Positions 1 to 64,000 are shown, numbered from the stretch's first letter. The stretch: 64,000 nucleotides of DNA from Ylistrum balloti (GCF_031769215.1 NW_026782379.1:1-64000), one strand, 5' to 3'. Numbers and translations are program-made. The notes: generated by a model not told the origin, from the sequence alone.

Positions 1-1099
1 TGGGTCCCATATTCAGCACTGTACAGCCTCCTGGAAAAAGGCCTAAAATATGTTACATACAATCTAGTTTTATTGAATAATATCCCATCTATCTAATTAC
101 ACTGCTTAAGTTTTTGTTTATCCCTTTTTTTCTATTAAGATCAATGAAAGTGAATGTGAAATTTTTGGTTAATATTAACTTTGATGGAGCAAAGATATCA
201 TCATACAATATATGTACATCTTATCATAATTCCTGTTTTCAGTATGAATGATGTTCATAGTTTTCAGAAAAGATATTTTGCTTCTGATCATCTATGAAGG
301 AACATGTTTGTAAAACATTTGAAAAAATAAAACCATAAAGAACAAAAACAAAAATAAAGCAAAAAAAATGTGGTGAAATAACATGAGGAAATACTGGCAT
401 GTCTATAGAATATTACCAAAAGAAAGATTTATATGGAGGTCATTGAAATGGTATAATGAAAACAAAGCCAGGTTTTTCATTCAATCCAATTACTATAATT
501 TTACATGAAAATGGTCAAGGTTAACAACTACAAAACTATCAGGAATAATTATTAATGAACAGTGTTGCATCAAACACCTTAATCTTCATATATCAAACCA
601 AATATTTCCCACTGAGACTTATGTGACTAGCTAGATAACCATTAATTCATCATTCTACTATATCCTACATGTAATTATATGTTCATGGTAATTCTATCTG
701 ACAGATGTCAACAGCTACAAAGTTATTTTCTATTTTGAAATGAAGTCTATTGAATTTCATATGTTTGTGCTTTATATCATGTATGGCACAATCAATCCTA
801 AGACACAAAGAAGTCTACTTAAATCCTTAAATCAAGATCTCAACCATACTGATGGTCTTCCCAGCTTAATTTCACAAAAGAAATTCCTCGTCAGTGTATG
901 ATAAAACATGTGGGAATCAACAATAAGATATCTTTATTTCTTACATACATTTACTGCTTTCTAACTTGAAAAGCACGCAACATCATGAACAGATGTTTAT
1001 TGATTTTTCCCCAGAGGCAACGCTGTATTTTAACCAAACTCAGTAAGCCGTCATACAATTCACACATTACGAGAATTGTGTTCGAGAATAAGAAAATAT

Positions 1100-2470
1100 G
1101 TTCTTTCCATTCAAATTACAATATAGTTGTACGTTAGTAAATGTGTGTTGTCCAATTTTGTCTCCTATTACTAGGGAGGTCAGCTCAAAAAATGAACCAC
1201 CTAGAAAACATTTTAAAACATGTTTTTTGGACAAAACTCAAAGAAAGAGGAATTTTGGTGCAAAAATTTTGGAAATCGGTTGAGCGGTTCAAAAGTTACA
1301 TCAATTTTTGTACCTCGAAAAGCGACCCTTTTTCTGTTTTTAGCAAATAGTCTCTAAAAGAGGCATGTTTGAGGCCTTATATCTGAAAATGTGGTTATGA
1401 TATGTATTGTCTGATTGTTGTAGGGTGCCAAGTTCCCCTTAAGCTTCAAAAAGAAACATTTACTTAGTTTAGGTGGGGACAGATAAAAAAAAAATTGGCA
1501 GCTGAACATGAGGAATTATTCGTTTGGACTTAGTTTTTTTGAGAAATGTGTCGGCACCCCTCTTTGCTAGACTACCACTTTTGAAGAACTTTATCTTAAA
1601 AAGTAATCACCCAATTTATCCAAATCTCCTTATTTTTACAGATCACAATGCATTTTCTTGAAAAAAAATTCCAGTTAGGGTTTAAGATCATTATTTTTTT
1701 TAATATTTTGATATCAAATACCCTGCGCAGCCCCTTTTTGAGACAAAATCGAAAATTTCAGAAAAAATGACTTTTTTGATGCAGAAAGCTCAAAAAAAAT
1801 CTGGAATTTTTTTTATATGGTGTTTCTTGTTGATCTTTGTATGTTTTATCAGAAAATATGTAATATTTCCCCTAAAAAATTTTTTTGAAAGCAACAGCTC
1901 CAAAATACAGCTGCCAAAGAGGTATATTTTTAGCCCCGAAAAGACGAAAAATAACATTTTTTCAGGACAAAAAGATCTTCAACTACTCCCAGGTGGTAAT
2001 AAAATGACAATTTATATAAGAATGCTTATTTCTACATACAAATGATCAAGTTTTAACTCAAAACAACAATTTTTTGCAACATTTAAGGTTGTTTTTCTAC
2101 GTTTTGAAAATTTTGGATAAAACCTGAAATTTGTGTTTAATCATGAAATGCGAGAAGAATATAAACTATTGTATGGTGTATAAGGTATCATTTTAAAGAT
2201 AGAAATATGTAGAATGCAACTAGCACATATTTGTACCTCTATCTATTAACAGCACCAAGTATTTCTATAAAAACCTAGCCCTACCCCAAAATCAAACATT
2301 CTCAGAAGGTGAACCCCCCCCCCCCCCCCAATTTTTTTTTTACTCCTACAAACAATATCATTTAAGAAAAAATGTTCCTGTTGACATTAGTTCACCTTTT
2401 ATAAGCCTTAAGAGTTGAAACACGGTTATTCTTGTCTTTATAAGTTTATCCTTAAGATTAAGATAAAAGC
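1100..2470. mobile_element. Possible decayed non-autonomous DNA transposon upstream of ABCD
   Basis: No coding signal; AAATCGGTTGAGCGGTTCAAAAGTTAC and GGTATCATTTTAAAG motifs with long A/T/C homopolymers, typical of transposon subterminal sequence; no TIR pair found. Confidence 0.25.
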
Positions 2471-3359
2471 ACAAAAAATAGGTAAATCTGTCATTATCTA
2501 GCATAAGTTACTTTTAACATCAATGTTAAAATTTAACGGTCATAAAAATTGTTATCTAATTAATTCATTGATAGTGTTGAAAAAAAAAGTAAAAACAATC
2601 ATCACATCCTTATCAAACTGCAAATAAAAAAGTGTATTGGATTGTAAATAAAACTTATCACACTTACCAAAAATAAAATGAAAATCAGTATATCAGAGCG
2701 TGTAAACAAACTAAAAAGAAAATAAATCAAAATAATTTTTTTTTTTTTAGAAAAAGATTTATTTAGATTAAAAATTAAATAAAATAAATCACAATTATTA
2801 TTCTTCCTCTGAAAAATTTGACAAATTAAAAAGAAACCAAAATAAGGTAAAATAAAACTTAAATAAATAAAAGAGATTTTAAAAAGTGTCATAAATTAGC
2901 AAAACAATTAAAAATATAAAGAATTTCAACAAAATAAATAAAACAACTTTCTTTCACTTCAACAATACCCCCTTGCATTGATAAAGAAGGGCAGTTCTTA
3001 CATTCAGAAGGAATTTAACAACCAAGATATAGACCAAAATCAACTTTCTGAGTTAAGAAGTATGGGCTAGTTGAGAGGGAGTATAATCATGATATTTGAC
3101 AGAGAAAATTGTTTTCTCATCAAATGTTCATGCATTTATTTCATGGAAAATAATTTGTATTTGTGAAGTATGGTTCTGTGTTCAGAAAATGTTTTTTTTA
3201 TACCCCCAAATATATTTTCTTAACCACAGCAACTATCTCCGTTTTTTCTTTTGTTCTAAAACATACTTTTATATAAATCCTAAAGATAATCGAATGTTTC
3301 CTTTGATATTTAACATAAAACCCCAAAAATGTTCCGAATGGACATACTGATGTCATGAA

Positions 3360-3840
3360 CGTGTCCCATTGGTCAATTTTGTTTACCGGGTCGGGAGGAT
3401 TTGCACCCGGCCTGCAGCAGCAGCAAAGTTCGATAACTCATACGAACAAAACATTGTGGCAAAAGTCATTCAAATATCCAATGATTTCCGCTGGCTGCTC
3501 TTGTTATTTTGTTGAAACCTTGGTTACCAATCGCTAGAGGAAGGTCCAGGCTACCAAAATCCGAGTGATCCCTGTTCGCGGCGAAGTGATATCACGGTAA
3601 AAAAACACTGTTTTGCAAATTTATATTTTTTACAGTGTGATCCCTATACTTTTTCAAAAGAGATCACTCAGTTTCAAAAACTAGACTATATTTCCTAAAT
3701 TTTAAGCCATTAATGGTAAAAATTGGTCCAGTAATAGCCAGCGGATTTAATTCTGAACTTGGCACACTTGTTGACACATAAATCAACATGGCGGCCGAAT
3801 TTTTGGAAACGACTTCACTTCGAACTCCATGCAATGGTAG
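3360..3840 (+). promoter_or_regulatory. Probable ABCD promoter region: CCAAT boxes and YY1-type motif
   Basis: CpG-rich relative to the introns; ATTGG 3368, CCAAT 3478 and 3527; AACATGGCGGCC 3785-3796; possible donor G|GTAGGA at 3836/3837. Confidence 0.45.
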
Positions 3841-4571
3841 GAATTTATATCTTATTACAAAATGATTACCAAAATAGGAAAATATAAGTCTTGAACTTTA
3901 TTTTGATATATTTTTATCCCCCAACTACGCTTATTTGATATTTTAATTTTAGTGTGAAAAACCCGAAAAAATGGGGTTTTTTGCTCCAACAGAACGTAAT
4001 AAGCCTGTAAATGACCGTCGCCGACCTCCCTACTAATGCATAATTACTTACAAACACGACAGAAGTATAGAGGAAATTATTGGATAACTGGTCGACGATA
4101 TTGTTTTCAGGTTTAGTAGCATGACTAGCTACCTACCCATATAAGTTAGGGCCGCAGGCTGTCAGATCTGTCATAATCATACACATGTAATACGTTCCTA
4201 CCTTCCTGCACTGTCAAACGGTTTAATTTATTGTGACTGCGGGCAGGCGTTCCTGTTGAGTGAACATGTTTTCTTTTTAAAGTTTAACTCGACATCATTT
4301 AGTGTAGTAAAAGTGAGTGTGTCTTTGTATGTGATTTTCATTTTACCTTCTGTACTTTTCTTTCATTTGAAAACCGCAGTCGATTCCTCGCACCACCAAC
4401 CCAGTTCATATTTGCCGCTAGGACACTTTTGATGCAGACGACGGAAGTCGGTCAAAGGTCACAAACTCGTTTTGATAAGAAATCCAACATGGATGACAGT
4501 GTTACGAAGTTCAGGAGATGGTGTTGTGTATTTAACGTATATGGCGTGTAAAAGACAGTTGAAGCCTAAAA

Positions 4572-5507
4572 ATGTCGAAATTTCTTTACTTAGCCAACAA
4601 ACGAAACATCACACCAAAAAAGGTAGCAGCAACAGCGGCATTATGTGTGGTTGCAGCCTACGGAGCTAAAAGATGTTGTCCGGAGGTGAAGAAAGCGCTT
4701 TCTTGGCTTCTGGGAACAGGAGATGCCATTGACAAGGATGAAACATTGTCACTCAACAAAAGTTACCGGGACACACATAAGAAAGGAAAGAAGTCTACCC
4801 CCACTGTCAACAAAAGGTTTTACAAGCAGTTAAGACATCTGTTGAGAATCATTATCCCCGGACTTTGGACCAAAGAGTTCGGGATATTGACTGTTCACAC
4901 ACTGACACTGATAGTGAGGACGTTCCTCTCCATATACGTGGCAACGTTAGATGGACGAATAGTACAAACAATAGTGAAAAGAGACGTGAAAAGTTTTCTC
5001 CTCAGACTAACTCAATGGCTCCTGATTGCAATTCCCGCAACATTTGTCAATAGTCTTATACGTTTTCTTGAATGTAAATTAGCACTGGTGCTGAGAACAC
5101 GACTAGTCTATCATGCTTACAAATTATATTTCAAAAATCAAACCTACTATCGTGTTGACAATTTGGACAGTCGTCTGTCCAATTCTGACCAATGTCTCAC
5201 AGATGACATCACAATGTTTACACAATCTCTTGCTCATCTTTATTCCCACCTAACAAAGCCTATCCTTGATGTAGCATTAATCACGTTTACTTTGTATTCG
5301 CAAGCTAGTAACCGTGGAGCAAGCTCCAAATACCCATCAATGCTGGCTGCAATAGTTGTATGCTGTACAGTTCACATTTTGAGAATTGTTTCTCCAAAGT
5401 TTGGCAAATTAGTGGCAGAAGAAGCAAAGCATAAAGGACATCTACGATATGTGCACTCAAGAGTCATTGCAAATGCTGAAGAGATTGCCTTCTATGGAGG
5501 ACATAAG
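4572..5507 (+). CDS. ABCD2: ABCD exon 1 (N-terminus, transmembrane domain, EAA motif)
   Basis: ATG 4572 with an in-frame upstream TGA at 4560; ends ...FYGGHK|gtaaag, phase 0. Confidence 0.95.
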
Positions 5508-8500
5508 GTAAAGAAAGGATGAAATGCCCATCAAAACATAAGCAACTTAGAACATTGGATTCTCTTATAATCTGTTTTAATCACCCACAAGGTTGAAATG
5601 TAGGTCATGTAATAAAATGATGAAAATTGCCCTACAAATATAGATGCAAAAAGGAAAAGAAGTTAATGTTAATTTTGTAAAAAAAAATAAACAAACAAAA
5701 TTGCTTTTTACATTTATAGGTTTTAAATATTTTTTGTAACTGTTACCATTTCAGATTGAACAAAACTTGTTGCAGACCAGCTACAAACATTTAGCAAAAC
5801 AAATGGACGTTATTTTCAAGACCAAACTTTGGTATATTATGTTAGAGCAGTTCTTGATGAAGTATGTCTGGAGTGCTAGTGGACTTGTTATGGTGGCCAT
5901 CCCGATGATATCTGCAACTGGAGGAGGCATACGTGCTGATGGTAACATGAAATTACTATTTTGGCACATATTTTTGTTTTGTTTATGAAACCTTGGAAAT
6001 TGAAAAGGTTTTCATTGTGGTCATTACCATATGAACAGATACTGTTAATCATAAATAATCAAACCTGCATATAAATCTCAGCAAAGGTAGTTACGTTGAA
6101 TACCAAACCAGGGACCTTTATAATCATGTCATTAGCAGGTATCTGTTTCTTGTATTAGATACAGAAAGCCTTTAAAACAGGTTTGACTTTATGTAATAAG
6201 AACAGAAAAATGCACTGGACCATCTGATTTCCTTGATTCTCTACCAGATGAGCTGTCTGGTCACAGACAATGGACAAAGTCCATTTCCACATTTCGCCCT
6301 CCTTTTTCCAAGTCTTCACTTCCTAAGACACAATTATTTGCAGTCCAGGTTGGGGTATCCCCATGTCAAGCATTCACTTACCTGGTACTTGAAACAAAGT
6401 TTGGTCATGAGCTCTAAATGAAAGAAGCTTGGGAAAATGAAACAATCAGTCTGGAGTTTGAACCCAGGACCCTATAAACTCCAGATGGGTGCTCTACCAA
6501 TTGAGCTACCTGGTTGCCAACAGTCAACTGAGTCCAGTTCCACTACAGTAATTTCCGATTTTGTAAAACATATTAACTAACATTTTAACTAAATGAGAGG
6601 AAAAGTCTTCCAGTTGTTTTTTGTTGATACTGACTTTTTAATGATATTCATGTACAGTTTGTATATACTTCTACTCATATTATATTTCAGGTAGTCATGT
6701 AGATGATGATCCAGATGGAGGAGTTGGAGAAAGGACAAAGGCATTTACTACTGCAAGAAACCTTCTAATAAACTCTGCAGATGCTGTTGAGAGGCTGATC
6801 TCATCATACAAGGAGGTAGTTTTGTTACCAAAATTTTGATCTATAGAGTTAAGTTGATAACATTACTAATAAAAAGTTATATGATGTAGTTGCTACATAT
6901 TTCCTTCCTTTGACCTGCACTATGCATTAGTCATTTAGTTGTTATTGTTCAGCAGTGATGGTAAATTAGAAGAAGCAGGTTGTTGTAGATGAGGAAATAA
7001 GTAGTACAAGAAAATAGGGCGTCTTCTATACAGTGATGTTGTTTCTGGGGTGTTACTGCATACTATACATGATTAACCATTGTTTTAATTGCTGAAGGCG
7101 TAGTAATCAATATTCAATATCCCTTCTTACATTGATTAACATTTCGTTTGGAGTATCATTAAACATTGCATTCCTAATTATAATACACCCAACTTTACTT
7201 AGTAAAAGGGGAATGGGGGAGGTAAATAGTAATCACTTTGCTTCTTTGCATTCGTACAAGATTTCTTATGAACCCCTGGACAAAGTTAATTCATATTACA
7301 GGAATCTGATGTTCTATGTGGGAAATAAAGACCTATAACCCACCGGGTAATATCAAGTACTATTCAGCTTTGCCCAATTGGGCTATATGGTGCAGTGTCA
7401 GACTGCAAAAAGTATAGCTGGTAATGGAGGCCCAACTGAATTTTCTAAGTTCACCTGGGGTGATAGCCTTGATAAGCAGGATATCATGAGACCTTATATA
7501 AGTGGCCCAGGTTTACTGTATCTCATAAGGTTAAAGGTCACACTTGACCACTTTGGGATAAAAGAGTACATTTTGGTTGTCATTGGTCAATGTAAAAGTG
7601 TCAAAGGGCAAGTTGACTACTTCTGAAATAAAAAGCATGTGTATAAGATATCCTAGAAACCTCTCAACAAGTTTAGATACATGTTAAAGATCAAGATCAA
7701 GGAGTAAGGGTATACCCACTTGAGCTTGCTTTGTTTCAACTATCACCTGATGTAGATGAAAAACTTTATAAAATCTAGAATAACTTGTAGTGAATGACAT
7801 TAACCTGATAATGTATGCTTGTCTCAAGTTTTGAATACTTGTGTTAATTGCAAGACTAGGATTTTGTCAGGCTTTGTATGTATATACATGTTTCAATGTT
7901 TTTGATTTTACAAAGAGGAAATTTGATTTTATGTACAAAAGATCACAGAACTTGCTGGATACACATCACGAGTTTCTGATATGATAGAGGTGTTTGAAGA
8001 TGTTGGAGTTGGAAAGTATCAGAGAAATGCTGTCACCAAAGTAGGAAAAGGCATAACTGTAGACCATGTTAGTGGACCTCTGGAAATCAAAGGTAAGACT
8101 GTCATTATGTGCTAACTTTACATGAGTAACCAGAGACCTGAAGCAGTACAGACTTCTGTGTTTAAACCAGTACAAATAATGTATTAATACTAACTTGTTA
8201 AATTGGTTGAATTTACAGCTTTATTTTTCAATGATTCATATATCACAACCAACTTTATCTAACTTCATTTTAGTGTGATATTGAGTCTGATATTAACTGC
8301 AACTGGTGATGCATGAACTTCATGAAGATTGTGTCATGTGTAACATGTGGTAACATTAACATTATATAGTATAGATTATGTTGTCATAAGGATCTAATAT
8401 TAATATTTTGAATTGAAGAAGCTGAAAACAATAGTTTTGATAGTTTTATAATGAAATAGATGCCTTTGAAAAAATGTTTACGTCTTTCAAAAATCGTAAA

Positions 8501-11500
8501 CAAGATGTTTGAAAATTCAAAATTTGCTGTTTACTTTCAAGATTCTACAGCAAAACCCTGTTACCATGGTAAACTTGAATTTAGCATGAGATTTTTTTGT
8601 TTCTTTATTTTGTTTTGTGTTTCTACTTCAACTTCCCATGGGTAGCTTTTCCTAAAATTGAAAAAGTATAAACATATAATGTAAAGACAAATTGGCATAA
8701 AGGAACTGTTAATAGCAAAACTTGAAATCAGGCATCATTCATTTGTACCATCAGCAGCAAACATTGTTGATATCTTGTATCATATCTTACCCAAATATAT
8801 ATGAACACAATGGTTTCAGTGGAAATCACAGGATACTAATTCACTGTCACCTGCGAAAAGAAATAAAGCATGTTAATTTGTATTTGTCATTCAAATAATT
8901 TCAGACTTTATTCTGTTGTAACAATACATGTTTATCTGTGGCAAGGAGCTCAGTATGCATGAAGCATGTTATCTATATGTATTCCATGGGTAGATTTTGA
9001 AATTATTTAAGTAAGCCTGTATCCATTTTAGCTTTTATCAATAGTTGTATTTACTGTTTAGTACAGTTACATTTGATTTTGAGGATGCATCGTTCTCAGA
9101 AGGCAACACAACCCCACTAGCCATAATGAAATGGCTGATATCAATTCCTAAAGAATTTGCCAGGGTTAATACTCTGTTTAAATGTATGCTTTTGATAAAT
9201 TGTAGATCTATCTGCTTTGAGGATTAATGTGTTCTAGCATGTTTATATTGAACTGAATTGTATTACATGTACATTTCACTTAATGCAAAAACTGTTGTTG
9301 TCAAGTTATTGAAAAAAAAACACATATTTATTTGAATTAGTATGGTTATGATTTAACACTTGACAAGTGTAAAAGTCAATGCATGGATATGTAATTGTGA
9401 TGTTCAGTTTCAAGTATAGTCAAGCCTGTCTATAGAGGCCACTCAAGGGAGCTGAGAAAAGTGGTCTTTATACACAGGTGGCCTTTGTTTAGAGGTTCAG
9501 TAAATATGAATCATGTTACAAGTAGCTTTTATAGACTGGTTGCCTTTGTATAGATGTGGTCTTCAAGACAGGGTTGACTGTGCTCTGCATAGATTGCTTT
9601 TTTTTTTAATTCTTTATTATTTTTTACTATTATCATGGATGGAATAATTTTGTGAAAATCAGATACCTTGAAAATGAATAAGGAGGACAACAGTGTCATA
9701 TCTTATGTAAAATATATATCCTTTTTGTATCAGCTTGTTTTAACTTGAGCATGAAAATTTGAACTTAAGAAAATTTAAAGAACTGTTAATTGTACGAGTT
9801 TTGGGAACATTATAGCATAAACATGAATGAAGGCCACTGAAAGTCAAATATACCTGAAATATAGAAGTGGTTGTTATTTATATTGTATATAAATAGGGCA
9901 ATCTGGATTAAATAAGCAGTCTTTTCATACTCTATTGTAAACAAATCTCTGAACTTAGTGGAGAAGCTTTTCACATAGAACCTGTAATGATTGGAGCTTT
10001 TTCTGAAAGACATCGATTTATAACTTCTAAGATTATCTGATAATGTTAACATTCATTAACAGGTGAAGTTGTGGATACAGATTCGACAATTGATATTCAG
10101 AACTTACCCATCATTACACCCAATGGAGATGTCATTGTAGCCAACCTGAACCTCAAGGTAAGATTCACTATTGTCTTATGTACATTGGTAACTGTTTTAA
10201 AGTAAACCTCTTGGTATTGTCAGGGTATGTATAGTTGCATTTCATCTATTGTTGTACATGTAGCAGTTGGGAAGTCATGTTAAGTCCTGAATAATTAATT
10301 AAATATTACACAACAATTGGTTGTTATATATCGTATTTCTTTTACTGTACTCAAGTTATAAAATTTTTCAAAAGTTATAAAAACACTTCTGTATGTTTTT
10401 TGTAATTTTTTAAAAATTTCTAACTCATGTTACAATTTATAACAAGCATGAATTTGTGTGGCCTGTTTATACCACAATAAAAAATCCTATTCCAAAGTTG
10501 AATTGACTTGCCCTGTACCCATCTATATTTTGTTTACAACATCAGATGAAGCTGAATTATATGACATTTAGTGAAATGCAGCTAATGTATATGGAAAACT
10601 GACAATTTCAGAAAGACATGAAGATGTTATAACTTCTTATGAATTTTAATTAGAAATAAATTGGTTTGTTATCTTCACAACAAAAAAAGGATATAAATTC
10701 AACTGAAGATAAGATTATTACAAAAACAGATTATCATAAAAACAACTATGAACCACTCATTACACATCCTGATTTGTGTTAGTTTGTGTGAAATGCCTTT
10801 TTGGCCAAAGTTCATTTGCTCAACCAATCAAAAAATGCAAAATTGTTATACCACTTATGGTATGACATAGATATTGATACAGTAGTTAGAATAATCAATC
10901 GGTGTCTTTGGAGTTAAGGAACACCCATCTATTAAAGTAGAAATCCCTAAGAGTGGATTTCATTTGTGTGCGGAAAATTTTTCCCTTGCTTATTTCCGTT
11001 TAATTTATTATATTGACAATTACTAGAGAAAGGAACCTCACATGTATTGTTTCAGATTGAGAAAGGAACACATCTGTTAATCACTGGACCAAATGGATGT
11101 GGCAAATCGTCGTTGTTCCGTATCCTCAGTGGATTGTGGCCAGCATATGGTGGCAAACTCCTGAAACCACCACCCAGCACAATGTTTTACATTCCTCAAA
11201 GGTGACAATTCTGACAATACATATATATCGTGGCTTTAATTCTGTTCATATTACTATGTGGTTGATAGATAAAGATAATGAGAAATTAGATATTGAGCAA
11301 ATATTTCTAATCTGAATTAAGGTCTATAAAATGTCTGTATGCATAGAAACTAATGTAAAGACTTTCTGTCCTGTTCACTGATAAAGGCAACATCTTACAA
11401 AAGTTATTCCCCTTGAATAGCTTCAACCCCGACAACTGTGAAATATAACCTAAGTGAAATAAAACAATTATACATTATTGTCGATGTCACAGCTGTTCTC

Positions 11501-13482
11501 CTGTTAAGTTGTAAAAGTCTGTATGAAGTTTTCGATTAAGATATTCTATGTGCCATGCTCTTTAAATCTTGCTATCTTCATACTTCAGTGTTTATGACAT
11601 ATTATATAATAGAGTGTGATGTTTGTTTTAGGCCGTATATGTCTATTGGAACATTCCGTGACCAGGTAATTTATCCCGACACTCTTGAGGACATGGTAGA
11701 CAAAGGCTTCACTGATATGAACCTGGAGAAAATCCTAGACATTGTCAACCTGAGACAGATCGTCGACCGAGAAGGAGGTTTGTAGTATGGCTCAAGCAAC
11801 ATAGACAATATAATAAGAAAAACAAAATGTTTGCATCTGAATATATGAGAGTAAACTAAAATAAGTTTTGTTTTGTCTGGTATGTTATTAAAACTTTTGT
11901 AAGTTGTAATCTTGAATGGATACCAAAGTCCTGTCATGCAATTTCATTTTATGTGATCCAAGTCTATACCCAATGCCATTACTTTAACGAAGACCTGGTT
12001 GATTCCTCATTCCATTTGTAGATGCTTTTTGATAGGTCAGTCGTGGGAAAATGCATCTTTATCATTATTTTTCAGGATGGGATGCTCGTAGTGATTGGAA
12101 GGATGTGCTCTCTGGAGGAGAAAAACAGAGAATGGGGATGGCTAGGATTTTTTACCACAAGTAAGAGTTAATAGGAAAACTTTTTTCTGCCATTATAGCT
12201 CAAGGGTCAGGAGAGCATTGAGTATTGGATTTTATAATCAGTGGTGTGGTTTGATCCCAACGCAGGACAATTGATTTTTCTTTATCTCTGGAGGCCAAGA
12301 ATGAAAAGATTATACGAATAAATCATAAAACATTTTCATCAAAAAAAGTGGTAATTACCTGTAATGTGGATATCCTGGAAGTAAAATAACTCACCACAGA
12401 ACATTGTCTTTATATATACCTCAATGTGATGTCAAATTTGTTCTGTGGTTGTTTTACAGGCCTCAGTTTGCTCTTCTGGATGAATGCACCAGTGCTGTGT
12501 CTATCGACGTGGAGAGTAAGATATACCAGACAGTCAAGGATTCTGGCATCTCCCTGATGACCATCACACACAGACCATCACTATGGTAAGTCTTATTGCG
12601 TGGATTTCATGTAGATAATGAGCAACAAATGGAATCTCTATATCTTCTATGATATATAGAGTTAGACATTATATTTATACTGAATCTTTAGACACACAGC
12701 ACATAGTAACATTTCTTCATATACATAGGGCAAGATACTGGCCTATTTGTACACTTATCAATGATTTCATTTAACTTCTTAATTGCTCCTTTAGAAAATA
12801 CTTTAATAATGGGGTTCAAAGTTTATCAACATTAATTTTATAACTGCTGGTACCTGCATAAACAAAAAAATCAAAAGATTTAGACTTTTTATTTAATTCA
12901 AATCCATCAGATTACACGTAACTGACTAATGTCTCATTGATTTCCTGTCTCTGCTTCTTCATCAAAGAAAAGATAAACCAAATATAACACTTCAGCTAAC
13001 TTGTGATAGTTAAAATTTTTTTGGTCTCTACATACTTTTTCTGTTGATAAGATACCTATACATATCATTACAGAAAGGAATGTTATTTAAGATCCAATAA
13101 CTACAAATGGACTGGGTTTCCATTAAACACACCATTGAATGTTTATCATAAAGTTATATCTTGCATATTCCTTAGTGTGTGTGCTCTTAAATGCTTTATT
13201 ACAGGACAATTTATTTAGATTCTAATGTATGAACATTTATCATCCCTGTTGTTATCATTTTTATATAGGAAGTTCCATACTCACCTCCTGCAGTTTGATG
13301 GGGAGGGTGGATGGAGAATGGAAGAACTTGACTCTAATACTAGATTGTCTCTTAACGAGGAGAAACAACGTCTAGAAACACAACTTGCAGGATTACCTAA
13401 AATGCAGAAGAGGCTGAAGGAGCTGTGTGGTATGCTAGGGGAAGACTCTGTGCTGCTGGAGAAGGATGGAGACTCTGAGTGA
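4572..13482 (+). CDS. ABCD2: Peroxisomal ABC half-transporter, ABCD1/ABCD2-like (ALDP/ALDRP family); 10 coding exons, 736 aa
   Basis: Exons 4572-5507, 5755-5941, 6691-6815, 7942-8092, 10063-10157, 11056-11201, 11632-11777, 12076-12160, 12460-12585, 13269-13482 join in frame (2211 nt). Motifs: Pex19-type targeting segment [17 protein letters not shown] motif EEIAFYGG, Walker [10 protein letters not shown]-loop YIPQRPY, signature LSGGEKQR, Walker [13 protein letters not shown]-loop THRPSLW. Intron phases 0,1,0,1,0,2,1,2,2 and exon 5-9 lengths 95/146/146/85/126 match human ABCD1 as I recall it. ABCD1 versus ABCD2 cannot be resolved; likely a co-orthologue. Confidence 0.95.
5755..5941 (+). CDS. 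ABCD2: ABCD exon 2
   Basis: ttcag|IEQNLLQ...[11 protein letters not shown]...IRAD G|gtaaca, phase 0 to 1. Confidence 0.93.
6215..6515 (-). mobile_element. tRNA-derived SINE-like repeat with two tandem tRNA-like heads (ABCD intron 2)
   Basis: Minus strand reads CCAGGTAGCTCAATTGGTAGAGC...GGGTTCAAACTCC (Pol III A and B boxes) at about 6444-6515; a decayed second head (CAGACAGCTCATCTGGTAGAG) lies at 6215-6262; no intact cloverleaf. Confidence 0.65.
6691..6815 (+). CDS. ABCD2: ABCD exon 3
   Basis: ttcag|...[29 protein letters not shown]|gtagtt, phase 1 to 0. Confidence 0.93.
7942..8092 (+). CDS. ABCD2: ABCD exon 4
   Basis: aaaag|[21 protein letters not shown]...GPLEIK G|gtaaga, phase 0 to 1 (AAG acceptor). 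Confidence 0.93.
9417..9580. mobile_element. MITE, Tc1/mariner type
   Basis: TIRs TAGTCAAGCCTGTCT / AGACAGGGTTGACTG (13/15 complementary); TA on the left and TG on the right; internal GTGGTCTT/GTGGCCTT subrepeats. Confidence 0.7.
10063..10157 (+). CDS. ABCD2: ABCD exon 5
   Basis: aacag|...[21 protein letters not shown]|gtaaga, phase 1 to 0. Confidence 0.93.
11056..11201 (+). CDS. ABCD2: ABCD exon 6 (Walker A)
   Basis: ttcag|[29 protein letters not shown]...FYIPQ R|gtgaca, phase 0 to 2. Confidence 0.95.
11632..11777 (+). CDS. ABCD2: ABCD exon 7
   Basis: tttag|[16 protein letters not shown]...IVDREG G|gtttgt, phase 2 to 1. Confidence 0.94.
12076..12160 (+). CDS. ABCD2: ABCD exon 8 (ABC signature)
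   Basis: ttcag|[28 protein letters not shown]|gtaaga, phase 1 to 2. Confidence 0.95.
12189..12268 (+). mobile_element. Decayed tRNA-like SINE head (ABCD intron 8)
   Basis: TAGCTCAAGGGTCAGGAGAGC (A-box-like) ... GGTTTGATCCC (B-box-like) at tRNA spacing. Confidence 0.45.
12460..12585 (+). CDS. ABCD2: ABCD exon 9 (Walker B, D-loop, H-loop)
   Basis: tacag|[18 protein letters not shown]...ITHRPSL W|gtaagt, phase 2 to 2. Confidence 0.95.
13269..13482 (+). CDS. ABCD2: ABCD exon 10 (C-terminus, stop)
   Basis: tatag|[20 protein letters not shown]...[23 protein letters not shown]...DSE TGA. Confidence 0.95.
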
Positions 13483-14421
13483 TGGGGTGAGGTCGGCGCC
13501 CATTAGAATCCAAATCTTTATTAGTCATATCAATTATCAATGCAATCGTTTAGATTTATCCTGGGTATGATGGAGTGCCAGTTGTGTGATCAATACATAC
13601 AGAAGGTTAGTGTTGTGGGTGCTCGCTTTGGTGTATGTGATAGTCAGTAGATAGAATATTTTAATGTTTTTAAGTGATTTAGAACAATTTTTTATTATTA
13701 ATCAGTATTACTGTTATGTATGAATGGTTTAACATGTAGTGGCTTTTGTTTCATACCAAGCTGTTTAAGAAGACTGGAAGGTTGTAAATTGTATGGAAAC
13801 CACTGTAAACCAATTTTCTTTTGCTTGTGATTTACGTTCATGAAATATGCAATCAAAACTAGATCAAGAAAATGCATTGCCTCAAATTTAGATAATGATA
13901 AAAAATACTGATTTTCATAGTTAAAATTTTGGGGATTAATGATATATAACTATTCACCTCACGTGAAGTTTATGTATAGTACAAACAGTAATTGCGTGAT
14001 TTTTCTTATATCTGATGTTACCTTCAGTGTCAAGGACAATAATTTACAGTGTTTGGTAACTCTCTTACCTGACCTTGCCAACTTATTTACTGGAAATCAG
14101 GCTCCCTTCATTGTTTAAATGGAGATGGTGCACTCGGATTTTACAATTACCAAAATTTGTGAGATTGTTGAAACCACCTTAGTTAGGAGCTACAAAAGAA
14201 AGTTGATTTACAGTAATCTATCCTTGATAACCAACCTTGATAATCCACCTTTGATTGCACCAGAAGTGTTGAATGGTTAGACGATAAGGAGACATTTGAT
14301 AGAATAGACAGAAAGTATAGGGACCACTAATACCAGTTGTGGCTGGATATTGGGACAACCGAATAAGTGATGGATGATAAAAGGTATACATTTGTTGACT
14401 GGGTTTTGAGGTCAACATGTG

Positions 14422-14848
14422 TTATGTTGAACTAGAGGGCTAAAGTTCTGCCTCAGGCAATAGTGTGGTCCAAGGGTTCAACATAAACATGCTGACCGAA
14501 AATCCAGTCTACAAATGTTTTGTTGTGCCTTCGTTCTTATGTAAGAAAACGAATCAATATAGATAAATATAAATAAGACGAAATCTTTCCATGATGGCAG
14601 ACGACATTTAAACATCGGGCCAGAAGATCACATCAGCAAAGGTGCCTAGATTAGGGGAGGGTTCCACCATTGCTTAATGGCAGAAATTGTTGAGTAACGA
14701 CCGAGAAGTACTGAACAATAAGGAGTTGTGACATCGAGATTGTTCTGGGGCAAACATTTGGAATTTCAGACTTTATTCACTACAGAAAAGTATAGCGTAT
14801 AACAACAATACAATGCTGTTACTTGTCAACACGTATTGTATTGTTGTT
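14422..14848. mobile_element. Non-autonomous repeat bounded by two hairpins (Helitron/Helentron-like or MITE remnant) in the putative ABCD 3' UTR
   Basis: 11-bp inverted repeat TTATGTTGAAC/GTTCAACATAA (14422-14486) and 14-bp perfect inverted repeat AACAACAATACAAT/ATTGTATTGTTGTT (14801-14848); interior is CpG-richer than its flanks. Confidence 0.5.
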
Positions 14849-16170
14849 TATTCCAGATTTAAGGAAAAGTGATATTTATACCTCATTTGTAATGGGAGTG
14901 AGTTAACATGTTTTAATATACAACATGTCCATGTCAGTCTCTTGCCAAACATTTCCTTTTGAGGAGTGTCTGGAACAAAGAAATTAATATCTATATTTCA
15001 CTGATATTGATACAATTACAAATGTATTGTAATTTGATATATTTTGGAAGATGTTAACTGGTTTTTTTTTAAATTAATTTGTAAGATGGGTAGATGAATG
15101 GTGAAGTACATAGGCAGTTTGTTATTTTCTTTTATGAATTCATAATTCCATGAATAACTGCAAATAATTTTTTAACAATTGTAGAGGAGTTGAAGACATA
15201 TAACATTACCCATGTCCATCCTTTCTTCGCACTCCATTCTGAATCAATATATTGAGAACCCATCAACAGGTTTGGTTCATATTTACACCATAGTATCATA
15301 ACAGGAAGTTCTACACCTTATATTAATGTGACCTAGGTCAAAAGTCACCTTTGACACCTTCTGTAAACTCATCAAACACATGATATTCTTTGGGAGTGAA
15401 GGCATTTATTCCTCAAAGACATTTTACTTGTTTAAACCTGAAATTGTTTACTGTAGTCACCAAACTGTAAAATATGAGATCTTCATATCATGTTGATTTG
15501 GGGTTAAGCTTCCATCTTTCATCTCTCAATATTCAAAGAAATCTGGATTTAAATTTTTGTTCAATCATTTATGTGTTGGTATTTAACTTCAATAACTGCC
15601 CTAAAAATTGGTCTAATTCCAACTTGATTTGGTATGGCTATAATATGATAAAGTACCTACACTTATTTAGTGTTGGTACTTTTCTGAGTGGTTAATTTCT
15701 TTGCATTATAAAGCTTTGATTTCTACCTATAAAAAGGCTGAGAAAAATGTGAAAGCAAGGCTTATGATTGAAAAGTACTATTAGATAGGTATTCATGAAG
15801 AAAGTGCTAGAATTTGCTATAAGTATTTTAATTTACATAGTAATGCAGACAGTCTGTGTGTGAGGGATTTCTTCAAGATTCTTTAGATACAATGTATTTA
15901 TTATTGAAAACATTGTGATCTGGAAAATTGAAACAAAGTGTTGTAAAATGGAGTCTTTGAAGTTGGTCTTGAAAAATCTGCATGAACTGTGAATACAATT
16001 ATATTTATGTATTTATATTAAGGATGTGTCAAACGTTCAACGTTTTACTGTATACCTTGACAGAAGTAATTGGCCTGATATTAAAATTCAATGATCTAAG
16101 CTCAAATGTCCCAAAATGATAAATATTTTACATAGATAATGTGATTGTAAATGCATTTTAATCAAACTAA

Positions 16171-17112
16171 AATAAAACATTTTTACTATATAATATTGAG
16201 CCTTTGCACCCATAATTGTTTATTGTCAATGATTATTCTAATATTGTACTGAAAATGTGTATTAGTATTTATTTGATAATGGATGGAAGTTTCATGTTGG
16301 AGTTTGTGTCTGTCTATTTGTTGTAAATTGTACAGCACAATCAGGATTCTTGATTGTTGAGATACAGCCCTTTATCAACTTTGTTTATCAATAATGTACA
16401 TCCCTTATCAACTTTATTTATCAATAATGTACATCTCTTATCAATTTTGTTTATCAAAATTTTTCTTAGAAATCACCATGATCAGATTAATGTGGAAAAG
16501 AAAATCCGAGAAAAATAAGTATTATAAAAAGGTAGCTGTAATTATGGTAGGTAGCTGCAGATTTTATACTTTCATTTGTTTTCTACTACAATGTAGTGGT
16601 AATTTTATCTGGTTACAAAATGCAAAATTTTTATTTGGCTAAATTTGAAAATGTTGACTTTTGATATTAAAATCGTACAAATAAGTTTAAATCAACTGAT
16701 TTACTTATTTGTATTAACATTTTCTCTTGTACAACACTCAAATACTGATGTGTGAATCATTCAATTTTTCTGAATGATTTAATATAAAAACTGGTGAATA
16801 TGACCTCAGTTTTGTGAATGTTCTGTAGAGTTATTCTATGTTAAAAGGACATCCATGATATGTATTTGATATTGTTTATTACAACCCAGTATTGTATAAC
16901 ATTGCACAATATGAAGATTTTCAGCTTATTGCATTATTTAATCATTGTATAAGGATACAAGATGTTGACCCTGACAGTAAGTGAAATTTCAGCAATAAAC
17001 TTTTTCAAATAGTAATGTTAGTAGGATTTTGTACATATTCATGACTTTGAAGCTTAAAACTTCAGCTTATTAATCTTTTTAAACAATTTCTTTAGTCCCA
17101 GAATTCAATAAA
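16171..17112 (+). terminator. Candidate ABCD polyadenylation signals
   Basis: AATAAA at 16171, 16994 and 17107 after a long T-rich stretch; which one is used cannot be told. Confidence 0.3.
16368..16458. repeat. 33-bp tandem repeat, about 2.7 copies
   Basis: Unit CCCTTATCAACTTTGTTTATCAATAATGTACAT. Confidence 0.88.
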
Positions 17113-20100
17113 TTAATTCTTCAAGCGTTCTGAAGTAAGTTGAATGCCTCCTCAGCTTTTTGTATCACTGTTGCTTAATGTGTTCATGCTTTGCTACCTG
17201 GTATATTTTCAATCTTCTTGAAATTAGATATTTCATTTTATCTGTATAAAGTACAAAGTGAAATGAGAGGTCTGACTTTAATAAGATGAGTATATTTCAG
17301 TTGTTTTTATTGATGTGTTGTCAGTAGTGATATATATACAATCTTAGAGACATCACTGTAAAACCATTTTCATTCTCATGTATATCAAGTGTATCACCTT
17401 ATTTCTGCTGAAATATGCACATAAAGATTTTTATCAATAATTATAAAATCTGTTGCTGTTGATCAACAATCTGGATGTGTAAAGTTTTTATGTCATACAT
17501 GTTAACTCATGTACAGAACACACATCGCCTGTAAACAAAATGTCTTCTGGCTTGAAGAAGCCATGATAGATAAAGGTTATAGCCACAAAGCGAATGATGG
17601 CCAAATGGACAAATGAAAACCCAAGGTTTTTGCTAGGGAAGGAAAATAGCAGATGTGAATTGTTTAAGCGAGCATGTATTCACCTGGATTGGTGATGTTA
17701 TTTAGGATGCAGGAAAGGCTTAAAGGTCTAACATGTTTGACATCAAAATAAAGTAATTTTGCTAAGTCAGAAGAACATGTGTTTATGTACTTTTTCACTA
17801 CTGTTGCTTTCATTTGTCTCTACCATCATGTGTTCATGTTTACAAATGAACTGCCTCATTTTCAAAACTGTCAAATGATGTTGCCGGTATCATTACTATA
17901 TTTGAGAAAATTGAGTGGTCAAGCTGGATATTGGAAATTGAGTGAGAATATTGGAAAGGCATAGAAACATAATTTGAAATATATAAAGGATGCACATGGA
18001 ATAGAAAATTAATGTGTTTACCACAATATTGCTTAAAATGAGTTTTCATTTGATATATTATTTTATGAACTAAGTCTTTGAAGTTTTATTTTTATGAGAA
18101 CTGGCAGGCAGAAATTAAAAATTTGAGGAAAATTTTTTTTATAAAATCTCATTTTATAAAATCAAATTAAAGATACCTTTATTCCATTACTCAGAAAAGT
18201 TAAATTTTGACAGGTCTTGAAGTCAATAATGTGAAGGACTAAATCAAATGCAGGCAGCGATTTTGCTGCACCGTTTTCAATTCATGACTTTGTGTTATTA
18301 CCTGTGTCATTACATAAGATCGATTTCTGACTGACACAGCCATTGAAAAATGCTTCAGGGTATATAACACGTATGACACGCAGAAACATTAGTGGTGAAT
18401 TAACTGGCTAACAGACAGATTTTGTGATAAATTGTTTTTATTTTAATACTTGTTGAATATTGTTGTATTGTTTTATGTTTTTCCATTGATTATTACAATG
18501 TTTTTATTTTTCTGTGTGTTGATACCTTATTCTACCCGGTAGTTCCATTGACTGTATGCTACTTTATTTATTCTGCAACAAGCCAAGAGGGCCCATGTTG
18601 GGCTCATTACTGGACAATGAAATAACATTTGTAAGCATTTTTACTGACAAGAATTGTATATTAATGTCCTTATTGCCAGGCATGGGTATCTTGTTGAACA
18701 AATATGGTAAAAACTGCTCCAAGATATTTTCAAAAGATAAGTCATAGTTTTCATAATGGTATCATCTTAGTATTTGCCTCCTACAAAAAAGTTGTTTGGG
18801 CGAGTAAAGTGAAGAAGAAAATATTAGAGGACATGAGAGCACTACTTTAGTAACATATCAACCCAACAGTAGGATTTATGGTTTGTCAAATGGGAACTAC
18901 AAAGAGAAAAGATGAACATTTGAAATACCATGCACAAACATTCTCAAGCACCATGATTCATACAATTTCTTTATTGCCAGATTCCTCTTGTGTGATAGAC
19001 ATGATACTAAGGCAGCCTTAAGAAACATACTTGTGTACTGTCCGTGTATCTGGTAGCAGAAAACAACATCAGTCATTAGTTTTGTTTATTTCCCATATTG
19101 GAAAATTGCTGAAACAGTATTATTGTCACCAGCTTTATGTTGGAAATGTTCACAATCAGAAACAGACTTTAAATACAGTGGATTTTTTTAATTTTTTGTT
19201 TTTGTTTTGTTTTTTTGTTCTTTTGTTTTTTTTTTCTTTCAGTTGTACAACAGATGTTTCAATAAATTCTATCTGGGTATGATTATATTTAAGGTTGCAA
19301 ATGTTTCATGGTCGGTCCAATTTATTGACCAAATAGCTATTTGGGTACATGTTAATGTTATAGATATGTGGTATTTTTTAAACTTGTCATAATATCAATT
19401 CAGAACAAAGCTTTGGATTATATTGAATAGTGATGTGGTTATTGGGATGTTTACTGCTTACAAGACTTAACATCCAAGCGAACAGAAGAGAACAAATAAT
19501 CGAAGGTATTTTCTATCATTTAGAGTGAGAACAAGTCTACCTTCTGCTTGACTTTGTTCAGATTCTGCTTGACCTCATAATTCCAATTATATACAAGACT
19601 TGTTTGTGTGAGACTATTTGAGTTGTGTCCAACCTTGCATACATATGCATTATATAATAAAGTATAGATAATACTCATATACATTTTGTACTTAAATTAG
19701 ACAAGATCAGTGTTAAAATACTGTTGTTGTTTTCTGTCACAAAACAAGATGAAATCAACTGTTTTTGTCCTAAAATAATTTGTTTCTTCAATCCTGAAAT
19801 AGAATTGATCTTTAGAAAGGTAAGAAATCAGAAGTCATAATTTTGATGAATGGATTTATTATATACTTGTACATAATAGAATGTTGATATTTTACGAGAT
19901 AGACCACTGGCATCTGTATTACACAAAGTGGAATCAGAAATATCTACTCCTTGATCCATTCTCAAAACTCCAAAGGTTACTCTCTGAAACATTCTCTTAT
20001 TGAAATGTGCCCTGGATTTTAAAGATTACCTTTGTTGGCTGTAAAATGGTCACCTTTTTGGGGTTATTTTTGAAAATGTGTATCAAAGTGATACAAGTCA

Positions 20101-22619
20101 TTTCAATGATGTTGTAGTAAATAATGTTTTACAAAATATTGCACCAACATTTTCTATTTATTATAGGCTGATTACACAATGGCACATTTGTGATTTGTTA
20201 TTCTGTCCAATTATGATTCAAATAAATACTCTTTTCTGTCATATTGTTTTTTATATTTTCTGTCAGATAGATTATTCCTTCCATGTAATATGATATAGGA
20301 ACAAGAAATATTAAGAATCAGTCTCATTTTGTTGACAAACAAAGGGTTCTTATTGGCAAAATATAACACTTGTCATGTGTAATTATTGACATTTGAACAT
20401 TTGTATTATCATTGATTTTAATTTCACTGCTTTCTGACATATTTAGACAAAAAACAAATAAATTTTTGTTAAGACTTAATTTTGTCATCAACTGATTTCA
20501 GACAAAATCACCACAGCTATTAAGATGTTAGGTTTAGAAATGCATATTAATGTGAGACAGTCAAAAGAGTGATATTCAAATCTTGTGTTTTCCTAAAACT
20601 GATTGTCATCAAGACTTTAACATTGACACAATACAACACAGTTCTAATAGTAAACACCTTTGTACACATTCCATGTTATGTATTAACCATATCTGGACAC
20701 CTACAACAGAAACATGGAAATGCCTCCTACCTCTGTGACAGAGTATTTCCAGATCAGTGCTGTTTGAATCAACAGCATAACAAATATCATTATAGATACC
20801 TGGGAAATGTACCATTATCACGTTGAGAAGACATGCTGCAAATTTTCCAAAAACAGTTCATGGACACATCCCAATTAAGGACAAAAAGGGTGCATTAGGA
20901 AAACTTCAGGATTGGTGGAACAAAGATGTCAAAAATAGAAAGACATATTGGATCTTAATTTGAGCTTTTATTTCATTTGAGACTACATGAAATGAGTATT
21001 TAAAGTTTTTAATTTCACGAGCATTGACAAGTTTTATCTTGTATATGAAATAAAATCAAATTTGTTAAGATACTTCCTATCACATAGCTCAAACAAGTTA
21101 CACTTTGATAGGTTTAAAACTTAAAATGTAAACAAAAAAATTGGAACGGAGGCTACCAATTGATATCTAACTGGCGCAGCTCATCAGAAGAAAATTTGTT
21201 ATAAAATATGAATATTTGTAAATCAAAAGGAATCAGTAACCTTACCCAGATTTTAAAAACACAAATGAAAATGATGATATTGATAAGGCTGATATATGTT
21301 TAAAAGTCAGCTATAAATGTAAAAGAAATGTGTGATTCTTTGCTGAAAATATTTCAACTGTACACAAAAAAAAATTGAGGGTGACATGTTTGCTATTCGT
21401 GAAGTTGACACTAATTTTATTGAGAAGATTTTATCAAATTTAAATGTCAACTTAGCCAATGGGCTGGATAACTTTTGAAACACATCGCGGAAGCTTGGAA
21501 GTGTGTGAAACTCGATAGCCTACTTTTTATCAAAATTTTTCGAAAAACATATACCATGATGTAACTTTACCTTTCTTACCATGTTTTGTTTGACTATAGT
21601 TTAATTACAGACTTTCAATTTGGCTATAGACCTATACATTCGTGTTGAACTAAATTGATACAACAAACACTTAGTATGTTTTTCATTTCTACAGCGTAAT
21701 CTTGTTTATAATAACCGGTTAAAGCAAACACTATGTCTATGTAGAATATACCTAGCAACTAAGCTCTTCAGAATTGGAATAACCATGAAGTCTTCCACAA
21801 CCAATACTTTGCCTTCTCATAAAACAAATATCTTCAAATTGCCCAGGATCATGTATTGTTATTAGCATACATGTAAATATTGCATATTTTATGAAATAGA
21901 CCCTTTCACCTCAATATACATACTGTGTCTTGACTATATAATTTATCAATTATAAGATGGAGAGTCACAATAGTATGTAATGCGGAGTCAAACAAGATAT
22001 GGTTACCATGGTTTATGGGTTTGGTGTCGTAGACTTTTTAAATGCTGCCTTTATGTTTGCCTTTAGTAAAAGGATATTGAAGACCGTGTCGCCAATGGAC
22101 GGAGAATTATGTGTAAACCTTGTAATGAAGATATAAGAGATGTTACTCTATTTTAAAATTCCTATTGCAGTGACGATATTAGAAGTTAGACCATGCGCAG
22201 CTACTGCATAAGCTTTGACCTTACGACATTTCATCAGCCTATGCAAACTATTTTTGCTATAGATATATACTGCAAGAAATGTAACTCCTAACTGCCATAT
22301 TTTAGCAGACGACGTCTTAGCAGATGTCTAAATATGGGCATGCGAATATTTTTCTATGCTTTGAACCAATGTGTTAAAACAGTCAGCTATTGATCAGTTC
22401 ACAACATCATCAGCAGTCGGCAAATTTAATTCCGCAAAAACAAATAGATTATTGACACAGATGTATGTTAATTTATTGTGCTCTGCGGGAGCTCTTCTCC
22501 CGTGAAAATTGGAAATCGATATGCCAGCCGATTCAATGTAATGAAAACGCTTTAGAACTGAGAACAAAGCCGCATCGCTCGTTTACAAACTCAGAATGGA
22601 CCATGATTTCCTCCAAAAC

Positions 22620-22697
22620 GAAAAAAATGGCGGCTTGCTGAATGTGGAGCGTCTTTTTGAAGACCATAATATTTTACGAAAAAAAGGCTACTATAAG
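22620..22697 (+). promoter_or_regulatory. Probable PBRM1 transcription start region and non-coding first exon with a YY1-type motif
   Basis: Locally CpG-rich region (about 22000-22700); AAAATGGCGGC at 22624-22634 matches the YY1 consensus; donor AAG|GTAAAA at 22697/22698; acceptor at 24433/24434 upstream of the ATG. Left boundary approximate. Confidence 0.55.
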
Positions 22698-24471
22698 GTA
22701 AAAATCTTGTTTAAAATGTAATCAGTAGTCTTTATATTCTTTATAATGTATTTACAATGGCTATATTAGTAATACGCGCTGCAGTTGTGATTGTAATCTG
22801 TAGCTAACAGATGCAGTCTGTTCCATTGTCTGTTGTCTCATCTTCATGGCCATACTCAATACATTACTCATGATAGTGTTTATTGTTGTCAAATGTGATA
22901 TCTTAATCATATATATCGCTAACCATTGAAGGAGTCAATCTTTTATTTCTACGACCTGAAAGGACTTCATTATACTCTCGTAATTTTGGTATACTATACA
23001 GTAATTGTATTTCGAAAGAAAAAAAAACGAATATAAGATGAATAATAATGGTAATGCATGTGTTTATATTTCAAGACGCAAGAAACTTAATTTTGTGTCG
23101 TATGTTATATATGGGTAACTTACAAAAGCATTAGCTGAGAAGAATTTTTATTACGAGAAACAAAGCTATTAATCTTTGAACTAGAATATTAGATTGGAAA
23201 TTAGTAGTTTGAATGATTTTTGACCACCTATCGATTTTTATCGATTAATCTGGAGTTGATGAATAACAGAACTCTGGCCCAGTAAGAAGAGTGAAGGAAA
23301 TAAATCTCAAACGTTTTTTAATGCAATTAAAAACACACAAAACAAAATCACAGCTGAACACTTTACCTTACAATAATGGTTATTATGATCAATATCTGTT
23401 TGAATGCAACATTTGAAAGGCTTCTTAAGAATTAATTTCAAAGTAGGATCCCAAACTGGCCAAAAATATATCCCTGCGTCACTGTATGTTTTGCTTGGAA
23501 TGAACAGTGACACAATGACAATGTAGACCAACCTGTAAAGCACCAAACAATTTAGAGACACATCCAGTGTATGAGATATATTGCACCACACCCTGTGGTA
23601 TTCAGCAAACAGAAGAACAGTTAAAGGATTACTACTCTTTACAAGATAAAAAAACAACCTCATCACTTTAAAGAAAATTCCACTCCTTCTAAATTCTTCC
23701 AAATCGCTCTTGTTGCTCACATGGGAGCTTACAATCTGTTGTACTATAGGAGAAAACCCAAGTACCCGAGGAAAACCAAATGATGAGGCAGCTAAACCCC
23801 ATATCTTTTCACACCACTCACAGAATTAAACCCAAGATGTTAAATGTTATGTGAAGCAGAAGTGCATTACCATTATAAGACCAGTCTAGTCTATGCCTAA
23901 CATATAAAGTTTATTCCTAAGAATTACCTACCCAATTTTTTACTTTTGTTCCCCCAAATAAGTAAATAGAAAGCTTCTTCTTTTATTGGGCAGTATCCAA
24001 TAGACACACTGCTAGGATCACAGGATTATGCACTTGATTTCAGGCATTTTCTTGTTTTTGTAAACATATCAACTAACATATAACAATCCACTGACAAATA
24101 TTTATGATTAGCAGATAATGAATAATGAATTATAGAAGAAGTATCATTGTTTCAATATAGTTGACTGATGTAGTTTCGTGAGTTGTGCTTGCATTTTTTT
24201 TCAAAAACCTAGAAGAAATTGGAAAACAATGAAATCTAACCAAGTGGAACCAGTCTACAGTACCTTTTGTGTGATCACAAACAGATAGTTCAATTACAAA
24301 CATAACATTATGTAACTGATGAATTAATAAAGACAATATTTTGACAAAACAAAAGGTGATATACTCACTGTTTCTGTTTTAACTATTCATCATTCACCTA
24401 TATAATCTAGTTTTTTTTTTTTTTGATCTTCAGGTTTTTAGAACTGTCTGAATAGCTTGTTACAAGTACAT

Positions 24472-24597
24472 ATGATGGCACCCAAAAGGAAAAAGCCCCC
24501 AGGTTCTGGAGATAATCCAACCGATGAACGAGAGGAGTCACCTGGTCCATCAATGTTGCCAAACAAACGACGCAAGAAGTCCTTGCAGTATGACCCT
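24472..24597 (+). CDS. PBRM1: PBRM1 first coding exon (acceptor at 24433/24434; NLS-like KRKK and RRKK)
   Basis: ATG ATG at 24472; ends LQYDP|gtaagt, phase 0. Confidence 0.9.
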
Positions 24598-27500
24598 GTA
24601 AGTCCAGAGATATTTACCATTGTCAGATAAGGGATTATATACTTTAACACATATTTCTGTTACACACAATTGTCTTCCTTTTTTAATTATACTCTAGGGA
24701 TTGTTTTAAAACGTAATAAGTTCGCTTTATGTTCTAATTTTATTTGTACCACACAAAGGTAATTGTTTTTACATTTATTTCAATGAGAGCAGTTTTGTTG
24801 TCACTAGTCTTGCATGTTATATAATTCAGGCTATGTAATATGTATGGATATTTGCTTTCTTCTGTAGGTTGATATATGTCAGGAATTATATGACACGATC
24901 AGGAACTACAAAACAGATGATGGAAGATTGATCTGTGAGACTTTCATCAGGGCTCCAAAACGAAGGTCAGTGTCTCATGATTTCATGTCTATAGAGATGT
25001 TTTCTTGAAAGAGCAACAACATACTGATCCTTACAGTATTGTACTGATGTAGTATCATATATTTACTAATACTAACCGGCCACATTATTTAGGTAGAATA
25101 ATTGAAAAAATGTTGTTGACCCTTGCTCGTTATTCACTTCATAAGGAAATCTGTTGATCTTGAAACCTTGGGACATACAATATCAGCATTGTTTGTATAA
25201 AAATTATGCTTACCTTATGATATTAAGTTGTAAACCTTTGTGAGCATACTGTTGGACACAGGAGCATGGGGATACAGATGCAGAAAAGATTTGATTTGAA
25301 GTGTGCATGAATGTCATAAATTCTAAACTGTTCTATCTTTAAATATTAATGATTGATAACGAGTGTTGTTTGATTTACAGAACAGCGGCTGATTACTATG
25401 ATGTTGTAAGCACTCCCATAGATTTACTCAAAATCCAACAGAAACTGAAAATGGAAGAATATGAAGACATAGACCAGTTGTCTACAGATATTGAGCTTAT
25501 GATCAACAATGCCAAGTCTTATTACAAGGTATTTATAGTACTGCACTTGCTGAAGAAAATCATCGTATTCATTTAGTCATATTTTATCTGCTTTGAAGTT
25601 TTTAATCAAAATGAGTGAATCTGAAAATCTCTAAGTTTTTCATTGGAATATTAATGATATCACAAACGTGGCTTTGAAATGAGAGCTGTTATCTTACATT
25701 GATAGCTAGTAAATATGTAACATATAACAGATCTTGTGAGTATGAAATATTGACCCCTGATATGTGAACATTTAAAATGGATGTAAATCGTGCAGTTATC
25801 AAAAGAGAGATGTAAGATAGTCAGAGTTTGAAAATTTCATTGAAATCATGAAAAAATATTTAGATATCAATATTGTGTATAAAATGCTGATTGGTATCAA
25901 TTGATTAAACATGGTAAGATTTTCTAGAAGTTTGATGCATTTGTTCTTGTAATCCTGACATCTGCATTGAGACACTGTAATGTCTCTAACATTTTCAATC
26001 AAAATTAGAAATAAATCACAAAATATTTATTGAAATTCATGTAATTATGGTAATATATAATCTGGTGTTATCACATAACCAGTCTTCACTCATAATATTA
26101 ATGAAAGTGAAAGTCACATGTTGCATACCCAGTATGATATGATCTTGGCAGTCCTTGTTGCATTTCTTAAGCTTGCTGTTATGCCATGAAAATTTGGTTG
26201 TTTATTTACCTAAAAATACTTGGAAACATTAAAATGAACTTTTAATTTCAGTTCTATTATATTTGACTGAGGCAGACAATTAAGGCCCAAAACTAAGTCA
26301 GATATTTATTAATGAAAATAAAATCCTGTTGTAATCCATGACATCCAAGCCTCTGTTTTTGTAACATAAAATCATGACAAAGTTACAAAAACATGTTGAA
26401 TGATAGAATATATACCCTAATGATGATATCATGTGAGATTCACCTTAGGTTTTCATAAATGCATTTAAAAGTGGAAACTACACACTGATTAAGGGGAAGG
26501 TCAAATATGTTATATGTTGCTCCACTCTCTCTATAAATGAACTGCAAATAATATGTCAAGCACACTCATGCAAGGACATATATTTTATAAAGCTATGAAT
26601 GAACGCATAGTTTCATCGAAGCTTTGTATGCTTATAGTGTTGGAACAGCATTTGAATAATGTGCTTAAAACATTAGAAAATAACAGTATTTCACTGCAAG
26701 CACAAAAAATGATAATGTTTTTCCTTTAACTATTCAAGGATTTAAATTGGCACACAGAGGTTAGGTATATATAGGCTCTCAAGTTGACTTGTGCTATTTT
26801 AATATTTATATACTTTACCTATCAATGGTTGATGTAACTTATTGGGAACAATGATATTTAGTTGGATGATGTTTTATATAAGTACAAACATGAAAAGCTT
26901 TAACATGCAATGATTGTTCTGATTTTTGTTCTCTTTGGTTGCCAGTATGGGCATTTTTAGTACTGTATGGTTCTGATGTAGAAAGAAGACTTATCAAATT
27001 AAAAATCAAACCTGTAGATATAAACTAGATCAACATCAGATGGTTCTATATAAAACAAGTGATCAGGAGAGTTGCTTGGGTTGTATTCTCCAAAATATTT
27101 AATTGGTTACTTATTCATTTAAGTCTGTTGTATCTGGTCAAACAAGACCAAATCACCTCTACAGAATGTACCAAGTGTTAAAGATATTACTGTCTTTCTT
27201 TGCAGAAAGATTCTCAAGAATACAAAGATGCTTGTGATATGTGGGAATTATTTAATGAGACTCGGAGTGAAGTGATATCTGAGGCATTCGGAGAACTTGT
27301 CCCAGGGGATCGGCGAGCAGGTCGTGCCCTTGCCACAGACAGTGATGATTTAGAGGATGACAAGGTGAGACTATTTGCTATGATGGGTATCATCAGACAC
27401 ATGCTTTAATTGCATGGTAAGAAATACATGTACTACCATCTGTTCTTATTCTTTAAACATGATGGTACCAAGATAAAAGTCTTCATAAGATATTCAGATG

Positions 27501-30500
27501 ATTGTAAAGCTAGTGATAGAAACTTGTCCAAAAGTAATAATTGATTATTAAATCTGTTTTGTCTATTATTTTTGTTCATTTGTTGTTATATCAAGTAACA
27601 AATTCCACGAGTAATATATTCTGTCACATGATGAAATACATTTCTCAAGATGTGTCCTGAGACTCCTTAAACTCTACTTAGGCTTAGAAGGAACTTAGAA
27701 GGAGTTTATAGGATTGGCAATATGAGATATTTTAGAGATATGGTTGTGTTAGTGTATGTTAAGCAATACATGTGATCTGAGTGTATATTAAGTACTCCTC
27801 TTTTCTGTTACAGGAAAGCTCCAACGACAGCAGCTTGTTACCAGTGGAGCCTGACACTCCCGAAGATCTGGAAAGCCTCTTTTCATCTGTAATGATGGCT
27901 CGTGATGGAGAAAGGGAGATAAGTCCAGCCTTCCACTTACTACCCTCCAAGTCTGTGAGTGCTTGTATGATTCCTGTATAGAGAGGCAGGGAGTGTGAAT
28001 GACTTTAATTTGATTAGAATTGACAATATTTGCCACTGTTCCTCTTCATAACCTATTCGTAAGGTCAAGATATTGACTTAGTTCTCAAATTTGCAAGTTT
28101 AAATAATTGTAAAGACCTGGGTGATTTCCACCTATTGACTGAATAGTTTGATTTTTTTTTAATTCCCAAAATATAGAATTCAAATGAAAGGCAACAAAAT
28201 AAAGTAAAAATGCTGATATGAAAGGAAAGTTATTGTAGAGGAACAGTATATGTATGTAATCTGATGAAAATATGACTCCTTGTAGTGTGTAGTAATCAGA
28301 ATGCTTGTCATTTCTTTATATGCTTCCTTGCTTCTGTATGTTCAGTTTAGTGGCAGAAAGGTAGTAATTTCCACCAAAAACCTTGTGCATATTGCTGTTA
28401 ACCTCGTGCTGATCACTAAGTTCCTGATCAACCTGTGGTGTGTCAACATCTTCTATTAGTGTTGTGTTGAATAGTTCTGTTAGTAGTTAATTGTTTTTAT
28501 GAAAGTTTTTATAATCATACAGTTTGAGACTATATTTTATCTGATTTCCATTTCCTAGCAAATAAGATATCATATTCAGTTGGTGTTGTTAACCCACTCA
28601 GTCCACTCCAAATAGAGGTACAAAACAACCCAAGATAGTCCTTGAAACTGGAGGCAGATTAAAGCAAATTTCAGTCTTATTTTTTTCATTAATTGATTTG
28701 CCCACTGAAAGACTGTCATAATGAAAGTAAAACCTGTTAGAATTATTTGAAGATGAATATGCTCGGACTTCTGAGGTTAACAGCAGGTTTTTGTACGCAA
28801 GGTACATTTACACTCTCATCTCAAAAATATAAAATATTTCCATACTTATCTACATAAGGAATTTTGCTTTTTATTTGTTTATTGTTTAGTACAACTTTTC
28901 ATTTGAAGGATGTATTTGGTAAACAAATGCTTGTTCAGTCAAAAGAAAATGCTAATGGAAAAATGTTTATGAAAATCATAATTTGTTATTAACAGTTATT
29001 GGAAAGAAATCTATTGAGAGTTTAAATGAGATAGAGTCAGCCTTTTCACTATTGTATCATTATATTATTATTTCTTTTTATTTGGATTTGTATAGACAGA
29101 AAATTGTTTTCAGTTTAAATAAAATGCATGCTAATAAAAGAGAGACTTTTACAGTGGAGCCAGTGTGTAATCTATAAATATGACTCAGAATGGTCAAATG
29201 TTATCCTGTCCAGCACACTAATACCAAACAATGAATGCATTGTGTTTTATTCACATCAAATACTTCCCATTCACCTAACAGTCAGTCATGGTCAGGATAC
29301 AGTCAATCTTGGTCAGCATTGTGTTGGATTTTTTTTTTTTTTTTTTTGCAATATCATTTCATTTAAAATCTCATACTCATGGCAGGATATTTTAAGTGTT
29401 TTCCAAATTGTGTTGTAATAAGGATTTCTTTCCAGTTCAAACACTTCACTATGGATACAAGTGTTGCTTATCTTCAGACTGAAGCTTAAACCTTACTAGT
29501 TTCATGCATTTGCTTTGCATATCATAGTTTTCACATCACCTGCTAGAGACAAATAAGAGTTGACAAATCTACAATGTCAACATGGTCCTATTCCCATGTT
29601 CTATATCAAACATATCAAAACATATCAAAATCTATATCAAAAACGAGTTTGTGACCTTAGTAACTGTTAAAATTTTTTCACAGTACCTGTTAATTCTTTA
29701 ATCAGTGATGGAAGGCCCTTGCAAAAATTAGCTCTGATGATGATTCAAGTTTAACTTCCTGATATTTCAAGACAGTATCCACAAATGTTGTGAGATACTT
29801 TAGCTTTGCTTCATGGAAAATTAAACAATTACTATATTCAGTATAGGGTGAAATAAAGAAAGATTAGAAATGATTTTTTTGAAAGAAAAAAAAAAGTAGA
29901 GAAAAGAAAAAAGAAACAACAAAAAGTAGTTTTAACAAAGCCCATTTTCATTTATCTGCAGAAATACCCTGAGTATTACAAGATAATTAAACAGCCTATT
30001 GACATGAAGATAATTGGTCAGCGCTTACAAGCAGGAGCTTACACAACTCTGGATGACCTGGAAAAAGATTTTCTATTGATGGTCAAAAACGCCAAAACCT
30101 TCAACGAGCCTAAATCCCTTATCTACAAGGTGTGTTTACAAGAAAATGAGCATTAAATTCCTTTTCAAATTCTTTGAAACACTGTTTTCCAACTGTTCTT
30201 CGGATATGGTCCTAGTATAATTTATACTTCTGGTATGCCTATCCATAACTCCAAAGATTTATATGTATAGTACTTCCATTTTAATGAAGGCATTGGCAGT
30301 ATCAAATGACTTTTTGGTGATTGCTGGAACACGTTTTTAGTCAGAAATATTACAAAAGTTTAGTTGAAATATGACTGTCTTCAAACTTTTTATTTTGGTT
30401 TTGTCTTTCCTTTTATTTTGTATTTGTGGATATGCACGTGTCCAGCTCAGGCATGATCTGTTTTATTTGGAAAATTTTCCAGCCTATAGTTTTGAACATT

Positions 30501-33500
30501 CAGCCTTTTTTGCTTGCAGTGTGTAAAGTATATGATTAACTTGTATTTTACTTAATTCATAAATATGAAATCATGCTATGCAAGTGCTATATTCAGTTAT
30601 GACAAGAGGTTTTTAACTATAAGTTTGTATTTTTCATAATGGGATAACTGCCATGGGAAGTCATGGAGTCCCATTTTGGTTCACTCATTAATTTAGCCAT
30701 AATAATTGGTGATTATCAAATATGATTTGGTCAACTTTAATTGACAATGAGACATAAGGCAAGATTTGAATCAGTGATTTTTTCTATCCAATTGAATATA
30801 CGATCAAGATTGTTTGCAGAACAACATTATTTATCATATCATTGTTCAGATTTATCAGGACTTTAACAAGATCTTATAGGTTCTGTGGACCATTGTAAAG
30901 TTACAATGTCATTTAATTTTTTTTTCAATTAAATTTAAAGCAAATTGTTTGACCTTGCCTTATTTGGTAATAGGATGCACAGACATTGAAGAAGGTGGTA
31001 CAGACACGGAAGATGGATATACACAATAAAGTAGCCCCTAAACCAGGGGAGAGAGCAAGGTAAACCATCCTTTCAACTGGCCCTTAACATTTTTTTTTTC
31101 ATAAGACGAATACAGCTTGTTTGGCCTGTTTTCAGTATAGACAGATTATTCAAGCTTTACTCCTAAAAATGTGAAATTTAACAATTACTCAGGAGGATAC
31201 ATCTCAGTATTTTCTAAAGTAGGGCCAAATGTGGACATAAGAAAATGCTGAGTTATTTCTATAATCCCTGTAAAACATCCTAACAAAACTAAGCTGTTAT
31301 TTCTAGAGTTTGTGATTCACTCAAAGGAACAAACAGAATCGACTCGAAAGAACAAACAGAATTTTTGAGCCTGAAAAGTATCTAGAAACGAAAAGGAGAT
31401 GGATGTGTGTTTAAAGTTGGTTAATCACTTTTTATACATGGATTTAAAAGAAAGAAGAGGATGGTAGTTCCTGATAGAAGCCTTGGTTATCTGGTTAATT
31501 TTGTTTCAATGTTACTTGGGATATTTGTCAACATTATACCCACTTCTATTTAGTACACTGATGTGAAGGGCTCTTTGTAGATACATGTATACCAGCTTTG
31601 GGCCTTCATTTTTGAAATGTCACTAAGTTGAAGCCCTAAAGTGTAAGAACAAAGTTTAAAAAAAACACATACTGAATACAATGAACAAAAAGGTGTTTCA
31701 TGCTATTGGTTAATTAACACTGGTTCTTGTCACAGTCGATCCCGGGACAAGTGTAGCTGGTCTTCCTACTGTGCCAATCTGCCATACCCTGTTGAGGAGA
31801 CATTTGAACCTCCTGTTTCCCAGGACTCCAACATGAGCATGGACTACGATGATGATTCTGGAACTGAAACTGTGGTGTCAGAGTTAGAGGAAGGTGACCC
31901 CTACTGGGCCTTACTCAATTACATCAAAGGCTTTAAGGGTCCTTCTGGGACTCCCCTGTGTGAACCCTTCCTTAAACTCCCCAGTAAAAGGTATGTCTTT
32001 TCATCACAGATTAAAGTACAGATAAAAGATAAATATTTATAATGAAGGTCAGTGATCAGATTCAGTGGTTGAAGTTGAACATGTTATGGCTGTATTATAT
32101 ACAAAACATTACTTTCAACACAAGTTATTTATTATAACATATTCCTGTAAACGAAGGTTTTAGGGTCAGTGTTATTGAAGTCAAACATCTACTTGATCCC
32201 AGGACTCCAAAATGTATCACTTCTTTCCATGGTTCAGTTTACTGCTTTTCAGCAAATTATTAAATTTCATGGGTGTTACTTCTATATACAACCCGAAGTC
32301 CTGAGTAGAATAGTTGTTTTACTAGAGCAGGCCTCATTGATTCTATAGCCATTGAAAATTGTTTTTGGTATATAAATAAAAAAGGAAAAATTGTATTTTA
32401 ATAAAATCTTTACATGTATCATACAAATTGCTTTATATTCTAACATTTTGAGAGTTAAAGAAACATTCTTGTTGATATCCTTTCCAGGTTTTACCCAGAC
32501 TATTATGAGGAAATTAAGAAGCCAATGTCACTGTCAAATGTTCGCAAGAAGCTGAAGGTACAAATCTTTTTTAAACATCCTACATTTCATTACTCTTTTT
32601 CTACCTCTTTTACTTGTGTACAATTGATAAGCCCACACATATATAATGTTAACCAATGTTCTCTAATTATCCTGTAATGATGCACCCCATGACTTTGAGA
32701 ATAAATCCCACTCATTCCCCCTATATTTGTAATATTCTTCATTTGAGCTTGGTTTTTGCAAGGACATGAAATAATGTTCAACAAATCCAGAATCACATTG
32801 TCATGATTGTGCATTTATGTTTCAGTACAAACAGTACAGAAGTTTAGATAAACTGACTGCAGATATCAATCTTGTCTTTGAGAATGCCAAACAGTACAAT
32901 GCTGACGAGTCCAAAATATACCAAGTAAGTAAGCGTAAAACTGAGTACTACACTCCAATATTAGGTTGTAAGACAAAACTTACACATTCATATACATGTG
33001 TATGAGACAGATTTCCTTATATTTTGATTCTCTGTTAAATATTTATATATTTATAAATATCTTAAATTCAAATTTGCACCATCTTCAATGACACTGTAAA
33101 TAAGGGGATGAGGCAGATAGTGTTTTCTATATCCATCCTGTCATGTTGTTTCACATCCTAAATCAGTGTCTAATGTCATTACTGTTAGAAAATGGTTATA
33201 GAAATATATCAAACAGTGCTACAAATTTGCACAGGTCAAAGAGCAATCAGCATTTACGTACTTTGATGAATTTTTCAAATGTTTGTATTCATCACAACAT
33301 TTGCTGTATTATTCTGCATTATTAGCATACTAACTTGAAATTAATCTGGACTGATGCTTTCTCTTACAGGATGCTGTCACCCTGCAGCAGGTGATGTGGG
33401 ATCGGAAACATGAACTGGAGCGTGGTGACTCTAAGGTATTTGTATGTCAGGTATTGTGGCATGCATAGCTGTGCTTGCTGATGCTTCCCCAAAGTTAGCT

Positions 33501-36500
33501 GCATCTCTGTTGTATTTTATGTTGTAATAACTTCTCAAGAGGAGAGGGGAAGAGAAATGTTAGAATATGTTTTTTACAGGAAGTATTTGGATGTTGTTCG
33601 GTTGATACTGATAGTTTATGGACTCACAGAAAACAGATTTTCTTCTATCCTACACTTTTATATAAGCAATATTGTCTTATTTTTGTTGTTGTTAGCAGGA
33701 TTGTCAGCTATATGAATCTGTCTGTGAATCAGTTTTGTTGGAATGGGTAAGGAATGCTGTTGTATGAAAACATTTTATGTTTTAAGAACTGGACCAGATT
33801 AAGGAATTCCTAAGTCGATATTGGATATAGTGTCTGATGTGAAAATGTAATTAACCAGACCATGAAGGGTTTGTAAGGAGAGAGATGTCTCTAATGTTGA
33901 GATGAGGGAGTTATTGATAATACTGTGGCAATACGACTGTAATTGTGTCTGTATAAATGTTGATAAAGGGTTTCTCTGGTGTTATAATATTTGCGGGAAC
34001 TTACAAGATTATGGAGGTGAGGATCTAATTACACAGGCAAATCATAATCTGAAAATAAGGATATAACCTGTTACATTGAATATTAATTTCAATTCATTAA
34101 AAATAGATTTTCCTTTTGTCCAGCTGTAAGGAATAGCTAGAGAGGTTATTTACATATCAGAACATTCATTACAAATAAGAAGACCAATGCACTTTCATTT
34201 CTCACCTAAAATATTGATAAATGAAAATTATTACCTGTTCTATCCATGCAATAAAGACAGGAAGTCAAGAGAAGATATCTAACCTAAAACAGTGATGTGT
34301 TTGGTTTATCAACTTATTTCTCATTACATTTATAAAGCATTTGTAAGCATCTGTATGGAGCTGTAATAGATATTGGTTTGCTTCTTACTGGACATGGCCG
34401 TGCTAGTTGGTGACAGCTATCGTTTATAGGTGTTATAGAATGTTAACAGACCTTACACTAACAAAATCACCTAAGATTAGATTAAACTAGGTTCACTGAT
34501 AATGGGGTTATTAGACTATGCATGATACTATTTTATGGAATGTTGTATATGGAGATTTCATCAATATAGCTCAGTTGTTGTAATAACTCCTGTTTAATGT
34601 GTGCTTTGACAATATTAAGTGGAGAGAAAGTTATCATAAAATATTTACTATGCATGTGGCTAGGATACAACTAAACTCATCTTTTCAAAATGGATTACAA
34701 TGTTTTTAATTGGTGGACATAAATAATCAAAGGCTCTATGTGAGATGAAAGCAGTTGCTGCAGTAACAAGAGAAAATAATGGAAGGCTTGTGACAATATT
34801 TTGGCTTATATAGGGGGGTGGGGGAAAGGAAAAGCATTTATTGCATGTTAGTATATTCTTCATATGAGTTTGTCACATTTTTGTTGATTTATGCATTATA
34901 AGTCCAATATTCAAAGGGATAGAAAATACACATCAGAACTGTCTGTGTTGGTGTTCATCACTGGTTGGTTTACATCTCACTCTTGTCTGTTTACATTGTT
35001 TTTATTTTCAAAGATTTTAAAATTATCACAATGTATGTTTTATATCTGAACAAGTTTCCTATTTGAACTGATTCATACTTGGTCCAGCATCCTACTACTT
35101 ACCTGGGTAAATGTTGGTGTTATCAGTTATCTGATAATACCTGTCTGTGAGATGTAGTAGATTAAAACCAATGTCTCATTGAATTAGTAATGATTCTGTT
35201 GTCAGACCTGCAGATAATGATTACAAAGGATGATCATTCTGTTTGCATGGGAGCAAGAGGAGGATGGACACTATATTCTATTTACACTTTTGGTTTTGTG
35301 ATTCAAATAAGCTGACTTCACTAGACTCCAAAATAGAAGATTGTTTTGTCGTGATTGGACAAAAAAACACTACCAGTTCTAAAGGGTTGACATAAAAATT
35401 ATTATGGTTGTGTTTTACATATAGATGTTGTGACTAACAGGCATGAATCAAGTGTACTGACATCTGTATCAACAGCAAGATTAAAAATGATAAAATCCAA
35501 TGAATATTTTATAATGAGGTCCAGTCAGCCCAACCATATTCCAGAGGAGAAGCAAAAATAATAATAAAAATGAAATGCAACAAATATGACATTCTGGAGA
35601 AAAAAGCTTCAACCTTATGTTTGATATAAAATGATTTAAGCAAAATGGGTTTACCTTAATGGCAAAAATGAGAATACTTCAGTCACGAAGAAAATTCTTT
35701 TAACGAATCTATGAACTTATTTACAGTTGTTTTCTTGGAACTGGATATCACATTAGCTTCAGCAAGATACTGATACATACACTGTATTAGCATGATTAAA
35801 AGTTGTTATCCAGCATTTTTGGAAGGTAGGACTAAGAAGTTTGTAAATGAAACTTCAGAATTATCACACAAATTTAAGCACTATGACTGAACTAGAACAA
35901 ATCACTCAAAAAAAAAAAACAAAAAAATTTACCTAGTACCCATATTTTGCTATTTTGCTGTCGAAAAAATCTATGAGTTACATCAGTGACCATTAAGTAA
36001 CCCCCTATAACAGATGTAGAATGTTTAGTTGTTTGTACTGCTGTTGTTCTGTACCCCTCTGTATGTTCTAACCAGCAAGGCTTCCTCTTAATGTTGTCAT
36101 TCTAATAGCTCAATGTCAGAGAATGTACAAAGTAAAGCTGTGTACTTGGTATCAAACTTACCCTGGTTTGATTCTGTGTACTTTTGATTTTATTCAGTTT
36201 TATTATGTAGCATTTTACCTTTTTCACAACATTTATTTGTTCGAAAAAGTGCCAAAAATGATCACTATATTGAATTGAAAGTTTTTACTGCTAAAAATGA
36301 TTACATGTAAATGGAATAAAAGCAATATTTGTTTCCGTTTTTTTCACAAAGAAAGTTTGCTATTTATTTAAAGTAATTATTTTCTTCAGACATTTTGAAC
36401 ATCAGTTCATCATAGACAATATAAAGCAATACTGGATTTTTAACACAGCTAATGCAGTCTATACATTATACTTATATAAAGTCTGCTGTTACAGTTCTAT

Positions 36501-39500
36501 ACTGTGTGATGTTTCTAGAATAAAAATCATCGTTAGTTAACATATCTGTACATTCTGTGGTTGCACAACAGGACGTTTTCATGGAGGAACTTTCTTCTCA
36601 ATCTGATTTCCCCTCCAGTGTGGTGAGTACACATCTACTGATGATGTCATTGATTTCTGCCCTTACTTACCTCACACATCCTTCTATACAACTCAGAAAT
36701 TTGAAGTGGGTCCATCGCACCTGCATGCAAATGAATGGTAATGAAGGAAATATGTTGGTGATACACAAAAAGGTGGTTTCCAGTTCAAATTGTCATTATC
36801 TGTTACAAAGGATTCAATGTTAGAAAGGAAATGACTTCCCGGTACAGGGCACATGTTGTTAGCAGTATAAATTTGGATACCCACATTTAGCTTTGTGTAA
36901 AGGCACGTTTTTTTTTATAATCTACATTAGCACTATGTTTTTATGTTACACAAAAGATATATAAAGCTTTTTGTAAGTTGCAAGGTTGTGGTGCTGTGTG
37001 CATGCATTATGTTTTCAAAAATGCAGATAGGGGAAGATTAGGAGCAAATGATGTCATCCTGTAGACTCATGTCCTTGATAAAAGAGAAGCTATATACAGG
37101 ATTACTCGAGCACTGCAGTACAGAAGTGGAAAACACTACACCTGTTTGTATTGATATACAAGGCAATATTTGTACGATATTCTCCAAGTCTGATACAGAT
37201 ATAACTTGAAAAGTGTCTAAAGCTCATCAAAACAAGTTATTGAATATATTGGCCAATATATATTTGTTTATGTGGAACTCAACAAATAAATATAGTGTTG
37301 TATTCAGAGATTTTTTACTTCTGATTTTTTGGAGTTAATGTTTGGGATTAAAGTATGGAATGATTGGTCTTACTACAAATCATCTTGGGGGTGGGGGAAA
37401 TACTGATAGAGAACAGCTTTATTGTTAGAGTATAATTTTGATAGTTTAGATATATTTTGTACATTTATTTGTATTTTTATAATATTAACTGTAAGGTTTC
37501 CTTGTTTAAATATTAAATGCCATTTAAGATACATGTTTTATATGATGGAATATTGTGGTATGGTATAACTCATTGCACAATTATTGACTATGGTAAATAT
37601 AAATCATTTAAGTTGTTGTGACCCCAACTAATGGTCTTTTCTCTTAAACCATGATGATTGAGCATGGACATCTAAGATAAATGTCTATATTATAGCTGTA
37701 TATGTTGTACATAAGAGAATTATAAGACAGTTGTCTGAGTTTTTATCATGTCATGTACCCAAGGTTATACCTTAGGTCAAGGTCATGCAGTATGGGCATT
37801 TGAAATGGTAGAGGTCTGATTCTTTTAGGTCTAGGTCTACAAGTTACAGCTCTGTTGTTTATTACTGCCGGACGAGTTGCAGGGTAGAAATAGGCTGGAT
37901 CTTGGGGTTTTTTGGCAACATTGACCAAAAGATTTTTAAGTTTCAATTACATGCTGGATGCAGGAAGGGAAAAAATTCACATTATATCACAGAACAATGT
38001 ATAGGAGGAAGACATGTTGATATATTTGAATCAATAAATCTTAAAACTGGTGTTTGTTGGAGATGGTCTATCCAAAGGAATTTAATAGGTTAGAAAAATA
38101 TAATCATGTGAAATTTTACATGTACATGTCCTTTCAATGTTTCACTTTTCTCTAGTATTGATCACTAAGTAAAGTATCTGTCATCAGCGCTCTTGGTGGT
38201 CTTTGTCAGCTCTGAATTTGGTTTGTTGTTGACAATGTTACTATTGGAAACTTTTGTAAAATAATGAATGACTGGTTATATTTGAAGGACCCATAATGTA
38301 AACATCCTTCTTGTGTATATGTATAAAAAATACACAGTTCATAACTATCAGTATTCACACATATATGGACCAACAGTATGTGTGTATAATATAGCACTGG
38401 TGTTGGTACTGTTGTGATTGCCAAGCATGACAAAGGGAAACCAATAATATTATATCAATGAGTAACAGTGTAATCATCTTCAAAATTCCAGGGGTTTTGA
38501 TATATTTAAGATCTCTGCACCCTGTAACATGCCATAGCAAAATCAAAGCCACACAGGAAGTGATTTGGTGAGTTCTGGAACAGGTTTCATGTGGAAAAAA
38601 AACTGATCAAGTGATCATAACCCCTGGAATTTTGAGGATACAATGTTGGAATATTTATTTGTCATATATGGATGAGTTTATGAAACAGTGCGATCATTGT
38701 CGATTGGAACATAGCATCATTTCAGATAAGCTATCGATTCAGTCGAAAATAAACCAATATCTATGCATGTATCACATCTTATCTTAATTGTTTCATATCA
38801 TGTCTCTGCTTAGGATTCTGGAAGTGAAGGGAATATTTTCACCAACAAAAACATACAAATTCTGTAATCATTTCTTCCTTTTCTAAAGTATTCCAAAATG
38901 TAATTTTTGCTTTATTGCAAAGAAGCTATAAGTAATTAGATTATACAAAGATTGTTTTGGAACAGTTCAAATGACAAAAGAAAATCTGGTTGAAATTATC
39001 AGGCCTTCAAAAAAATGTTACGTACATGTCTAGACTGATATGATTCCATCATCTTGTCTTTGACAGCCTTTACTGTGTAAGGTATACTCTGAGTACACCA
39101 CTGATATATCATACAGGATTTCTAGGACCTATTGTATTTCATTAATGAGAATAGAAAGAAAGATTTCAATTTCTGTGAGATTTCGAGAAAATATGGAGCT
39201 GGAAACACATTCTGTACCTGTCAAAAAATAAAACTTAATGATATTTACTATTTTGAAATGCCATGGAATTTCAATTTATAAATATCATGCTTGGATTTGT
39301 TTCGGTTTGCACTTGACAGTTGGATTTTATCCCTCACCCTCCCTCCCCTTGGCACCCCCTACAATATATATGTATAAAAGAGGTTCCTAATAAAATGAAG
39401 TTCATTAGATTTGACAACATTGAGATTGAATAAACCATTGTCTAATAAAGTACATTAACCAGATATATAGAAGTTGAACATGTCATGATTTACCTATATG

Positions 39501-42500
39501 TAATGATTTTAGAAGTCTGGTCATAGCCTCGACTCAATGGATGATGACAGTCACAAGTCCCGGCACCGTCGTAGTGGATCTGGAGCTCCCGACAGTGATA
39601 AGAAACGTGCAAAACGGGCAACACCTGAGGATATGATGAGACGTAGACTTTGGACCATCTATAAGACGGTCCATGACTATACAGTAAGTGTTTTATATCT
39701 ATTTCAAAACATGCTGAAATAACTAATCTTGTGTTGTCTGTGACAAAATCATGAGACATTAAGAGATTTGGTTTTAGTTCTGTCATTCAAATGTGAAAAT
39801 GTATCTTTGATCCTGTTTTAATAATCATTCGAAACACTCAAGATAAGCAATTTTATTTAACTATTCTGAAGAATTTTTCATGTCAATGTCAATGTTTTGA
39901 TTTCAATTATCTATATCTGTGTGACAGGATCCTGAGGGCAGACCTCTAAGGATGATCTTTATGGAGCTTCCATCAAAGCGTGACTACCCTGATTATTATC
40001 AGGTTATTCTCCAGCCCATAGACATGGTTACTATAGAGGCCAAAATCAAGGGTGAAAAGGTAGGCATTCTTATATAATGATACCACAGCTGTTTTTGGGG
40101 GTTTTTTTTTTTGAAGAAATTTCCCTATTGAATAATAGATATTAGTTATTTACCATATAAAAGAAAAATGGGGGCAAGTTTTCATAAATATTTAATTCCT
40201 TATTAGGTACTGTGGTAAAAGTGGAGATAAACTTCTGGACAAAATTTAATCTAAGTATGTGCAAGCCGTTTGGCCATGTAAATCTCTTCCACACGTATGA
40301 ATTTGTGACCTATTACATACATGTCAAAGTACACAATAGATACTCAAAAGTACATTGATTGTTAAAAAATACCCCCATTTGTACAATTTGTCTACTGAAA
40401 TTTTGAAATTACTCCCTTTTGAAAATAACTGACGACAGTAACTGTAAAACATTTGTTATACAAATGATCAAGCTTGTAAAGCACTTTGATTTTGTTTTCA
40501 CAGTACTACAGTGAGAATGAGCTGATTGTAGACTTTGAGTTAATGTTTAACAATGCACGTCACTACAATGAGGAGGAATCCCAGGTATATAAGGATGCCA
40601 ACACACTGGAGAAGTTAGTTAAAAACAAGTGGAGGAACATGCTGCAGACAATGGAAGCTCGCAAGGCTCTCAGCAGGAAGTACGTGCAGATGTACCGACA
40701 GTGAGTCTTGTAAAGGCTGTATAAGGTTCAGTAGATAGGAATATCACAGCCGCCCCTATAGCCATAGAAAATCATTAACAACAATATTAACTGCATTCTG
40801 AGCGAATCAGCCAGATTGGAAATTTCATCTGCTTATGATCACATATCCTTAGAATTCATTTGATTATCACATATCTAAGTGTAAAAGAAAAAGATGTTTT
40901 TGTCTAGTTTTTTTTTTTTGTTTTTAACATAAAGAATTTTCTTGGTGATGTGATCCATTGGTGATGTGATCCATTGGTGATGTGATCCATTGTGATGTGA
41001 TCCATTGGTGATGTGATCCATTGTGATGTGATCCATTGTGATGTGATCCATGTGATCCATTGTGATGTGATGCAAAGCATATGTTTTTCCATCTGATGCT
41101 TTTCTTGCTTGATTATACTGCATTTTGGGATATGATATTAAGATTGTATCAGATTGTCTGTTATCTAATTGTCATTGATTTTTAAATGTTTGGTATTAAT
41201 CTGACTTGTCTTACTCTTTTCTATGTGTCTGGATATACAGGTAAGTAATATGTTCTTCCTTTAGATGGACAAAGGGAAAACATGTGGGGATATGTTCAGG
41301 ATCACAATTTATAGTTATAACATAGATCTTTTTCTTAGTCTACAGTTGCCATTCAAATTAAAGGAAAACCCTTAACAAGTCTTTATTTGTTCAATTATCA
41401 AATTTTTTACTCAAACTCCTATTACAAATATAAAACACATAAAACTTCACAACTACGGAAAGTCCTGTTAAAATGACCTGATTTATAGAATTTACTTTTA
41501 AAAAGTTTTATATTAAATTGAAGATAATTTGAATTCAAAGGTCTTGCAAATAACATTTAATTATTTGGATAAGAAACCATAAAAAAAATTCTGTGAAATA
41601 AGATACCACAATTAGATCACAAAAAACATAGATGATGGCATAGATGTTGTGTTACTAGATTATATATATATACACGTTAACATATTGTTGTAAAATGCTA
41701 CATATCCTTCTGAAGTCATCAGTTTCAACCCTTATCTGAGTCAATATTTCTCTAGTTATCACATTTGTTGTGACTTTAGTGTGAAGACAAATGTGTGTGA
41801 AAAGTCGACGAGGTAAGCAGCGCTTTGTTGGTATATATGTAGTAGAGAGCAACTCAGAAGGACAGAGATTAGGAGGATACGCAGCCCTGTTCTATATTGT
41901 GTTACCATAGTGAATAAAATTTTCATTCCTCCATCATTACACATACAATATCTAAGCCCAATTTCTTTCTAGTCATATAAACATACTTTTAGAATTTGTA
42001 TTAAAATAAAAGGATTTTTTGTCCACTGATTGGTATGGGAAGCTCGAATACACTTACAGAAATAGACAAAAGACAAGAGAAATAAAAACCTGATATTGGT
42101 GATGGTAGAGATTTGGCTAGAATGTTGTGTGTACAATATGATAGTGTTACACTGTTTTACAGTGTTTCGCTCCACTGATCGAGTCCCTATCACTGCCGTA
42201 TCCCCTCCAGCAAGTCTCCCTTTGTCACTTATTCCCTCATTTCCTCACCTTGTTATGTGGGATACGGCAAACCAAGATGAAAGTAAGTCTGACCCGTTTA
42301 CAGGGACATCTGTTAGCTGTTCTATTGACTAGGACAGACTGGGACATCAGTTACATGTTCTGTTGACTAGGACAGATTGGGACATCAATTACATGTTCTG
42401 TTGACTAGGACATTCTGGGACATCAATTACATGTTCTGGTGACTAGGACATTCTGGGACATCAATTACATGTTCTGTTGACTAGGATAGACTGGGACATC

Positions 42501-45500
42501 AGTTACATGTTCTGGTGACTAGGACATTCTGGGACATCAATTACATGTTCTGTTGACTCGGACAGACTGGGATATCAATTACATGTTCTGTTGACTAGGA
42601 CAGACTGGGACATCAATTACATGTTCTATTGACTAGGACAGACTGGGACATCAATTACATGTTCTGTTGACTAGGACATTCTGGGACATCAATTACATGT
42701 TCTGGTGACTAGGACATTCTGGGACATCAGTTACATGTTCTGTTGACTAGGGCAGACTGGGACATTAATTACATGTTCTGTTGACTAGGACAGACTGGGA
42801 CATCAATTACATGTTCTGTTGACTAGGACAGACTGGGACATCAATTACATGTTCTGTTGACTATGACATACTGGGACATCAATTACATGTTCTGTTGACT
42901 AGGGCATTCTGGGACATCAATTACATGTTCTATTGACTAGGACAGACTGGGACATCTAGGACAGACTGGGACATCAATTACATGTTCTGTTGACTAGGAC
43001 ATTCTGGGACATCAGTTACATGTTCTGTTGACTAGGGCATTTGTTAGACTTACTTTTATCTTTCATTGTTGTATGTGTTGTGTCTATGAAATATGAATTA
43101 CTCGTATATTGTTCAAAGCCTTCAGTTAGATTAGCTTATATGTATTCTTTGGTTGTTATTTATTCTAATCCCTAGTTACAACAAACTTTTCTCTGTAAGA
43201 TTATGTAGTTATTTATTATTTGTATTTCTTTATTATAGCAGCACTAGAAGTTTGTCCTTCTTGTGCATACATTTTATATCACTTATTAGAGCTCTATGAA
43301 GGCTTTGAGCAGTTGAGTACAGAAGTTTCCTGATGTCAACAAAAAATAAGGACATATCTATTTAGTAATTGTAGAATATGTAGAGAATGATTATCTTAAA
43401 TGACTAGAAGTCTATCAAGCTGATACATAACCATTTTATATATTGTTAATGAAGTGAAGTACACATAAACTGTTAATGTTGTAATTTTCAAGGGTTAAGA
43501 TTTTCATGGTTTATATTCAGTGTACTGTAAAATCAATCGTTTTCCTGGAAGATTTATTTTCTTTTGATTTCATGGGTACTCCTTATCCACAAATTGATAT
43601 TTCCACCAGCTTTTAAGAGAAATGTTGTGCTTTATATATCATGAAATCAAGTGTCCACAATTATTTTTTTATTTGAAAAACCACGAAAATTGAGGCACAT
43701 GAAAAGATGTGATTTTACAGTATCTTTTTATCACAATTTTATTACTCAATTGAAGCCCTGGAAAACAACGACTTACAGTTAATTATACATGTAGTTGTTT
43801 GACATCAGGAAATTTTTCATTCTATATGTCTTTCATAATAATGTTTTATTAGTTTGTTCAGAACTTCTTTTCCATTCAATTAGAAGTTTAAGTTCAGACT
43901 AAAAGATAAAAGATCAATTATTTGTCTTTGTTCTGTATAAGCAGATGATTTAGACTGAATTGGATTTTTAATGATAAAATAATTGTGCTATTAACATGTT
44001 ACAAATTTAAAGTTGAATTGTTTGAAATTTCATTTCCAAAGTTCTTAGACAGTATTAAATGCTTCATGAAAAAAATATAAAAAGGAAAATAGATCTTCAG
44101 CAAATAAAGTTAAAATTATCAAATAACAATAAAGTAGTATAAGATTCTCTACATTTTTCAGTGATAACTTATGTCTCTTAAGGTAAATACATATTTTATG
44201 CAACTCTTTGAAATAACAGACATGAGTGCATGTTAGTGTAGTATTTCATCAGTGTTTCTGTCTACAGGATGAAGGATAAGAAGGTTACTCCCCTGCCTAC
44301 TAAACTCCAGGACATTTACAACACCATTCATAACTACCAGGATGCTCGAGGACGTGCTCTAGCCACGCCCTTCCTTAAACTTCCCCTCAAAACTGTAAGT
44401 AACAATTCTAAGCAAACATGTTTTATCTTGTCTTCTTATTTGTATGCTTTGATGTATAATGAGGAGGCTTCCTGTGGTGCCTGTGTCCATCCATCCATAA
44501 ATTGCATAGCAGACACTTCTTGTGGACTTTTTAGATAAATGTATTATTAAAGCGATAGAATGCCGGAGACAATCACAAATGTTCCTTAGCGATTTTTTAG
44601 CATGTACATTATAGCCACAGGATCTAATTCTCAGTTTTCATATGCAGATCGTAGACTATACTTAGTCCTCTAAAGATAGCAAAACTTTTTTTTTGTTTTT
44701 TTTTTATTTCCAATCTTCTTGTCAGTACTGATTGTCACTAGGTTTGGTGTTTAAGTTTGATGTGTAGCTCTGATGTTTGGTTGTCAGGAGTATCCCGACT
44801 ACTATGAGGTGATCAAGAAGCCTGTTGACATGCAGAGAATTCAGCAAAAGCTAACAGCCTCTCAGTATGAATCTGTAGAAGATATGGTGGCCGACTTTGT
44901 CCAGATGTTTGACAATGCCTGCAAATATAATGAACCAGACTCCCTCATCTACAAGGTGTGTTTCATTGAGTAATAGCTGCTGGGGAGATAAAATGATGTG
45001 TCAGTGAAGGTTTAATCACAATCAAAGTTTTACTGGCCTATCATGACAAAAAGAAAAACCTTGTCAAAATTTAATGTAAATATTGTATATGGATGATAAT
45101 GCATGTTGTAGACTACTCATTTTAAAAATGGTGTAATGAATGAACTTCTTCCTTTTTATTGAGCCTAAAAAAATAAATTGTATTAAGTTTTGGAAAATTT
45201 GTTGTTCAGAAAAAAATTGGTAGCCGTTTTTTAAGATAAGGTTATGTTCACAAAAAAGTCTGTTGAACATAACAAGTGCAATCAATATTTACTTAAATAG
45301 CTTTTATAGAGCAATGTATGCATGAGATTTATAACTTCAAAAGAATTGTATTCACTGGTTTTTTAAAATTTTGATATGTTCAAAGTCAAGTTTACTTTAA
45401 GACATTTATTTGACCTTTGACCTTCAGGATGCCCTGACGCTACAGAGAGTATGTCTTGAGAAGAAATTAGAGATGAGCAATGACGGTGTCAATGATATTC

Positions 45501-48500
45501 CTGATGTGAGGGCTGCTGTCTTGGAAATGATGACCAGTTTGTTCATATCTACTTACAATTTCCAGGTAAGGCTAAAGATAGATCAAACCAGTGTACAGAA
45601 TAGGATTCTCCTTAAGTCCAAACGTGCCATTGAGGACAGTGAAATGTGGAAATTAAGATTTGTATTTTGATATAGAAGCTGATGCTGACCGTTTTATTTC
45701 AACAGGATGAGGAAGGGCGTTGTTACAGTGATTCCTTTGCGGAACTCCCTGAACGGGACCCAGACGAAGATCTAGAAACTTCTAAACAAAAAGAGTAAGT
45801 CTTTGGCATTATAGCATATGAAATTTTCATAATCATTCGAATTTTCCCTTCAACTACTTTTTATTTCTTGGAATTTATATGTTGATTTTAATATTGTGAA
45901 ACATAGTTAAATGAAATTCTATTATTCTTTGCATACATTGTGTAAATAAAAAACCTTTTTATTTTCTTAGGAAACCATTGTCGTTTGACCAGATCAAGAG
46001 AAATTTAGACAAGGTAAGTAGAATGAAGAATCTAGTCAATGTAATGGGGATGTAACTAGTCAATGGCATATTTTACAGAAACAAAATTTTTTATTATTCA
46101 AATAGTTATAAAAGAATATCAAATAGTTGTATTTGTGTTACAGGGTAGATACAGGCGATTTGATAAGTTCCAGGAAGATATGTTTGAGGTATTTGAGAGA
46201 GCTCGACGACTTAGCAGAACTGACTCTCAGGTATGACAAAATTTAATATAATGAGTGACCATGTACATAATTATTTGCTCTTTTTTGTTCCCTCCCTCTC
46301 TTATTTTTTTTACATGAGCATCCTGCATCCTCCCATCAATTTTCCTATCAAGTCCAAACTTAAAGACCAAATCCTTACAAGATGAGAAATGAAAAGAAAT
46401 TAAAACATTTATATTTTGATGAAATAGTTGTGAAATATTTCTTTGTCATTGCAGCTGTATGAAGATGCTGTGGAGATGCATTTGTACTTCATCAAAACAA
46501 GAGATGAAACCTGTCGTAATGGTGAAATACTGCTCACACCTGCTCTCAGTTACACAGAGCGCCACTTGCAAGCCTCTCTAGATGCAGAGAAGATAGAGAA
46601 ATTACCAATGGAACAACAGAGTATGGAGGAAAAGCGAGCTCGGCAGGAGGCAGAGGAATTTAATACAGTAAGATTTTCTGTTATAGCCAAAATACTGTCT
46701 TAAGTTTATATGATGTTGAGAGAAAGGTGAAAGCAAAAGATAATATTTGTAATCTGAAAAGATTAATAAAAAAATGGGACTATGCTCTTGCTCTCTCTTT
46801 AATTGTTAATATGTTGATAGTTTTGATATAGTGTGTAAGTACATATTTGTATGCAAAATTCTGCTTCTGTATTGCAGCCAAGTGAAGGTGGTTTGGACAG
46901 CTTCCGGTACAAGGAAGAGACCTTCCACGTAGGAGACTTTGTCTATATAGAGCCTCGGTGGGTACACAGACTTTTCAAATAAATATCACTTTTTGTATTA
47001 TGATTTTTCTACCAGTCTATTTGCTCGATTATGTTTAGATAGTTATTACCAGAATGATGACGTTCATCTGACCTTCATAAATTCATTGAATCATAAAAGC
47101 TAGTTCAGATGAATAACTGTGTTAAAATGCTGTAAGCTTTCCGGTGTAGAGATTCTTTGATAGGAGTTGAAGGAATAATGACATGCATTCCCTTAAAAGT
47201 TTGTATTAATGTATTCAAAACATCAGCATATTATTGACATATATATCAATGAGTGGAAATAATATCAGAGGGTTGGTGAAAAGCTAGTTTTAACAACATT
47301 TTCCTTTGAACTTATTTTCCTGTATCATTAGCAATGATTGTATTTTCATGACAGGGAGAAGGGCCAGGAACCTCACATCATGTGTATAGAGAAATTGTTT
47401 GTGGACCAGACTGATACACAGATGTTACATGGTAACTGGTTCTACAGGCCAAACGAGACCTTTCACCTCGCTACCAGAAAGTTCCTTGAAAAGGTTAGTA
47501 AATACAGTGGAGAAATGGTGAAAGCTGACTCATATCTCTTCTTAAATCCCTGCACCAGTTCATGGGCTGTGTGTATTTTTTGTTTAAATGATAAAAAATC
47601 AAATCAGTATCTAACCTAGGTTAAGTTAGGGTTAAATACAGGCTTCCTTTTGAGATTATTAGTTCAGTCTGTAGATGATTTCTTTAACTTAAGAATAAGG
47701 TAAAAAAAAAAGCTTCTAATTTCAAAGGCTATAAATCAGTTTTTTCAACAATTTCATGGCTGTAAATATCAATATTGTTTATCCAATGGAAAACACAACT
47801 ATAACTCTAGTGTTGATTGCTTCCCACAGGAAGTGTTGAAAAGTGACTCCTACACCAGTATACCCATCACACAAGTCCTGGGCAAATGTTACATCATGTT
47901 TGTCAAGGATTACTTCAAATACAGACCAGAGGTAGGTTCTATAATCTTGTATGAATGTTAATAAAGTATCATTGAGTTTGTCAAATTATGCATAAAATAT
48001 TTTAAATCAATGTTGTTGAATAGTTTAATTTCCTGGATATTGACATTGATATGCATATTTCCTCTAACAATCAAGAAAAAGTTCTCTTGAATTATATTCA
48101 AATTCAATTATCAAAAAAGTGTTTTCTTTTATTCATTTTGAAAATTTACTCTAGAATTTAACAAGAGGTAAATAGGTTATTTATAACTGGGGGAAAATAC
48201 AGAATTGAAAATTATTCAAATGCAGAATCAGTATTATTGTTTAGTATGAGGTGATAGATATATTATGAAGTAATAGAATGTAGTAGTGTAAGTTTATCAT
48301 TACTTTCTATAATTCACACAGGGAGTAGCTGACCATGATGTGTACGTCTGTGAGAACAGATATGTTGCCAAACATAAATGCTTCAAGAAGATAAAGGTTT
48401 GTGTTTGGCTTTTGATTTGTCTTATGTACGGTAAAAACCTGTGTAATGTGCGCACCAACGTAATGTTTTCACATACTTTTTTGGGCAAAAAATGGTAAAA

Positions 48501-51500
48501 AAAATACTTCTACTTGCATAATGTACGCACCCAAAATTTCTGTCAAAACTAATCTTTGGGAGCCAAGACAGCAATCTTGGAATGTTCAGTATACAGGTCA
48601 GACCAACGATATAGAATCAAAAACTTGAAAGTATTCCCTTCAAAATTTGTTTTCATCTCATTTACTGACTTTTAATAACCTGTTTAATTACAGCCAAATG
48701 TTTGTGCCTCTTCTTGTTTTTTTTTTATATATATACATTAGACATGTCTCGTTTTCATTCACTTACCTATCCAATTATCCCTTATTTATCTTACGTATAC
48801 AAGCACTTGTCTTTACACTAGCCCTAATCAACAGTGTTTAGTGTTATAGCTGGCTGTCCTTTGGACATTATTTTCTAAAAAAAAAAAGCTATGCACATTA
48901 CATGGGTTTTTGCAGAATTTTTATTTCTTGTAATATTTCAGTTTTTTATTTGAAATGGAAAGAAAAAGTATGTAACTCTAATTCTGTTTTTCTAAAGCCT
49001 ATAAACTGCAAGTAGTATTAATTGTTTATATAGTAAGGTTCACTTTTCCTCAGTTGTTTTGAGATAAGACTTCCGAATGTATTTAAATGAATCTTTAATG
49101 ATGAGATATGTCACTGTTATACTACCCATTACAGATCTGGCAGTCGACCAAGAGTGACAATGTGAGCATTGTCCCACGTGACATCCCACTGGTGCCAGTG
49201 CGTGTGGCTTCAGTGTTTGCTGACAAGGAGAAGGACATCATTGACGATGGTGACAACAGCATTTTAGACAAAAAGAGGCTGGTAAGTATAATCAGGTATT
49301 TGATAAAACCATGCAGTATGTTATGAAATAAAATAACACAGAAAGTGAAATTTCAAAATTAGCAGATTTTCTGGGTGAAAATGTAATTGGGATGTAACTA
49401 GCTTATGAAAATTAGATATTTGGTGGGTTTTGCTACTAATTAAGCTGTTGAAATTTCTCTGTATTAAAACTGAAGATTTTGTTGATTTGATCATAAATTG
49501 GTGTGTGATTCTCCGTATCAAAACAAAGACATTCTGTTATGCCAGTAATCCAATTATGGTGTGGTTCTCTGGATTAAAATAAAACATTTGGTTATGCCTA
49601 TGATTAAATTGATTTGCATTTATCTACTTACAGGATGTACAGATAGAGATACCAAATGGAGAAGAAGGATGTGTGTACTATGATCAACTCAATACTGCAG
49701 CTGGCACTCTAAAATTAGGTACATATGTAGACAGTAATCTTCACATTATGATTTCCTAATACTCTTATCTAGTGTCTAACTTTGTAGATAACCAATATTT
49801 TATTCAGACGTAATTTTGTGCTTTTTCAGACTTAATATTCTCTTGATGTTTATTTGTGACCTTATGTTCTGTCACGGTATGAATATCATAAAAGGTCTAT
49901 TAATTATAGAATGTATCCTTTATATTGGATTGATGCTTAACACAACTTTACAAAAAGAGATATCAGGGGGAAAAAATCAATATGCTAAAAATGATTTTGT
50001 GATTTCTTGCTACCAATGTATGGTAAAGAGAAATTTAAAAAGAGTTGGTGAAAGGAATAGTAACACCATCTGATAGAAGATTTTCATATTCCTTCAAGGG
50101 GACGGAGTGTATATCAAGTCTGACAGAGAAAAACAGCTGCTGTGTAGGATTGACAAGATCTGGGTCAACAGGAAGTATGTATTTGAAACGGGGGGAAAAA
50201 ATAGTAACAGTGTTGATATTTGATGGGAATGTCAACTGTTTGATGTGATTATATTGTGATATTACACAAAATGAAATAGCTCTAAAAGGAAAAACAATAA
50301 TGGAAAATTCCACTTTTATGAAGAAAACTTAGATTTGTGTGACACGATGTTGATATACCAGTAGAGGTATGACTTATTGCTTGAGTTGCATACCGTGTGA
50401 TATCACTCAATTGTCACCTTCAGAATAATTTTGTATAACATTTTAAATGAAACTTTTATAATGCAGAGTGGTTATTAAGGTCTGGAAATGTTGCAAGTGG
50501 TCTTAAAAACAAATCCACTACTTACTGTATTCAAACTATATAGTTTCAAGTTTGCATTTTGTGTAGTTAAAACTTTCTTCACTTATTTGACAAGAGTAAT
50601 GGTAAATGGTAATTTGAACATGTTTGTTTACAGTGGCGAGACCTACTTGAATGGTCCATGGTATATTTATCCATCAGACATTGAACACTCACCTACCCGC
50701 CTGTTTTACAAGAATGAGGTGTTTGCCTGTGGTATTGAGGACACCATCAGTATAGATAGAGTTGCTGGCAAATGTTGTATACTCCATATCAAAGATTACC
50801 TTACTAGTAAGTTAACTTAAAACGAAAAAGTTTAAAATGTTATTAGATATTGGTAAAAATTCACATTTAGCTTGGAAAAAGTTTTATGAAGATAGTTAAA
50901 ACAAAGACTTGTTGAGTTTACCCAGATTCTTTTAATTATCATTATTTCTTCTTCTCCAGTTGCTTTCTGCTGTAAAGATTTCTGACACTTTTCTCAAAAA
51001 CTCATTGGCTCTTCACCAAACTTCAAGGGACCAATACTGAGAGCCTTTAGATGTGCAAACAATTTCCGTTTTCTGATTTGGCAAGATGGCCACCATTTTC
51101 TTGCTCCTGATTGGCTAATACTTTTTCAGCTATAACTTTGGTTCACAGCATCAAGATGAGAATTTGTGGGGATTGTAACTATGGGGCACTCTCTAAGATA
51201 GTGTAAAAAGAAATGACCGTGTCTCCAAAATCACTGCAAAATGGAGGCTTCTGATGGTTGGAAATTTAGACATTGTCCAATTTTGAAAATATTTGGTATG
51301 CTGATGTAGTATGACATCTGAAACACAATGGTGACATCAGTTTTCAGACTGGACGAAATGACCCACCAGGGGGTTAGTCAAAAGATTCATTTTGTTAGGG
51401 GTTATTGTTAACTTTATTGTTTTTAATTTTTAAAGATGTATATGTATGCCAGCCTGTTTTGTAGGCCTTCCTTCCCTATGTTAAAGTATTTTAATAAGCA

Positions 51501-54500
51501 TGATTCACAGCTGAAGGGGTAGTGATTCACAGCTGAAGGGGTAGTTATGTACTTATATAACAGGTCCTTTTACAGGTCATACATACTTGTTATTATATGT
51601 GGTTTGTCAATTGTAGATCGTGTCACAGAAACACCTGAAGAAGATGTTTATCTATGTGAATCAAAATACTTTGAGTTGGAAAAGATGGTGAAGAAACTAG
51701 GAAAGGGTCTGAAGGTATGGAATTATATACAACTATTGTATGAAGTGATATCAGAGTGATAGTTTCAATACAAAATCTTTCATTTTATTGAGCTGTTTAA
51801 TGTTTCATGGGTATGATTTTTTATTATTGATAAATCACAGAATATAAACTGACTAGGTTTATGCATCAAAAAGTCTATGTCTGGTATGAGCCCATCAATA
51901 TGTAATACTCTGCAGTGAAATTGAAATACTATGCAAATCATTTTCCTATAATAAGCCTACCCCTAAATGTATTAAAGAAATAATGTATTGGTCTCCTGGA
52001 CTTATTGCAAGATAAATACGGGTATCTTTTGTAAAATGACTCTTCAGATATTGAAACCAGCCCCCTGCTTTAAAACCCTTTATTTATTTGGGAAAAAAAC
52101 TAAACAAAAAAACCAAGAATTTTGAAAATAATCAGTCTTTATTTGCATTTCAGAAATATGTTTTATCTCCAAAAGTTACTGATGATGAGTTGTACTTCTT
52201 CAGGAAGCCTATTACTCCTCAAAAGGTGGGTGTCACACATCTTCTAAACAAGGCTGATAGCATAGACAGAAGTTTGTGAGAGTAGACATATACTAGAGCA
52301 TGTTTGTAATTAATAGAGTCAAAGTAGTTAGTGTCATTGAATTAACATCAATCAAAATTGTCTAATCTGTTCCTGTAAGTCTTTTAAATGATCCGGCTAG
52401 ATATTTTAAGTATTTTCAATTAGCAACATATATTCAGAGTTGCACGTTCTTGTGTAAATTTGTATGAAAATTATAAACATGAAAAGAAGCAATGTATTCA
52501 ATGTATTGAAACATTTGTTAATATTTTCAACAACATTAACATGATAGATAATAAATAAATACATACTGCTTCAGTATTAACATAACAGAACTTACATCAG
52601 CAATTCAAAACTTAAAATATCTACAAAATACATGGTTTCTGCTTTGGATAAACACATGTTCTCATTTTTGGAAAAAAAACCAAAAATGTCCCATGACTAG
52701 CTGATTAATTTTCCTAGACTGTTGATTGACTGTAAGCTACTTTGTGATTCCTTTTTTATTTGGATCAGAGTAATCACAAGTATCAATTGTCTGTAACTAT
52801 AAAATCCTACCATCAGCAAGGTATATTGTAGACTCTGTTCTGTTTTGCAAGTGGAACACTTTGGTTTTGGAAATATCAATATCAATCCTTAAAATTTTAT
52901 TCAGTGTTCCTTAGAAAAAAAATTATAAAGAAACATACAAACATATGGGCGATTTACAGAAAACAGATTTTAGACATTTCTTTTTGTGGTGTATATCCAT
53001 TATATCAATATGTTTCATTTCTTCTAGTTCTTTGATTGATGTCTCGAAATATATATGTTATGTGTAATCTAAAAAATGATTAAAATGTTGTTTGATAAAA
53101 TATGCACAATTTTCTGAATTAATCCTTCCTTGTAGGAATCTGTGTCTGTTTCCACTTTAGTGATGGGGTCAAAGGTCAGGTGATTTATCTCCCATTTTAC
53201 TATCAACCAGGAATCTGATTGATGGAAATGATATTGTAGCGTTGTAAAGTTGTATGGAGTGGTGTTTGTGTTTTGACCTGGTACCACAATGAATTGTAAT
53301 TGATGTAGTGTATTGAGTCTCAGTGGGTGTTGATAAGTAGAATATTAATATGGAGGCTGAATTGGAATTGACATTTTATGTAGAACACCAATTTTGTCTT
53401 AAGAATAAATCTGTTTCTCTGTAAGACTAGTATAAATAAGCATGTTGTCAGTTACAAAAAAAAATCTTTCCTTTTGTACACTTAAGCAAATATGTAAATA
53501 TCTGCTGATGAAACTAATATTTTATCACAAACATGGGGTCAAATTTAAACTTCATTGGTCCAAAGTTGGTGCAGTTTTGAAATGTTATGGGTTCTTTGTG
53601 TTAGAATAACCATTATGCAATTTAATTAATTTAATAATATTAGCCAATACATACATTTAACTGGTACATGGTTGACAAGTGGTGATGTATGTAGAGAATA
53701 ATAACAATTCTGGTCAGCATTGCATAAGGCTTTTTTTTTATCTCATTTTGGGGGGAAATGTCATGAATTATTCAGAACTAAACTGCCAGTTTTTGTCATT
53801 GGCTTTAATTATATCAAATCATTTTGGTTGGGAATGGGGCCAAGTATCGGTTCCAAAAAATGCTCTGAACAAAAAATTGGATATAGAGAAAATAATTGGT
53901 AAATTCCATATGTTCTGACCTGTGATAGATCTGTACTGTCAATTCAACTGTTTTACAGGTCGTGTCACCTCTACAAAACAACAACAACAACAACGTTCAT
54001 TACGTTCTACCTCATCATCATCTCCACCCCACCCCACGACAACACCTCCATCATCAGGTTATCATCAACTTCACAGCACTAACCCTGCTATCTGTAGGCT
54101 GTCATCGCCCTGTCAGACAATCTAATCCTCCAGCTAACATGCTAAACCATGGCTCCATCTATTGCGCTCACTGACATCTAACACAGCGTCCCATTATATT
54201 GTTTAATGCAAAATCCTGCTGTTATTTCCGAAATTCTGCTGTCTGGTCCTAAATCTAGCTGTATCGTCCATCTGAATGATTTATGTTTCATTTCCTTTTA
54301 TCAGAATGATACAATATCTGCCACATATTGGACATTTTAGAAGAAGTGCTCACTATCTTGTCCTTGTTCAATGCTTCCCATATCTATATTTGGTAATAAG
54401 CAGTACTTTCTTTGTCCCTTTAACAAGGCATTCTTATATTGTCATATCATAATCTTGTCCATTTTTCCTCTGATTCAGAAACCATCTCATTTTTTGCAAT

Positions 54501-57500
54501 CCCCACCTCTAATGTCTAACTTCCATTATATGATTTTCAGTCATTTTCGATGGCATTTCATATACCAGGGTATTGTCCATCAAATACAATGCCCCCATCT
54601 GTTAGCCATCCAATACCCTACCTCCATACTTTGTTGTCTGTCATACATACAAGCTTTCCCATACTGTCCCTGTATTGGCCCTATATGTCTTAACACAGTG
54701 ACTGCCTGGATTATACGCTTATGGCTTCATAATATGTTGCCTTCTGAAGATTATGTTTTTTGCGGCTACAATTGAACATTGTTATGATTAAATGTTAAAT
54801 AGTTTATAAATACTTTAGGAGAAAAATGAGAATACTTTAGGAGAAAAATGAGCTGTTATGATATTTGAATTGGCTGTAAATGTTGTTACTTTTGAGGGTT
54901 TCTTTTTTTCAAGGATGAAATAAGGTCATGGTAAATACATGGTATCTTGAAAAATCATAGATAGTTGAAACCAGAGGCAATTGTTGGCTATTTCCAGACT
55001 TTTGCTGAAAATGCATCCATTTTGCTTCAAGCTTTTTGTAAACATGGGAAAATTTGAGCCATCAAAAACAACTTTTACAGTATGTGAAAGAATAATCCAA
55101 TCTTAATCCCTTGTACTTTTTTTTTAAAGTTTTTGCCCGTTTATATTATGCATGTTGGAATCTATGTTTGCAGTTTGTGTGTTATTGTAATACAATGCTA
55201 AGGTAAAACATAACTCTGATAATGTTTTTACAGAACAAAGTCATTGCATGTAATTTTTGTGTCAACACAGATATTTCGTAAAAACTATTCAACAATTCAG
55301 TCACAACATATAAATTTTATTTAACTTCTGATATAGCTGATATAGGTAGTTTATTTGGTTCTAATGCAGAGATCAATCTAGTATCAGTTACCATATTTGT
55401 TTTTGAATGTCGGTAGTAGCTTATGATGCAGCAGTTTGTCTGTCTGTCTGTCTTTACAGTGTAATGACAATGTCATTTTGATGACTGTATGTACCGAAGC
55501 AAACATTTAGATTTGTGTGGAATCATTTGAATGTTAATTGGAATGATTACTGTTAAAACCATACACAAGATATTAGGTCTGACTGAGTCCGTTGAAATCT
55601 CTGATTGCTTGCTTCTTTACAGGCATTCTCAGTTAACCTTTGATCATCTGCTAACTGCTTGCGTTTTATGACTGGCCAACACGAATCATTTATAAATCCT
55701 CCATTTATAGCATATTGAGAGTCTCAGCCTGATCTGCAAGCTCCCTACATTTGTTGCTTTGCTTCCTGCTGCTTAAGCATAACCAGTTGGTATTGGCAAT
55801 TTTTTCAGGAGCCATCGCCCTTGCTGTTGAAGGTTGTGGATGTGCCCTACTTAGATGGGGATGACTCCCAGGATGGGGACACGGAAACTGCTGATGACAC
55901 GCTCAACGTATCCATGGAGGCAACTCCTGTTCCAGAGAAGCCTCCAAAAAAGGTCAGTCAGGCTTCAGGGTTAGAGGTCATGGTGACAGTTTTATTAATG
56001 GCTGTATAGCAGTTATAACAGTACTGGTAGTTACATTGTGTCACATTCTTGCATAGTATCATACACTGATGTAATATGGAGGTAGACATAGTGCTTCAAG
56101 AGAAAATATCAATATCAGCGTAGCATGCCTTGTGTTCTGTCTGTTTGATGGCTCAATTCAACCAAAATGATGAGTTTTTTAAATGCTCGATGCTCTCATG
56201 TCTACCTCCATTGAAAGATTTGTGTATTGTATGTGTTACACTTCGATCGCTGTTTGATTGAAGGATATGGAAGTCATATCTGTCATCATACAGGACTGTG
56301 GTCAACACACCTTTGTAACACTGGTCAGTACACATGTACCTACACAATATACCAAAGGACATCAGCTATACACATGATCATAAAAAAGAAATTGATGGTT
56401 TTATAATTTATAGTTATTATGAACTCATATCTCATCACTACTGTCTTGTCTCTGGCTTCTGAAATTCTTATATACAATGATGATTGTACCTTAACTGATA
56501 TAGCATGCTACTGTTACATTATACATTAACCAATGTTTTAAAGAATATCGAGAGTGAATATGTACAGAATTCAGCATGTTAATCTTAGTGTGGTAGTATA
56601 AATAAAGTCCTTTGGTATGTTCTGGGTTTGGGATCAGGGTTTTTGTATACTTTATGTTAGATGTAGAATTATCATCAACTGTACACCAGTAGTCTGTATC
56701 ATTTAGATTTATAGTATTCATAACTTATTCTTGTAAATTGTGACATTGAAACTATGATAAAGTTAGTCCTCAAACTACATAGGTGTATATAGATTTGTTT
56801 TGTCATGAAGAGTTTTTCCTGTAACTTACTTAAGTTTTTCTGTGTTTAAGTTATTGCAAAACACAATCTTCAAAGTTATTTCAACATACAAAAATTATCT
56901 TAGGAACTGATTCCTCTAATCTATGGATGTCTATCTCTTTTTTTTTTAGTTTGAAGATTCTCATTCATTATTGTCTATAATTGAAGAAATGTTTTACATA
57001 TTGAAAACAACCAGTGACAGCTTTACCTAATGCTGATAGCCTTTGTCATTTATGTATGACTGTATAACAATAGAAGTAAGCAGGTCATTAACAACAAACA
57101 AGTTATATATATTCATCTAATTATACCAGATAATGTATACTTCAAATGTTTACTAGTTTCATTGCATAAATTTCATTTTATTGAAGATAAATAAGGTTTA
57201 GAAGTCATGGTTATTTATCTTGACAAACACTGTTTCCATAGCAACAGTAACCACCTCCATCTTACACTTTTTAGTTCACACTGGTAACTGTCTGCTTTTT
57301 AGATGTTGTACAATAATTGTAGTACATATGTGTACTTGTTTTTTGCACTTTTATTTTAGACTGAGGATGACCATGGTAAAGAAAAATGCCCCCCGAAAAA
57401 GGTAGATGTTGTTTAGTTAGGCATGGTTGTAAAAATGAAATTCAAAAAATTTTCAAGGAGTTATGCCCCCTTGAGGATTTTTCATCAGTATTTGATGTAC

Positions 57501-60500
57501 ACAATTTATTTCCAGGAGGATTTGGCATCTTGTTGCTATGGTAATGGCTGTTGCAAGAAAAATTATCATCAACTTATTTCATTTTCTTGTACACTTACGT
57601 CAGAAATATTTTACTGGATTGTTTGTAAATATTGATGCCATATTAAATGCAAATGTGCTAGAGATTCCAGTGATGAGTTAGATAAGCAGACAGCCGCCAT
57701 TGTGGCACTGCCATGTCCCTATGTTGTTGTTCATTCCTCGTGTAGTGTACCCTTTTTTGTACTTTATTTTAGAATGAGGATGAGCATCCAAAAGAAAAAG
57801 TTGTCCTGAAAAAGGTAGATTTGTGTAAATAAGTGTAGAAACTGTAGGTGCAGCAATTAACATCACTATAGGTCTCCCTATAAACTTGTGTGCTCTATAT
57901 ATATGTGTGCCCCCACTGAGAAAATGTTCAAGCTAATCACCACTGTCTCTTGTTGCTGGCGGGGTTACTCTGCTTCTCATCAATAGGAACTACTACAGGG
58001 TGCAGATGTTCGTTAAGGCTTGTGCATGGCTAACAACGAGTTGTCAGAGTAGAGGTTTTATTATAACATAGCCGTTATCAATAGCTTTCTGCAGAAAATT
58101 CAGTCAATTTGAATCTTCTTCCTGATAAATACATGTAAATGATTGAAAGGATATTCTGTTTAAAACGTTATGATATGATAACAGTTTTTACTGCCATGTC
58201 TCTGTTTGTCTGACTTTTATAATAGACATACATGTTAGACTTCAGTGGGGCCCATCTGAAACTTACATCCTGCATCCTTCTGTTTTGTGTCAATTAGGCA
58301 TACATGATGCTTTATAGTAGCTATCTAGGTGATATTGATATAAAATGTGCATTCAAATCAACTAGTATACCATGTTTATATATTGACAAGTTATGATTCA
58401 AGACAAGGACCAAACTTTTTGAACTTTCAGAATAAACTTACAGGGGTTTGTTTTCTTATAGTTATTTTATGTATATTGAATTAATGTGACTTGCATGTGA
58501 ATTCTTATAATAGTATAACATACAGTTTTCTGCACCAGTTGTGTTATTTTATGTTCATTCACAAGAAAATTTATGCTGACGCAGTTCTTGTCTTCAACAC
58601 TAATAAGCTGTCTTATTCTGCAGAAGGTAACTCTAGAAACCATTAACATGGTCATATTCTTGAAACTAATTATCTTTTCATACAACTCCTGCATTTTCTC
58701 ATCAACAGAAATATTGTTAAGTAATTTTCCTTGTATCATGATTATCAGAAATATTCTTTGTACATATTACTTTCAAAAATATTCTGTATACCAACGCTTA
58801 AAAGGAGTTTTCAATGATATGTTAGATATTTTGTCGTTTATTATCATTTTGAGTCTTCAAGCCTGTAAGATTTTGCTTTAGATATTTATCAAAGGCTCTA
58901 CACAATTTTAACTGCTCAATAATCTCCTCGTCTTGTTTGACTTTTCTTACTAAGTAACTGCTAATTATAACTTGTGTTTCCTGCAACTCTTCTGTTCTCA
59001 TTTAATCAGTTCCTGGTGTATGGAAATGTATTTGAAAATCTTCAAGTATGAAATTATGCTGCAAATTTAATTGTTTTACTATTTTAGGATTTAATGAAAG
59101 TTTTCTGTTGAAATAAGAACAAATACAAAATTCAAGTTTGTATTTTTTTTCAACCAGAAATCCTATTGAGGGCAGTAACAGGGAAATTGTCAGATCTTTT
59201 AACTTTACAAAAATTGTACTTATTCTGGGTGTATTACTTTAATTTCTTAAAAATTGATCTGAGTTCTTACATATTTAATGATACATAATAGTAAAATGTT
59301 GAAAAATTTATTCCAAACATTGAAAGAACTAACACACATATATACTTGTATAATAGCAAACATACTGTTATTGTTTCATTGTTATGAATTATGTGAATCA
59401 TTTGTGTGGTTCTTTTTTGCAGAATATTAATGTCTGTTGTATTTTCTTTGTTGATAAATTCATGTTTTCTTGCATATTTAGTCCTGATATACATATATAT
59501 ATATATGATATGTATTTTCTTAAAGTCTGCATCACTGTCAAATGTGTCATGTTCCAGCGGTGTGAACACTGGGTTGATGTTGATGATGAACTTTAACATT
59601 TTAGGCTAAGAGCAACATGAAGAGACAAATTAGTGGCTACATAGTATACTCTGGGGAGATCCGCAAACACATTCAACAGGAAAATCCTGACTGTACATTT
59701 GGGGAGATAAGTCGTATAGTGGGACTCAAGGTAACAATGTTGGTGTGACCTCCGCCTCGATGTTGTGGTCTCCAGAGTAGAATATTTGCATGTGCATTGC
59801 ATGACTTTCATATTGTTGCATGCTTTTTGGTAATTTGTAGGAGAAGCCCCGTCGCCACCCAAGTGGTTACATATTGTTTTCCAAAGAAATGCGAAAAGTG
59901 ATCACGCAAGAGGCCCCGTCTACATCTTTTGGAGAAATTAGTCGTTTAGTCGGAGAGAAGGTAATTGAGTCGGAAATATACTGAACAGATTATACCATAC
60001 ATTATTTAGATCTTTTGACTTCAAAATTTCTTCCTCAGTAATTAAGATATTGTAAAAACTGTGCAAAGAAACTTATATTATATCCAAGATATTTAAACGC
60101 TAAGTGTCATCAGACCTTTCTAAAGTAGGTATTTACTAAAGAAGTCAGTTTTTATTTAAAATTGGACACTTTTTTCCTAGAAGAAAATTGTCCACATCAT
60201 TAGATTTTATAGTTTACCCATTTAAAATTAAAAAAAAAAAAAAAAAAAAAGTAGATCCTAACAATTTAGTAAATTGAAGATATGAAATTTTCATGTTAAA
60301 TAGTGCGTGTAGAGTTCCAAATCAGTTAATGTTTCACAGGATTAAGTATAAGGTAACAACATTGTTAATGATTCTGGTATCTTGTCATACCCAGACAATT
60401 ACAGGATCATTCACATTCTGTATGTGTAAACAATGTGGCATTTTATACTTCAGCAATTTTTTATTTGATTTTTAGGGTACATATATATGAATTATTTAGA

Positions 60501-63500
60501 ATATTGAATGAATTTCAGTAGAGTGGTGGAAACTGTTAGATAGTGTTCAGATTAATGATGTTGGACAATACTTGAATGCTCTGCTATTTTTTCTCGCTGT
60601 CTCACATCCTAAGAATGCCCTCTTTATATTTTCTGTCATCAGTCACGCTACAAAACAAGCTTTCGTTTACCTGGTGTTGTGAGTGTATAATCGTTCTTTT
60701 GAATTTCAGAATTAAATAAATTCATTTCTTTCAAAGAGTTTTTGATTTTAGTCCTACATTTGAACTGTTGATTTGCTTGATGATGGTTTTATTCTGGGAG
60801 GTTCCTTTCCATTTTTTTTTTTTTTTTTTTGTGAATGCTTTATATGTATATATAAATAGATTGTTTGATCACTTCACCTAAATGTTGTATGTTGTGGATG
60901 TTGTACCTCACCAAGTATATGTTGTAGCTGACAGAATGAATGTTGTAAAATATTGTAATGTGGCGTCAAACGTTTTATGTTGTTGAATGATTTTGGATCA
61001 TTTATGCATGAAGAGAATTACTTGATGAAATAAGAAAACAGAATGAAGATCCTTATTGATTGATTATGGTACTGGATTGTTCAACATATATTGAATATTG
61101 ATGGAGAACATGCATGCAAGATGAATATCTGTTGTCTTTTACTAATGTAAGGGTTAGAGGTTGTTTGCCTACTTTATTGTAACAAATGCATCTTCTGGTA
61201 AGATATATACTGTCGGTAGGTATACTGTACTTCGTGTTTGATCACCAATTTACACTTAGTAATAATTTAACAAAGGCTACTTTCACCATAAATACAACAC
61301 TGTGCATAATGACTTTCAAAAAATAAAATATGAAGAAATCACTATGAAACTAGCAAGACATTCAGAAGAATGAACTTTGTTAAGGTTATATTACTAGACT
61401 GATCAGCTACCTCTGTTTCCCTGAATACAAGATCACATTATACATGTAAAATGAAAGTAGAAGAATTTTGTACATGTAATATTTAATTGTTACACACTTT
61501 CTGATCAGATTTTTGAATATCTGATAAACAAATTAGAAATAAGTACAAACATGTCTTTATTCAAGTTGTTTTTCCTGAAGAGTAATATTTTATAGAAATC
61601 ATTCTAGTGACTGGATTATGAAGGGGATTTTATAACAGTGATGGTGGTAGAATACTTACACTTGCATGGATAAATCATGGGGGGATGCCATATTAGGATT
61701 AAGGGTTTATCAGTATCAGAGCTTGCCGGTGATTGAAAGCAATGGTACCAGCGCTATATATGGTGAACGGTCATGCTCTGTTGGCCGTAACATATTTACT
61801 ACTGGTAGTATAGTGGCTTATCTAGATACCTCTATCTGCATGCCAGTTAAATTGCATGTATTTATGCATTTCGGATAACTTTATATAATGTTTTGTTGTC
61901 AAAATTTTTGAATCTTTTGACTTCATGCAGTTGATATATTTCTGCAACTTTTTTTCTTTTGAAAAATGACAGTCTTAAGATTACATGAATAAATTCCCTT
62001 TTCAAATAGTGAAGCATGTTGACGTTTTGTGTTCTATTTTTATCTGTCAGCATGAACAATATTTGATGGCTCACATCATCAGTCTGGCATTAGTATTCAA
62101 GAAAGATGATTAGAATGGATAACAAAACAAGTTCATAATGTATCAACTTGATATTTGCAGACCATCATGATAAAATGTCTGGTAAATCTTTTTATTTGAT
62201 AGGTGATGTTTGAATAGGTTTTGGCATGTTTGGAAAGAAAGTCAGAATTGTTTTTTCTTATTATTATTTATTTTTCTAAACTTAATACAGTTTATATTAG
62301 TCTTTCATTATACATGAAGTTGTTTTGATATTTAGTAAATGATGTCGAATTTTGATGTTGTTTGGTATTCCTTTAGTGGAGGAATTTATCAAAAGAGGAA
62401 AAAGAAAAATATGAGGAAAAAGCAAAGAAAGTAGCAGAAGAGCAACAAGCAAAACAGCAAGAAGCAGAACGAGCCTTCAATGAATCTCTAAATCGCTCTC
62501 AGAGTCCCTGGGATGGGGGACGGGCTTCACCAGGATCTTCAAGTCGACCTATCACTCCAGGAGGTAAGTAGCATGTCCCTGGAACAAGGGATGATCTTCA
62601 GACTCGTCAATGTATCACCCAGAAGGTAGGTCACAGCTCTTTGTGTTTAATGCAGATGTCTCTCAGGTGCAGAATACATTTTAGTTGATAGATCACTAAG
62701 ATAACTTCCCTTGTATAACTTCTGCGGTGTTGGACTGTCAAGATTGCCCGGAGTCTTTTCATCATCTATCTGTAACAAGGTACCAAAGTTGATGTACTTT
62801 GTTTCTATAGTACCAGAGCTGCTGCAGCATTAGCCTCTTTCTGTACAGGACTAGTTAATGTTGAGTCCCTTCACCATAGTTAAAAGAACTGTGGATTATC
62901 ACTGTACCAGGTAGATTCAACCATGTAACCTGGTGTCAAAGTGTGGAGCACAGAATTGTTGGGTCACCAAGGGAGCACTTCTGACCTGATATATAGCTAC
63001 CTAGCTGGTGGTGGTATGCTTCAGTTCAAATTATATTTTTCTTTGCATAACTTATTTATACTTAAGTAGCTGGTGATGGTAACATATACAGAGTAGCTTC
63101 CCCTTATCCTATGATTTTTTTTTTTTTTTGTCATTTTTTTTTTTCTTTTTGTTACATGTACAATGTACTTTGTATTTTGTTGTTAGTTTGCACTCTGCTT
63201 TTAGATTTAATTATTGTAGCAGAGCTTTTCACTTTACATTCTTTAAAATCAATATTTCATTTGTCTTATGTTACATTATTTTAGCCCAGTGATAACCTTC
63301 TTTCACTCTGATGCTCTCATGGCTGAATGTTAAATTTTGCTGTACTATGTGCTTGAAATTAATTCATCTTTAATTTATTGCTTTGGTAAATCTCCCAAAT
63401 AGTTTGTTTTGTTGTGAAGAATAAGTACCTACCAATAGGTTATTTAGATCTCCAACATAAAATAATGGACTCAAAGAATAAATTTCATTAATTACAAGAA

Positions 63501-63866
63501 AATTAATAATCGTACAACTTGTAAAATGTAAATGATATAAGAGATTTTAACGGGAAAAAAAGGGAGAAACGGCAAAAAATATTCAAAATTTAGTAAATAC
63601 CACCCTCCATTGGGATAATCATTCGGAACTATCAAAATTGTCCTTAAATGAAAGAAATGTGTTGTGCCTTTTTTTTTTAGTTTGGCTCACTGTATCTCTA
63701 CCACTGCTTGATTGATTTTAAAGCTTTGTGTGTTTTTCTGTTGTAGTATGTTGGACAGCTATTTTGAATGTAATGGTTTTGTTTACAGGCTACCAAGGTC
63801 AATACAATTATCAGAGCTATGGTACACCACAAGGTGCTCAGTCACAACAATACACACCCATGCAAG
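24472..63866 (+). CDS. PBRM1: Polybromo-1 / BAF180 (PBAF chromatin-remodelling subunit): 6 bromodomains, 2 BAH domains, HMG box; 3'-incomplete in this window
   Basis: 35 core exons (counting one HMG exon) join in frame for about 1445 codons (4336 nt). N-terminus MMAPKRKK...YDPVDICQELYDTIRNYKTDDGRLICETFIRAPKRR parallels human PBRM1; six bromodomain cores (YY..IK.P.D...NA..YN), BAH1 (VGDFVYIEPR...GNWFYRPNETFHLATRKFLEKEV), BAH2 (GDGVYIKSD...GPWYIYP..IEH.PTRLFYKNEVF), HMG (SGYI..S.E.R...FGEISR.VG|WRNL...YEEKA). The last exon seen ends in phase 1 at a donor, so the gene continues beyond 64000. Confidence 0.96.
24868..24965 (+). CDS. PBRM1: PBRM1 exon, bromodomain 1
   Basis: tgtag|VDICQELYDTIRNYK...RAPKR R|gtcagt, phase 0 to 2. 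Confidence 0.93.
25381..25528 (+). CDS. PBRM1: PBRM1 exon, bromodomain 1
   Basis: tacag|TAADYYDVVSTPIDLLKIQQKLKMEEY...NNAKSYYK|gtattt, phase 2 to 0. Confidence 0.94.
27206..27364 (+). CDS. PBRM1: PBRM1 exon, end of bromodomain 1 and linker
   Basis: tgcag|KDSQEYKDACDMWELF...LEDDK|gtgaga, phase 0 to 0. Confidence 0.92.
27814..27954 (+). CDS. PBRM1: PBRM1 exon, start of bromodomain 2
   Basis: tacag|ESSNDS...GEREISPAFHLLPSKS|gtgagt, phase 0 to 0. Confidence 0.92.
29602..29643. repeat. Short imperfect tandem repeat (ATATCAAAAC)n
   Basis: ctatatcaaacatatcaaaacatatcaaaatctatatcaaaa. Confidence 0.75.
29962..30129 (+). CDS. PBRM1: PBRM1 exon, bromodomain 2
   Basis: tgcag|KYPEYYKIIKQPIDMK...NAKTFNEPKSLIYK|gtgtgt, phase 0 to 0. 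Confidence 0.94.
30974..31059 (+). CDS. PBRM1: PBRM1 exon, end of bromodomain 2
   Basis: aatag|DAQTLKKVVQTRKMDI...GERA S|gtaaac, phase 0 to 2. Confidence 0.9.
31736..31990 (+). CDS. PBRM1: PBRM1 exon, linker and start of bromodomain 3
   Basis: cacag|...GTPLCEPFLKLPSK R|gtatgt, phase 2 to 2. Confidence 0.9.
32488..32557 (+). CDS. PBRM1: PBRM1 exon, bromodomain 3
   Basis: tccag|FYPDYYEEIKKPMSLSNVRKKLK|gtacaa, phase 2 to 0. Confidence 0.93.
32826..32924 (+). CDS. PBRM1: PBRM1 exon, bromodomain 3
   Basis: ttcag|YKQYRSLDKLTADINLVFENAKQYNADESKIYQ|gtaagt, phase 0 to 0. Confidence 0.93.
33370..33435 (+). CDS. PBRM1: PBRM1 exon, end of bromodomain 3
   Basis: tacag|DAVTLQQVMWDRKHELERGDSK|gtattt, phase 0 to 0. 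Confidence 0.9.
36572..36622 (+). CDS. PBRM1: Candidate 51-nt cassette exon of PBRM1 (DVFMEELSSQSDFPSSV)
   Basis: caacag|...|gtgagt, phase 0 to 0, stop-free, frame-preserving, in the 6-kb BD3-BD4 intron; no homology support. Confidence 0.45.
37745..37970. mobile_element. Decayed interspersed repeat fragment
   Basis: AAGGTTATACCTTAGGTCAAGGTCA and AGGTCTAGGTCT motif run with a GC-richer interior; family not identifiable here. Confidence 0.3.
39513..39683 (+). CDS. PBRM1: PBRM1 exon, linker and start of bromodomain 4
   Basis: tttag|KSGHSLDSMDDD...MRRRLWTIYKTVHDYT|gtaagt, phase 0 to 0. Confidence 0.9.
39928..40059 (+). CDS. PBRM1: PBRM1 exon, bromodomain 4
   Basis: gacag|DPEGRPLRMIFMELPSKRDYPDYYQVILQPIDM...GEK|gtaggc, phase 0 to 0. 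Confidence 0.94.
40504..40679 (+). CDS. PBRM1: PBRM1 exon, bromodomain 4
   Basis: cacag|YYSENELIVDFELMFNNARHYNEEESQVYKDA...ALSR K|gtacgt, phase 0 to 2; a second phase-2 donor lies after 40700. Confidence 0.9.
40942..41072. repeat. 15/16-bp tandem repeat (G)GTGATGTGATCCATT, about 8 copies
   Basis: Directly visible; it produces the spurious minus-strand MDHIT/QWIT ORFs. Confidence 0.93.
41780..41812 (+). CDS. PBRM1: Candidate 33-nt cassette microexon of PBRM1 ((N)VKTNVCEKST(R))
   Basis: tgactttag|...ag|gtaagc, phase 2 to 2 like the flanking exons, stop-free. Confidence 0.45.
42303..43041. repeat. 38-bp minisatellite, about 19.5 copies
   Basis: Consensus GGGACATCAATTACATGTTCTGTTGACTAGGACAGACT; 20 unit starts counted at 42303, 42341, 42379 ... 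43006, with one 19-nt half unit at 42949. Confidence 0.97.
43525..43720. mobile_element. MITE with TA target-site duplication
   Basis: TA|CTGTAAAATCA ... TGATTTTACAG|TA, perfect 11-bp TIR; subterminal CCACGAAAATT/CCACAAATT motifs. Confidence 0.8.
44268..44394 (+). CDS. PBRM1: PBRM1 exon, start of bromodomain 5
   Basis: tacag|MKDKK...DARGRALATPFLKLPLKT|gtaagt, phase 2 to 0. Confidence 0.93.
44788..44955 (+). CDS. PBRM1: PBRM1 exon, bromodomain 5
   Basis: gtcag|EYPDYYEVIKKPVDM...FDNACKYNEPDSLIYK|gtgtgt, phase 0 to 0. Confidence 0.95.
45428..45565 (+). CDS. PBRM1: PBRM1 exon, end of bromodomain 5 and start of bromodomain 6
   Basis: ttcag|DALTLQRVCLEKK...SLFISTYNFQ|gtaagg, phase 0 to 0. Confidence 0.93.
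45706..45794 (+). CDS. PBRM1: PBRM1 exon, bromodomain 6
   Basis: aacag|DEEGRCYSDSFAELPERD...KQK E|gtaagt, phase 0 to 2. Confidence 0.93.
45971..46013 (+). CDS. PBRM1: PBRM1 exon, bromodomain 6
   Basis: cttag|KPLSFDQIKRNLDK|gtaagt, phase 2 to 0. Confidence 0.92.
46144..46230 (+). CDS. PBRM1: PBRM1 exon, bromodomain 6
   Basis: tacag|GRYRRFDKFQEDMFEVFERARRLSRTDSQ|gtatga, phase 0 to 0. Confidence 0.94.
46455..46667 (+). CDS. PBRM1: PBRM1 exon, end of bromodomain 6 and linker
   Basis: tgcag|LYEDAVEMHLYFIKTRDETCRNGEILLTPALSYT...EEFNT|gtaaga, phase 0 to 0. Confidence 0.93.
46878..46957 (+). CDS. PBRM1: PBRM1 exon, BAH1
   Basis: tgcag|PSEGGLDSFRYKEETFHVGDFVYIEP R|gtgggt, phase 0 to 2. Confidence 0.92.
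47355..47493 (+). CDS. PBRM1: PBRM1 exon, BAH1
   Basis: gacag|EKGQEPHIMCIEKL...GNWFYRPNETFHLATRKFLEK|gttagt, phase 2 to 0. Confidence 0.94.
47830..47931 (+). CDS. PBRM1: PBRM1 exon, BAH1
   Basis: cacag|EVLKSDSY...LGKCYIMFVKDYFKYRPE|gtaggt, phase 0 to 0. Confidence 0.93.
48322..48396 (+). CDS. PBRM1: PBRM1 exon, BAH1
   Basis: cacag|GVADHDVYVCENRYVAKHKCFKKIK|gtttgt, phase 0 to 0. Confidence 0.93.
48429..48915. mobile_element. MITE, pogo/Tc1-mariner type, decayed
   Basis: TA|CGGTAAAAACCTGTGTAATGTGCG ... TGCACATTACATGGGTTTTTGCAG (19/24 complementary); internal ATAATGTACGCACC echo of the TIR. Confidence 0.65.
49135..49281 (+). CDS. PBRM1: PBRM1 exon, BAH1-BAH2 linker
   Basis: tacag|IWQSTKS...VPRDIPLVPVRVASVFADKE...KKRL|gtaagt, phase 0 to 0. 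Confidence 0.93.
49634..49718 (+). CDS. PBRM1: PBRM1 exon, start of BAH2
   Basis: tacag|DVQIEIPNGEEGCVYYDQLNTAAGTLKL G|gtacat, phase 0 to 1. Confidence 0.92.
50099..50174 (+). CDS. PBRM1: PBRM1 exon, BAH2
   Basis: ttcaag|(G)DGVYIKSDREKQLLCRIDKIWVNR N|gtatgt, phase 1 to 2 (AAG acceptor). Confidence 0.9.
50634..50806 (+). CDS. PBRM1: PBRM1 exon, BAH2
   Basis: tacag|GETYLNGPWYIYPSDIEHSPTRLFYKNEVF...GKCCILHIKDYLT|gtaagt, phase 2 to 1. Confidence 0.94.
50935..51470. mobile_element. Decayed interspersed repeat (non-autonomous Helitron/HINE-like)
   Basis: Starts with TTATTATTTCTTCTTCT, contains CAAGATGGCCACCAT and GATTGGCT; resembles common invertebrate non-autonomous repeats from memory only; boundaries approximate. 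Confidence 0.35.
51501..51544. repeat. Perfect 22-bp tandem duplication
   Basis: TGATTCACAGCTGAAGGGGTAG x2. Confidence 0.92.
51617..51714 (+). CDS. PBRM1: PBRM1 exon, BAH2
   Basis: tgtag|RVTETPEEDVYLCESKYFELEKMVKKLGKGLK|gtatgg, phase 1 to 0. Confidence 0.93.
52154..52225 (+). CDS. PBRM1: PBRM1 exon after BAH2
   Basis: ttcag|KYVLSPKVTDDELYFFRKPITPQK|gtgggt, phase 0 to 0. Confidence 0.93.
53959..54174 (+). CDS. PBRM1: Candidate alternative (possibly terminal) PBRM1 exon, Asn/His-rich
   Basis: gttttacag|GTC opens in phase 0: VVSPLQNNNNNNVHYVLPHHHLHPTPRQHLHHQ...YCAH TGA; weak internal phase-0 donors after 54057 and 54093. Confidence 0.35.
   Translation, partial: VVSPLQNNNNNNVHYVLPHHHLHPTPRQHLHHQVIINFTALTLLSVGCHRPVRQSNPPANMLNHGSIYCAH
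54809..54852. repeat. Perfect 22-bp tandem duplication
   Basis: AATACTTTAGGAGAAAAATGAG x2. Confidence 0.92.
55809..55952 (+). CDS. PBRM1: PBRM1 exon, acidic linker before the HMG box
   Basis: ttcag|EPSPLLLKVVD...PEKPPKK|gtcagt, phase 0 to 0; EPSPLL follows PQK as in human PBRM1. Confidence 0.92.
57360..57401 (+). CDS. PBRM1: PBRM1 42-nt mini-exon, copy 1 (TEDDHGKEKCPPKK)
   Basis: ttttgcacttttattttag|...aag|gtagat, phase 0 to 0; paralogous to 57773-57814. Confidence 0.7.
57773..57814 (+). CDS. PBRM1: PBRM1 42-nt mini-exon, copy 2 (NEDEHPKEKVVLKK)
   Basis: ttttgtactttattttag|...aag|gtagat, phase 0 to 0; 31/42 nt identical to copy 1. Confidence 0.7.
59605..59730 (+). CDS. PBRM1: PBRM1 HMG-box exon A (helices I-II), putative mutually exclusive exon
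   Basis: ttttag|AKSNMKRQISGYIVYSGEIRKHIQQENPDCTFGEISRIVGLK|gtaaca, 126 nt, phase 0 to 0. Confidence 0.88.
59841..59960 (+). CDS. PBRM1: PBRM1 HMG-box exon B (helices I-II), putative mutually exclusive exon
   Basis: ttgtag|EKPRRHPSGYILFSKEMRKVITQEAPSTSFGEISRLVGEK|gtaatt, 120 nt, phase 0 to 0. Confidence 0.88.
62377..62563 (+). CDS. PBRM1: PBRM1 exon, HMG helix III and tail
   Basis: tttag|WRNLSKEEKEKYEEKAKKVAEEQ...RPITPG G|gtaagt, phase 0 to 1. Confidence 0.93.
63789..63866 (+). CDS. PBRM1: PBRM1 exon, Gln/Tyr/Gly-rich low-complexity tail
   Basis: tacag|(G)YQGQYNYQSYGTPQGAQSQQYTPMQ G|gtaagc, phase 1 to 1. Confidence 0.8.
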
Positions 63867-64000
63867 GTAAGCTAGGTGTTCCTCACCACACCTGCATACT
63901 AGGCAGTGGTCACTTACGAACACCAGGGCGCCAGTCACAGATATGTGTCTCACAGACACTGTTGGATGAGGCCTTACATTGGTTACAGGGTTTTAAAAAG

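Follow-up and report, generated by a model that had tools for sequence, protein, structure and literature searches.

The sequence analysed here, a 64,000 nt stretch from the scallop Ylistrum balloti (GCF_031769215.1 NW_026782379.1:1-64000) referred to below as the window, contains most of the polybromo-1 (PBRM1) gene of this species or of a near-identical relative. Searches by tblastn with RefSeq polybromo-1-like proteins place the gene on the + strand, running from roughly 24.4 kb as far as the window's end (24472-63883), and the cores of its exons are 100% identical to the RefSeq Ylistrum balloti isoforms X1 and X2. The gene encodes six bromodomains, two BAH domains and one HMG box in the order typical of PBRM1 orthologues, with polybromo-1 proteins as its best matches; Pfam BAH matches fall on two exons. 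Open reading frame fragments on the same strand between 4.5 and 13.5 kb, upstream of PBRM1, presumably belong to an ABC-transporter gene. The region encoding the HMG box comprises the following features, of which exons A and B each encode the first half of the box:

59605-59730, + strand: exon A, 126 nt (42 codons), phase 0, bounded as tttag/G...AAG/gtaaca, encoding the HMG N-terminal strand, helix I and most of helix II

59731-59840, + strand: the A-B intron, 110 nt, GT-AG, with three TGCATG motifs at 59787, 59798 and 59817

59841-59960, + strand: exon B, 120 nt (40 codons), phase 0, bounded as ttgtag/G...AAG/gtaatt, encoding a paralogous HMG half-box

60643-60678, + strand: microexon, 36 nt, phase 0, bounded as cag/.../gtgagt, encoding SRYKTSFRLPGV

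62377-62563, + strand: shared exon, present once, encoding the end of helix II (WRNL), helix III and the linker after it

An earlier note on this sequence had described A and B as two consecutive phase-0 exons, 110 nt apart and with canonical splice sites, and rereading the window bears this out, with GT-AG boundaries on both. The peptides it gave and the 22 identical residues out of 36 are also correct, the figure being 22/37 over the codon-aligned core. Exon A is 100% identical to the corresponding part of RefSeq isoform X1 and exon B to that of X2; at 126 and 120 nt, both running from phase 0 to phase 0, they are interchangeable in frame, and their junctions are exactly those of the RefSeq models. 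Each has a Pfam HMG_box match, at profile positions 2-36 of 69 for A (E ~1e-7) and 1-38 of 69 for B (E 1.1e-7), and the shared exon at 62377 matches positions 39-64, such that either alternative exon together with the shared exon covers positions 1-38 and 39-64 of the profile (PF00505). Matches of the box to sequences in the PDB include HMGB1, Abf2 and human PBRM1. No third copy of the half-box was found when the whole window was searched by tblastn with the RefSeq protein, leaving A and B only. Helix III had been reported as occurring once, at 62377; the single copy stands, but the exon that begins there, and ends at 62563, opens inside helix II, at a conserved Trp, according to the DSSP assignment of an AlphaFold2 model and alignment to HMGB1.

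The two exons have diverged far more deeply in nucleotide sequence than in the residues they encode, as had been claimed. Their nucleotide identity is 61/111 (55%), and codon positions one, two and three are identical at 24/37, 27/37 and 10/37 respectively, third positions being saturated; dN between them is about 0.40, with synonymous sites saturated. The suggestion that selection acts on both copies is similarly upheld, by the retention of positions one and two over position three and by the comparison of Ylistrum with Pecten maximus, in which all changes are synonymous (five synonymous and no non-synonymous in exon A, one and none in exon B). Four scallop genera (Ylistrum, Pecten, Mizuhopecten and Argopecten) share the same B peptide. 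Among orthologues of each exon, from scallop, mussel, oyster and a further bivalve locus, first and second positions are again far better kept than third positions, and 30-36 of 42 residues are identical for A and 22-27 of 40 for B. Both copies are functional, old and under purifying selection; A is the more conserved of the two and the nearer to the single exon found in other molluscs, and B is the faster-evolving one.

The tandem arrangement of A (126 nt) followed by B (120-123 nt) is found in five further bivalve loci besides the window, with A-B introns of various lengths:

L001, Mytilus galloprovincialis: A-B intron 192 nt

L004, a bivalve, from a metagenome: A-B intron 736 nt

L006, a Crassostrea virginica-like contig: A-B intron 447 nt

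L007, Pecten maximus: A-B intron 107 nt

L008, an RNA contig of another bivalve: A-B intron 83 nt

Both types are also represented in proteins of Pinctada, Saccostrea and Ostrea, and an A-type exon is present in Solemya. A maximum-likelihood tree of 27 half-box peptides, which has only 42 columns and leaves most other nodes unresolved, groups the six pteriomorph B exons in one clade with support of 99/97 and a long stem. This single B clade implies that one duplication took place before the split of scallops, mussels and oysters, and was followed by fast early divergence of B. In unionids, Potamilus and Sinanodonta differ at 16 of 41 residues of the half-box exon between flanks that are about 97% identical (a comparison of proteins only), which suggests that these bivalves too have an A/B-like exon pair; the tree does not place the Potamilus copy, the AU test giving p 0.40 for its grouping with B. 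The PBRM1 genes of Solemya and Sinanodonta each span more than 100 kb. Heterodont clam sequences were absent from the matches of the searches made.

Outside the bivalves, a Lottia gigantea contig (L003) has one half-box exon, with no second found either in the 942-nt intron that precedes the shared exon or in the rest of its 9.5 kb sequence. A single half-box type, resembling A, was found in the gastropod, cephalopod, chiton and nemertean models examined, and one type in fish models. The duplication is a feature of bivalves and is not general among invertebrates, although the same exon has been duplicated independently in the stick insect Timema podura, where the copies lie 44 nt apart. The nemertean Tubulanus possesses, instead, an additional complete HMG box roughly 200 residues further downstream.

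Usage of the exons was judged from annotated isoforms and assembled RNA contigs. Thirteen of the 15 RefSeq models seen for Ylistrum are A-only (including X1, X3-6, X9, X10 and X12-15), two are B-only (X2 and X7) and none contains both exons. Exactly one of the two is likewise present in every model seen for Mizuhopecten (11 models) and in the approximately 18 RefSeq or curated models seen for Mytilus, drawn from M. californianus, M. trossulus, M. edulis and M. galloprovincialis, the lone Mytilus A+B model being an old partial prediction (P0003); in Argopecten, the models seen are B-only. The Gnomon models of Pecten maximus include an A-only form (X15), a B-only form (X13) and A+B forms (X1, X2, X3, X5 and X8). 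Oyster models likewise comprise A-only, B-only and A+B forms, and both exons are skipped in Crassostrea gigas X20 and X21. A+B is modelled in C. gigas and C. virginica, as well as in single models from Saccostrea, Ostrea and Pinctada. For C. gigas, A-only forms are found in RefSeq and B-only forms in Ensembl; C. virginica has both A-only and B-only RefSeq models.

Among the assembled RNAs, A is joined to the shared exon in a 991 nt oyster contig (P0236) and in a contig from another bivalve (P0300), and a mytilid contig of 5374 nt (P0266) represents a full-length B-only mRNA. Each exon is therefore found on its own joined to the common flanking exons, the evidence for Ylistrum consisting of gene models only. 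In the contig L008, exon A is followed by the 83-nt intron, still unspliced, and then by B, which is already joined to the shared exon and the remaining coding sequence; two more contigs of its cluster, whose open reading frames start at the same internal Met, probably share this form. Splicing of the A-B intron can lag, and B-containing RNAs are not always cleanly either/or. The mutually exclusive use proposed in the earlier note consequently stands in part, and at the level of gene models it is largely borne out for Ylistrum. Each exon is used alone, in RefSeq models and in contigs. The strictness of the exclusion was overstated, given the A+B and double-skip models and L008, and exclusion appears leaky in certain lineages.

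Such exclusivity as there is would be a matter of regulation rather than of structure. None of the structural means of enforcement considered, namely steric hindrance, U2/U12 incompatibility, nonsense-mediated decay (NMD) and competing RNA structures, was found at the locus. Steric hindrance and NMD are excluded by the 110-nt intron and by exon lengths that are both multiples of 3 nt; because both exons keep the frame, their co-inclusion leaves it intact. The GT-AG boundaries of both exons dispose of U2/U12 incompatibility. Competing RNA structure is also discounted, as the A-B intron and its flanks fold no better than shuffled sequences (z +0.8 in Ylistrum and +0.9 in Pecten), and the best inverted repeat at the A acceptor (57921/59581) is less stable in Pecten (-4.3 kcal/mol, against -9.8 kcal/mol in the window), where no compensatory changes are seen.

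The A-B intron is 92.7% identical between Ylistrum and Pecten maximus, against approximately 55-65% for the surrounding intron. It is enriched in TGCATG, with three occurrences in 110 nt where the + strand density across the window (0.48 per kb) predicts about 0.05. The three copies begin 52, 41 and 22 nt before the B acceptor, bracketing the likely branch point, and occupy positions 58-93 nt past the A 5' splice site and 17-54 nt ahead of the B 3' splice site. The cluster upstream of B is kept in position in four further bivalve loci: the three-motif layout is also found in Pecten and in L004, at -51, -40 and -22 in the latter; L008 has TGCATG at -50 and -24 and only GCATG at -43; and the oyster-like L006 has two copies, at -54 and -37. 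In Mytilus, two motifs adjoin A, lying 43-50 nt downstream of it, rather than B.

UGCAUG is the binding element of Rbfox proteins, which follow a positional rule whereby binding upstream of an exon represses it and binding downstream enhances it. The conserved UGCAUG cluster around the branch-point region of B probably sets the choice between A and B. A bound factor, putatively Rbfox, would obstruct the region around the B branch point; the scallop intron being short, the cluster also lies less than 100 nt downstream of A, an enhancing distance, and might thereby help A. Were the factor absent, B would be favoured, given the weak polypyrimidine tract of A. Rbfox is the candidate factor, and the direction proposed for the switch follows solely from the positional rule; the placement of the Mytilus motifs beside A tells against the proposal.

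The microexon would place 12 extra residues in helix II, immediately ahead of the conserved Trp. It is conserved, with its flanks, in Pecten, and in the RefSeq models of Mizuhopecten and Argopecten it is present solely in B-type isoforms; it was not found among the listed Ylistrum models. An AlphaFold2 model of B with the microexon is of low confidence (pTM 0.38, pLDDT of the insert ~55) and supports no conclusion. The linkage between microexon and B in these models sits awkwardly with repression of B by Rbfox, if the microexon is neural.

The boxes that A and B would form share the SGYI wedge region, with its Ile wedge, the FGEISR of helix II and the common helix III, and differ at many residues of helix I, the loop and helix II. 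The N-terminal basic strand reads RQIS in A and RRHPS in B, A having lost a Pro kept by B and by outgroups; helix I carries VYSG in A and LFSK in B, and the loop PDC in A and PST in B. The differences previously listed, in the basic strand, at the Y/F and G/K positions of helix I and in the Cys in the loop of A, can accordingly all be seen in the peptides. On the basis of these residues the A and B boxes may differ in their DNA binding. An AlphaFold2 model of the A+B product of Pecten, built from six aligned sequences, gives pLDDT of 90-94 for B with the shared exon, and renders the A half as two helices without a partner at pLDDT 39-67; in such a product only B is predicted to form a box. The HMG domain of PBRM1 is not resolved in the cryo-EM structure of PBAF bound to a nucleosome, and has only been suggested to contact the exiting DNA (PMC9741621).

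Drawing together the two exons, their age, the purifying selection on them, the either/or gene models and the conservation of motifs and intron, we favour, with a probability of roughly 0.7, a joint reading in which an early-bivalve duplication produced alternative exons A and B, the choice between them is regulated in the manner of Rbfox targets, and PBAF is thereby provided with two HMG boxes. The tandem duplication of the exon for the first half of the box would have arisen early in bivalve history, ahead of the divergence of scallops, mussels, oysters and pearl oysters; A would have stayed near the ancestral sequence, and B diverged fast at first and then been conserved. In most mRNAs one member of the pair, A or B, would be spliced to the shared exon, yielding PBAF with one of two HMG boxes.

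Three other readings of the locus were weighed against this. The strongest of them, which we nonetheless regard as unlikely, is that A and B are independent cassette exons, with A, B, A+B and neither all being made and the either/or pattern arising from the sampling of annotations. All four combinations do occur among oyster models, and A+B among those of Pecten maximus; moreover the 110-nt intron is spliceable by length, and since the length of each exon is divisible by three, mRNAs with both exons or with neither would not be eliminated. Against independent inclusion stand the presence of exactly one exon in each of the 15 Ylistrum, 11 Mizuhopecten and approximately 18 Mytilus models seen, the single conserved motif cluster placed to act on both exons at once, and the retention of the A-B intron, unspliced, in the lone RNA contig that contains both.

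A good deal less probable is that inclusion of A+B is normal, giving one and a half HMG boxes, and that single-exon models represent minor forms. In Pecten maximus, C. gigas and C. virginica the longest isoforms in RefSeq are A+B, and so is the one model seen for each of Saccostrea, Ostrea and Pinctada. However, Gnomon isoform numbers follow length and not abundance; no A+B model was seen in Ylistrum, Mizuhopecten, Argopecten (where B-only was seen) or RefSeq Mytilus; the older C. gigas models seen are all A-only; and the A half of the A+B product is of low confidence in the AlphaFold2 model, lacking a helix III partner. Virtually no probability attaches to one copy being a decaying pseudo-exon or the duplication an assembly artefact, the cases that the earlier note had named as fatal to its interpretation, and this reading was rejected as already refuted by the locus, divergence and usage data. 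Both copies are intact, in the same order, in L001, L004, L006, L007 and the RNA contig L008, and an A-B nucleotide identity of 55% is incompatible with an assembly duplicate; the peptide of B is invariant across four scallop genera, with the sole Ylistrum-Pecten nucleotide change in B being synonymous, and both exons are put to use in RefSeq models and in assembled RNAs.

With alternative exons under regulated choice as the preferred reading, the locus can be set beside several known systems. Exons 2 and 3 of alpha-tropomyosin are mutually exclusive through steric enforcement. The Timema podura duplication resembles these, in that its 44-nt intron is probably too short to splice and would force an either/or choice; bivalve A-B introns, by contrast, are 83-736 nt long, and the steric mechanism is not applicable to the window. 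Compared with the PBRM1 genes of other molluscs and of vertebrates, the order of six bromodomains, two BAH domains and HMG box is the same, as is the exon boundary after the Gly-x-Lys of helix II; the gastropod, cephalopod, chiton, nemertean and fish models seen differ in showing a single half-box type, and bivalve exon A is close in sequence to that of gastropods and cephalopods.

The nearest regulatory parallels are the RBFOX-regulated, mutually exclusive C. elegans exon pairs egl-15 5A/5B and unc-32 7a/7b, which are likewise adjacent homologous alternative exons; there, conserved UGCAUG in the intron beside one of them determines which exon is used (PMC3585155). Exon 5B of egl-15 is repressed by RBFOX proteins via UGCAUG in the upstream intron, and in these genes, as proposed for bivalve PBRM1, the upstream position of the motif is the repressing one; the flanking intron is conserved between species in both cases (PMC3585155). 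The bivalve case differs in that the factor and its effect are inferred, in that the gene encodes a subunit of a chromatin remodeller and not a receptor or pump, in having three motifs around the presumed branch point, and in an exclusivity that looks leaky in some relatives. Similarly, the tandem duplicated exon substitutions catalogued in human and fly share with the PBRM1 pair an ancient duplication, the same phase, similar lengths and purifying selection, with core structural residues kept and surface residues changed (PMC9741552, PMC8373072). Ion channels, transporters and cytoskeletal proteins predominate in these catalogues, and convergent exon duplications in different phyla are a noted feature of such events (PMC9741552, PMC8373072). 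PBRM1 is absent from the main text of PMC9741552, and the PBRM1 event differs from those catalogued in being restricted to bivalves, with a separate one in the stick insect.

Literature searches combining PBRM1 or polybromo with mutually exclusive exons or HMG splicing found no paper on the A/B pair, in agreement with the earlier statement that no description was known, though the isoforms themselves already exist as unremarked RefSeq predictions. The pair is apparently undescribed in papers, as an instance of the standard tandem duplicated exon substitution. Substitution of homologous exons is rare, usually marks a functionally important, tissue-specific change, and in the known cases mostly affects channels, transporters and muscle or cytoskeletal proteins.

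General concepts are unchanged by this exon pair. Its significance lies in the piece being swapped, which is the DNA-contacting half of the sole HMG box of PBRM1, a domain whose role in PBAF is poorly defined. A natural pair of HMG variants, kept through pteriomorph history and arisen again in an insect, offers a comparison through which the function of this domain could be approached, and the compact 83-110 nt intron with three UGCAUG motifs represents a conserved switch for studying Rbfox-type regulation in molluscs. A bolder and distinctly doubtful extension is that bivalves possess a tissue-specific switch of the PBAF HMG box, governed by an Rbfox-type element several hundred million years old and accompanied by a B-linked microexon that reshapes helix II, to which the stick insect would add an independent duplication. 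If true, this would point to recurrent selection for two DNA-binding flavours of PBRM1, and to a layer of remodeller targeting unknown in vertebrates.

A 36-nt microexon lies between exon B and the shared exon that encodes the end of HMG helix II and helix III:

60643-60678, phase-0 microexon of 36 nt, SRYKTSFRLPGV, in the splice context cag|...|gtgagt

The microexon and its flanks are retained in Pecten maximus on sequence comparison, and in the RefSeq models of Mizuhopecten and Argopecten it is, where present, always accompanied by exon B. As judged from its sequence, its inclusion would introduce 12 extra residues into helix II, directly N-terminal to the conserved Trp; the AlphaFold2 model of exon B with this insert is of low confidence. 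The processing of this region is also captured in a partially spliced bivalve PBRM1 RNA (positions 1-330 of Logan RNA contig SRR27896755_4077, L008), in which exon A is followed by an unspliced 83 nt A-B intron containing TGCATG motifs, and then by exon B joined to every downstream exon. This RNA suggests that excision of the A-B intron is late or inefficient.

Further small exons are found shortly upstream of the HMG exons:

57360-57401, mini-exon 1, 42 nt, TEDDHGKEKCPPKK
57773-57814, mini-exon 2, 42 nt, NEDEHPKEKVVLKK
58431-58445, candidate microexon of 15 nt encoding NKLTG, in the context ttcag|...|gtttgt

The two mini-exons are paralogous. RefSeq isoforms of Ylistrum contain both, either one or none, and the mini-exons therefore behave as independent cassettes rather than like a mutually exclusive pair. 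The candidate NKLTG microexon, which is surrounded by a conserved intron island, matches a five-residue insert between mini-exon 2 and exon A or B in isoforms of Pecten, Mizuhopecten and Argopecten. PBRM1 is itself preceded by another gene:

4572-13482, + strand, neighbouring upstream gene, as ORF fragments

Among these fragments are exons for a transmembrane domain and for the C-terminus, as well as a Walker A motif (GPNGCGKS). They look like those of a putative ABC transporter, and a peroxisomal ABCD-type half-transporter would be our guess.

The same PBRM1 half-box exon is also duplicated in tandem in the stick insect Timema podura (CAJPIN010034168.1, L002):

3828-3950, first half-box copy, 123 nt
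3995-4117, second half-box copy, 123 nt

These copies share 73% nucleotide identity and 26 of 41 amino acids, and are followed by the shared exon from position 4249. In the half-box tree they are sisters with support of 100/100, and the duplication is therefore independent of that in bivalves. The 44 nt intron separating them is probably too short for splicing; were it unspliceable, either/or use of the exons would be forced. The polybromo-1-like proteins of the nemertean Tubulanus polymorphus (P0151 and P0006) harbour a second full HMG box at residues of about 1590-1660, approximately 200 residues past the first, such that two HMG surfaces are provided by an extra whole box, a different route from exon duplication.
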